A stretch of DNA of 40,000 nucleotides, taken from the NCBI RefSeq assembly GCF_024231755.1, contig NZ_JAAEQH010000061.1:37762-77761 (forward strand), written 5' to 3'. Positions 1-40,000 of the stretch are shown piece after piece. The notes under the pieces were generated by a model. The model had not been told where the DNA came from and did not search any database. It was given only the letters and a program-made list of their open reading frames with translations. How positions within the stretch are numbered: the stretch's first letter is position 1; each line of letters begins with the position of its first letter. The DNA comes from Neptuniibacter sp. Its GTDB lineage: Bacteria > Pseudomonadota > Gammaproteobacteria > Pseudomonadales > Balneatricaceae. The position numbers and the translations under genes were made by a program.

Positions 1-1523
1 ATTTTGACATCTCGCATTGAGGCATGGCTCATCTTGCCTTGCGCCAACATCAACTGGCCGACGATATCATCAGAGTTGGATATAGACATAGCGAAGCCAT
101 TTGAGACGCGAGTCATCTCTTCGAGAAGAGGGCGGTTGGCACTATTACCCATAACAAAGGTAAATAAGCGTAGATCTTGTTTCTCTAGCAGATCGAGGAA
201 CTGGGACTTCTGCGTATTACCAACGTTAGCGACACCATCTGTAACCAGAACCACCGCAGTACTACGGTCTGAATCAAGTTGATCAATACCGGTTTTTAAA
301 CCTCCATAAAGGTTAGTGCCTCCACCAGGGCGCACCTGATCAAGTTTTTGTATAGTGGTCGCTACCGTGTTCTGATCAGCTGGAAGATATCCGTTCGTTA
401 AACTTCGCGCCTGATTGTTAAATAGCACAATACGGAAACGATCATTAGGGTTTAATTTCCCAAGCCCCTGGCGAACACCTTCGATGAGCGAGGCATATTT
501 ACCCTGCATGGAGCCCGATATATCCAGAACAAATACCCAGTCACGGCCCTGATTGATAACAGGAAGATCATTTCCTGGTGTCAGTGTTAATTTAAAGGTT
601 CCTTTACTGCTGTCGGCTTCCTTATGGGCAAGCATATCTACACTGGCGGGCAGGTTTGGCTTATGCCTCCAATAAAGCAAAATATCTTTGTCCAAGGTAG
701 TGACAGTGGCTGAAGATAATGACGTTTCTTTAAGGTTCTCTGTTGCTACTGGAGTCCCTGCGTTTGTTTGCTGTGAGGTAATATCATCATCGCTGATGCT
801 TGTTGCTACAGCGTTATTGATCAGTGAGGCGCTCCACTCATGCTCATTCAACTGCTGCAATGTCGCATTGGGGTGTTGTGGTAGACGCAAGCCATCCACG
901 GGGTAGCTTGTGCGAAGTTTTACATCAAAGGAAAACTTCTCTTCGACCACTTCGTTGCGACTCCAGAAACTCAATTTCTGCTCATCAACTCCACCATCCT
1001 CAAGTGGATATACGTATCGGCCAATACCTGTATCCGTCTGCGTATTTTGCAGATAAACCAGCTTGATCTTTACGTCCTGATTCGCTTTTACTGGGAAGAC
1101 TGAGATATCAAAAGTTCGATACTCGTCTTTCTCTACAATAGCCGTTTCTCTACCCTGCTGTTTTTCATGCTCGTAGATCTGGCGTGCACGCTTTTTTTCA
1201 ACTACTTCACCGATAACCGGATTACCATCAATCCAGTAGCTGAATTCGCCTACTGCGGCTTTCTCTGGAACGGGAAATGAATAGATGGCTTCCAGATCGC
1301 TTGTGTTGGGGTTATGAAAAACCTGCTCAACTGTGGTTGTTGCATACATATCTTCAATAACCACATCTACATGATGTTCTTTTATTTTTAGTTCTGAGTA
1401 GTTGGCATTATTTGGTTTGAGTAATCCTGCTGCATTTGTTACTGGAGTTATCACCAAAAAAGCGCCTAATGTTAGTGCAGAGATAAATGGTGCAGGTTTT
1501 GATTTTTTAAATATATGATTCAT
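1..1523 (-). CDS. Secreted VIT + von Willebrand factor A (vWA) domain protein, C-terminus cut by left window edge
   Basis: Missing from the ORF track because it runs off the edge. Manual minus-strand translation from ATG 1523-1521 (GAGGA 7 nt upstream) gives a signal peptide (MNHIFKKSKPAPFISALTLGAFLVITPVTNAAG), a VIT-like region (EAIYSFPVPEKAAVGEFSYWIDG) and a vWA MIDAS motif (VFVLDISGSMQG ... VVLVTDGVANVG). The frame stays open to base 1. Confidence 0.8.
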   Translation of the reverse strand, partial: MNHIFKKSKPAPFISALTLGAFLVITPVTNAAGLLKPNNANYSELKIKEHHVDVVIEDMYATTTVEQVFHNPNTSDLEAIYSFPVPEKAAVGEFSYWIDGNPVIGEVVEKKRARQIYEHEKQQGRETAIVEKDEYRTFDISVFPVKANQDVKIKLVYLQNTQTDTGIGRYVYPLEDGGVDEQKLSFWSRNEVVEEKFSFDVKLRTSYPVDGLRLPQHPNATLQQLNEHEWSASLINNAVATSISDDDITSQQTNAGTPVATENLKETSLSSATVTTLDKDILLYWRHKPNLPASVDMLAHKEADSSKGTFKLTLTPGNDLPVINQGRDWVFVLDISGSMQGKYASLIEGVRQGLGKLNPNDRFRIVLFNNQARSLTNGYLPADQNTVATTIQKLDQVRPGGGTNLYGGLKTGIDQLDSDRSTAVVLVTDGVANVGNTQKSQFLDLLEKQDLRLFTFVMGNSANRPLLEEMTRVSNGFAMSISNSDDIVGQLMLAQGKMSHASMRDVK

Positions 1524-1727
1524 TACGTGGTCCTCGTTTAACGACAAGGCCAAGCCTGATTTTTTTATGTAGCTAGTGATATCAATTCGAATCAGGTTTC
1601 AGATTAATGCGCCGTAAGTATCAAAATACAATACTTGGCAAAGTGGACGCCTTGGCCCAGAGTTTGCTGTACAGAAACGACGGCAAACCAATGACTTCTA
1701 AGATCAATCAGGGACGGTGTAAAAAGC

Positions 1728-2429
1728 ATGTATATCCAAGCGAATCACACTCAAAATCAGCTATCAGGCGTTACAGGCGCTGAGCAAAAGGCTCAACAGG
1801 AGGCTCTTCAGGCGGCAACTATTGGCCGCTCAGAGAGCGTTAACGGCAAAGATATCTCTGTATCTGAAGAGGCTAAGCGCCTTAATGAGTCAAACTCTGT
1901 TTATACTTTAAGTACTGCGGGTGGGGATAGAGAGTATGATCTTGATAGTTATTTCGAGCCTAAGCCTGCTCATGAGGCGAGTCTTTTGGATCTTGATAGC
2001 GTGCTTCTGCCCAACACTCAAAATGTCTCAGTACTTCAGGATCATTTATCGAAAATCTTTCCTGAATTTCTCTCACGGCATGATATTCCAGAAGCGCCTG
2101 AAACCATTCGCTACGATTACGCAGGCCAGGTAGTTCTCCCTGCTGATTACCCCTATGCAGACCAGCTAAAGCAAGCGCTCAAAGAAGAGCCTGCTATAGC
2201 TAGGGAGCTTAGTACAGTGAATGCACTTGCTTCACATCTTGCTGCGCTTAAGGAATTAGAGCCGTACCATCAGGAAATGGAAAAGGCTGCAACTAAAGCC
2301 GAAATTGATGCCGTAATTGATAAGTACAGCCATCTTTTAAGTGACAATCGTAGCTATCCCGAGGTTGAGTTGTCATTCATAAAAGAAGGGCAGGTAACAG
2401 TTACCAGTAAAGGCAATGCAGTTGCCTGA
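1728..2429 (+). CDS. Hypothetical acidic protein (233 aa), no recognised domain
   Basis: ORF-track ORF with no signal peptide or TM segment. Gln/Glu/Ala-rich N-terminus. No family motif recognised. Confidence 0.5.
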   Translation: MYIQANHTQNQLSGVTGAEQKAQQEALQAATIGRSESVNGKDISVSEEAKRLNESNSVYTLSTAGGDREYDLDSYFEPKPAHEASLLDLDSVLLPNTQNVSVLQDHLSKIFPEFLSRHDIPEAPETIRYDYAGQVVLPADYPYADQLKQALKEEPAIARELSTVNALASHLAALKELEPYHQEMEKAATKAEIDAVIDKYSHLLSDNRSYPEVELSFIKEGQVTVTSKGNAVA

Positions 2430-2613
2430 TTGCCGTCGCTCAAAGCTGTCTCCCTCCCTTAAATCATACTTACTTTCGGGACAGTTAGTGTCGGTATAGT
2501 TGCTTTGGATACGAATGCTTAAGATAGTGATACATCCGGAGTCTCGCTTTAAGTAGTTGGCGCCAATCAGGACAACGCCTAAATTAGGCTGTACGGATTA
2601 GCGCACACAGTTT

Positions 2614-4296
2614 TTATACTTTAAAAAGCTCATCCAGACTGAGCGCTTCGCGGCTCTCTTGGATAAGGCTAACTAGCGTTTCAGCATATTGTTCTGCCCG
2701 ATCACTCGTCATCCAGTGTTGGTAATCAATCATAGCGAGGTTTTCTTGTTCGCCTAATAGCCAGGCAGAGTCAATATACCGGATAATCTCGTCCTGATTA
2801 GATATCAGAAACTGCTCAAGAGAGGCGTGGCTTGGATGGATACTTCCGTCTTGCAAAGAGCCAGCAGGGCGATTGAATCTGAAGTTTTCAACAATGGCGT
2901 TTAGATCTAGCCCTTGTAATGGTTGGCCAAGAACAGATTCAAATAGCTTTCTTTCAAGCCGCTCTGCACGCTGTGTAACCTCATCAATCATCTGCTGTTG
3001 GATTTCTCGACTCTGGCCCTCAAAATTGTATAACCCTTGCTCCCACAAACTTTCACGCAATAAGCGTGCATTAGGGCCAGTTTCCCACGGCTCGATACCA
3101 TACTGCAGGTATACGGCTTGCTCTACACGTTGCCTGTTACTATCGATCTCTTGCCATTCAAAGCGCGTTTTTGGAAAGTTATCTAATTGATGCTGTTTAT
3201 CAGCAATAGCATCCAAGCTTTGTTTATATGTATCTGCAAATGCTTGTATTAAATCTGCTTGAGGGTGTAATGAATCGCCACTTTGTCCTGCGGGAAGCTC
3301 TTGTTTTATGTTCTCCAAAAGATCCTGCAAACTAAAATTCGGCTGGAGATCTGCCAGTTTTTCATAAAATGCAGCCTCTATGGGCTGATATAGCGTTTGA
3401 TAGGCTGTTACCAATCCGGCCTTTTCATCATGCATCATTTTGCTGGCAACAGCATGATTCAGAGATCGGGCATCACCAATACGCAGGGCCATTTCCAGCG
3501 ATCTCTGCATTAAATCAGTTGTAGCTGATTGGTCACCACCCCAAGCCTGATGGGGTGAAAAGAGATCGTTAAAAACAGGTAGGGAGCCTTCGCTCGAGAG
3601 GGTTTCACCATCACCATAACGGTTTAATTTTGTCTGGGCGCTTTCAGCAAGTGCAGCAGAAGTTTGGTGAGAGCCACTCAGGCCGCTATAACGGTGTTTG
3701 TCGATAATTCGATCTACTTCGCTTGAACGCTCCACCTTCTCTGAATCTAACCACTCAGATAAGGTATTAGGCATCGCTTTTAACTGATCATAATGGGCAG
3801 TCATCTCTAGTATTTCAGACTGGTGTTCCTGCCAAAATTGATTAAGTTTGTCTGATTTCGGTAGTTCGCTACCGTCCATATTTATATGCGGTTCGCGTCC
3901 TGCATCAACATTATCAAGTAGTTGATCGAGTTCAGCGGAAACTGGATAGTCATCTTGTAGCAGTTCGGCTAATTTATTCGAAAGGGTAAAATAGTCATCA
4001 AGATAATTTGAAGCATGGCTACGACGAGTTGAAACCATCTCCTGTAAATGCTGAGCAGCTTCCTTACCGGCTTCTCCTTCAGACATTAACGCCCACCACT
4101 GACTGTTTGCCTGCTCGCTCCATTGAGTGAAGCGAAACTCATCAATAGTTTCTTCGGAGATAACATTTAAGGCCGTACTAAATTCTCCAACCAGCCCTTC
4201 CTGTATCAGTTCTTGAGCTTCCGCTCTCGTGGCATTATGCGAATGTATTTTTCCCGGTGAGGTATTAGGCAAAATTGTTGATAATGATATCTGCAT
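2614..4296 (-). CDS. Hypothetical acidic, Gln/Glu/Leu-rich repeat-containing protein (560 aa)
   Basis: Long ORF with AAGGA 7 nt upstream of the ATG. No signal peptide or TM segment. About four divergent internal modules (see findings). No family recognised. Confidence 0.6.
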   Translation of the reverse strand: MQISLSTILPNTSPGKIHSHNATRAEAQELIQEGLVGEFSTALNVISEETIDEFRFTQWSEQANSQWWALMSEGEAGKEAAQHLQEMVSTRRSHASNYLDDYFTLSNKLAELLQDDYPVSAELDQLLDNVDAGREPHINMDGSELPKSDKLNQFWQEHQSEILEMTAHYDQLKAMPNTLSEWLDSEKVERSSEVDRIIDKHRYSGLSGSHQTSAALAESAQTKLNRYGDGETLSSEGSLPVFNDLFSPHQAWGGDQSATTDLMQRSLEMALRIGDARSLNHAVASKMMHDEKAGLVTAYQTLYQPIEAAFYEKLADLQPNFSLQDLLENIKQELPAGQSGDSLHPQADLIQAFADTYKQSLDAIADKQHQLDNFPKTRFEWQEIDSNRQRVEQAVYLQYGIEPWETGPNARLLRESLWEQGLYNFEGQSREIQQQMIDEVTQRAERLERKLFESVLGQPLQGLDLNAIVENFRFNRPAGSLQDGSIHPSHASLEQFLISNQDEIIRYIDSAWLLGEQENLAMIDYQHWMTSDRAEQYAETLVSLIQESREALSLDELFKV

Positions 4297-4580
4297 CGCA
4301 TTTTCCTTATGCTAAATGGCTCGAAATGTTCTAATTGCCCATCCATAAAAAAAGCGGCATCAGGCTAAGTAATACGAGAAATCATGCAGTTATCATTCCA
4401 ATCGTTTGTGTTGGGGGCGCTATTTCAAAAGCCATCCGCTTTTTTGGCTTTTTTTAATTGGTTGCGCTGTGTAAGGCGGTCAGAATCTGATTAAAGAATG
4501 TTGTTTTGTTATATACAGGCGGCAATAGAGCGGCAAGGGCTTAGTTTTACTCGGCAAAGATCATCCCCAAGAGTGCGGGA

Positions 4581-5312
4581 CTACTTAGAGATTTTTTTAA
4601 ATAAAGAGTATTGCCACTGGCGGATTGCCAGCACCATGGTCGTACCGTGTTTTTTGTTATTGGGTGCTGAATGGTCTTCCTGCATAAGCTCATTAAATTC
4701 TGCTGCTAAACGCTCCATCTTTTTCTGCAATCGAGCATTAGAGCTATCAGTCAGAATGGCATTGGTAACTATCAGTTTTTCATTAGATTTATCAAAGCGA
4801 GAGCTAAAGAAATCCTGTTCGACCTTCTGTTGGAAAAACTGCTGTATAGGGCCGTTGGGTAGCCAGTGAAAGTTGGGAGCGACCAGAAGCTTAACCCGGT
4901 TGCCGGGAAGCAGATCAATAATCTTTAGTCGGTCTAGCTTAGCAAGTTTCTGCACACACTCTGTTTCAAGGATGTCATAGACATTAAGGATGTCTTGATA
5001 AGTCATTCCACTGATAACGCTGACGGTGACCAGCAGTAGTATCAGGTCATTTGCAATCTCTTTTTCCTGATCGCGGGTAAGCTGAGTTAGATGTCGCTGA
5101 GTCTTGCTCATCTTTTGGACAAGTTCAGACAGTTCTAGGTTAAGCATGTCGCAGATGCTTTCTAGTCGCTGTAGGGTAAAGTTCTTTTCTGCAAACAGAC
5201 GCTTAACAGAAGCCTCGCTGAGGTCCAGCGCTTCGGCAACATCTATGTAAGTTTTCCCTTGAGCCTTTAATTCCCGCTTAAGGGTGTCTATTAATGGTCC
5301 TACCTGCGCCAT
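4581..5312 (-). CDS. XRE (Cro/C1-type) helix-turn-helix transcriptional regulator with uncharacterised C-terminal domain
   Basis: N-terminus LKRELKAQGKTYIDVAEALDLSEASVKRLFAEKNFTLQRLESICDMLNLELSEL is a typical HTH_XRE domain. Confidence 0.75.
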   Translation of the reverse strand: MAQVGPLIDTLKRELKAQGKTYIDVAEALDLSEASVKRLFAEKNFTLQRLESICDMLNLELSELVQKMSKTQRHLTQLTRDQEKEIANDLILLLVTVSVISGMTYQDILNVYDILETECVQKLAKLDRLKIIDLLPGNRVKLLVAPNFHWLPNGPIQQFFQQKVEQDFFSSRFDKSNEKLIVTNAILTDSSNARLQKKMERLAAEFNELMQEDHSAPNNKKHGTTMVLAIRQWQYSLFKKISK

Positions 5313-5388
5313 GAAAAGAATCCTTGTTTCTCAGTATTCCATAGAGTTTTAGAAAATATACAGCAATGCTTTGTATAAATTCACTCGC

Positions 5389-6072
5389 TTAGCGGTTGTT
5401 TGTTCGCCCCCTAGGGGTTTTCTCTCTCGAGTCACTATGTCTAGAATTATGCCTAGAGTTATGCCTGTTGGAGGAGTTCGAGTGTTTGGTGCTCCGCCTT
5501 GAAGGTGAAGAGGGCTTCTTTGGTATATTGATCTGAACATCCAGTAGCTGACTTTCCCCTTGCTGAAGCTGATCAATAGTCCACTCTCCAATCGCATATC
5601 TGATTAACCTGAGAGTTGGAAAACCAACGGCTGCCGTCATACGACGTACTTGCCGGTTTTTACCTTCACTGATTTTTAGTTCTATCCAACTTGTAGGAAT
5701 GTTCTTTCTTTCCCTAATAGGAGGATTACGCTCCCAGATATCTGGCTCATTAATCAATTGAGCTTTTGCTGGGCGAGTCATGCCATCTTTAAGCTCTACT
5801 CCTTTGCGTAGAGCAGACAATGCTTCTTCAGTTACAGCCCCCTCAACTTGAGCCCAGTAGGTTTTCTCCATTTTAAACTTAGGATTTGCCAAGTAGTGCT
5901 GAAGAGGGCCTTCATCAGTAAGGATGAGCAAACCTTCTGAGTCGTAGTCCAATCTACCCGCAGCATAAAAACCTGGGTGATCAATATAATCAGCCAAAGT
6001 AGCTTTGCCATCATCACTGGTGAATTGGGTAAGTACCTGAAAAGGTTTGTTAAATAAAAGAATTTTCGACAT
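5389..6072 (-). CDS. rluE: 23S rRNA pseudouridine synthase RluE with a basic Ser/Arg/His/Asn-rich C-terminal tail
   Basis: RsuA/RluE-family motifs (LLFNKPFQVLTQFT, AAGRLDYDSEGLLILTDEG, GKNRQVRRMTAAVGFPTLRLIRYAIG). Sits next to icd, as in E. coli. Confidence 0.85.
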   Translation of the reverse strand: MSKILLFNKPFQVLTQFTSDDGKATLADYIDHPGFYAAGRLDYDSEGLLILTDEGPLQHYLANPKFKMEKTYWAQVEGAVTEEALSALRKGVELKDGMTRPAKAQLINEPDIWERNPPIRERKNIPTSWIELKISEGKNRQVRRMTAAVGFPTLRLIRYAIGEWTIDQLQQGESQLLDVQINIPKKPSSPSRRSTKHSNSSNRHNSRHNSRHSDSREKTPRGRTNNR

Positions 6073-6178
6073 TAAATCTCTTTGTAGTTTTGCTACATCT
6101 TTGCTTAGGCTGTTCTATACTGACTGAGAAGCCTGTCCATAGGCTCTTCTATAAAAATAATAACATTCTGCTGCGTAG

Positions 6179-7444
6179 ATGGAGTTATACATGGGATACA
6201 AGAATATCACTGTTCCTGCTGGTGAGAAGATCAGCGTCAACGAAGATTTTTCCCTTAATGTTCCAGACAATCCTATTATCCCTTATATCGAGGGCGACGG
6301 CATTGGTGTCGATGTTACACCGCCAATGTTGAATGTAGTAAATGCTGCTGTAGAAAAAGCTTATAGCGGCTCAAAAAAAATCTCATGGATGGAGGTTTAT
6401 GCGGGCGAGAAAGCAACCTCGGTTTATGATCAAGATACCTGGCTACCAGACGAGACACTTGAAGCCTTTAAAGAGTTTGTTGTAGGCATTAAAGGCCCCT
6501 TAACCACCCCTGTAGGAGGTGGTATCCGCTCCCTTAATGTAGCTTTACGCCAAGAATTGGATCTTTATGTATGTCAGCGCCCTGTGCGTTGGTTTAAAGG
6601 CGTACCCAGTCCTGTCATTAATCCGCAGGATGTCGACATGGTTATCTACCGTGAAAACTCTGAGGATATTTATGCTGGCGTTGAGTGGAAGGCGGGAACC
6701 CCTGAGGCAGATAAAGTGATTAAGTTCCTCAAAGAGGAGATGGGTGTTACCAAAATCCGATTTGATCAGATGTGTGGTATCGGGGTTAAACCTGTATCGG
6801 AGGAGGGCACCAAGCGTTTGGTTCGCAAGGCCTTACAGTACTGTGTTGATAATGATCGTGATTCTATGACCCTTGTCCATAAGGGCAACATCATGAAATT
6901 CACAGAGGGAGCATTTAAAGATTGGGGCTACGAGCTTGCAAAAGAAGAATTTGGTGCTGAATTACTCGATGGAGGTCCGTGGATGACCTTCAACAACCCA
7001 AACACGGGTAAACAGATCATTGTTAAAGATGTGATCGCAGATGCGATGTTACAGCAGATACTGTTGCGTCCTGCAGAGTATGATGTGGTAGCCACGCTCA
7101 ACTTGAATGGTGACTACCTATCAGATGCTCTCGCAGCAGAAGTTGGCGGTATAGGTATTGCTCCAGGGGCTAATCTTTCAGATAGCGTTGCTATTTTTGA
7201 GGCAACCCATGGCACTGCACCTAAATATGCAGGCAAAGACATGGTAAACCCAGGCTCATTGATACTGTCCGCAGAGATGATGTTGCGTCACATGGGCTGG
7301 ATTGAAGCAGCAGATCTGATAATTAAAGGTATGGACGGAGCTATCGCCGCTAAAACTGTAACTTATGATTTTGAGCGCTTAATGGACGGAGCGGAGCTAC
7401 TATCTAGCTCGGAATTTGGTGATGCGATCATAGAGCAGATGTAG
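6179..7444 (+). CDS. icd: NADP-dependent isocitrate dehydrogenase
   Basis: Strong resemblance to E. coli Icd ([62 protein letters not shown]). The start could instead be ATG 6191 (MGYKNITV...). Confidence 0.95.
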
Positions 7445-7511
7445 CTCGCTATTCTCGCCGGGGCAGATTCAGGTCTGCTCCGCACCTAATTCAAAAAAAT
7501 GTTACTTAAAC

Positions 7512-7540
7512 AAAAAAACCAGCTGGCTGGCTGGTTTTTT
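7512..7540. terminator. Bidirectional rho-independent terminator between icd and cspD
   Basis: AAAAAAACCAGC-tggctg-GCTGGTTTTTT. The stem has an A-run on one side and a T-run on the other, and sits between convergent genes. Confidence 0.8.
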
Positions 7541-7585
7541 GTTCTTACTGCATTAGTTTCGGTCCTTGAATGTTTATTCCTGTTT

Positions 7586-7798
7586 TTATTGTTTTTCGAG
7601 CGGCTTTATCTGAACTGCATGGGTTCCTTTTGGTCCCGGCTGCGTATCAAATTCCACAGACTGCCCAGCCTTAAGGCTTTTATAACCATCTACGTCAATC
7701 GCAGAATAATGAGCAAAGAGATCTTCTTCATGTTCGTCGGACAGGATAAACCCGTAACCCTTCGAATTATTAAACCACTTTACTTTCCCTGTCTGCAT
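7586..7798 (-). CDS. cspD: Cold-shock-domain protein CspD
   Basis: KVKWFNNSKGYGFI ... DLFAHYSAI ... GYKSLKAGQSVEF carries the RNP1/RNP2 CSD motifs. Divergent from clpS, as in E. coli. Confidence 0.9.
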   Translation of the reverse strand: MQTGKVKWFNNSKGYGFILSDEHEEDLFAHYSAIDVDGYKSLKAGQSVEFDTQPGPKGTHAVQIKPLEKQ

Positions 7799-8017
7799 AA
7801 CTAACTCCCGTCTCCAGTACTACATTTGGATTGCGAACCTGAACGCGCATCCCTTAACCTGCTAGAATAGAGGCTAAAGGTTGTTCTCAATGATGCAGGT
7901 ACAACGAGGGTCTTACCTATCCTGCTAAGTGTGATTATAGCACCTGAGACTAAAAGTGTGACAAGTGTACAATCACTGTTCATTAGTTAATTGTAGTAAA
8001 TTCCAGAAGATAATTAA

Positions 8018-8380
8018 ATGAGTGTTAATTTTGAACGTTACTCTATCCACATGTCTAATGAAGATCATGGTGATGAGTTTGAGCATGATCACGGCGTTGC
8101 AACTCAAGAAGCAGAGCCAGAAGTTAAGCGACCATCAATGTATCGAGTGGTATTAATGAATGATGATTACACGCCGATGGACTTTGTAGTGGCAGTGTTA
8201 ATGATGTTTTTTAGTATGGATCAGGAAAAAGCTACGCAGGTTATGCTGGCTGTCCATACCCAAGGTAAAGGTGTATGCGGAATTTTCACTCGTGATGTGG
8301 CTGAGACAAAAGCAGCTATAGTTAATCAATATGCGAGAGATAATAACCATCCACTGCTATGTGAAGTCGAGAAAGTCTGA
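8018..8380 (+). CDS. clpS: ATP-dependent Clp protease adaptor ClpS
   Basis: [27 protein letters not shown] ... [27 protein letters not shown] ... [10 protein letters not shown] closely parallels E. coli ClpS. Start may be ATG 8048. Confidence 0.92.
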
Positions 8381-8392
8381 AGAGGAAGCGTT

Positions 8393-10654
8393 ATGTTAAA
8401 CCGAGAACTCGAAGACACGCTCAGTGCAGCTTTCCAGGCCGCAAAGGAAAAGAGACATGAATTTATTACTGTCGAACACCTATTGTTAGCCTTATTGGAT
8501 AATTATGAGGCGCATGAGGTCCTGTCTGCTTGTGGGGCGAATTTTGACGGTATTCGTAAAAACCTTATAGAGTTTATAGAAGAAACAACTCCTCTATTAT
8601 CTGAAACACTGCCTGATCTTGATACGCAGCCCACACTTGGATTTCAACGCGTATTACAGCGAGCAGTATTTCACGTTCAATCCTCTGGAAAGAATGAAGT
8701 TACCGGCGCAAATGTGTTGGTAGCCATCTTTAGTGAACAAGAAAGCCAGGCAGTGTATATCCTGCAGCAGCATGGTATTGAACGCATAGACACAGTTAAT
8801 TTCATTTCTCATGGAATTAGTAAAATTTCAGAGAGTGAGCATGAGCATTCAGAAACACCTCTCGAGAATGAGGGGCTTGCTGAAGAAAACGATGACAGCC
8901 CACTGATCAAATATTCGATCAATTTAAACGTCGAAGCAGAAAAGGGGCGTATTGATCCCTTGGTTGGACGTGATTCCGAAGTGGAAAGGGTGGTTCAGAT
9001 TCTTTCCCGTCGCCGCAAAAACAACCCTCTACTAGTAGGTGAGGCAGGTGTAGGTAAAACAGCGATCGCTGAAGGCCTCGCAAAACTGATTGTTGAGGGC
9101 GAAGTACCTGAAATAATCAGCGAATCAGTTGTATATGCGCTGGATCTTGGTGCGCTATTAGCCGGCACCAAATACCGTGGTGACTTTGAGAAACGCCTTA
9201 AAGGCCTACTTAATGAAATTAAAGGCAAAGATCACGCAATTCTCTTTATCGATGAGATCCATACAATTATCGGTGCAGGCGCTGCATCTGGTGGCTCTAT
9301 GGATGCATCAAACCTGCTCAAACCATTATTGAGCTCCGGTCAGATTCGCTGTATCGGCTCTACAACTTTCCAGGAGTTTCGCGGCATCTTTGAAAAAGAC
9401 CGTGCGTTGGCACGCCGCTTCCAGAAAGTGGATGTTTTAGAGCCAAGCATCGAGGATACATACTCTATCCTTAAAGGACTGAAGCAGCGCTTTGAAGAGC
9501 ATCATGAAATTACATACAAAGATGAATCACTCAAAGCGGCAGCAGAACTGGCTGGACGTTATATCAATGATAAGCATATGCCGGACAAGGCAATAGACGT
9601 GATTGATGAAGCGGGCGCATATCAGCGCTTACTTCCGCAAGAACTGCGCAAATCAGAGATCGAGGTCACGGATATTGAGGCGATCGTAGCCAAAATTGCT
9701 CGCATTCCACCGAAAAGCGTGTCTGCATCCGATAAGACGCAGCTGGCTAAGCTCGACAGCAACCTGAAAATGGTTGTATTGGGTCAGGATGAGGCGATTG
9801 ATACGCTATCCTCAGCTATCAAGCTGTCACGAGCAGGCCTTAAAGAGCCTGACAAGCCTGTAGGCTGTTTCCTGTTTGCCGGACCTACCGGTGTCGGTAA
9901 AACTGAGGTAACAGCACAGCTAGCGCGAATCATGGGGATTGAGCTGGTTCGTTTTGATATGTCTGAGTATATGGAACGTCATACGGTTTCACGCCTTATC
10001 GGTGCGCCTCCGGGTTATGTTGGATACGATCAGGGCGGTTTGCTGACGGAAGCGATCACTAAATCACCTCACTGTGTTCTCTTGCTTGATGAGATAGAAA
10101 AAGCACACCCTGAAGTGTTCAATCTACTCCTTCAAGTGATGGATAACGGCACATTGACTGATAACAATGGTCGTAAAGCTGATTTCCGAAATGTGATCCT
10201 GGTTATGACCACCAATGCTGGTGCTGAGGACATGAGTCGCGCATCAATTGGTTTCACCAAACAGGATCATGCTTCTGATGGCATGGCGGCTATTCGTAAG
10301 ATGTTTACTCCTGAATTCCGTAACCGTCTCGATGGCATTATTCAGTTCAAATCGCTCACCGTCGATATTATTAAAGGTGTTGTTGATAAATTTATCGCAG
10401 AACTGCAAGTGCAGCTGGACGAGAAGCATGTGGTACTACACCTTGATGAAGCGGCTCGCGGTTGGTTTGCGGAAAAAGGCTATGATGAGCAGATGGGCGC
10501 GCGCCCAATGAAACGCCTGATTCAGGAAAAACTGAAAAAGCCTCTGGCAGAGATGATTCTTTTCGGGGAGCTGGCAGAAGAGGGTGGTGAAGTTGCAATC
10601 ACTGTTGATGAAGACGGTGAGTTGCAGGTTGAACCGATGAATAGCTGTGTTTGA
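8393..10654 (+). CDS. clpA: ATP-dependent Clp protease ATP-binding subunit ClpA
   Basis: Clp N-domain, two AAA+ modules (Walker [10 protein letters not shown] and GPTGVGKTE), and [10 protein letters not shown] at the C-terminus. Confidence 0.97.
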
Positions 10655-10758
10655 TTAGTATGAGCGGTGCCCTCACCGCGAAAGACTACCTCTGAGCAGC
10701 ATTGCTGAGGGGTAGCTCTATAATCATTCGGCGTGGGACACGCCTCCAACCAAGCAAC

Positions 10759-10787
10759 AAAAAAGGCAGCTGATTAGCTGCCTTTTT
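10759..10787. terminator. Bidirectional rho-independent terminator between clpA and infA
   Basis: AAAAAAGGCAGC-tgatta-GCTGCCTTTTT between convergent genes. Confidence 0.8.
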
Positions 10788-10818
10788 ACTTTCTGCAAAA
10801 CAGAAGAAGAAGCGAATA

Positions 10819-11118
<300 letters not shown>

Positions 11119-11167
11119 TCAAAGATAAATATAGCATTAGAGGGATTTATCTGCTTTTAGCTGATGT

Positions 11168-11890
11168 TTATTTTCGATCGGTCTGAATCAGCGTCCAATG
11201 ACCATCAATCAGCAGCTCAAATGGCTTGAAAGCAATCTTGTAGCTCATTTTGCGACAGCTTTTTACCCAGTAGCCCAGATAAAGATACTGATAGCCTTGC
11301 TCGATACTGTATTTTATCTGCCAAAGGATACAGAAAGTGCCTAGACTGCGCTTGTCGAGGGACGGGTCATAGAAAGTGTATATAGCGGATAAGCCTTGAT
11401 CCAGCATATCAACAACACTGACCGCAACCAGCTGGTCATTCTGATCCCTGAACTCAAAGAAGTAAGTCTGTTCTTCACCTTCAACTAGAAATGAGGTGAA
11501 TTGATCCAGGCTTGGAGGGTACATATCTCCATCCTGGTGGCGCTCATTGATATAGCGGGAGTACAAAGTGTAATACTCCTGAGTAAAACATGGCTTGCAG
11601 CGTTTTACGGTCAGGTCTTTGTTTTTACTCATCACTCGCTTTTGACTCTTGCTCATTTTGTAGATAGCAAGAGGAATTCTTACCGAGATGCAAGCCTGGC
11701 AATCTTCGCAATGGGGGCGGTAGATATGCTTACCGCTACGCCTAAAGCCCATGTCAGACAACTGGCTGTAAGCAGACTGGCTGATCTCAGCATGCGGATC
11801 AACAAACAGCGTTTTAGCAGTTTTATCAGGTAAGTAACTGCAATCGTGCTCAGGTGTTGCGTAAAAATGTAGAGTACGGAGGTTTGTCAC
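11168..11890 (-). CDS. bpt: Aspartate/glutamate leucyltransferase (arginyltransferase-family Bpt), N-end rule pathway
   Basis: Ate/Bpt family features (HFYATPEHDCSYLPDK, FRRSGKHIYRPHCEDCQACISVRI, LSAIYTFYDP, YLYLGYW). Confidence 0.85.
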   Translation of the reverse strand: MTNLRTLHFYATPEHDCSYLPDKTAKTLFVDPHAEISQSAYSQLSDMGFRRSGKHIYRPHCEDCQACISVRIPLAIYKMSKSQKRVMSKNKDLTVKRCKPCFTQEYYTLYSRYINERHQDGDMYPPSLDQFTSFLVEGEEQTYFFEFRDQNDQLVAVSVVDMLDQGLSAIYTFYDPSLDKRSLGTFCILWQIKYSIEQGYQYLYLGYWVKSCRKMSYKIAFKPFELLIDGHWTLIQTDRK

Positions 11891-11913
11891 TGTATTCCTG
11901 CCTGACCTATATT

Positions 11914-12600
11914 TTACTCATCAAACTGCCAGCTATGCTCTGTTTCTTCATCTAGATACAGAGTTAAGTAGTTCTGAAACTCAGATCTTGAAATCTCTTC
12001 GGCACCTAAGCTGAAGAGGTGGTCATTACTAACTTGGCAGTCTATTAAAGCATAGCCCCAGATTCGCAGCTGTTCGACCATTTTTATAAATGCGATTTTT
12101 GATGCATCTCTGGCGCGACTAAACATTGATTCGCCAAAAAATAGTTTCCCCATCGCCAAACCATACAAGCCGCCCACAAGCTCTCCATCAATATAAACCT
12201 CAACGGAGTGGGCAATGCCTTTATTGTGAAGGTCACAATATGACTGCTTCATCTCTTCAGTAATCCAGGTACCACCATCATCATCCCGCGGGGATGAGCA
12301 TGCCTCAATTACAGCCGGAAAGTTACGATCAAAACAAACGGCGTAATCCTTTTTTTTCAAACGCTTACGCATACTTCTTGATATGTGGATTTGATCTGGT
12401 TTGACTACGCAACGGGGATTAGGGCTCCACCAAAGGATGGGTTCGCCAGGACTATACCAAGGAAAAATTCCGGAACGATACGCAGAGATCAGGCGCGTAG
12501 AAGTAAGATCGCCGCCGGCAGCCAGTAGGCCATTTGGGTCATCCAGGGCATGGTCAATAGGAGGGAAGGGTTCTGTACTGTATTGCAGCCAGGGGATCAT
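11914..12600 (-). CDS. aat: Leucyl/phenylalanyl-tRNA--protein transferase
   Basis: [40 protein letters not shown] and [26 protein letters not shown] are Aat hallmarks. Confidence 0.92.
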
Positions 12601-12639
12601 AAAAAAGCGGAGATCTTGCGATGATCTCCGCCCTCACAT

Positions 12640-13629
<990 letters not shown>

Positions 13630-13660
13630 TTATAAAGAGATGGGGGCGGGTGCTACTTTA

Positions 13661-14491
13661 TCAACCCGCCAGATTCACTTTATCGTTGATCTGATTGTAG
13701 AACTTGTTCAGAGAAAGCATCATGAAATTGATGCCGGAAGGGTCACGAACATAACCCTCAATAGGTTCAGCTCGATCCATAGACTTAACTTTATCCATAG
13801 AAACAGCGGAATAATCGATAATATCCCCGATATCGTCCAGCACAAGGGAGAACCAAGGCGTTCTGCCATCCTGAGTAAGGTGCAGGACAATTGGATGAAT
13901 GCTGTTGTTCAGATAGTCGGTAATGTAATCGAGCACTCGAAGTAGCTTTTTCAGCGTTGTCTGCTTCTCGATCCGAAGCTCTTCGACAGCCTGATCACGG
14001 TGGCCAGCAGCAGTCATATCCAGTAACTTGTCTGCAAGGGAATGGATATGCATGTGCGGCAATTCGATTTTATCGAGTAGCGTACGCAGGCCTTCATCAT
14101 CGGTTTCAAAACTATAGAACCACTGACCAAAAGCACACATTCTTGGGTTACGTGGCTTTGTGAATGGCTCGTCAGTCATAATCGAATGTTCTAGGGCGTT
14201 AACCCAATCGATATGAGCTTGTTGGTAGGTTTTAATTTCCCCAACCAGTTTCAGTAACTCATCTCGCTCTTTGTTTTGCGAAAGTGCCGTTGCGCATTCA
14301 AATACTCTTACCAGCGTGTTTCTGAAGTCCAGGTAGCCAATAAATCCTTCCACATTCTGAGTTGCGTACTTGATTTCTCCGTAACTATCAGAGAAAGAGA
14401 GTATGTGGCTTACATCAATGCCGAAGAGGCTATCACCAATTGAAAAAGTGAGCGCTCGACTGGTTTCTGTATGTAAATTAGACAACGACAT
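13661..14491 (-). CDS. CheW-like domain protein with an internally inserted chemoreceptor zinc-binding (CZB) domain
   Basis: The two CheW halves (LTFSIGDSLFGIDVSHIL...GFIGYLDFRNTLVRVF and PIVLHLTQDGRTPWFSLVLDDIGDIIDY) flank a CZB signature: H93-IDW ... C119-AFGQW ... H146-MHI-H150. Confidence 0.7.
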   Translation of the reverse strand: MSLSNLHTETSRALTFSIGDSLFGIDVSHILSFSDSYGEIKYATQNVEGFIGYLDFRNTLVRVFECATALSQNKERDELLKLVGEIKTYQQAHIDWVNALEHSIMTDEPFTKPRNPRMCAFGQWFYSFETDDEGLRTLLDKIELPHMHIHSLADKLLDMTAAGHRDQAVEELRIEKQTTLKKLLRVLDYITDYLNNSIHPIVLHLTQDGRTPWFSLVLDDIGDIIDYSAVSMDKVKSMDRAEPIEGYVRDPSGINFMMLSLNKFYNQINDKVNLAG

Positions 14492-14595
14492 GAAGTTACA
14501 TCCAGTTATTCGATCTTTGTTAGCTAACTATGGATTATTCCTTGCAACTCATCAACAGCGTTTAGGTAATTTATGTTATTGTTGCCCCAGCTTTT

Positions 14596-17262
14596 TTGTT
14601 AAATTTTGATGGAGCTCCAACCTTGAGTGTGACCGATAACGGACAGCGTTTAAGTTTTTCTCAGTTATTGGCAAGAATTAGTCGTGAATCCTTCCTGATC
14701 ATCACGATTGCCCTCTGTGTTTTTTTATTTGTAGCGCTACTAGGATTCGACCCCAAAGACTCAGGCTGGTCTCATTTGGGGTATCAACCTGAAGTCAGTA
14801 ATTTTACCGGACCGGCAGGTGCTTGGCTGGCTGATCTGTTTATCTCTGTATTGGGGTTAGGCGCATATCTAGTTCCAGTGCTTGTTCTATATCCCGTTAT
14901 TCGCTTTATGTTTCATAAAGAACATAAAGTGATTGATGCCATACCCTATTTTATTCTTCGCACCACCGGCAGCATTATCCTGCTAATCGCTTTTTGCTCT
15001 CTGTGTGCCACACATATCTCTAATTCTGCGATGGAATTCCCGTTTACCAGTGGTGGAATTGTTGGCGAAGCTATCTCTGACTGGTCTGTTTCCTGGTTCA
15101 GCATTGTAGGCAGCTCCGTAGCACTGTTCACTCTGCTTCTGTTCGGCCTGACTCTTCTATTAGAAATGGGCTGGGCTGGACTACTCGAATATATGGGCGA
15201 GTCTGTTGTAGACGGTAGCCAGAAGGTGTTACCTGAAGGTAAGAAAGTTGAAGCGCTTAACCTTTCTGAGGAACAACTAAGAGAGGCCGAAGACTCATTC
15301 CGTCGCGACCTAATGGAAGAAGGTGTTTCTGAACAAGCACCACCACTCGTCAAAGATAAAGTTGAACCTTCACTATTTGACCAGAACCCTGAAGAGAACA
15401 CCCTCAAAGTCGAACAGAGTTATTCTCAGCCTGCAGCTGAATCAGTACCTGAATCTGAGCTTGAAGAAAAACTATCTGAGATTCCTGTTATAAGTTCGAT
15501 GCGCTCAACTGAACAGACCTCGAGCCCTGAAGCCACACCTAATGTCATTCATAAAGCCGCGCCCGAGGTGCCAGTTGCAGCAAAAACGGCTGACATCGCG
15601 CCTTTCGAGCCTTCGTCAGCTCCTGAATTCATTGATGCCAAAACTACTGCTCAGGACAAACCGCAGGTCAAAATCGTACCGCTTTCCGAGACTCACAAGC
15701 CAATGCAGGACACTGAGTTGGGCTTAGATGAAGCGGCAGAGGCACCTAAGCGTAAGCCTAAACGATCTATACCGCCACTTGATCTTCTGGATCCTCCCGA
15801 ACTCAATACAAACACTGGGTACTCTCCAGATGAATTGGAGCAGATGTCTCGGTTACTAGAAGCCAAGCTTAAAGACTTTGGCGTAGTAGCAGAGGTAGTA
15901 GAAGTTAACCCTGGTCCTGTAATTACCCGATTTGAGATTCAGCCGGCACCAGGCGTCAAAGCCAGTAAGATTACCAACTTGGCCAAAGACCTTGCACGTT
16001 CCATGGCCGTCAGCAGCGTTCGTGTTGTAGAGGTCATTGCAGGCAAATCCGTAGTAGGTATCGAGATTCCTAATGAAACGCGCCTGACTGTTCATCTAAG
16101 CGAGGTATTAAGTTCCAAGCCATACCTGTCAGCCGCCTCAAAAATCACTATCGGTTTAGGTAATGATATTGCTGGTAACCCTGTTGTAGCCAATCTGGCA
16201 AAAATGCCTCATTTGTTGGTTGCCGGCACAACGGGTTCAGGTAAGTCGGTAGGTGTGAATGCGATGCTACTATCGCTTTTATTTAAAGCGACACCTGACG
16301 AAGTGCGACTAATCCTGGTTGACCCTAAGATGCTGGAGCTTTCTATTTATGAAGGTGTTCCTCATCTTTTGACTCCTGTTATCACGGATATGAAAGACGC
16401 GGCCTCGGGACTGCGCTGGTGCGTAGGGGAGATGGAGCGCCGCTATCGTTTAATGGCTAAGATGGGTGTGCGTAATCTTGCAGGCTTTAACGACAAGATC
16501 GAAGAAGCACGTAAGAATGGCGATCCTCTGCGTGATCCACTTTGGAATCCGGAAGAGCATGGTGAGCCTTTTGGTACACCTGCACCGGAACTGGAACCGC
16601 TGCCATATATCGTTGTTGTGATTGATGAGTTTGCCGATATGATGATGATCGTCGGCAAGAAAGTAGAAGAATTGATTGCGCGTATCGCCCAGAAAGCTCG
16701 TGCTGCGGGGATACATTTGATTCTGGCCACACAGCGACCATCGGTTGATGTCATCACAGGCCTAATCAAGGCCAACATCCCAACCCGTATCGCATTCCAG
16801 GTTTCGTCCCGTATCGACTCACGAACTATTCTGGATCAATCCGGTGCTGAGCATCTGCTGGGCTGGGGTGACATGCTCTATCTGCCAGCTGGCACAAGCT
16901 TGCCGAACCGTGTTCATGGCGCATTTGTGAGCGATGATGAGGTTCACAGGGTTGTTGAAGCGTGGAAGAAACTAGGCACACCAGACTACATCACCGAAAT
17001 AACTGAAGGAGAAACTCTTTCAGACGGCGGAGGTTCAGGTTCACTGTTCGATGATGAGCAAGACCCACTCTATGACGAAGCAGTGGCATTTGTACTGGAA
17101 ACCCGCAAAGCATCGATATCCAGCGTGCAGCGCAAACTAAAAATTGGTTACAACCGCGCAGCGCGAATGGTAGAAGCGATGGAAATGGCAGGAGTGGTCA
17201 GCCCGGCAGGTAGCAATGGGCAGCGGGAAGTACTGGCACCAAATGCCAACGGAGAGATGTAA
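14596..17262 (+). CDS. ftsK: DNA translocase FtsK
   Basis: N-terminal TM segments, a Pro/Glu/Ala-rich linker, motor domain Walker [13 protein letters not shown], and gamma/KOPS-binding domain ([23 protein letters not shown]). Start uncertain: TTG 14596 per the track, with TTG 14623 or GTG 14629 after GGAG also possible. Confidence 0.95.
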
Positions 17263-17265
17263 TTA

Positions 17266-17910
17266 ATGGATAAGGTTCTTTCATCATTCAAAGCTCTATT
17301 CGGCGTGATCTTGTTAACACTTTCAGCGGTCGCATCTGCTGAAACAGGTGCGAAAAAGCTGGAACAGTTACTACAGGGATACGAGCAGTTTTCAACAAAA
17401 TTTCAGCAAGTAACACTGGCTGACAATGGCCGTGAAGCACAGAAAACAGAAGGCACATTACAATTAGCAAAGCCTAATCGTTTCCGTTGGGAAACGCAGA
17501 TGCCATTTCCGCAAGAGATTGTTTCGGATGGCAAATACATCTGGATCTACGACCCTGATCTAGAGCAGGTAACACAGAGAGCTGCTGATTCTCAGCAGGG
17601 CAGTGCACCAGCCCTGATTCTGAACGGCCAGATTGGGCAGCTGCAGAAAACTTACAAAATTCGTTTGGTTGAAGATACAGGCTCAGAGCAGATCTTTGAT
17701 CTAACCCCCATCACTGAACAGCATAGTTTCAGCCAGATCCGTTTAGCATTTGCGGATAACGTGATTTCAGAACTGATGCTGGAAGATGCGCTCGGACAGA
17801 GAACATCGGTAGTTTTCTACGAACAACAACTGAATCCGGGGCTAGATGCAGAAACGTTCTATTTCAGAGTTCCTGCAGATGCTGATCTGATAGTGGATAT
17901 TGAGGGTTAA
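17266..17910 (+). CDS. lolA: Outer-membrane lipoprotein carrier protein LolA
   Basis: Signal peptide plus LolA-family motifs (F.Q....G....G.L...[26 protein letters not shown]). Keeps the ftsK-lolA-rarA synteny. Confidence 0.9.
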
Positions 17911-17911
17911 G

Positions 17912-19261
17912 GTGGATCTGTTTTCCCAAGCTCCTGCATATGAACCTTTGGCCGCGAAAATGCGGCCATTGTCGTTAGCAGAATACTATGGTCAAACCCA
18001 TCTTCTGGGTGAGGGGAAACCACTTCGTACCGCACTCGAGCAGGGTTCTGCTCACTCAATGATTTTCTGGGGACCTCCCGGTGTAGGTAAAACCACACTA
18101 GCCAAGCTGATAGCTCATCATGTGGATGCGCATTTCATCACGTTGTCTGCCGTACTTTCCGGTGTTAAGGATATACGGGTAGCAGTTGAGCAAGCGAAAC
18201 AACATTCAGCGCAGAGCGGTCGTAAAACCATCTTATTTGTTGATGAGGTACACCGCTTTAACAAATCCCAGCAGGATGCATTTCTACCCTATATTGAAGA
18301 TGGCACCATCATTTTTGTTGGTGCGACCACAGAAAACCCATCGTTTGAGCTAAACAACGCACTGCTTTCCCGCGCCCGTGTTTATCTGCTTCGTTCGCTT
18401 GATGAAAGCGACATTCTGGAAGTGCTACAACGGGCCTTAAATGATTCTGAAAAAGGGTTAGGAGATCGACAGCTAAATATCTCTGACGAGATGTTAAACC
18501 GATTGGCTCAGGCTGCAGATGGTGACGCCCGCCGCTCCTTAAACCTGCTTGAGATAGCAGCCGATCTTGCCGAAAAGCAAGCCGACGGCAACGAGCTGAT
18601 TAATGAACAGGTCCTAGAAGAAGTACTGCGCTCTAGTGGCCGTCGCTACGATAAGCAGGGTGATCTTTTCTATGACATGATCTCTGCTTTTCATAAATCG
18701 GTTCGTGGCTCATCTCCCGATGGTGCGCTGTACTGGTATTGCCGAATGTTAGACGGCGGTTGCGATCCGCTTTATGTGGCGCGCAGGCTTGTCGCTATCG
18801 CATCGGAAGATATTGGCAACGCTGATCCGCGAGCGATGCAGGTTGCACTGTCTGCCTGGGACGCATTTGAACGCGTAGGACCAGCAGAAGGTGAGCGCGC
18901 GATAGCTCAAGCTGCTGTGTATTGTGCTAGTGCACCTAAAAGTAATGCGCTGTATCAGGCATTTAATCAATGCATGGCTGACGTTAAAGCTCAGCCCAGC
19001 TATGAAGTACCCGTACATTTAAGGAATGCGCCGACCAGCCTTATGAAAGAGATGGGCTATGGCGATGAATACCGTTATGCTCATAACGAACCAGATGCCT
19101 ACGCCGCAGGGGAATGTTATCTTCCACCGGAAATTGCAGAACAACAGTGGTACCATCCGGAAAGCAGAGGCTTGGAACTAAAAATTGGCGAAAAGCTTCG
19201 CCATCTAAAGAATCTGGATATGCAAAGTCCACAGCGCCGATACGCTGACGATAAGTCCTAG
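17912..19261 (+). CDS. rarA: Replication-associated recombination protein RarA (MgsA)
   Basis: [23 protein letters not shown], Walker [21 protein letters not shown]. Start set at GTG 17912, directly after the lolA stop and GAGGG, rather than the track's TTG 17900, which overlaps lolA. Confidence 0.93.
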
Positions 19262-19279
19262 AAAAGGGAAAGTGCTAGC

Positions 19280-19651
19280 ATGCAACATCTGATCGCAATT
19301 GCCATTGGAGGTGCTTTAGGAGCCATGGGTCGCTATTGGATGAGTGGCTTGCTGAACAATGCTGCTTACAAAATTCCTTATGGCACGCTGACTTGTAACG
19401 TACTTGGTTCTTTCCTGATGGGTGTCTGCTTTGTACTGATTCTTGAGAAATCCAAACTTAGCCCAGAGATGCGGCCACTTCTAATGGTTGGATTTATGGG
19501 TGCATTCACCACTTTTTCCACTTTTTCGATGGAAACTATCGCAATGCTGCAAGAAGGGCATGTTATGTCGGCAGCGATTTATATATTATTAAGCGTCCTT
19601 TTATGTCTGGTCGCGCTTTACGGCGGCCTGTGGATCACACGCTTGTTTTAA
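19280..19651 (+). CDS. crcB: Fluoride ion channel CrcB/FluC
   Basis: 123-aa protein with four TM segments and CrcB motifs (GGALGAMGRY, GTLTCNVLGSFLMG, GFMGAFTTFSTFS). Confidence 0.9.
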   Translation: MQHLIAIAIGGALGAMGRYWMSGLLNNAAYKIPYGTLTCNVLGSFLMGVCFVLILEKSKLSPEMRPLLMVGFMGAFTTFSTFSMETIAMLQEGHVMSAAIYILLSVLLCLVALYGGLWITRLF

Positions 19652-19685
19652 TCCTTGGTATTTAATCTGAGATAAGGTGTTTTAA

Positions 19686-20966
<1,281 letters not shown>

Positions 20967-20985
20967 TCTAAAGCCTGTCTTACAT

Positions 20986-21015
20986 AAAAAACACGCTTTC
21001 GGGCGTGTTTTTTTT
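20986..21015. terminator. Bidirectional rho-independent terminator shared by serS and intI
   Basis: AAAAAACACGC-tttcgg-GCGTGTTTTTTTT. It lies 20 nt after the serS stop and 4 nt from the intI stop. Confidence 0.85.
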
Positions 21016-21019
21016 ATGT

Positions 21020-21988
21020 TTATAAATCCTCAAGTGGGCTTTTAACTGCATGTCCTCCCCGATTGAGAACATGGGTATAGATCTCCGTAGTTTGCACATC
21101 AGAATGTCCCAGCTGCTCTTGAACAGTTCTAATGTCTGCGCCTCGCTCTAATAGGTGAGTTGCAAAGCTATGCCGAAAGCTATGGCAAGTGGCCGGTTTG
21201 TTTATTCCTGCCTCTAATGCCGCCTTTTTCACCGCTCGCTGAAGGGTGCGGTCATAGATATGGTGACGCCTAACTTTTCCCTCACGATTATCAAGCGTAC
21301 GCTGTCGGGCAGGGAATAGGTATTGCCATGAAAATTCAAAAGGGGCATTAGGGTATTTCTTTGCCAGTGCATAAGGCAGATATACTCCATCCCATCGCTC
21401 TGCTTGATTATCTTCCTGAAAATAAGCCCTGCATATATCTAGCTGCCTTCTAAGATCAGCCACACAAGACTCGGACAATGTAGTGATCCTGTTTTTTCTG
21501 CCTTTGCCGTCATTTACTGCAACAGTCAGTCTTTCAAAATCTATATCCTTAACCCTGAGGCGACATACTTCCATTACGCGAAGGCCAGATCCATACATCA
21601 TATTTTCGCAAGATAGGTATTCACCCTGAAGCAGGGCAAACACTGATTTGATTTCCTCTTTACTAAGGACAACCGGAATTTTCTTAGGAGTCTTCGCGCG
21701 ATGAAAATCACCCAATTCAAGCAACGCCTGATCCCAGTTAAGAAACCTCTTATACAAATACATCAATGCGTTTAAAGCGGTCTTCTGAGTCGAAGGGGTA
21801 ACTTTCTGAGTAATTGCTAAATGCTCGAGGTATTGAACAATATGGTCAGCCGATAGATTGCTTGGGTGAGCTCGGTTGTGGAAGCGGATATATCCTAAAA
21901 TCCAATATATGTATGTTTGCTCTGTACGCTTGCTGTAATGACGGGCTCGAAGATGCTCACGAATAGCCTGCATAAAGGGAGAAGACAT
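21020..21988 (-). CDS. intI: Integron integrase IntI (tyrosine recombinase)
   Basis: Tyrosine recombinase boxes (GLRVMEVCRLRVKDID; HSFRHSFATHLL; LGHSDVQTTEIYTHV) plus the IntI-specific insertion LPYALAKKYPNAPFEFSWQYLFP...GKVRRHHI, which parallels IntI1 ALERKYP...VVRRHH. C-terminus HAVKSPLEDL. Confidence 0.95.
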   Translation of the reverse strand: MSSPFMQAIREHLRARHYSKRTEQTYIYWILGYIRFHNRAHPSNLSADHIVQYLEHLAITQKVTPSTQKTALNALMYLYKRFLNWDQALLELGDFHRAKTPKKIPVVLSKEEIKSVFALLQGEYLSCENMMYGSGLRVMEVCRLRVKDIDFERLTVAVNDGKGRKNRITTLSESCVADLRRQLDICRAYFQEDNQAERWDGVYLPYALAKKYPNAPFEFSWQYLFPARQRTLDNREGKVRRHHIYDRTLQRAVKKAALEAGINKPATCHSFRHSFATHLLERGADIRTVQEQLGHSDVQTTEIYTHVLNRGGHAVKSPLEDL

Positions 21989-22002
21989 AGTACATCCTTA
22001 TG

Positions 22003-22018
22003 CTGTTTTTTTATCCAG
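22003..22018. promoter_or_regulatory. LexA-box-like operator (CTG-N10-CAG) just upstream of intI
   Basis: tgCTGTTTTTTTATCCAGca has palindromic TGCTG/CAGCA arms, lies 15-30 nt upstream of the intI ATG, and sits just downstream of a TAAAAT -10-like hexamer on the intI strand. Confidence 0.45.
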
Positions 22019-22154
22019 CATTTTATCTGTGAATGGGTTGTGCAAGGATAGCAGGACAAAAGTGTAATTTTCTCCATGAAGGAGAAAACCTCAGGCAAGG
22101 AAAGCTTATGAATTTCAAATACCTAAAGCTCTCTCTTAATTTTTCTCTACGGAG

Positions 22155-22213
22155 ATATATGTCAAATTGTCGTAATTAATTGCGTCAATCTGTCATATAT
22201 TTAGCTGTTAAAT
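22155..22213 (+). other. attI recombination site (direct repeats plus simple site, crossover G^TTAAAT at 22207/22208)
   Basis: Direct repeats GTCAAattGTCg (22161-22172) and GTCAAtctGTCa (22184-22195) are followed by ATTTAgctGTTAAAT. GTTAAAT fits GTTRRRY and is the exact reverse complement of the cassette-1 R'' box ATTTAAC. Confidence 0.7.
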
Positions 22214-22229
22214 GTCCAGGGATGGTTAG

Positions 22230-22592
22230 ATGCCAGTTTCAATCTTACTTTGTTTATATGGTTGGCCTTTTCTTGTTGGACTGGGGTGTTACTTGGGGAT
22301 CGCCTCCGCAAAGGTTAGATCAGGTTTCCTAGGCTTATTAAAGAGCTATTTTTGTCTGCTGGTGGCAATCTCTCTTTCGTGGTTGGCAACTTTATTCATT
22401 GAGGTGTGGGTCATACCTCACTCAATTAGCGCAGAGTGCGTAAGTCGTCTGGATAGCTGCAATATTACACTGCTAGAATTTGGAGACTGGCTCGAAACAT
22501 GGAATTTTATAGTTTTAGAAATTTCTGCTGTTATGGCGTCCATTGTTTTAGCAGTGAAACAGGTAAAAAATTTAACAAAAACAGGCAGTTGA
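22230..22592 (+). CDS. Cassette 1: small integral membrane protein (120 aa, about 3 TM), unknown function
   Basis: ORF with AGGGA 7 nt upstream and about three hydrophobic segments. The stop lies inside attC1. Confidence 0.6.
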   Translation: MPVSILLCLYGWPFLVGLGCYLGIASAKVRSGFLGLLKSYFCLLVAISLSWLATLFIEVWVIPHSISAECVSRLDSCNITLLEFGDWLETWNFIVLEISAVMASIVLAVKQVKNLTKTGS

Positions 22593-22626
22593 CGCGCAAT
22601 GCGCTCAACTGCTGTAAGCGTTATGT
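22570..22626 (+). other. attC site 1 (57 bp)
   Basis: ATTTAAC-aaaaa-CAG[G]CAGTTGA-c-GCGCaatGCGC-TCAACTGCTG-taagc-GTTATGT. R''/R' boxes, 5-nt unpaired spacers, and an extrahelical G in L''. Confidence 0.85.
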
Positions 22627-22643
22627 TTCTTTAGGTCCTTACT

Positions 22644-22931
22644 ATGTTGGCTTTTAATTGTGATCCATTGATAGAGCAAGTTTTTACGGTAGGTTTTGTT
22701 TTATCAATCCTTGTAGTCATCGTTACAGGTTTTGTTGTTTTCTCAAATGAAACAAAACCAGAGAAAGGTAAATGGGTTCTTTTAGAAATACTGGGACCAC
22801 TTCATCCATTAGTAACAAATCGTTATTTGAATGAAAAAGGCAGGAAATGGAAAGCCTATGCTGGAATTGCAATTCTTTGTTTGGTTGCAAGCATACTAGT
22901 TTTGGAGTTATTGCCGTCATGCCAACCTTAA
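22644..22931 (+). CDS. Cassette 2: small membrane protein (95 aa, about 2 TM), unknown function
   Basis: ORF filling cassette 22621-22973, with two hydrophobic segments. No SD sequence, which is common for cassette ORFs. Confidence 0.5.
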   Translation: MLAFNCDPLIEQVFTVGFVLSILVVIVTGFVVFSNETKPEKGKWVLLEILGPLHPLVTNRYLNEKGRKWKAYAGIAILCLVASILVLELLPSCQP

Positions 22932-22979
22932 AACATAACAAAAAACATCAAAAGTCGCCCTACAGGCTTGGGCGTTATG
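22932..22979 (+). other. attC site 2 (atypically short, 48 bp)
   Basis: ACATAAC ... tgggc-GTTATGG. The R'' box is the exact reverse complement of the cassette-2 start GTTATGT. Internal pairing is weak (AA[GTC]GCC-ctaca-GGCTT). Confidence 0.6.
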
Positions 22980-22989
22980 GTATTACACG

Positions 22990-23757
22990 ATGAAAGATCG
23001 GCAGTTAATTTATAAGGTTATCCTCAAGGAAAACACAGAAATCGCCTGGAACAAAGCTGAAGAGACTTTAGAGTTTCGGAATTCTTCTGGAGAACTTTCA
23101 AGTAAAAATCAGATAAGTATTGGGGCAGGTTACACCCGAGAAGGAAAACAACCTAAGATATTGCGTGAAACGAATCATCCTGGTGGAACTGTCAGTTTTA
23201 CACCCAAGGAGACTGTGTATGATCGATATTTGGCGATCGATACAAGCCATGAAAAATTTGGCGAGAATCTCATATGTGTTACGGCCTGCTTGAGTATCGA
23301 GCAAGATATCGATAGTAGTGGTGAACTTAAAAAAGGAGAGTCAATAAGTATTCTCCAATGGCCCCGCCTTGTCTTTTTGACAAATGACAAGTTCAATCCA
23401 GAAAGATATGGCTGGTTTCGATTTATTGAGGCGCTAGAAAAAAGTGATGGCTTTTCGAAAGAGCGCACATATGGAGTTATAGTTGACAGCGATTTGGATC
23501 GACTTCCGGATATAAATTACAGAGCAGAATCCGTGTTCGAGGAATACTATTTACCTGAATGCCTATCTCTAATATATGCGAGTGCAGACACAGGGATGGA
23601 AAACATGAAAAACAAGCTTATCAAGCAAACTGATAAAGTTGCGGCGATTACCTTAAAACAAGCCCAAAAAGAGTTTGCTTCTTTTGAAAACTACGACTTA
23701 GAAGCAGATATTCACGTGCTGGGGTGCCCAAACGACCCAATCAAAGTGCATTTTTAG
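22990..23757 (+). CDS. Cassette 3: orphan cytoplasmic 255-aa protein, unknown function (candidate enzyme or nuclease-like)
   Basis: Single ORF filling the 885-bp cassette. No signal peptide or TM segment. Strand-plus-acidic motifs YLAIDTSH, YGVIVDSDLD and LIYASADTG. No family recognised. Confidence 0.65.
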   Translation: MKDRQLIYKVILKENTEIAWNKAEETLEFRNSSGELSSKNQISIGAGYTREGKQPKILRETNHPGGTVSFTPKETVYDRYLAIDTSHEKFGENLICVTACLSIEQDIDSSGELKKGESISILQWPRLVFLTNDKFNPERYGWFRFIEALEKSDGFSKERTYGVIVDSDLDRLPDINYRAESVFEEYYLPECLSLIYASADTGMENMKNKLIKQTDKVAAITLKQAQKEFASFENYDLEADIHVLGCPNDPIKVHF

Positions 23758-23778
23758 AGGTTTCTACCGTCGTATAAA

Positions 23779-23864
23779 CCATAACAAGGCGGTCAATTAG
23801 CCGAAAAAGCGTGGTTGCGTAAGCGAATCACGCTTTTGGAGGTCCAATTGCCTTGGCGTTATGA
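23779..23864 (+). other. attC site 3 (86 bp)
   Basis: CCATAAC-aaggc-GG[T]CAATT...AAAAGCGTG-loop-CACGCTTTT...AATTGCC-ttggc-GTTATGA. The R'' box is the exact reverse complement of the cassette-3 start GTTATGG. Extrahelical T in L''. Confidence 0.85.
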
Positions 23865-23886
23865 GCACGAGGCAGAACGAAAGCTA

Positions 23887-24084
23887 ATGGAGTCACTAGA
23901 AGAACACACAGTCTTATGCCCCTATTGCGGCGAAGCAATTGACGTACTTATAGATATACAGGAAGTCGGGGACGAATATATTGAAGACTGCCAAGTGTGC
24001 TGTAAGCCCATCATATTCAATGTAGCAACCGATTCAGCTGGCAATTTAACTGTAACAGTGCGAGATGAAAATGAATCACAATGA
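23887..24084 (+). CDS. Cassette 4: CPXCG-motif cysteine-rich (zinc-ribbon) small protein
   Basis: MESLEEHTVLCPYCGEAIDVLID...IEDCQVCCKPIIF has the CPxCG ... CxxCC pattern. Start trimmed from the track's 23815 (alternative start inside attC3) to ATG 23887. Confidence 0.7.
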   Translation: MESLEEHTVLCPYCGEAIDVLIDIQEVGDEYIEDCQVCCKPIIFNVATDSAGNLTVTVRDENESQ

Positions 24085-24090
24085 TTCAAT

Positions 24091-24144
24091 ATATAACAAG
24101 TAAAACAAGCCGCCCTATTAATGAGCGGCTGCTAGGCGTTAGAG
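24091..24144 (+). other. attC site 4 (54 bp)
   Basis: ATATAAC-aagta..CA[A]GCCGC-cctattaatga-GCGGCTG-c-taggc-GTTAGAG. Extrahelical A in L''. The R' heptamer is repeated immediately (GTTAGAG-G-GTTAGAG). Confidence 0.7.
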
Positions 24145-24195
24145 GGTTAGAGCCCTTTAACTAGCACAAAAAACATCTTTAAACAGGGATAGTAA

Positions 24196-24351
24196 ATGAT
24201 GAGTAGAGCCGAACTAGGTAAAGCATGGCGAGAGGGGTATTCTGCTGGTAAAGAGGGGAAACTTAGAGCTTCGAATCCATATTCTGGTATAGAACCCTCT
24301 TTAGCAAAAGAGTGGGACTTAGGCTGGAAAGAAGGGATGAATATCCATTAA
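24196..24351 (+). CDS. Rmf/CrpP-fold small protein (51 aa)
   Basis: Below the ORF-track size cutoff. ATGATG is preceded by AGGGA. MMSRAELGKAWREGYSAGKEGKLRASNPYSGIEPSLAKEWDLGWKEGMNIH fits the G(Y)xAG..G...(C/N)PY....W..GW.EG pattern of ribosome modulation factor / CrpP. Confidence 0.6.
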   Translation: MMSRAELGKAWREGYSAGKEGKLRASNPYSGIEPSLAKEWDLGWKEGMNIH

Positions 24352-24437
24352 GAGAGGATATAAAGGGCATAGAACCCTGGAACCCTTATCTTCAATCCAG
24401 TTTCAAATGTTGATGTTAGCTGAAAATGGAGTTGCAC

Positions 24438-24854
24438 ATGATCGAACCAATAAGCTCATTTCCTGTATTTACGGTTGAGAACCTAGATGCAGCCAAGTCA
24501 TTCTATACAGAGAATCTTGGCTTTGACGTTATCTTTGCGGGTGATTGGTATATCCACTTGATTTCAAAATCGGGAGTTCAGGTAGGATTCCTATTGCCTG
24601 ATCAACCTACCCAGCCTCCAATATTCCAAAAACCATACAGTGGTGAAGGTGTTATTTTTAGCTTGGAAGTTACAGACGCAGATGCGGCTTTCAATGAAGC
24701 AAAATCTAAATCACTAAATATTGTGCTTGAGCTGCGCTCCGAGGATTGGGGGCAACGTCATTTCTGTCTCCAGGACCCTAACGGTGTAAATATAGATATT
24801 GTTCAGTCCTTCGAGCCGACCGAAGAGTATCAGACTGATTATGTATCCTCATAA
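24438..24854 (+). CDS. VOC (glyoxalase/bleomycin-resistance/dioxygenase) family protein
   Basis: FPVFTVENLDAAKSFYTENLGFDV ... GVIFSLEVTDADAAFNEAKSK ... WGQRHFCLQDPNGVNIDIVQ is a typical VOC fold. Start set at ATG 24438 (GGAG 6 nt upstream); the track start is 24426. Confidence 0.8.
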   Translation: MIEPISSFPVFTVENLDAAKSFYTENLGFDVIFAGDWYIHLISKSGVQVGFLLPDQPTQPPIFQKPYSGEGVIFSLEVTDADAAFNEAKSKSLNIVLELRSEDWGQRHFCLQDPNGVNIDIVQSFEPTEEYQTDYVSS

Positions 24855-24892
24855 CATGATGCAGAGCTCTTTGGCACATCAGGGATAATCAT

Positions 24893-24970
24893 ATGAAGCG
24901 AAACGTGCTGATTGTAGGTGCCAGTCGCTTAAGTGGATTTATTCAGCTTCGCTTCATCCTTAAAGGTTGA
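24893..24970 (+). pseudogene. Truncated stub of an NAD(P)-binding Rossmann-fold (SDR/NmrA-like) gene
   Basis: AGGGAtaatcatATG opens a 25-codon ORF, MKRNVLIVGASRLSGFIQLRFILKG*. Its start mimics the MKxxVLIVGASGxxG dinucleotide-binding N-terminus, then it stops. Confidence 0.35.
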
Positions 24971-25030
24971 AAATCTCCTGCTAATCGCTGGACGCTCCAG
25001 GCGACTTATTTCACAAGGCTCACGAAAATC

Positions 25031-25576
25031 ATGAAAAACCTACATAGCACCGTGCTTTTTACCATTCTTGCAGTTCAGACTAGTTTTGTTTCAGCTGGTA
25101 GCAATCATGATCATCCACATACCCATGCAGACGGTCAGAGTCATTCACATAAGCATGACTATAAAACACCGCATGCAGGAATAGAGAAGCCGCTCTGGGG
25201 GCTCGACGGGATTGAGGCTTATGTTGAGCTTAAACTTCATGATGACAAAGGCGATCTGGAGCTTTGGTTAACAAATTGGAAAGAGATAACGCCCTATGAT
25301 CTTCCTTTAGGCACCCAAATCACTGTGACATTTACAGAGCTAGAAAATAAAACAGTGGAATTAAATGTGCGTAATAAGGCGAAGAATGAAGATGAAGATG
25401 GTCAGGTGAATATTCGCGATAATAAGACAAACTATTTCATTTTCCCTGGCGATACCGGAGTTGATGCATCTTTCTTGATCGGCAAAGGCTTTTCTTCAGA
25501 TGTTATCGTTTCGTTTGAAATTGATGGCGTGCGATATGCAACCAGCTCATTTACATTAACCCCGCATACTCACTAG
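25031..25576 (+). CDS. Secreted His-rich protein (putative periplasmic metal-binding), unknown family
   Basis: Signal peptide (..AVQTSFVSA|GS). The mature N-terminus SNHDHPHTHADGQSHSHKHDYKTPH has 9 His in about 25 residues. Beta-rich body, and the C-terminus ends PHTH. Confidence 0.6.
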   Translation: MKNLHSTVLFTILAVQTSFVSAGSNHDHPHTHADGQSHSHKHDYKTPHAGIEKPLWGLDGIEAYVELKLHDDKGDLELWLTNWKEITPYDLPLGTQITVTFTELENKTVELNVRNKAKNEDEDGQVNIRDNKTNYFIFPGDTGVDASFLIGKGFSSDVIVSFEIDGVRYATSSFTLTPHTH

Positions 25577-25591
25577 CACACTAGGCATCCA

Positions 25592-25885
25592 ATGAAAAAA
25601 GCATACTGCATCGTCAATATTGTTAAGATTCACCATCCAGAAAAATTCAAAGAATATGTCATTGGGCATGTGCCGACAGTAGATCAGTACGGCGGAAAAT
25701 TTCTGGTTAAAGGTGATCTAGGCGAGGTATTGGAAGGGGAGTGGCCAAATAACCTGATGGTGCTGCATGAGTTTCCGAGTATTGAGCAGTTTAAGCGTTG
25801 GTATGAGTCGGAAGAGTATAAACCCTGGAAAGAGCTAAGACAGAGCTGCGCTGATGTGAATGTGATACTGACAGAGGGCGCATAG
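25592..25885 (+). CDS. DUF1330 domain protein
   Basis: A 97-aa protein with Y.IV.I.I.....F.EY......V.QYGGKFLV.G....LEGEW......V.EFPS.E....WY.S.EY, typical of DUF1330. Confidence 0.7.
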   Translation: MKKAYCIVNIVKIHHPEKFKEYVIGHVPTVDQYGGKFLVKGDLGEVLEGEWPNNLMVLHEFPSIEQFKRWYESEEYKPWKELRQSCADVNVILTEGA

Positions 25886-25974
25886 GATGTGCGCATTGTA
25901 AGTAGATTAAATTTGGCGGCTTTCGAGGCAAGCAGCCACACTGTTTCTGACTACGGATTCGAATAAGGCTGAAA

Positions 25975-26004
25975 TAAAAAAACGGGGCATATAGCCCCGT
26001 TTTT
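25975..26004. terminator. Bidirectional rho-independent terminator (array end / purB)
   Basis: AAAAAAACGGGGC-atata-GCCCCGTTTTT. Confidence 0.85.
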
Positions 26005-26018
26005 CATGATCCAATTAC

Positions 26019-27422
<1,404 letters not shown>

Positions 27423-27558
27423 TTATACCTGAGTCGAATGCCGATTCGTAGTGCATGTTGAAGTTATTCTGGACACATCCCAAGTCCGTTTCTATTCTAG
27501 AGGTATCGACTTTAGTTTAATGCCGTGTTTTTGAGTTAATCTTTCGAGAGGATCAGAA

Positions 27559-27792
27559 ATGACTATCACAGTAACCGGCTCCTATGCCTCAAGTGACCAG
27601 ATCAAAATGGTCTTTGACGACCTAATAGCGAAAGGTATTCCCAGGGAGCAAGTTTTTATAGACACATACGAAAATGCTGTAAAAGTAATGACTGCAGACA
27701 ATATGGAGTGGGATATTGAGCGGATCTTACGAACGCATGGTGTGAGAAGGTACAAAATAAGGCGAAAGAGCATTTATACGCTGCTGGGATAA
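27559..27792 (+). CDS. Hypothetical small protein (77 aa)
   Basis: ORF with GAGGA 7 nt upstream, followed directly by a strong terminator. No family recognised. Confidence 0.5.
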   Translation: MTITVTGSYASSDQIKMVFDDLIAKGIPREQVFIDTYENAVKVMTADNMEWDIERILRTHGVRRYKIRRKSIYTLLG

Positions 27793-27826
27793 AAAAATGG
27801 ATAACGATTGTCGTTATCCATTTTTA
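27791..27826. terminator. Bidirectional rho-independent terminator (77-aa ORF / hflD)
   Basis: AAAAAAATGGATAACGA-ttg-TCGTTATCCATTTTTAT. Confidence 0.85.
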
Positions 27827-27830
27827 TATT

Positions 27831-28499
27831 TTACTGATCCAGCAACTTTCTAAGAGAAGGGCGTAGACGGGACTTAAAGAACAACAGATGCCAACGTTTA
27901 CCCCCTTTCTGCCGCCAGAGCATTGCGCTGCGAATACCGGCTAGGAGCAGAGCACGAATCTTAGCTGCATTCTCACTATTCTGAAGATGTCGCGGATCGC
28001 CTGTCACCTGAATACGAAAACTGAAACTGCTGATTGTATCCTGGTAAAGATTTGCGATATTGGCAATCACATTCGGATGGCAGTAGGCGCTTGGGTTATC
28101 GGTCGCTTCCTGATCTTCCGAGTTAAAATAACGCGCTTGCTCTGAAACCTGTGACAGGCGCTGCCCAACCGTTTTCATCATCTCAGGATCGGCGCTCAGC
28201 TTGCGCTCAAGGTGCATCATGCTCAGCGCGTAACGAATAACATCTTTGTTGTGTTCAGCGCGCGGCTTTTCAACCAGATCTCTAAGGTTTTGCAGACCAA
28301 GATGAAGATTATAGGCTAACTCTTCTTTACCACCGAAGATATCTTCACTGCTTTCTGGATTAAGCTGCATGATGCTGTAAACGGAGGTTTCCAAACTGTT
28401 TTGGGCAACCATGCCTCGTGTGGCGATTTGTTCCACTAAAGCGGCGGCCTGAAATAGCCCGGCCAATCCTAACGCTTGCTCATCGTGAACGCGTGACAC
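27831..28499 (-). CDS. hflD: High-frequency-of-lysogenization protein HflD
   Basis: LGLAGLFQAAALVEQIA..G, IRYALSMMHLERKL, RIQVTGDPRHLQ......IRALLLAGIRSAMLWRQ.GG parallel E. coli HflD. GTG start. purB-hflD-mnmA synteny. Confidence 0.88.
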   Translation of the reverse strand: MSRVHDEQALGLAGLFQAAALVEQIATRGMVAQNSLETSVYSIMQLNPESSEDIFGGKEELAYNLHLGLQNLRDLVEKPRAEHNKDVIRYALSMMHLERKLSADPEMMKTVGQRLSQVSEQARYFNSEDQEATDNPSAYCHPNVIANIANLYQDTISSFSFRIQVTGDPRHLQNSENAAKIRALLLAGIRSAMLWRQKGGKRWHLLFFKSRLRPSLRKLLDQ

Positions 28500-28561
28500 T
28501 ACTAAAACCTCTACTTACTCGTCTTTTTTTATAAATATTGTTCTTATTAATACGGTGCTTA

Positions 28562-29674
28562 TTAATTCTGTTCTGAATTTTTGCCGGTATGTTCAATCAC
28601 GCCGCCGCCCAGACAGACATCTTCAGCATAGATAACGACTGATTGCCCTGGTGTAATCGCACGTTGCGCTTCATTGAACAGAATTTTATAGCCCGATTCA
28701 CCGTGACGTTCGATAATACATTCCTGATCGGACTGGCGATAGCGGACTTTAGCTTTACAGTGATAGGGCAGCGCAGGCTCTTCATCGTTGATCCAGAACA
28801 GGTCGTCAGCAGTGAGCCAGTCTGTAAACAAGAGATCATTCTGCTTACCCTGAACAGCAATCAATACATTGCGCTCAAGATCCTTACCCGCTACAAACCA
28901 AGGCTCTTCAGGGTAGTTTTTCAAACCACCAATCTGTAAACCCTGACGCTGACCGATTGTGTAATACATCAAACCCGCATGTTCGCCGATCACATCACCC
29001 GTAGGGGTTTCGATTTTTCCAGGCTGTGCTGGCAGGTACTGCTTGAGGAAGTCACTGAAGCGACGTTCTCCGATAAAGCAAATGCCCGTACTATCTTTCT
29101 TATTATGGGTAACCAGATCATGTTCTTCAGCTAGCTTGCGGACTTCTGGCTTCTCCAGCTCACCAACAGGAAAGAGTGTCTTTTCGATCTCTTTCTGGCC
29201 AACCTGATGCAGGAAGTAGCTTTGATCTTTGTTGTCATCCAAGCCTTTTAACAACCGGGTTTTACCATCCCGCTCGCCGCGACGCACATAATGGCCAGTA
29301 GCGATTAGATCAGCGCCTAGCTCAATTGCATACTCAAGAAAGGCTTTAAACTTGATTTCCCGATTACACAGGATGTCTGGATTTGGCGTGCGTCCAGCTT
29401 TGTACTCTTCAAGAAAATGCTCGAAGACGTTATCCCAGTATTCTGCTGCGAAGTTGGCTGTATGAAGATGAATGCCCAGCTTGTCGCATACCGCCTGAGC
29501 ATCAGCCAGATCTTCTTTGGCTGTACAGTATTCAGTACCGTCATCTTCGTCCCAGTTTTTCATAAACAGGCCTTCGACCTGATAGCCTTGCTGCATTAAT
29601 AGCAGAGCAGAAACGGATGAATCGACACCGCCGGACATGCCGACGATCACTTTTGTATTGCTGTGATCAGTCAT
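28562..29674 (-). CDS. mnmA: tRNA 2-thiouridine(34) synthase MnmA
   Basis: PP-loop [37 protein letters not shown]. Confidence 0.96.
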
Positions 29675-29688
29675 GAAAACGTATTAAC

Positions 29689-30135
29689 TTAGTTGCTGTA
29701 TTCGTAAATCAGGTCAAGAGGGTATTCTTTGCCTGCCAGATAATCATCAATGCATTTAAGTACCATCGGGCTGCGAAGTTTTTCTGCGCTGGCTTCTATC
29801 TCATCCCGGCTCATCCAGACCTCCCGGATAATACCTTCATCCAGCTCTCGCTCAGACTCATGTTCCAGAGCCTCAGCATAAAAGCAGGCGCGATGGTAGG
29901 TGATATTGTTTTCACCTTTATAGACGTAAAAACCGATCAGGTATTTGGGCTCAACATGCCAGGCAGATTCTTCCAGGGTTTCCCGCTTTGCTGCTTCGAT
30001 GAAGGTTTCTCCTTCATCAATATGTCCGGCGGGCTGATTAAGAACAACTTTGCCTGACGAGACCTCTTCGACCAGTAGGAATTTTCCATTTTTCTCTACA
30101 ATAACCGCAACGGTAGCGTGTGGATACCAAGCCAT
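29689..30135 (-). CDS. nudJ: NUDIX hydrolase (NudJ-like)
   Basis: Nudix box GHIDEGETFIEAAKRETLEESAW. Resembles E. coli NudJ over its full length (VTVA.VV...GKFLLVEE, LRSPMV, YPL) and lies downstream of mnmA. Confidence 0.85.
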   Translation of the reverse strand: MAWYPHATVAVIVEKNGKFLLVEEVSSGKVVLNQPAGHIDEGETFIEAAKRETLEESAWHVEPKYLIGFYVYKGENNITYHRACFYAEALEHESERELDEGIIREVWMSRDEIEASAEKLRSPMVLKCIDDYLAGKEYPLDLIYEYSN

Positions 30136-30287
30136 CCTGGTCCTCAGTTTCTAATGCATATAAAGCGGCACACGATACCACTAAATCGGTCTATTTGCAG
30201 TTAAATCTACAGATCCAAAAAACAGGTTTTTGCAGAAAATATGTTAATAATAGTGATAGTATTCGTGACTGATTAACCGAGGACTGA

Positions 30288-30749
30288 ATGATGGCATCAA
30301 CTGAAATATTCGTACAAACAGAAAACTTTGATATTGGCGATCTGTCTGAGCGGGTTAGGGCTAACGATGCCACCAGCGGTGCAATCGTAACGTTTACAGG
30401 AATTGTCCGCGAACTAGAGGTTTCAGACAATTCTCTGGATGCTCTTTATCTTGAACATTATCCAGGGATGACAGAGAAAGCCCTTGAGAAAATCGGCGCA
30501 CAGGCCCGTGAGCGCTGGGAGCTTGGCAATATTATTATTGGCCATCGAGTGGGGCGTTTAAACCTGAATGAAAATATTGTTTTCGTTGGTGTAGGTAGCG
30601 CACACCGGGTTAATGCTTTTGAGGCCGCTCAATTCATCATGGATTACCTGAAGAAAGATGCCCCGTTCTGGAAAAAAGAGATCACTAATGAAGGCGAAGA
30701 ATGGGTTGAACAGAAGAAGAGCGACCTTGATGCTGCTGATAACTGGTAG
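30288..30749 (+). CDS. moaE: Molybdopterin synthase catalytic subunit MoaE
   Basis: GAIVTFTGIVRE, LEHYPGMTEKAL, IGHRVGRL...ENIVFVGVGSAHR..AFEA..FIMDYLKKDAPFWKKE. Confidence 0.88.
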   Translation: MMASTEIFVQTENFDIGDLSERVRANDATSGAIVTFTGIVRELEVSDNSLDALYLEHYPGMTEKALEKIGAQARERWELGNIIIGHRVGRLNLNENIVFVGVGSAHRVNAFEAAQFIMDYLKKDAPFWKKEITNEGEEWVEQKKSDLDAADNW

Positions 30750-30983
30750 CCAATTCTTCCCACACCTTAATCCTGACCCACCAACCGAATGTTATAAGCC
30801 TTTAGCCGAACAGGCTTAATCCATGGCTTAGTTATTGCTCAAACTCTGTATCTCACGCGGATTCAGGCTGCTTTTAGCCTGGACCGCCCAAATAAAAGCG
30901 TTATCTGTATGCTGCTGTAATTATTGCACCCAAACAGTGCTTTATTCAGTGGTACTAGCGCATGATTAGATACGGGAGTTGAA

Positions 30984-31379
30984 ATGGATTTACCTAAAAT
31001 CTCTGATTGTATGAGCACAGACTTTGCAAAGATCAAAGCTGACATGCCTGTTGCCGAGGCATCCAAAAATCTTATTAAGAAAGTATTGTTGGGCGGCCCG
31101 GTTGTTGATGACCATGGAGGTCTGATCAGATGGATTTCAGAGCAGGATTGCCTGAAAGTTACAGTGCAGGTTGTTTATCTTAACCAACGCGTTGCTACTG
31201 TGCAGGAAATTATGAGTAGTGACGTGCTGGTGGTGAAAGAAAGTGATGATCTTCTTTCCGTAGCTCAGCAGATGCTAGACGCAAAACCCAAGGCTTACCC
31301 TGTGGTAAATGAGCAGAATAAGGTTTTAGGGGTTATTACACGTCGCCATATACTTGATCAGCTAGCGACTCGTATTTAG
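30984..31379 (+). CDS. CBS domain pair protein
   Basis: A 131-aa protein with two CBS-like repeats (ISDCMSTDFAKI...PVVDDHGGLIRWISEQD and VQEIMSSDVLVV...YPVVNEQNKVLGVITRRHIL). Confidence 0.75.
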   Translation: MDLPKISDCMSTDFAKIKADMPVAEASKNLIKKVLLGGPVVDDHGGLIRWISEQDCLKVTVQVVYLNQRVATVQEIMSSDVLVVKESDDLLSVAQQMLDAKPKAYPVVNEQNKVLGVITRRHILDQLATRI

Positions 31380-31425
31380 TGCATTTATTGAGGTGTGGCT
31401 AATCGGTGTAGCTAATCAGAGTAAA

Positions 31426-31450
31426 GAAGGGGAATGAATTATTCCCTTTC
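31426..31450. terminator. Hairpin terminator between the CBS gene and the response regulator gene
   Basis: GAAGGGGAAT-gaatt-ATTCCCTTTC between convergent genes. The flanking A/T runs are short. Confidence 0.55.
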
Positions 31451-31460
31451 TGCCCTCGCA

Positions 31461-32156
31461 TCATTCATGATCATATCGATAACCCAAACCATGTACGGTT
31501 TTAATGATTTTTGGGGTCTTAGGGTCGATCTCAATTAGCTTTCTTAATTTGGAAATATGCTGATCCAGTGTTCGGCTGCTGGGTAGATAGTCACGTCCCC
31601 AGCAATGATTGAACAACATGTCTCGATCAACTACTTTTCCTTTGTTTTCAAAGAGTAACTGAAGAGTCTTAATATCTCTCAAACTAAGCTCCATTACCAT
31701 TTCTTCCCGTTTGGCACGGAGCTGTTCCGGATGAACCTCAAGATCGTCCAGCTGAAAACATACCTCAGCAGAAGAAGTTGTTAGTTTCTCTGATTGCAGG
31801 CAGCGACGAGTGACCGCTCTTATTCTGGCAATGACCTCGCGTGTCCCAAAAGGCTTTTTAATATAGTCGTCAGCCCCCAGCTCAAGCCCTAGAACTTGAT
31901 CTATTTCCTCAGATTTCGCCGTAATAAAAACAACTGGAACCTGCTCATTCAACTGACGTATCTTACGACAAACAGCGTAACCATCCATTTTCGGCATCAT
32001 GATATCCAAAAGAACCAGTGCAGGTTGCTGCTCAGAGAATAACTTTAGCGCGGCCTCTCCATCCGCTGCTTCAATGCAGTCATAACCCTCGGCCTCTAAC
32101 AGATCAACAAGGCCAAGGCGGATATTAATATCGTCCTCTGCGATTAATACTCTCAC
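31461..32156 (-). CDS. OmpR-family two-component response regulator
   Basis: Receiver domain (RVLIAEDD...LDIMMPKMDG...ITAK) plus a winged-helix output domain (LSLRDIKTLQLLFENKGKVVDRDML...TLDQHISKLRKLIE...IKTVHGLGYRY). A 4-nt overlap with the kinase gene. Confidence 0.93.
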   Translation of the reverse strand: MRVLIAEDDINIRLGLVDLLEAEGYDCIEAADGEAALKLFSEQQPALVLLDIMMPKMDGYAVCRKIRQLNEQVPVVFITAKSEEIDQVLGLELGADDYIKKPFGTREVIARIRAVTRRCLQSEKLTTSSAEVCFQLDDLEVHPEQLRAKREEMVMELSLRDIKTLQLLFENKGKVVDRDMLFNHCWGRDYLPSSRTLDQHISKLRKLIEIDPKTPKIIKTVHGLGYRYDHE

Positions 32157-33187
32157 TCCTCGCCCTCCAGTTCATTTTCCTTGATTGATATACTCACAAG
32201 GAAACTTGCCCCACGTTGGGTAGATTCAAGTACGAGATCCCCGCTGTGCGCACGGGCCAGCTCACGTGCGATACTCAGACCTATTCCTGTGCCACTTACA
32301 CCGTCAGTCAATTTGTTACTCGCTCTATAGAATGGTGTGAATATTTTCGCGGCTGCATTTTTATCTATACCTGGGCCATCATCTTCCACACGGATAAAGC
32401 AGAAATGCTTCCCATCCTCCCAGCATGACACCTGAACCTGACCACTATCGGCGGCGTATTTTTCACAATTACTTAAAAGATTATTGAGAATCTGCTCAAC
32501 CGCGTTTGGGTCAAAATATGCCGTGCTATCGCATCTGTTATCAAACTGGATGCTCATAGCTTTCTGTTTAAAAGCGGGCTCAAAATTCCCAATGACTTTT
32601 TCAATGGTGTGACAGATTCGATCTTGCTGACGGCAGATCTTGTTATTGCTACGACCGATGCGGGAGAAACTCAGAACGTTATCGATTAAGCGTGAGAGTC
32701 TCTGGCTTTCGTTATTGATCACATCAAGGTAGCGTTTCTGCTTTACCTCAGATTCATCTACTTGGTTATCCAACATCTCTGCATACATGCGCACATTGGT
32801 GAGCGGTGTCTTAAGCTCGTGAGATACCTGATTTACAAAATTGACACGCTGTTCAGCTATTCGCGCAGCTTGAGTCTGTTCTCTGTATAGCATCCAGGCC
32901 AAAAGCGACAATCCCAAAAAAGTAAGCATTACAGTGCTATAGGTTTCAAGCCAACTGTTGGATGGCGACTGAAGGGCAGGTGAGTAATACTCAAGATGCC
33001 AACTAGCAAGCGGATGACTGAGGGATAAGGTTTGTAACGGTTCTGCGTTCTTTGCTATCTGGCTAAGTTGTCCCCACTCGTAAACTATCTCCCTCTGACT
33101 GTTAAGCATACGAATGGCAGCGTTTTTCAATTGATCAATCGATTGGCTCTCTGCTTCGTCTGGAAGCATATTGATAAGATCTGACAT
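32153..33187 (-). CDS. Sensor histidine kinase (TM2 + HisKA + HATPase_c), lacking its own N-terminal anchor
   Basis: H-box VSHELKTPLTNV, N-box LNNLLSNCEKY, G-boxes VEDDGPGI and GTGIGLSIA. A single TM segment (VMLTFLGLSLLAWMLY) is preceded by about 80 non-anchored residues. Confidence 0.9.
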   Translation of the reverse strand: MSDLINMLPDEAESQSIDQLKNAAIRMLNSQREIVYEWGQLSQIAKNAEPLQTLSLSHPLASWHLEYYSPALQSPSNSWLETYSTVMLTFLGLSLLAWMLYREQTQAARIAEQRVNFVNQVSHELKTPLTNVRMYAEMLDNQVDESEVKQKRYLDVINNESQRLSRLIDNVLSFSRIGRSNNKICRQQDRICHTIEKVIGNFEPAFKQKAMSIQFDNRCDSTAYFDPNAVEQILNNLLSNCEKYAADSGQVQVSCWEDGKHFCFIRVEDDGPGIDKNAAAKIFTPFYRASNKLTDGVSGTGIGLSIARELARAHSGDLVLESTQRGASFLVSISIKENELEGEE

Positions 33188-33976
33188 CTAACGTGCATTA
33201 TTAAGGCTGAAACCAATGACTTCCCCGCTAGGGGTTTCCTTCCAGTAAAGCTGTTCCAGTTCCGCTCCTCTATACCAAGCGATCCACCCCGATGGAGAGC
33301 TCTCTATATTTGAAACTACAATTTGATCGTTCTCTGCATCAGCAAACGTCTCAGATGCGGGTTCTTGTGCTAAATCAGCAGAACTAATATAGGGCGCTGA
33401 TTGCACTGGCTTTTGTGTCGATATATTTATCTCCGGAGCAGCAGGAGCAGACCTTAATTGAGCACTGATAGTTTTAGATACTTGGCGCGCTTCAGCCAAA
33501 ACACTACTTTCTGCAGGTATTGAATACTTTTCAGAAGGTTCTGCTGTGTTGCTTACTTCATTCCTGACATGAAAAAGATCACGATTATCCAGCAACTCTT
33601 TATAACCATTTATGAAAGCGCGCTCACTTCGAGTCAGATTGCCAGAGCCAGGATAGATTGTTTCCCGATCTGCATTAAGGATAAACACTTGATCAATATA
33701 AGGACTGGATTTGGTCAGATTACGGATACTTGGCAAGCTGTACTCTGAATCTTTTTCCGCGTACTGCTTGGCCACTTCTTGATTCAATGCCCCTTCAAGG
33801 CGGCGAAAATGCCCCTGAAATGATTGATCGATCTTTGCTAATTGCGACTCGACTAACGCTTCTAATTGATGATTAACCAGCTGCTGTTGCTGCTCCTCGA
33901 CGCGCGCTGAAAACCAGGCCAACACCAACAGGGGCATTAGGATTATGCAAATCAGTAACAGGGGCGTTTTTTTCAT
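33188..33976 (-). CDS. Membrane-anchored periplasmic protein, probably the N-terminal sensor half of the downstream kinase
   Basis: N-terminal TM segment (LLLICIILMPLLVLAWF) and a periplasmic region. Its TAG stop abuts the kinase ATG and is in the same frame (TAGATG at 33190-33185). Confidence 0.65.
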   Translation of the reverse strand: MKKTPLLLICIILMPLLVLAWFSARVEEQQQQLVNHQLEALVESQLAKIDQSFQGHFRRLEGALNQEVAKQYAEKDSEYSLPSIRNLTKSSPYIDQVFILNADRETIYPGSGNLTRSERAFINGYKELLDNRDLFHVRNEVSNTAEPSEKYSIPAESSVLAEARQVSKTISAQLRSAPAAPEINISTQKPVQSAPYISSADLAQEPASETFADAENDQIVVSNIESSPSGWIAWYRGAELEQLYWKETPSGEVIGFSLNNAR

Positions 33977-33991
33977 CTAATAATTCTGCTG

Positions 33992-35341
33992 CTAATAACT
34001 CTGCTGTGTGGCACGCTTATATTGACGCTCTTTAAGTTCCTTGCGTTTCTTATTCCATTCTTGCTCATCATCCAGCTCTTCAGCATCTTTTAGTGCCTCT
34101 TCTTTCTGCTCAATAAGCTTCGGCGAAGCCAGTGTTTGACCCAGATTATCTAGGTAATCTGCACTTTTCTGCAAAATACTCTTGGCTGCGTTAATGTCAC
34201 CTTTATCGCGTAATTCTACAGCTTCCCGGTTCAGCTCATTTGCAACCTGCTCAGCTGCTGCCTCATAGGTTTTCGTATCAACAGCATCCTCAATTTCCTG
34301 TTGTGAACGCGTAAAAGCGGCAGTCACATTGCTGTTAAGGCGCTCGGTACGTTTATTGAACAGGTCTGTATAACTGATGTTTACATCAACGAGGTTTATC
34401 TCTGCATGTTCCTTTTGCTCTGGCACCTCAACTTCCAGAATCATGAACTTTTCCTGTTCACTGTATAGCTGATTAAGCCGAGTTTGTACGGTATTACCTA
34501 TTATGTCCGCTTCACGACCCAGTATGCGGAGTGGCTTCACTCCATTGCGACAGTGAATTTCTATTTCAACCCCTTGAGCTACAACAGAAAGCACATCACC
34601 AAATTCATATTGGAATATTCGAGCCAGATCACCTGCATTCTCGACAAATGCATGATTGCCATCACTAAAGCCAGCTAGTTGTGTCATAAGGTCTTCGTTA
34701 TAGCCAAGTCCTAACCCTATCGTAGTTACACTCATCCCTTCTTTAGCTAATGACAAGCCAAGTTTGCCAAGATCATTGGGGGAGCTGGGGCCTACATTAG
34801 CAAGGCCGTCAGAGAGAAGAATGACTCGATTTACCTTATTAAGATCCAGAAACTTTCTTAACTCTTGCGCGCCTTTGCTGACACCAGCAAAGAGAGCAGT
34901 ATTACCATTGGCCTGTATATCGCTGATAGCACTGGCTATAAGCTTCTTGTCACTGACTTTGGTTGCAGGAACAACCACCTGAACACGAGAATCGTAGCTA
35001 ACCACAGAAACAATATCGTGCTTATCAAGGCGTTTGATTGCCATAATTGCAGCTTCTTTAGCCCGCAAAAGCTTTTCGCCCTGCATGGAGCCTGATTTAT
35101 CGAGCACTACAGCTATGTTGGCAGGAATACGTTGCTGCTCCTGTTCCTGCTTAATACCCTCTAAAGAAATTTTAATGAACGCTTTATGGCGCTGCTCAGC
35201 CTCCATGACAGGAGTAGCCAGATTGATATTTAGGTCGACCTGTTTTGCTTGCACTAAAGACACAAAGGAGGGGGAGAGAGCCAAGGCAGCGGATGCTAAT
35301 AGGCTCAGACTTACTTTTCTTATTTGACGAAGACTGTTCAT
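33992..35341 (-). CDS. Secreted vWA domain protein with a charged coiled-coil C-terminus
   Basis: Start trimmed to ATG 35341 (GAGGA upstream). Signal peptide MNSLRQIRKVSLSLLASAALALSPSFVSLVQA, MIDAS motif AVVLDKSGSMQG ... ILLSDGLANVG, and a Lys/Glu-rich tail. Confidence 0.85.
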   Translation of the reverse strand: MNSLRQIRKVSLSLLASAALALSPSFVSLVQAKQVDLNINLATPVMEAEQRHKAFIKISLEGIKQEQEQQRIPANIAVVLDKSGSMQGEKLLRAKEAAIMAIKRLDKHDIVSVVSYDSRVQVVVPATKVSDKKLIASAISDIQANGNTALFAGVSKGAQELRKFLDLNKVNRVILLSDGLANVGPSSPNDLGKLGLSLAKEGMSVTTIGLGLGYNEDLMTQLAGFSDGNHAFVENAGDLARIFQYEFGDVLSVVAQGVEIEIHCRNGVKPLRILGREADIIGNTVQTRLNQLYSEQEKFMILEVEVPEQKEHAEINLVDVNISYTDLFNKRTERLNSNVTAAFTRSQQEIEDAVDTKTYEAAAEQVANELNREAVELRDKGDINAAKSILQKSADYLDNLGQTLASPKLIEQKEEALKDAEELDDEQEWNKKRKELKERQYKRATQQSY

Positions 35342-35545
35342 GGTTCTATTCCTCAATCTAGTATCGATAGCTCCAATGTAAGCCAGCCCCGCTTTCAAAA
35401 AGTCAGACAGATTTATAAATGTTGTAAAAGATTTGTAAAAAAGGATCAAGGCCGCCCTGAATCTGATTCAGGTCAGTTACATATTGCTGCCGCTGTTACA
35501 GAATGAGCAGTCGGTAAATCTAAAAATAAGACGCAAGGAGCCCAA

Positions 35546-35911
35546 ATGACTAAAACAAGTGAGCTAATCTGGCAAGATCAGCAGCATCAAGTGCTATTTG
35601 AGCTTATCGATGAGATCAAGGCAGACCATGTGGACTCATCAACTTTTGAGCGTCTTAACGATTACGCCGAGCATCATTTCTTGCTGGAAGAAGCCTACAT
35701 GAAGGCGCTGAACTATCCTGGATTTGAAGATCACCTCCAAGCCCACAATAAGTTTCGGGTTGAGCTGGGCAAGATGCTTGATGACCACCACACTTATAAC
35801 TCTCAACTAAGAGACATGCTGTCTGATTTCCTTTCTGAATGGCTTAAACGCCACATTTTCGGTGTAGATAAGAAGCTTGAAGAGTTTATTCTGAACTCGG
35901 AATGTAAATAA
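35546..35911 (+). CDS. Hemerythrin-like metal-binding protein (bacteriohemerythrin)
   Basis: W.DQQHQVLFELI, DYAEHHFLLEEAYM..LNYPGFEDHLQAHNKF, WLKRHIFGVDKKL carry the hemerythrin His/Glu/Asp ligand pattern. Confidence 0.85.
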   Translation: MTKTSELIWQDQQHQVLFELIDEIKADHVDSSTFERLNDYAEHHFLLEEAYMKALNYPGFEDHLQAHNKFRVELGKMLDDHHTYNSQLRDMLSDFLSEWLKRHIFGVDKKLEEFILNSECK

Positions 35912-36020
35912 CGTTCACGGAAATATCACAACCTTAATATTTCATTGTTTTTTAACGCTTGTTTTTGGAGTTTAGTTGATCTAATTTCAATCTTTTCTTG
36001 ATGCTACTGAGAAACGATAA

Positions 36021-36407
36021 ATGCCGCTGATCTGTATTAAGTCTTTACCGTTTGAAGATGAAGTTGATGTGCCTGGTATGATCAAGAGCATCACTGAAGA
36101 TTTTGCTCATGGTACCGAAGTGAGCATTGAGCATATTACAGTGACCTGGGAGTATATTTCGGCCCGTCACTACTCAGTTGCAGGCCTTATGCCCGCAACC
36201 CAGCCGCAGAGCGATAGCCATCCAATTCTAGTTGAGCTTCATGCTCCCAGCTTTCATAACCAAAGCAGTGTTGAAACGATGATGCAATGTATTGCATTTT
36301 CGGTTTCAAAGCGCAGCGGTGTGTCTTACGGCAACATTTTTATTAATTACCACAAAGTCAGCTCAGGCCATATTTTCGACCGTGGCGATGTAGTGCACTG
36401 GAAGTGA
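36021..36407 (+). CDS. Hypothetical protein, possibly tautomerase-superfamily-like (Met-Pro N-terminus, tandem beta-alpha-beta halves)
   Basis: It begins MPLICIKSLPF..., and its second half (HPILVELHAPSF...) repeats the pattern. The assignment rests on pattern only. Confidence 0.3.
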   Translation: MPLICIKSLPFEDEVDVPGMIKSITEDFAHGTEVSIEHITVTWEYISARHYSVAGLMPATQPQSDSHPILVELHAPSFHNQSSVETMMQCIAFSVSKRSGVSYGNIFINYHKVSSGHIFDRGDVVHWK

Positions 36408-36444
36408 TTTTGAAGGGGCAGACTAAGTCTTACCCACTTGCATG

Positions 36445-37134
36445 TCAGGCGAGCTCGACGATTGAGTTGAAAGCAATAATCACTCTATCTTTTTTCCCAA
36501 AATAGGGCAGAGCTGAGTGCTTTAGATACGAAGGAAAAATAACAACCTGTCCTTCAACTGGCTCGAAATCCCAGAAGCCCTGTTGATTGATATAGGCGGA
36601 ACCCGCATCAGCATAATGATCTGCATTAACGCGAGGATCATAAAAACGGTTCACGCCATTACGGGATCCCAATTCACATTCGCCTGGATCAAGGTAGTAG
36701 ATCCCACACCATGAGCAGTTTGGATGGGAATGCACATCGTGATAACCACCATCCTGAGTAACATGAAACCAGGATTCAATGATTGTCGCATCACCTTCAG
36801 CGTCTTCAGGCCAGTACTCATGATTCACTTCAGTCGCTATTGCCGAGATCAACTCTTCCAGCATGCGACGAAGTTCCATGATGGCTGGATTATCTGCTTC
36901 CAAGAAACACAGTTTACTTTCAAACAGCTGATGCTTAGCAGTAACGGCAACCTCGCTGGCTACAGCTTGTTCCTGTGACTTTTGATAGTTGTAAATATAT
37001 TGCAGCAGATCTTCTTTTAGGAACTCATGATCAGGATTAGAAGTAACGAACAGAGGAGAAGACCAGGCCTGAATCGGCTCAATCACAGGTGATTCTGAAT
37101 ACATAAAGCAACTACCTAAGCGAGTGTTTCCCAT
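36445..37134 (-). CDS. Putative 2OG-Fe(II) oxygenase, TIGR02466 / 2OG-FeII_Oxy_5-like
   Basis: WFHVTQDGGYHDVHSHPNCSWCGIYYL, FYDPR, GQVVIFPSYLKHSALP and RVIIAFN match the family pattern (HxH...H plus an Arg-containing C-terminal strand). Start may be the downstream ATG (MYSESPV). Confidence 0.7.
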   Translation of the reverse strand: MGNTRLGSCFMYSESPVIEPIQAWSSPLFVTSNPDHEFLKEDLLQYIYNYQKSQEQAVASEVAVTAKHQLFESKLCFLEADNPAIMELRRMLEELISAIATEVNHEYWPEDAEGDATIIESWFHVTQDGGYHDVHSHPNCSWCGIYYLDPGECELGSRNGVNRFYDPRVNADHYADAGSAYINQQGFWDFEPVEGQVVIFPSYLKHSALPYFGKKDRVIIAFNSIVELA

Positions 37135-37186
37135 ATTTTACTCTGACAAGAGAAAACACAAAATGGCGAAGATCAACCTAAACTGT

Positions 37187-37984
37187 TTACTTTGATTGGC
37201 CAGAAGTTCCCACCCAACTAACTTCAAGCTCATAAGAGATGGAGCGAGCCAAACCATCCAGATCAGGGAATAGGGTGGCATTACTAATGTTCATTCGATA
37301 CAAAGCTTCCATCGCTTCTTTACGAATATCTGGAGATAGAACAATTTTGGCAAGTATTGGTCTGTCATAGACGTAGTTACTTAAAAGCTCTTCTACGGTT
37401 ACATCAATTTTCCCAGGAATCATAAATGTTCCGGCCTGAGCAACAATACGGCGATCCATGGTCCATGGCTCACCAGGCCAGACAACAGGGTAATTATTTG
37501 ACAGGTAATAACGGTTTAGCGAATCAGAATTACGTGGATCTATAGCATCACGATTAAGCTCTGGAAAACCTGGTGGTGTAGCCTCGTGCCAGAGGGCAGG
37601 GGTGTTTACAGCAAAGACCGCAGCAGGCGTTGTACAAGACTGCAAAGCAAAGTAACTGGCCACATAAGGTGATTTAGTAAAATCTAGTAAACGAGTTGGT
37701 GCTCCATGATGCTGCATAAGGGCGAGGCAGCGAAAATCGTCTTTTAGTGAAGAGGTATCGTTAAGGAAGTAGTGAGCCTTGCGTTTAAAAACGCGGATTG
37801 CCCGATCTTCTTGTTCCGCCCATTTATCCTGAGGCACAAACTGTTTTAAGCGACGAGTGAGAGAGCTTTCCAGCCCCCATTCAGCATCTCGTTGACCACG
37901 AAATGCCCAACCACGAAGCTCTTCTGACTCTACCAATAGAAGAAAATCCTTCCAGCTTTCCACTTCATAGAGCTGTGTCATCAC
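37187..37984 (-). CDS. FRG domain protein
   Basis: Has the name-giving motif GWAFRGQRDAEWGL, plus LALMQHHGAPTRLLDFTKSPYVASYFAL and RIVAQAGTFMIPG. Confidence 0.8.
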   Translation of the reverse strand: MMTQLYEVESWKDFLLLVESEELRGWAFRGQRDAEWGLESSLTRRLKQFVPQDKWAEQEDRAIRVFKRKAHYFLNDTSSLKDDFRCLALMQHHGAPTRLLDFTKSPYVASYFALQSCTTPAAVFAVNTPALWHEATPPGFPELNRDAIDPRNSDSLNRYYLSNNYPVVWPGEPWTMDRRIVAQAGTFMIPGKIDVTVEELLSNYVYDRPILAKIVLSPDIRKEAMEALYRMNISNATLFPDLDGLARSISYELEVSWVGTSGQSK

Positions 37985-38315
37985 GTTTTCCTTTGCACCA
38001 AAACAGGCCGTTTAATAGAAATTGTAGTGCTTATTTGCGGCTCATTCACCTTGTAAACAGAGATAAAGCAGCAAGTCACTCTGCGTTAATTATCATCTAA
38101 TCAAGAGGTTATGTTTACTGGACCAAAGGCATGGAGAGCCATGTGACGAAATTAGCAGGAATGGCGGGGCCTCGATATGTAGTACTAAATGAGTAATTTT
38201 TCAATGCCAAGGAATGATACCTGCTTTTCGGGCAGGGTAGCTAATATTGATTTGTAAAGTAACCAGCACTGCCGCCAGTAGAGAGGCAGTTGATAAAAAT
38301 TATAGAGGCACTTAG

Positions 38316-39839
38316 ATGACGATTTACGCTAAGCCGGGTACAGAAGGCTCTGTTGTTACATTTAAAGAACGTTATGGTAACTTCATCAACGGCGAGTGGG
38401 TTGCACCTGTTAATGGTCAGTACTTCACTAACCACACTCCAGTAACTGGTGAAGCTGTATGTGAGATTCCACGCTCTGATTCAGCAGATATCGAAAAAGC
38501 TCTGGACGCTGCGCACGCGGCTCAGATGACTTGGGGCAAAACATCTACGATCGAGCGTCAGAACATCCTTCTGAAAGTTGCTGACCTGATCGAAGCTAAC
38601 CTGGAAAAACTGGCTGTAGCTGAGACTTGGGATAACGGTAAAGCTGTTCGTGAAACGCTGGCTGCTGACGTTCCACTATCTGCTGACCACTTCCGTTACT
38701 TCGCTGGCTGCATCCGTGCACAGGAAGGTTCTATCGGTGAAATCGACGAAACTACAGTTGCTTACCACTTCCACGAGCCACTAGGTGTTGTTGGTCAGAT
38801 CATTCCTTGGAACTTCCCACTGCTGATGGCAGCATGGAAGATCGCTCCAGCACTGGCAGCAGGTAACTCTATTGTCCTGAAACCAGCTGAAGCAACTCCA
38901 CTATCTATTCTTATCCTGCTTGAGTGCATCGCTGAAGCACTTCCACCAGGTGTACTGAACGTTGTTAACGGTTTCGGTGGCGAAGCAGGTCAGGCTCTGG
39001 CTTCTAGCACTCGTATCGCTAAGATCGCGTTCACAGGTTCTACTCCAGTAGGTTCTCACATCATGAAATGTGCTGCTGAGAACATCATCCCATCTACAAC
39101 TGAGCTGGGTGGTAAGTCTCCAAACGTTTACTTCAATGACGTTATGGATCAGGACGACGAGTTCGTAAGCAAAGCAGTAGAAGGTGCGGTACTGGCATTC
39201 TTCAACCAGGGTGAAGTTTGTACTTGTCCTTCACGTCTACTGGTTCAGGAAGATATCGCTGATGCATTCCTGGCTAAAGTTGTTGAGCGCGTAGGCATGA
39301 TCAAGCGTGGCAACCCACTGGATACTGATACAATGGTTGGTGCTCAGGCGTCTCAGGAACAGTTCGATAAGATCCTGGGTTACATCGACATCGGTCGTGA
39401 CGAAGGTGCTGAAGTCCTGACAGGTGGCGGCATCGAGAAACTGGAAGGCGATTACGGTAACGGTTACTACATCAAGCCTACTCTTCTGAAAGGCACAAAC
39501 GACATGCGCGTTTTCCAGGAAGAGATCTTCGGCCCAGTAGTTTCTGTAACTACATTTAAAGACGAAGCTGAAGCGCTGGCTATCGCGAACGACACTGAGT
39601 TCGGTCTGGGCGCAGGCGTATGGTCTCGCGACACTAACATCGCTTACCGCATGGGTCGTGGCATCCAGGCTGGTCGTGTATGGATGAACTGCTACCACCT
39701 GTACCCAGCACACGCTGCGTTCGGCGGTTACAAGAAGTCCGGTGTAGGTCGTGAAACTCACAAGATGATTCTGGACCACTACCAGCAGACTAAAAACATG
39801 CTGGTTAGCTACAGCGAAAGCCCACTGGGCTTCTTCTAA
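38316..39839 (+). CDS. aldB: NAD(P)-dependent aldehyde dehydrogenase (AldB/ExaC-like)
   Basis: Colinear with E. coli AldB ([80 protein letters not shown]). Strongly biased codon usage. Confidence 0.96.
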
Positions 39840-39916
39840 GGGAGCTGGCATAGAAGCCCACTGCAAACAGCGGGCTTCTACCCTAAAGCTATTTCATGTA
39901 GCTTCTTGCGTTTATT

Positions 39917-39941
39917 GCGGCCCTTTATGGGCCGCTTTTTT
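39917..39941 (+). terminator. Rho-independent terminator downstream of aldB
   Basis: GCGGCCC-tttat-GGGCCGC-TTTTTT. An additional T-less hairpin AGAAGCCC...GGGCTTCT lies at 39852-39879. Confidence 0.8.
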
Positions 39942-40000
39942 ATGCCTCATATAATCACACCCGCACGGAAAGCATGACTCATTAAGAGCCCCTAACTCCA

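What the first reader, a model, noticed from the sequence alone, without database searches (positions are those of the whole stretch)
21020..24144. Chromosomal integron between serS and purB, with cassette boundaries that validate one another
ORF 21020-21988 (-) has the tyrosine recombinase boxes plus the IntI-only insertion (LPYALAKKYPNAPFEFSWQYLFP...GKVRRHHI, compare IntI1 ALERKYP...VVRRHH). An array runs divergently from it on the + strand. The boundaries check each other. Under the circular-cassette model, the first bases of a cassette (G^TTRRRY) are the other half of its own attC, so they should pair with the R'' box at its 3' end. That holds exactly three times in a row: attI GTTAAAT (22207) / ATTTAAC (22570); GTTATGT (22620) / ACATAAC (22932); GTTATGG (22973) / CCATAAC (23779). 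attC1, attC3 and attC4 also show 5-nt unpaired spacers. In each, one extra base sits on the L'' side only (CAG[G]CAGTTGA, GG[T]CAATT, CA[A]GCCGC). That is the strand-selection signature of attC sites, and it agrees with the + strand orientation of the cassette ORFs. Every cassette product is either unknown or from a poorly characterised family.
Basis: partly seen in the sequence, partly recalled or inferred. Interest (0 to 1): 0.75.

Follow-up and report, generated by a model that had tools for sequence, protein, structure and literature searches.

The report
Small chromosomal integron in Neptuniibacter
This is a genuine but ordinary chromosomal integron, a gene-capture platform with an integrase, its insertion site and four captured gene cassettes, in a marine Neptuniibacter genome; it adds a member to a well-known class.

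Summary
The finding holds. ORF 21020-21988(-) is an intact integron integrase: TIGR02249 scores 435 bits against a cut-off of 265, and it aligns end to end with VchIntIA (PDB 2A3V), including the IntI-only insertion. I built a covariance model from 31 attC sites of five related Neptuniibacter integrons, using no window sequence. attC1 scores 61 bits and the other three about 22 bits. The best score elsewhere in the window is 11 bits, and 13.6 bits in 68 kb of integron-free control DNA. Similarity to four related integron platforms, and to an integrase-less remnant, stops at 22210, inside the attI GTTA. The R''/previous-R' rule holds 7/7 at three junctions, as at 36 of 39 junctions in relatives.

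Corrections: attC2 lies one base to the right of the stated position and has no L-box helix. attC4 has 8- and 6-nt spacers, not 5. The 1.8 kb between attC4 and purB (four ORFs) has no attC. The purB adjacency is a rearrangement specific to this lineage. This is a new member of a known kind, of low interest. Side notes: cassette 3 is a rare RNase H-like protein, and a conserved small ORF lies in attI.

The parts
19692..20966 (+). serS (seryl-tRNA synthetase), the conserved chromosomal flank on the intI side
   Evidence: It is 90-93% identical in protein to SerS beside intI, or beside its remnant, in L001, L006 and L023. Synteny ftsK-lolA-rarA-crcB-serS is kept.
20986..21013 (+). Hairpin terminator between the convergent genes serS and intI
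   Evidence: A 12-bp stem followed by a T run, found by the terminator scan.
21020..21988 (-). intI, an intact integron integrase of 322 aa
   Evidence: TIGR02249 scores 435 bits against a cut-off of 265. Pfam gives PF13495 plus PF00589. It aligns over residues 1-320 with VchIntIA 2A3V (E 8e-99). Residues 185-238 are absent from the XerA (PDB 4A8E) alignment. The catalytic R, K, HxxR, H and Y positions are conserved in that alignment.
22003..22018 (.). LexA-type box CTG-N10-CAG (CTGTTTTTTTATCCAG) overlapping the -10 of a PintI-like promoter (TTGCAC-17-AATGCT on the - strand)
   Evidence: The box is conserved in position in L001-L004 and L006. It is a perfect CTGT-N8-ACAG in L002 and L004, and degenerate in L023, where intI is deleted. 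The pattern alone is not enriched in the window, so function is inferred.
21989..22213 (+). attI region, with the crossover at G^TT 22207/22208 (GTTAAAT)
   Evidence: It is 74-86% identical to L001-L004 and L023. Similarity ends at 22210 in every case. The first attC R'' of each array is complementary to its own attI GTTANNN.
22108..22179 (+). Conserved 23-codon ORF with the Shine-Dalgarno sequence AAGGAAAGCTTATG, inside attI and ending 27 nt before the crossover
   Evidence: The SD, the ATG and the reading frame (20-23 codons) are kept in the window, L001-L004 and L023. A role as a translational leader for cassettes is inference only.
22208..22620 (+). Cassette 1, with ORF 22230-22592 (120 aa, hydrophobic, no family)
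   Evidence: It is bounded by the attI G^TT and the attC1 G^TT. There are no family hits.
22570..22626 (+). attC1 (57 nt), canonical: R'' ATTTAAC, 5-nt spacers, L'' with one extra G, R' GTTATGT
   Evidence: The covariance model R1 scores 61.3 bits, E 4e-15, on the bottom strand. The bottom strand folds at -14.2 kcal/mol, z -3.3.
22621..22974 (+). Cassette 2, with ORF 22644-22931 (95 aa, hydrophobic, no family)
   Evidence: It is bounded by attC1 and attC2. Its R'' ACATAAC is the reverse complement of the attC1 R'.
22933..22980 (+). attC2 (48 nt), degenerate: the R boxes and their flanks are conserved but there is no L-box helix
   Evidence: R1 scores 21.7 bits, E about 1e-3, through a local end. 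The fold is weak: -5.7 kcal/mol, z -1.7.
22975..23858 (+). Cassette 3, with ORF 22990-23757 (255 aa, rare family, predicted RNase H-like fold)
   Evidence: Only 19 homologues appear among 5.8e9 clusters. A 57% homologue lies in another attC array, L020. The AlphaFold2 model has pLDDT 90.8. Foldseek hits are RNase H domains. D84, E138, D166, D200 and D215 are invariant.
23779..23864 (+). attC3 (86 nt), canonical R and L boxes, 5-nt spacers, an extra T in L'', and a long variable stem
   Evidence: R1 scores 21.8 bits. This is within the range of held-out true attC sites with long stems, 21.6-35 bits. The fold is -17.5 kcal/mol, z -2.9.
23859..24138 (+). Cassette 4, with ORF 23887-24084 (65 aa from the first ATG inside the cassette; CPXCG cysteine-rich protein)
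   Evidence: PF14255 scores 68.9 bits. The cassette is bounded by attC3 and attC4.
24091..24144 (+). attC4 (54 nt), atypical: an L-box helix with an extra A in L'', but spacers of 8 and 6 nt; its R'' matches the previous R' at only 5/7
   Evidence: R1 scores 22.4 bits, E 6e-4. The fold shows only the central 8-bp hairpin. GTTAGAG is repeated at 24146.
24145..25976 (+). Tail without attC: four same-strand ORFs (RMF-like 24196-24351, glyoxalase/Ble-like 24426-24854, His-rich secreted ORF 25031-25576, DUF1330 25592-25885). Origin is unresolved: either decayed cassettes or DNA brought in by the rearrangement.
   Evidence: The best R1 score here is 3.8 bits. GC is 0.41-0.45, like the cassettes and below the 0.47-0.51 of the core. 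The segment has no counterpart in relatives. A homologue of the 181-aa ORF replaces intI in L023.
26019..27383 (-). purB, the chromosomal flank on the far side. Homology with relatives resumes at 25977.
   Evidence: The protein is 100% identical to NCBI Neptuniibacter sp. PurB. In L016, L017 and L019 the 3' neighbour of purB is an abhydrolase gene, not an integron.

Best explanation
The locus is a complete, sedentary chromosomal integron of a Neptuniibacter species (Oceanospirillaceae).

Shown. An intact integron-type tyrosine recombinase gene reads leftwards from 21988. Its attI site has its crossover at G^TT 22207/22208. A four-cassette array reads rightwards, with each cassette carrying one + strand ORF followed by an attC site.

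Inferred from the known integron mechanism. IntI is made when LexA repression is lifted, because a CTG-N10-CAG box overlaps the -10 of its promoter. IntI binds the folded bottom (- strand) hairpin of an attC and recombines it with double-stranded attI or with another attC. This inserts circular cassettes at 22207/22208 or excises them. Cassettes are transcribed from the attI side.

Prediction from site quality. attC1 and attC3 should be proficient. attC2 (no L helix) and attC4 (8/6-nt spacers) should be poor. The likely mobile units are therefore c1 alone and c2+c3 together, with c4 probably fixed.

History. The platform is ancestral at the serS locus in part of the genus, and cassette content has turned over completely between species.
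For: - IntI-specific profile TIGR02249 scores 435 bits against a cut-off of 265.
- The protein aligns full length with VchIntIA, including the insertion that Xer recombinases lack.
- An independent attC covariance model gives exactly four hits with E<1e-3 in 40 kb. All are on the - strand, and all lie between attI and 24144.
- Negative controls reach at most 13.6 bits in 68 kb. Held-out true attC sites score 21.6-35 bits.
- Similarity to four related platforms, and to an intI-deleted one, ends at 22210.
- The R''/previous-R' rule is 7/7 at three junctions here and at 36 of 39 junctions in relatives.
- There is one ORF per cassette, all on the + strand.
- No cassette is shared with L001-L006.
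- The cassette 3 family occurs in another attC array.
- GC is lower across 22.0-25.8 kb.
- The intI-serS linkage is kept in L001, L006 and L023.
Against: - No cassette promoter (Pc) was found by the consensus scan.
- attC2 lacks an L-box helix and attC4 has abnormal spacers, so half the sites may be inert.
- Their E-values of about 1e-3 come from a roughly calibrated model.
- The LexA-type box has one mismatch to CTGT-N8-ACAG, and that pattern is not enriched in the window.
- Recombination activity was not and cannot be shown here.
- A second sample of the same species, L015, covers only the purB end (99.5% identical over 25366-29584), so within-species cassette turnover is untested.
Confidence: 0.93

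Rival explanations
1. It is a fossil integron. The integrase gene is intact, but the array is no longer exchanged and the attC sites are decaying. It behaves as an ordinary block of accessory genes.
For: attC2 has no L helix and attC4 has 8/6-nt spacers. The array is short. It is followed by 1.8 kb of cassette-like genes with no attC at all. A sister genome, L023, has already lost intI at this locus.
Against: intI is full length with all catalytic positions. attI is conserved up to the crossover. attC1 is a near-perfect site at 61 bits. Three 7/7 junction matches mean that R-box sequences have not drifted since insertion. No cassettes are shared with the relatives whose arrays were read (L001, L006, L023), which implies turnover.
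Confidence: 0.25
2. The array is really longer. The four ORFs at 24145-25976 are former cassettes whose attC sites have eroded, so the integron spans attI to purB.
For: The tail has the same strand, compact spacing and low GC as the cassettes. It has no counterpart in relatives. Glyoxalase/Ble-like and DUF1330 are, from my own knowledge, common cassette families. A 55% homologue of the 181-aa ORF sits inside the integron locus of L023. TCATAAC at the glyoxalase stop codon (24849) equals the reverse complement of the attC3 R'.
Against: The best attC model score in the tail is 3.8 bits. The TCATAAC match has a chance of about 0.1. The purB junction is a rearrangement breakpoint, so the tail may have come with the other arm.
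Confidence: 0.4
3. It is not an integron. A Xer- or phage-type tyrosine recombinase happens to lie next to REP-like palindromes or terminators.
For: Tyrosine recombinases and intergenic hairpins are common. attC2 and attC4 fold no better than shuffled sequence.
Against: XerC and XerD equivalog models score 143-145 bits, far below their cut-offs of about 330. The integron model is well above its own cut-off. The IntI-only insertion is present. The attC model, the attI homology break and the junction rule all agree.
Confidence: 0.01
4. It is a mobile integron (class 1-5 type) carried into the chromosome on a transposon or plasmid.
For: The array is small and the attC sites are heterogeneous, as in mobile integrons.
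Against: IntI is below 50% identical to every plasmid-borne IntI (IntI1 46.9%). No family or homology search between serS and purB turned up a transposase or tni gene. The same chromosomal site beside serS is occupied in at least four Neptuniibacter genomes.
Confidence: 0.02

Closest known systems
Sedentary chromosomal integrons of marine Gammaproteobacteria (Vibrio cholerae superintegron, VchIntIA/IntI4, PDB 2A3V; Shewanella and Pseudoalteromonas integrons)
   Same: The integrase aligns full length with VchIntIA (E 8e-99), including the IntI-specific insertion and the W and HH positions (EFSWQY, RRHH). intI and the array are divergent. attC sites are recombined as bottom-strand hairpins with an extra base on the L'' arm. 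A LexA-type box lies at PintI. The location is chromosomal and conserved within the genus. The cassettes are of unknown function.
   Different: There are only four cassettes, against about 180 in V. cholerae. The attC sites are heterogeneous (48-86 nt) rather than one homogeneous VCR family. Two of the four sites are non-canonical. The integrase is under 50% identical to the plasmid- or chromid-borne Vibrio and Pseudoalteromonas integrases in PLSDB.
Integrons of other Neptuniibacter genomes (L001 MAG BWSM_103; L002-L004 strains QD48_55, PT8_73, SY11_33; L006 N. caesariensis MED92)
   Same: They share the same intI lineage (63-92% aa), the same attI sequence up to G^TTA, the same attC architecture (TAACGCC... 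CTTGTTA on the bottom strand), and the same serS linkage in L001 and L006.
   Different: No cassette is shared. Homology stops at 22210. Their arrays are longer, at least 4 to 12 attC sites within the sequence read. In L002-L004 the platform is not next to serS. Only in the window lineage does the array abut purB.
CALIN (cluster of attC sites lacking an integron-integrase), as defined in PMC4889954
   Same: The sister locus L023 (AP025763.1) at the same serS site is one. It keeps the intI 5' remnant, attI and at least three attC sites, with no integrase.
   Different: The window locus keeps an intact intI, so under the same definitions it is a 'complete integron', not a CALIN.
Class 1 mobile integron (IntI1, attI1, Pc, ORF-11)
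   Same: The recombination logic is the same. A short SD-led ORF inside attI (22108-22179) resembles ORF-11 of attI1. That resemblance rests on my own knowledge and was not tested.
   Different: IntI is 46.9% identical to IntI1. There is no Tn402/tni, no 3' conserved segment and no resistance cassettes. Pc was not identified.

Membership tests
Integron ('complete integron' in the sense of IntegronFinder, PMC4889954) | A gene for a tyrosine recombinase of the IntI subfamily, carrying the IntI-specific additional domain | tested here: met
   TIGR02249 scores 435 bits against a cut-off of 265. Residues 185-238 align with VchIntIA and are missing from the XerA (4A8E) alignment.
Integron ('complete integron' in the sense of IntegronFinder, PMC4889954) | At least one attC site near intI, detected by a sequence-plus-structure model | tested here: met
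   Four hits of a model trained only on other genomes, at 61, 22, 22 and 22 bits. Background reaches at most 13.6 bits. IntegronFinder's own model could not be run.
Integron ('complete integron' in the sense of IntegronFinder, PMC4889954) | An attI site next to intI where cassettes are inserted at G^TT | tested here: met
   Similarity to five related platforms ends at 22210, inside GTTA. The attC1 R'' is complementary to the attI GTTAAAT.
Integron ('complete integron' in the sense of IntegronFinder, PMC4889954) | Canonical attC anatomy: R''/R' and L''/L' boxes, unpaired spacers of about 5 nt, and an extrahelical base on the '' arm of the bottom strand | tested here: inconclusive
   Met by attC1 and attC3. 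attC2 lacks the L helix. attC4 has 8- and 6-nt spacers.
Integron ('complete integron' in the sense of IntegronFinder, PMC4889954) | A cassette promoter Pc upstream of attI | tested here: inconclusive
   The consensus scan found no sigma-70-like site in 21989-22207 on the + strand. Manual candidates have poor spacing.
Integron ('complete integron' in the sense of IntegronFinder, PMC4889954) | Site-specific excision and insertion of cassettes by IntI | not testable with these tools
   This needs recombination assays or PCR for circular cassettes.
Sedentary chromosomal integron | Chromosomal location conserved among related species, with no transposon or plasmid backbone | tested here: met
   The serS-intI linkage is seen in the window, L001 and L006, and as a remnant in L023. 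The flanks are housekeeping genes.
Sedentary chromosomal integron | A large array of many cassettes with similar attC sites | tested here: not met
   There are only four cassettes, with dissimilar attC sites of 48-86 nt. PMC4889954 notes a continuum of array sizes, so this feature is a matter of degree.
Mobile integron classes 1-5 | An integrase close to IntI1-IntI5 and association with transposons or plasmids | tested here: not met
   The best plasmid-borne IntI is 48% identical and IntI1 is 46.9%. No transposition genes lie nearby.
SOS-regulated intI | A LexA box overlapping the PintI -10 | tested here: inconclusive
   A CTG-N10-CAG box lies at 22003-22018 and is conserved in position. It is a perfect CTGT-N8-ACAG in L002 and L004. 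LexA binding was not tested, and the pattern is not enriched in the window.

The most novel reading that the evidence does not exclude
Cassette 3 (22990-23757) may found a rare family of RNase H-fold DEDD-type nucleases. The family has 19 members among 5.8 billion protein clusters and no Pfam, PADLOC or PHROG model. It moves between integron arrays (the window and L020) and a prophage-like element (L022). It could be a new antiphage or anti-plasmid effector of the kind that sedentary integrons are thought to stockpile.
Probability: 0.15. Interest if true: 0.5.

Novelty: new member of a known kind. Interest (0 to 1): 0.2.

Why it matters
It adds a cleanly delimited integron lineage in the genus Neptuniibacter. 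My two literature searches found no paper that describes integrons in this genus.

The set of sister loci at one chromosomal site is useful as a small natural series of integron turnover and decay. It includes a complete integron, longer arrays, and an intI-deleted CALIN that still has attI.

None of this changes how integrons are understood. The cassette cargo (two small membrane proteins, an RNase H-like protein, a CPXCG protein) is uncharacterised and could repay experimental work.

Tried and rejected
- Rfam at gathering thresholds found nothing in the window; none of its 4227 families matched the attC sites.
- My first regex and stem attC finder was too crude. It gave many false candidates and missed attC2 and attC4, so I replaced it with the covariance model.
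- Exact-protein look-ups for IntI and SerS found no contig. The PurB look-up gave only a 4.2-kb contig of the same species covering the purB end, so within-species cassette turnover could not be tested.
- I searched the tail 24140-26030 for eroded attC sites with the model at E up to 10. The best score was 3.8 bits. A candidate site starting at TCATAAC 24849 was rejected because it has no complementary L boxes and no significant fold.
- PADLOC and PHROGs gave no informative hits for any cassette or tail protein.
- The promoter scan found no Pc.
- An IntI-mediated inversion as the cause of the purB junction was considered but not supported. The tail DNA is not the purB-abhydrolase spacer of relatives.
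- Literature searches for Neptuniibacter or MED92 together with integron found nothing relevant.

Full report
**Observation.** There are two one-base slips. ACATAAC is at 22933-22939 and GTTATGG at 22974-22980. The gene on the left is serS (19692-20966, +) and the gene on the right is purB (26019-27383, -). PurB is 100% identical to an NCBI 'Neptuniibacter sp.' protein, and the closest relatives of every flanking gene are Neptuniibacter.

**The integrase.** ORF 21020-21988(-) scores 435 bits on NCBIfam TIGR02249 'integron integrase' against a cut-off of 265. XerC and XerD equivalog models reach only 143-145 bits against cut-offs of about 330. Pfam sees PF13495 plus PF00589. Against solved structures it aligns over residues 1-320 with VchIntIA (2A3V, E 8e-99). 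The best Xer-type chain (XerA, 4A8E) aligns only as two pieces, 13-184 and 239-310. In that alignment the catalytic R, K, HxxR, H and Y positions match VchIntIA. The protein is below 50% identical to any plasmid-borne IntI, and 46.9% to IntI1.

**An independent test of the attC sites.** A scan of species-representative genomes with IntI returned 14 loci. Five are Neptuniibacter: L001 (92% identity), L002-L004 (78-79%) and L006, N. caesariensis MED92 (63%). All five have obvious attC arrays upstream of intI.

I aligned 31 of those sites (A1). RNAalifold recovered the R helix and an L helix with one bulged base on the 3' arm, with compensatory changes at 5 of 6 L pairs. I built covariance model R1 from that alignment, using no window sequence.

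With filters off, over both strands of the 40 kb, R1 gives four hits with E<1e-3:
- 22570-22626, 61.3 bits, E 4e-15
- 22933-22980, 21.7 bits
- 23779-23864, 21.8 bits
- 24091-24144, 22.4 bits

All four are on the - strand, which is the bottom strand of a + strand array. The next best hit in the window scores 11 bits at E 1. In 68 kb of integron-free Neptuniibacter DNA the best score is 13.6 bits. True attC sites of the relatives that were not in the training set, which have long variable stems, score 21.6-35 bits. The three weaker window hits therefore sit in the range of real sites and well above background. E-values from this model are rough, as the tool states.

**Site anatomy.**

| Site | Length | Spacers | L box | Bottom-strand fold |
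|---|---|---|---|---|
| attC1 | 57 nt | 5 nt both sides | CAG[G]CAGTTGA / TCAACTGCTG, extra base on the '' arm | -14.2 kcal/mol, z -3.3 |
| attC2 | 48 nt | none definable | no L''/L' helix; only the TAACGCCCAA and TTTTTTGTTAT ends resemble the family | -5.7 kcal/mol, z -1.7 |
| attC3 | 86 nt | AAGGC and TTGGC (5 nt each) | GG[T]CAATT / AATTGCC, long variable stem | -17.5 kcal/mol, z -2.9 |
| attC4 | 54 nt | 8 nt and 6 nt | CA[A]GCCGC / GCGGCTG, extra base present | z -1.1 |

attC1 is textbook and attC3 is canonical. My inference is that attC1 and attC3 are good substrates and that attC2 and attC4 are poor ones.

**attI and the junction rule.** BLASTN similarity between the window and L001-L004 runs through intI and the intergenic region and stops at 22210 in all four. 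The alignment shows a shared ...GTCAATCTGTCATATATTTAGCTGTTA followed by unrelated sequence. The same is true of L023. This places the crossover at G^TT 22207/22208 without using the attC sites.

It holds 7/7 at attI>attC1, attC1>attC2 and attC2>attC3, and 5/7 at attC3>attC4. In the relatives it is 7/7 at 36 of 39 consecutive junctions, while a site matches its own R' 7/7 at only 6 of 39. From pooled triplet frequencies the chance of a 7/7 match is about 0.10, or about 1e-3 for three in a row.

Each cassette holds one + strand ORF:
- c1: 22230-22592
- c2: 22644-22931
- c3: 22990-23757
- c4: from the first in-cassette ATG, 23887-24084

**Regulation (inferred).** On the intI strand there is a TTGCAC-17-AATGCT promoter-like site. 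Its -10 overlaps CTGGATAAAAAAACAG, a CTG-N10-CAG LexA-type box (22003-22018). The box is conserved in position in all relatives and is a perfect CTGT-N8-ACAG in L002 and L004. It is degenerate in L023, which has lost intI. The bare pattern is not enriched in the window. The argument therefore rests on position and conservation, plus the known SOS control of integron integrases, which is my own knowledge. No Pc was found.

A 20-23-codon ORF with the Shine-Dalgarno sequence AAGGAAAGCTnATG (window 22108-22179) is kept in frame in six genomes. It may act as a translational leader, as ORF-11 does in attI1. That comparison is from my own knowledge and is untested. Alternatively, it may only reflect a spacing constraint within attI.

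**The far end.** After attC4 come four more + strand ORFs:
- RMF-like, PF04957
- glyoxalase/Ble-like
- a His-rich secreted 181-aa protein with no family
- DUF1330

No attC is present in this stretch. The best R1 score there is 3.8 bits. Homology with relatives resumes only at 25977, at the purB terminator. In a 96%-PurB contig (L016), in MED92 (L017) and in SY11_33 (L019), the 3' neighbour of purB is abhydrolase-SpoU-JmjC. In MED92, purB lies about 320 kb from serS-intI on the same scaffold and in the opposite relative orientation.

The serS|purB framing is therefore a lineage-specific, inversion-like rearrangement with a breakpoint between 24145 and 25976. The whole segment 22211-25976 has lower GC (0.37-0.45) than the core (0.47-0.51). 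Whether the tail is made of decayed cassettes is open; I put it at about 0.4.

One clue bears on this. A 55% homologue of the 181-aa ORF sits directly after serS in AP025763.1 (L023). There it replaces all but the first 60 or so nt of intI, while attI and at least three attC sites (45-58 bits) remain. That locus is a CALIN with an integrase remnant.

**Cassette cargo.** c1 and c2 are small hydrophobic proteins with no family. c4 is a CPXCG cysteine-rich protein. c3 belongs to a very rare family, with 19 hits among 5.8e9 clusters. A 57% homologue lies immediately after an attC in another array, L020. Others lie in a prophage-like contig (L022) and at an ordinary chromosomal site (L021). An AlphaFold2 model built on the 19-sequence alignment has pLDDT 90.8. 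Its C-terminal 170 or so residues match RNase H domains weakly but consistently: PDB E 4e-3 and upward, and BFVD E 3e-4 and upward. The invariant residues D84, E138, D166 and D200/D215 fall in the order expected for a DEDD active site; that last point is inference.

**Comparison and verdict.** By the IntegronFinder definitions (PMC4889954) this is a 'complete integron'. It works like, and is a member of, the chromosomal integrons of marine Gammaproteobacteria. It differs from the classic superintegrons in being small, with heterogeneous and partly degenerate attC sites. Two literature searches found no description of Neptuniibacter integrons. The element is nonetheless of a thoroughly known kind, and standard tools would flag it. 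Novelty is 'new member of a known kind' and interest is low.

Noticed in passing
window 22108-22179 (+); also L001-L004 and L023 attI regions: A 20-23-codon ORF with a strong, invariant Shine-Dalgarno sequence (AAGGAAAGCTnATG) lies inside the attI region and ends 27-36 nt before the G^TT crossover. It is kept in frame in six genomes although its middle has diverged. It may be a translational leader for cassettes that lack their own start signals.
   Followed up: partly
L023 (AP025763.1, GCA_027943745.1) 5842-8476: At the same serS site, intI is deleted apart from about 60 nt of its 5' end. It is replaced by a 192-aa homologue (55%) of the window's ORF 25031-25576. attI (77% identical, ending at the same GTTA) and at least three strong attC sites remain. 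This is a CALIN caught with its integrase remnant.
   Followed up: partly
window 24145-25976 and 25977-26018; L016, L017, L019: The array tail is joined to the purB terminator only in this lineage. Relatives have purB-abhydrolase-SpoU-JmjC. In MED92, purB is about 320 kb from serS-intI, which implies an inversion-like rearrangement with one breakpoint at the distal end of the array.
   Followed up: partly
window 22990-23757 (cassette 3); L020 3331-4098; L022 5927-6721: This rare 255-aa family (19 members found) has a confident predicted structure with an RNase H-like core and invariant D/E/D/D residues. It occurs in a second attC array and in a prophage-like contig that also encodes GmrSD- and OLD-family (defence-type) proteins.
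   Followed up: partly
L006 (N. caesariensis MED92) 10001-10969 versus window 21020-21988: The integrase of MED92 at the same locus is only 63% identical in protein and 66% in DNA (60% of the gene alignable), although serS next to it is 84% identical in DNA. In L001, intI (80%) and serS (84%) diverge together. Either the MED92 platform evolved fast or it was replaced.
   Followed up: no
window 24138-24152 and 24849-24855: The R' core GTTAGAG of attC4 is directly repeated one base later (GTTAGAGgGTTAGAG). TCATAAC at the stop codon of the glyoxalase ORF is the exact reverse complement of the attC3 R' GTTATGA, with a chance of about 0.1, but no attC structure follows it.
   Followed up: partly
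L002-L004 (Neptuniibacter sp. QD48_55, PT8_73, SY11_33): These complete genomes carry the same intI/attI lineage (78-79% aa) with arrays of 4-12 attC sites, but none of the window's serS-side genes lie within 10 kb. The platform, or its flank, has therefore moved within the genus.
   Followed up: no
window 24196-24351: A 51-aa ribosome-modulation-factor-like ORF (Pfam RMF 41 bits; NCBIfam 31 bits, below its cut-off of 40) sits in the low-GC tail rather than in a core context. It could be an accessory copy of RMF.
   Followed up: no

Follow-up and report, generated by a model that had tools for sequence, protein, structure and literature searches.

A mobile single-gene integron cassette from Neptuniibacter encodes a stand-alone protein of an undescribed, predicted RNase H-like family

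The integron and its third cassette

The window analyzed here is a 40,000-nucleotide stretch of the genome of a Neptuniibacter sp. (contig NZ_JAAEQH010000061.1). It carries an integron whose integrase gene, attI site, and third gene cassette have the following layout:

21020–21988, minus strand: intI, integron integrase, 322 aa (Pfam Phage_integrase and Phage_int_SAM_4)
22207–22210, plus strand: attI crossover (GTT), where the variable array begins; reads ...agctGTTaaat
22933–22980, plus strand: attC of the preceding cassette and left boundary of cassette 3; R'' CATAAC ... R' GTTATGG, complementary cores
22975–23858, plus strand: cassette 3, 884 bp, from the TT of the upstream R' through the G of its own R'
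22990–23757, plus strand: open reading frame (ORF) encoding P0001 (255 aa), coordinates inclusive of the stop codon
23779–23864, plus strand: attC of cassette 3, 86 nt; R'' CCATAAC ... R' GTTATGA

The homologues of IntI include thousands of proteins labelled 'integron integrase', and the nearest named one is from Neptuniibacter (74%). Two sister integrons, L082 and L083, occupy the same serS site and encode integrases that are 92% and 78% identical to IntI, respectively, but they hold other cassettes and lack the gene for P0001. The homology of both with the integron in the window ends at attI. In the case of L082, nucleotide homology of 79% spans positions 17401 to 22210 and then stops, and this break defines the attI crossover.

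The R' cores GCGTTATG are located at 22972–22979 and 23856–23863, and the crossover at G|TT sets the two ends of cassette 3. A first-pass annotation of the window, which was made from the sequence without database searches, had drawn the cassette at 22974–23858 (885 bp). Its end coincides with ours, whereas its start lies one base early. The same annotation had described the flanking attC sites as the two best in the array. This is true of the downstream site, whose bottom strand folds as DNA with paired ends at −17.5 kcal/mol, the best value of the array, but not of the upstream site, a short one of 48 nt with weak folding (−5.7 kcal/mol). The GC content of cassette 3 is 0.39–0.43 compared to 0.46–0.50 for the flanking core genes, and no promoter above background was found within the cassette region. 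In other words, positions 22975–23858 hold a promoterless ORF unit that is bounded by attC sites and sits in an array adjoining intI and attI. It is an intact, mobile gene cassette of a chromosomal integron.

The extent of the ORF is supported by an end-to-end alignment of P0001 with a homologue of the same length (P0002, 255 aa) at 57% identity. P0001 has neither a transmembrane segment nor a signal-like start, because no 19-residue Kyte-Doolittle window exceeds 0.63 and the N-terminus is polar. This agrees with the earlier description of a soluble 255-aa protein.

A two-domain protein with a predicted RNase H-like fold

P0001 had been said to belong to no recognizable family, and the database searches bear this out. 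No real match was found in Pfam (at E ≤ 0.1), NCBIfam, PHROGs, PADLOC, or the protein sequences of the PDB, the last searched by phmmer and with a profile. The PADLOC search, which had been proposed as a check, matched zero families of PADLOC-DB 2.0.0 at E ≤ 1. Matches to P22 tailspike, Utp24, and L-amino-acid oxidase had E-values of about 1 and were dismissed as noise.

Structure prediction was more informative. The AF2 model of P0001 (pLDDT 90.8, pTM 0.85) divides the protein into two predicted domains:

22990–23223, plus strand: N-terminal all-beta domain, residues 1–78, six strands with a basic hairpin (AF2 secondary structure)
23224–23679, plus strand: RNase H-like domain, residues 79–230, with the element order b1-b2-b3-aA-b4-aB-b5-aE (AF2 model and Foldseek)

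The top 50 Foldseek matches in the PDB consisted of 46 RNase H1 or retroviral RNase H chains and four low-confidence NurA chains, with E-values from 4e-3 and TM-scores to the target of up to 0.55. The matches in BFVD were mostly viral or phage RNase H, with E-values from 3e-4 and TM-scores to the target of up to 0.67. Foldseek probabilities reached 1.00, and TM-scores to the target lay between 0.4 and 0.67. The E-values obtained with P0001 were modest (3e-4 to 4e-3). Structural similarity to known members, as assessed from the AF2 secondary structure and Foldseek, places the predicted domain in the RNase H-like (RNHL) superfamily, whose core is a five-stranded mixed sheet (strand order 32145) with helices on its flanks. 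The first-pass annotation had guessed at such a fold from the spacing of three acidic motifs, and the predicted domain and its mostly RNase H matches bear that guess out. The PIWI-type alternative that it offered alongside fared differently, as no Argonaute was present among the top 50 matches in either the PDB or BFVD. Argonaute PIWI was rejected as an identity for P0001 on this basis and in view of its size, 255 residues in which the 78-residue beta domain is the sole other part, whereas an Argonaute would have MID and PAZ domains next to PIWI.

The closest structural counterpart of residues 79–230 is RNase H1, which comprises bacterial RNase HI and the RNase H domain of retroviral reverse transcriptases (PF00075; clade E in Majorek et al. 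2014). The two share the order of their secondary structure elements and the placement of carboxylates in b1, in helix aA, at the end of b4, and in the C-terminal helix. Likewise, the VDS motif of the family is locally similar to TDS in the RNase HI of this genome. P0001 differs from RNase H1 in its additional beta domain without a fold match, in the position of E138, right where helix aA begins, in an extra conserved residue (D200) after b5, and in the setting of its gene, which is cassette-borne and very rare, whereas rnhA was present in 61 of 61 sampled genomes. A further difference is that the two proteins have no detectable sequence relationship. P0001 has no sequence match to PF00075, and an hhalign comparison of a 78-sequence family profile with the genome's own RNase HI or with a 30-sequence RNase HI alignment returned nothing significant; the best local alignment placed VDS on TDS at P = 0.055. 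More generally, no sequence-level link between the family and any nuclease family was found with Pfam, the PDB, or hhalign.

The N-terminal domain was also folded alone (pLDDT 83.5), and a PDB search with this model gave no fold match, with a best E-value of about 1. The CaMKII hub and Sm folds were considered and rejected, at E-values of about 1 and TM-scores below 0.3.

Conserved residues and predicted catalysis

Conservation was counted over 78 diverse relatives that are about 25% identical. The most conserved positions are as follows:

23131–23157, plus strand: codons Y48 to K56, hairpin tip Y-x-R-x-G-K-x-P-K; Y48 in 72/78, R50 in 77/78, K56 in 77/78
23239–23241, plus strand: D84 codon (GAT), middle of strand b1 (residues 79–90); 77/78
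23401–23403, plus strand: E138 codon (GAA), N-terminus of helix aA (137–151); 78/78
23485–23487, plus strand: D166 codon (GAC), C-terminal end of b4, directly after strand 161–165, motif VDS; 77/78
23587–23589, plus strand: D200 codon (GAC), loop after b5, motif YASAD; Asp in 71/78 and Glu in 5/78
23632–23634, plus strand: D215 codon (GAT), C-terminal helix aE (206–228); 73/78

The three motifs singled out by the first-pass annotation are real and conserved far beyond chance, and their aspartates, D84, D166, and D200, are near-invariant at positions that would be catalytic in an RNase H-like enzyme. Its list also contained D168, which begins a helix and is only semi-conserved (acidic in 62 of 78), and it omitted E138, D215, and N208, the last of which likewise lies in helix 206–228 and is found in 74 of the 78 relatives. 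The b1 motif of the family, (I/V)-D-T-(S/N), resembles the D-G-S and D-V-S of the EndoV, NurA, and YkuK families.

How well do these positions fit a nuclease of known type? The first aspartate in strand b1 is universal across the RNHL superfamily (PMC3985635), and D84 occupies this position. RNase H1, EndoV, NurA, and YkuK typically have a glutamate in helix alpha1 (PMC3985635, Majorek et al. 2014), and a second carboxylate at the C-terminal end of b4, where D166 is found, is the endonuclease-type position (PMC3985635). With E138 in helix alpha1 and D215 in the C-terminal helix, P0001 also has the glutamate and the aspartate of the RNase H1 DEDD arrangement. Judged on the model, the positions of D84, E138, and D166 fit the endonuclease-type pattern of RNase H1, EndoV, and NurA. 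The catalytic pattern is shared with EndoV, NurA, and YkuK (PMC3985635), and NurA chains occur among the PDB matches, ranks 6, 7, and 10 included. However, these NurA matches have TM-scores of 0.1–0.2 and low probability, P0001 has no Pfam match, and no HerA partner is present at the family loci. EndoV is absent from the genome to which the window belongs.

Taken together with the predicted fold, the conserved residues make it quite likely that P0001 is a catalytically active nuclease. A very improbable alternative is that the protein is inactive, either because its RNase H-like domain is a module for binding or sensing or because the fold prediction is misleading. The modest fold-match statistics and the insignificant profile comparison with RNase HI speak for this alternative, and so does a relative with a fused trypsin-like protease, in which D84 is replaced by asparagine and the basic hairpin is lost. 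However, this variant is the lone exception at D84 among the 78 relatives, and the family keeps between four and six acidic or polar residues nearly invariant at about 25% overall identity, a hallmark of a catalytic site.

Other families built on an RNase H-like fold are the DDE transposases and integrases and the DnaQ-type DEDD 3'-5' exonucleases. That P0001 is a relic of the former or a member of the latter is hardly credible. The spacing Y196-x3-D200 resembles the Exo III motif, Y-x3-D, which counts in favor of a DnaQ-type exonuclease. The rest of the motif layout is different: b1 reads D84-T85-(S/N)86 and not the exonuclease D-x-E, and the second aspartate (D166) is found where b4 ends rather than in helix alpha2. 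Furthermore, transposases, integrase cores, and DnaQ-type exonucleases are missing from the top 50 fold matches, and the cassette has attC sites, not inverted repeats, at its two ends. The PIWI, DnaQ-exonuclease, and transposase identities were rejected on these fold matches and motif positions.

A rare family spread by integrons

The protein had been called an orphan, but it has 19 close homologues, and 684 related clusters at 50% identity were found at E ≤ 1e-3. The family spans several phyla thinly, including Acidobacteriota, Bacteroidota, Bacillota, and Desulfobacterota. Within the same class, a member was found in one of 399 other genomes (about 0.25% of those sampled). A scan of genome contigs with a tight alignment gave three loci. 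The family is also rare on mobile elements outside of integrons: a search of 50,697 phage records gave no homologue, the 72,556 plasmids contained a single one, and 2.9 million IMG/VR contigs yielded just one locus. The phage and IMG/VR counts make a phage origin unlikely and show that this is not mainly a phage gene. The family of P0001 is rare, stand-alone, undescribed, and unnamed, and it is RNase H-like by prediction.

A survey of the homologues for attC sites, which the first-pass annotation had suggested, showed that at least five members directly adjoin an attC. These include L005, L022, L040–42, and a member on plasmid pHRM2a. More direct evidence of mobility came from L040, L041, and L042, in which the cassette is 97.5–99.4% identical across three metagenomes and the identity breaks at GTTA of R', the point of crossover. 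In other words, related integrons carry other cassettes, and the cassette of one relative is common to three arrays. The family is spread by integrons. These observations provide direct sequence evidence that integrons move its members between hosts.

A search for genes associated with the family did not identify a conserved partner. The 141 neighbor ORFs at 28 loci share no common family, and a multi-gene system was dropped from consideration on this ground. The reading of cassette 3 as a single-gene cassette accords with this result and with the recurrence of the family in cassettes. Two members are located in prophages, and several have GmrSD, MmeI, SIR2-like, DUF4238, EndoU, or TIR genes as neighbors. 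Only about 5% of the neighbor ORFs match PADLOC models (scattered MmeI, TnpB, Csx1, PIN, and homing endonuclease matches, counted without a control set). No enrichment in defense islands is claimed from this count, and the neighborhoods can be called defense-like only anecdotally. Members at several loci, e.g., L001 and L004, are lone genes in ordinary chromosomal surroundings.

Possible functions of the cassette

The best explanation of the locus, to which we assign a probability of roughly 0.6, is that a mobile one-gene cassette encodes a stand-alone RNase H-like nuclease of an undescribed family, whose most likely role is single-gene defense. How might such a protein act? The N-terminal beta domain with its basic hairpin (Y48, R50, and K56) may be the part that recognizes nucleic acid or a ligand. 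D84, E138, D166, and D200 or D215 would bind two divalent metal ions, and the enzyme would hydrolyze phosphodiester bonds as an endonuclease in the manner of RNase H1, EndoV, and NurA. A first guess for the substrate would be an RNA/DNA hybrid or else a structured intermediate of replication, and the role of the protein would be to attack the nucleic acid of an invading phage or plasmid.

Defense is favored over other roles because the distribution of the gene is very patchy and because it moves without partners, in integron arrays as well as in the accessory regions of prophages. Taken by itself, the defense role is plausible but somewhat short of an even chance, and P0001 is a reasonable candidate for a compact weapon against phages or plasmids. 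The most specific version is more tentative again. It holds that P0001 is a new single-protein immune system in which a novel beta-domain sensor is joined to an RNase H-type endonuclease that would destroy an intermediate of phage or plasmid replication, for example an RNA/DNA hybrid, and that it spread between distant phyla mainly as an integron cassette.

Several observations were counted against defense: the negative PADLOC search, the phage records devoid of homologues, the single plasmid, and the several plain chromosomal loci. It was also counted against this reading that nothing in the cassette accounts for how the host would be spared by a free nuclease.

An alternative is that the RNase H-like enzyme performs accessory nucleic-acid maintenance, for example as a repair nuclease or as an additional RNase H-type activity that clears primers or RNA/DNA hybrids, and is mere cassette cargo. 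The folds nearest to it are those of RNase H1 enzymes with housekeeping roles or from viruses, homologues such as those at L001 and L004 stand alone among ordinary chromosomal genes, and PADLOC does not recognize the protein, all of which suit a maintenance role. We nevertheless regard it as unlikely, because the genome already contains a canonical rnhA, occurrence in about 0.25% of the sampled genomes of the class is far too patchy, the N-terminal domain is a novel one, and members turn up repeatedly in cassettes and in prophages. If P0001 is an ordinary RNase H paralogue after all, integrons would also trade nucleic-acid housekeeping genes.

A toxin or selfish stabilizing nuclease, which would harm cells upon loss or misregulation of the array or would act as a weapon between mobile elements, is improbable. 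Toxin-antitoxin genes abound in integron arrays; RelE/ParE and HigB are present in the array of pHRM2a that holds a family member, and toxin-antitoxin cassettes are mentioned by Darracq et al. (10.1101/2024.07.02.601686). The lack of a visible regulator for a predicted nuclease is compatible with a toxin too. However, neither the cassette nor the other loci have an adjacent small antitoxin-like gene, a partner is never conserved, and a two-domain protein of 255 residues is unlike known type II toxins.

Returning to single-gene defense, most integron cassettes have no known function, and recent work shows that a considerable fraction of them consists of compact phage-defense genes. In sedentary chromosomal integrons, about 18% of the tested unknown cassettes of V. 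cholerae protect against phage (Darracq et al., 10.1101/2024.07.02.601686). Cassette 3 resembles the compact one-gene nuclease-type cassettes of that study in being carried by a chromosomal integron, and it shares its compactness, single gene, and nuclease-type domain with anti-phage cassettes from mobile integrons (10.1101/2024.07.02.601719). The nucleases in both studies differ from P0001 in that they are Mrr/RecB-like, HNH, or RmuC-like, and 'RNase H' is mentioned in neither paper.

The family is offered as a concrete candidate with D84, E138, D166, D200, and D215 as targets for mutation, and the N-terminal domain without a known fold may define the recognition of a substrate or trigger. 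If P0001 is active, an RNase H-type effector would join the defense repertoire and about 680 unannotated clusters would gain a name. If the immune reading is true, the family would supply the first stand-alone defense effector of an RNase H1-like kind.

One described defense system shares a feature with part of the family. Rugutis (pUCCL633_059) is a single-gene anti-phage system of 359 aa from a Lactococcus plasmid (PMC11381338), and, as in the family, it consists of a single gene on mobile DNA with no annotated fold. P0001 itself lacks the SEC-C motif, and no lactococcal plasmid was matched in the plasmid search. An N-terminal SEC-C zinc motif, the one feature that connects Rugutis to the family, is present in 12 of the 78 members (about 15%), and on the immune reading the family is possibly a distant relative of SEC-C-bearing systems such as Rugutis.

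Cassette 3 and its boundaries

The integron array contains a cassette whose single gene encodes P0001, a 255-residue protein. The relevant features are as follows.

19692-20966, + strand: serS
21020-21988, opposite strand to serS: integron integrase gene
Between the integrase gene and purB: short co-oriented ORFs
22933-22980: attC upstream of cassette 3, only 48 nt; R''/R' cores complementary, fold -5.7 kcal/mol
22975-23858: cassette 3, 884 bp by G/TT crossover
22990-23757: ORF for P0001
23779-23864: attC of cassette 3, 86 nt; bottom-strand DNA fold -17.5 kcal/mol, ends paired
26019-27383, - strand: purB

The core GCGTTATG occurs with zero mismatches at 22618, 22972, and 23856 and at only one further place in the 40 kb window. 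The observation in the first-pass annotation is confirmed apart from small corrections, one being the start of cassette 3, which was placed one base early; the G/TT crossover gives 22975. The attC at 23779-23864 is the array's best site. The GC content of the cassettes is 0.38-0.43 versus 0.46-0.50 for the flanking core genes. The P0001 gene is intact and conserved. Its product is soluble, since the N-terminus is not hydrophobic and every 19-residue window stays within 0.63 on the Kyte-Doolittle scale, in line with its earlier description as a cytoplasmic protein lacking a signal peptide and transmembrane segments.

The products of cassettes 1 and 2 (22230-22592 and 22644-22931) are small and hydrophobic (120 and 95 aa) and match no Pfam or PADLOC family. 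Cassette 4 (23859-24144) encodes a CPXCG cysteine-rich protein (Pfam PF14255), whose true start is probably an ATG near 23887 because the listed TTG at 23815 falls inside attC. The attC of cassette 4 (about 24094-24143) is short and built like the weak site at 22933-22980. In the distal part of the array, a 51-aa ORF (24196-24351) with no clear attC after it matches ribosome modulation factor (PF04957, E 1.8e-10).

A genuine integron with variable content

Thousands of homologues of the window integrase are annotated as integron integrase, and the closest named one is a Neptuniibacter integrase (74% identity), which places the host among marine gammaproteobacteria near that genus. Two further integrons, L082 and L083 from related genomes, encode IntI proteins that are 92% and 78% identical to that of the window and, as in the window, adjoin serS. 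Their cassettes are wholly different from those of the window, and a P0001 relative is encoded in neither. At the nucleotide level, the window is homologous to L082 over 17401-22210, up to the GTT of the presumed attI, where the homology ends; therefore, cassette 3 is a variable, acquired unit. Where the window has its own cassettes, L082 carries a TIR_2-domain cassette (3325-4020, 231 aa), itself a candidate of the defence type, and L083 encodes a DUF5677 protein (6227-7747, 506 aa).

An RNase H-like fold with conserved carboxylates

An AlphaFold2 model of P0001, built from a 19-sequence alignment, reached a pLDDT of 90.8 and a pTM of 0.85. Residues 1-78 form six beta strands, and residues 79-230 contain the elements b1 (79-90), b2 (93-103), b3 (121-131), aA (137-151), b4 (161-165), aB (169-176), b5 (192-197), and aE (206-228). 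The top 50 Foldseek matches in the PDB were bacterial and archaeal RNase H1, retroviral RNase H domains, and four NurA chains (E from 4e-3, probabilities up to 1.00, TM to target up to 0.55). The top matches in BFVD were viral and phage RNase H (E from 3e-4, TM to target up to 0.67). The scores are modest, and the ranking is consistent. Conservation was counted over 78 relatives that are about 25% identical to P0001.

Conserved residues of P0001 among 78 relatives
D84: 77/78, middle of b1
E138: 78/78, start of helix aA
W142: 76/78, helix aA
D166: 77/78, directly after b4
N176: 76/78, helix aB
Y196: 74/78, b5
D200: 71/78 Asp plus 5 Glu, loop after b5
N208: 74/78, helix aE
D215: 73/78, helix aE

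The model, its top matches, and the conservation of D84, D166, and D200 support the initial guess of an RNase H-like protein; its PIWI-type part was rejected, as all of the top 50 PDB matches were RNase H or NurA.

Carboxylates occupy the catalytic positions of this fold. All members of the RNase H-like superfamily have an Asp in the middle of b1, and RNase H1, EndoV, NurA, and YkuK characteristically have a Glu in helix alpha1. Endonucleases carry the second catalytic residue at the C-end of b4; in 3'-5' exonucleases it lies in helix alpha2, and their b1 has D-x-E (Majorek et al., PMC3985635). In the model, D84, E138, and D166 fit the endonuclease pattern, and the topology suggests that the conserved side chains converge. 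A DnaQ-type exonuclease was rejected: b1 carries D-T-S/N, which departs from the exonuclease pattern. That the protein is a relic of a transposase or exonuclease is extremely improbable. P0001 would act as an endonuclease of the RNase H1/EndoV/NurA type, although the sequence test failed for each of these families. We infer, with a probability of about 0.75-0.8, that P0001 would hydrolyze phosphodiester bonds by a two-metal-ion mechanism; with the carboxylates so widely kept, an inactive module is very improbable. Based on the nearest folds, a first guess at the substrate would be an RNA/DNA hybrid or a structured replication intermediate.

Compared with the RNase HI of the same genome and with a phylum-wide alignment of 30 RNase HI sequences, the family profile gave nothing significant. 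The family therefore forms its own lineage of the fold and is no divergent rnhA; the genome has a canonical rnhA at another place. The sole local alignment to RNase HI placed 'IVDS' on 'STDS' (P=0.055) and is a hint only.

Folded alone, the N-terminal domain gave the same six strands (pLDDT 83.5) and had no structural neighbour in the PDB (best E about 1). Its long hairpin keeps Y48 (72/78), R50 (77/78), and K56 (77/78). The domain may bind nucleic acid because the hairpin tip is basic and aromatic.

A sparse, undescribed family

P0001 matched none of the Pfam, NCBIfam, PHROGs, or PADLOC models and no PDB sequence. It is not the orphan it was taken for: a word-indexed search turned up 19 homologues (250-290 residues), and phmmer, run exhaustively over cluster representatives, gave 684 clusters at E<=1e-3 and 179 at E<=1e-10. 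Members are named 'hypothetical' or 'SEC-C domain-containing' in their sources; an N-terminal SEC-C zinc motif is present in 12 of 78 sampled members and absent from P0001. The family is very sparse: among 399 further genomes of the host's class, only one carries a member. It is almost absent from sequenced plasmids (one of 72,556) and phages (none of 50,697 records). Members come from Gammaproteobacteria (a lucinid-clam symbiont MAG and Vibrio lentus), Acidobacteriota (a Pyrinomonadaceae MAG), Bacteroidota (Sediminibacterium and one other genome), Bacillota (Hydrogenoanaerobacterium), a Syntrophales MAG, and a Desulforapulum plasmid. The family is undescribed and falls inside a known superfamily; its N-terminal domain is new, and its link to integrons is unusually clear.

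One relative, P0320 (L086 8001-9482, 493 aa), has an N-terminal trypsin-like peptidase domain fused to the family core. Both the basic hairpin and D84, replaced by Asn, have been lost, so it looks like a nuclease module, probably inactive, that a protease has recruited.

Genomic contexts and a possible role in defence

Family members occur in three kinds of context: integron cassettes, prophage accessory regions, and lone genes among ordinary chromosomal genes. There is no accompanying gene: the 141 neighbour ORFs at 28 non-redundant loci have no Pfam or PADLOC family in common apart from pairs. Five distinct members directly adjoin attC sites: those of the window, L005, L022, L040/41/42, and plasmid pHRM2a, where the site is attC-like. 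At L005, which encodes a 57% homologue, attC ends 13 nt before the start codon and an R'' CATAAC lies about 15 nt 3' of the stop codon, with canonical attC sites further up the array. The clearest case of cassette movement is L040/41/42, one cassette found 97.5-99.4% identical in three metagenome samples. Identity stops exactly at the R' GTTA, after which the sequences differ; this is the footprint of integrase-mediated movement. On the mobilizable plasmid pHRM2a of Desulforapulum autotrophicum, the family gene, with the attC-like site after it, lies in a long one-directional array that includes lnu(F), a TIR protein, GIY-YIG and exonuclease genes, and RelE and HigB toxins. Of the prophage-borne members, one shares an early region with cI- and Cro-like repressors, with two GmrSD genes a few kb away, and another sits at a prophage end adjoining the integrase. 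Defence-like neighbours at some loci include an MmeI-type restriction enzyme, a weak SIR2-like protein, DUF4238, EndoU, and PIN_8.

About 18% of tested unknown V. cholerae integron cassettes were anti-phage, many acting via small nuclease fusions (Darracq et al., 10.1101/2024.07.02.601686), and other groups have likewise reported anti-phage cassettes from mobile integrons and Vibrio cassette libraries. These reports mention no RNase H-type protein. Taken with the nuclease fold, an extremely patchy distribution, and carriage in cassettes and prophages, this prior makes defence the likeliest role for P0001, at somewhat less than even odds. That it is an accessory nuclease outside immunity is unlikely, and a toxin or selfish role is improbable. 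Rugutis, a 359-residue single-gene lactococcal anti-phage protein (PMC11381338), has, according to its authors, no structural neighbour for the part outside SEC-C (PMC11381338; PMC13064643). No lactococcal plasmid matched the family; the SEC-C motif of Rugutis recalls that of a family subset, which is a lead only.

The pHRM2a array (L089/L090, NC_012109.1, 48-68.7 kb) comprises ~25 genes, looks like a large integron array, and has a duplicated element of about 180 bp 3' of the family member. On the prophage-like contig L003, which carries a member, two genes of the GmrSD type (type IV restriction) sit side by side at 10580-12721; these and some split IS fragments (rve) lie a few kb from the member. 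At the end of a 379-kb Vibrio lentus contig (L084 57-3368), a 227-aa member is followed on the same strand by a DUF3990-like gene, a 139-aa gene, and a 456-aa unknown gene, a set that may be another variable island.
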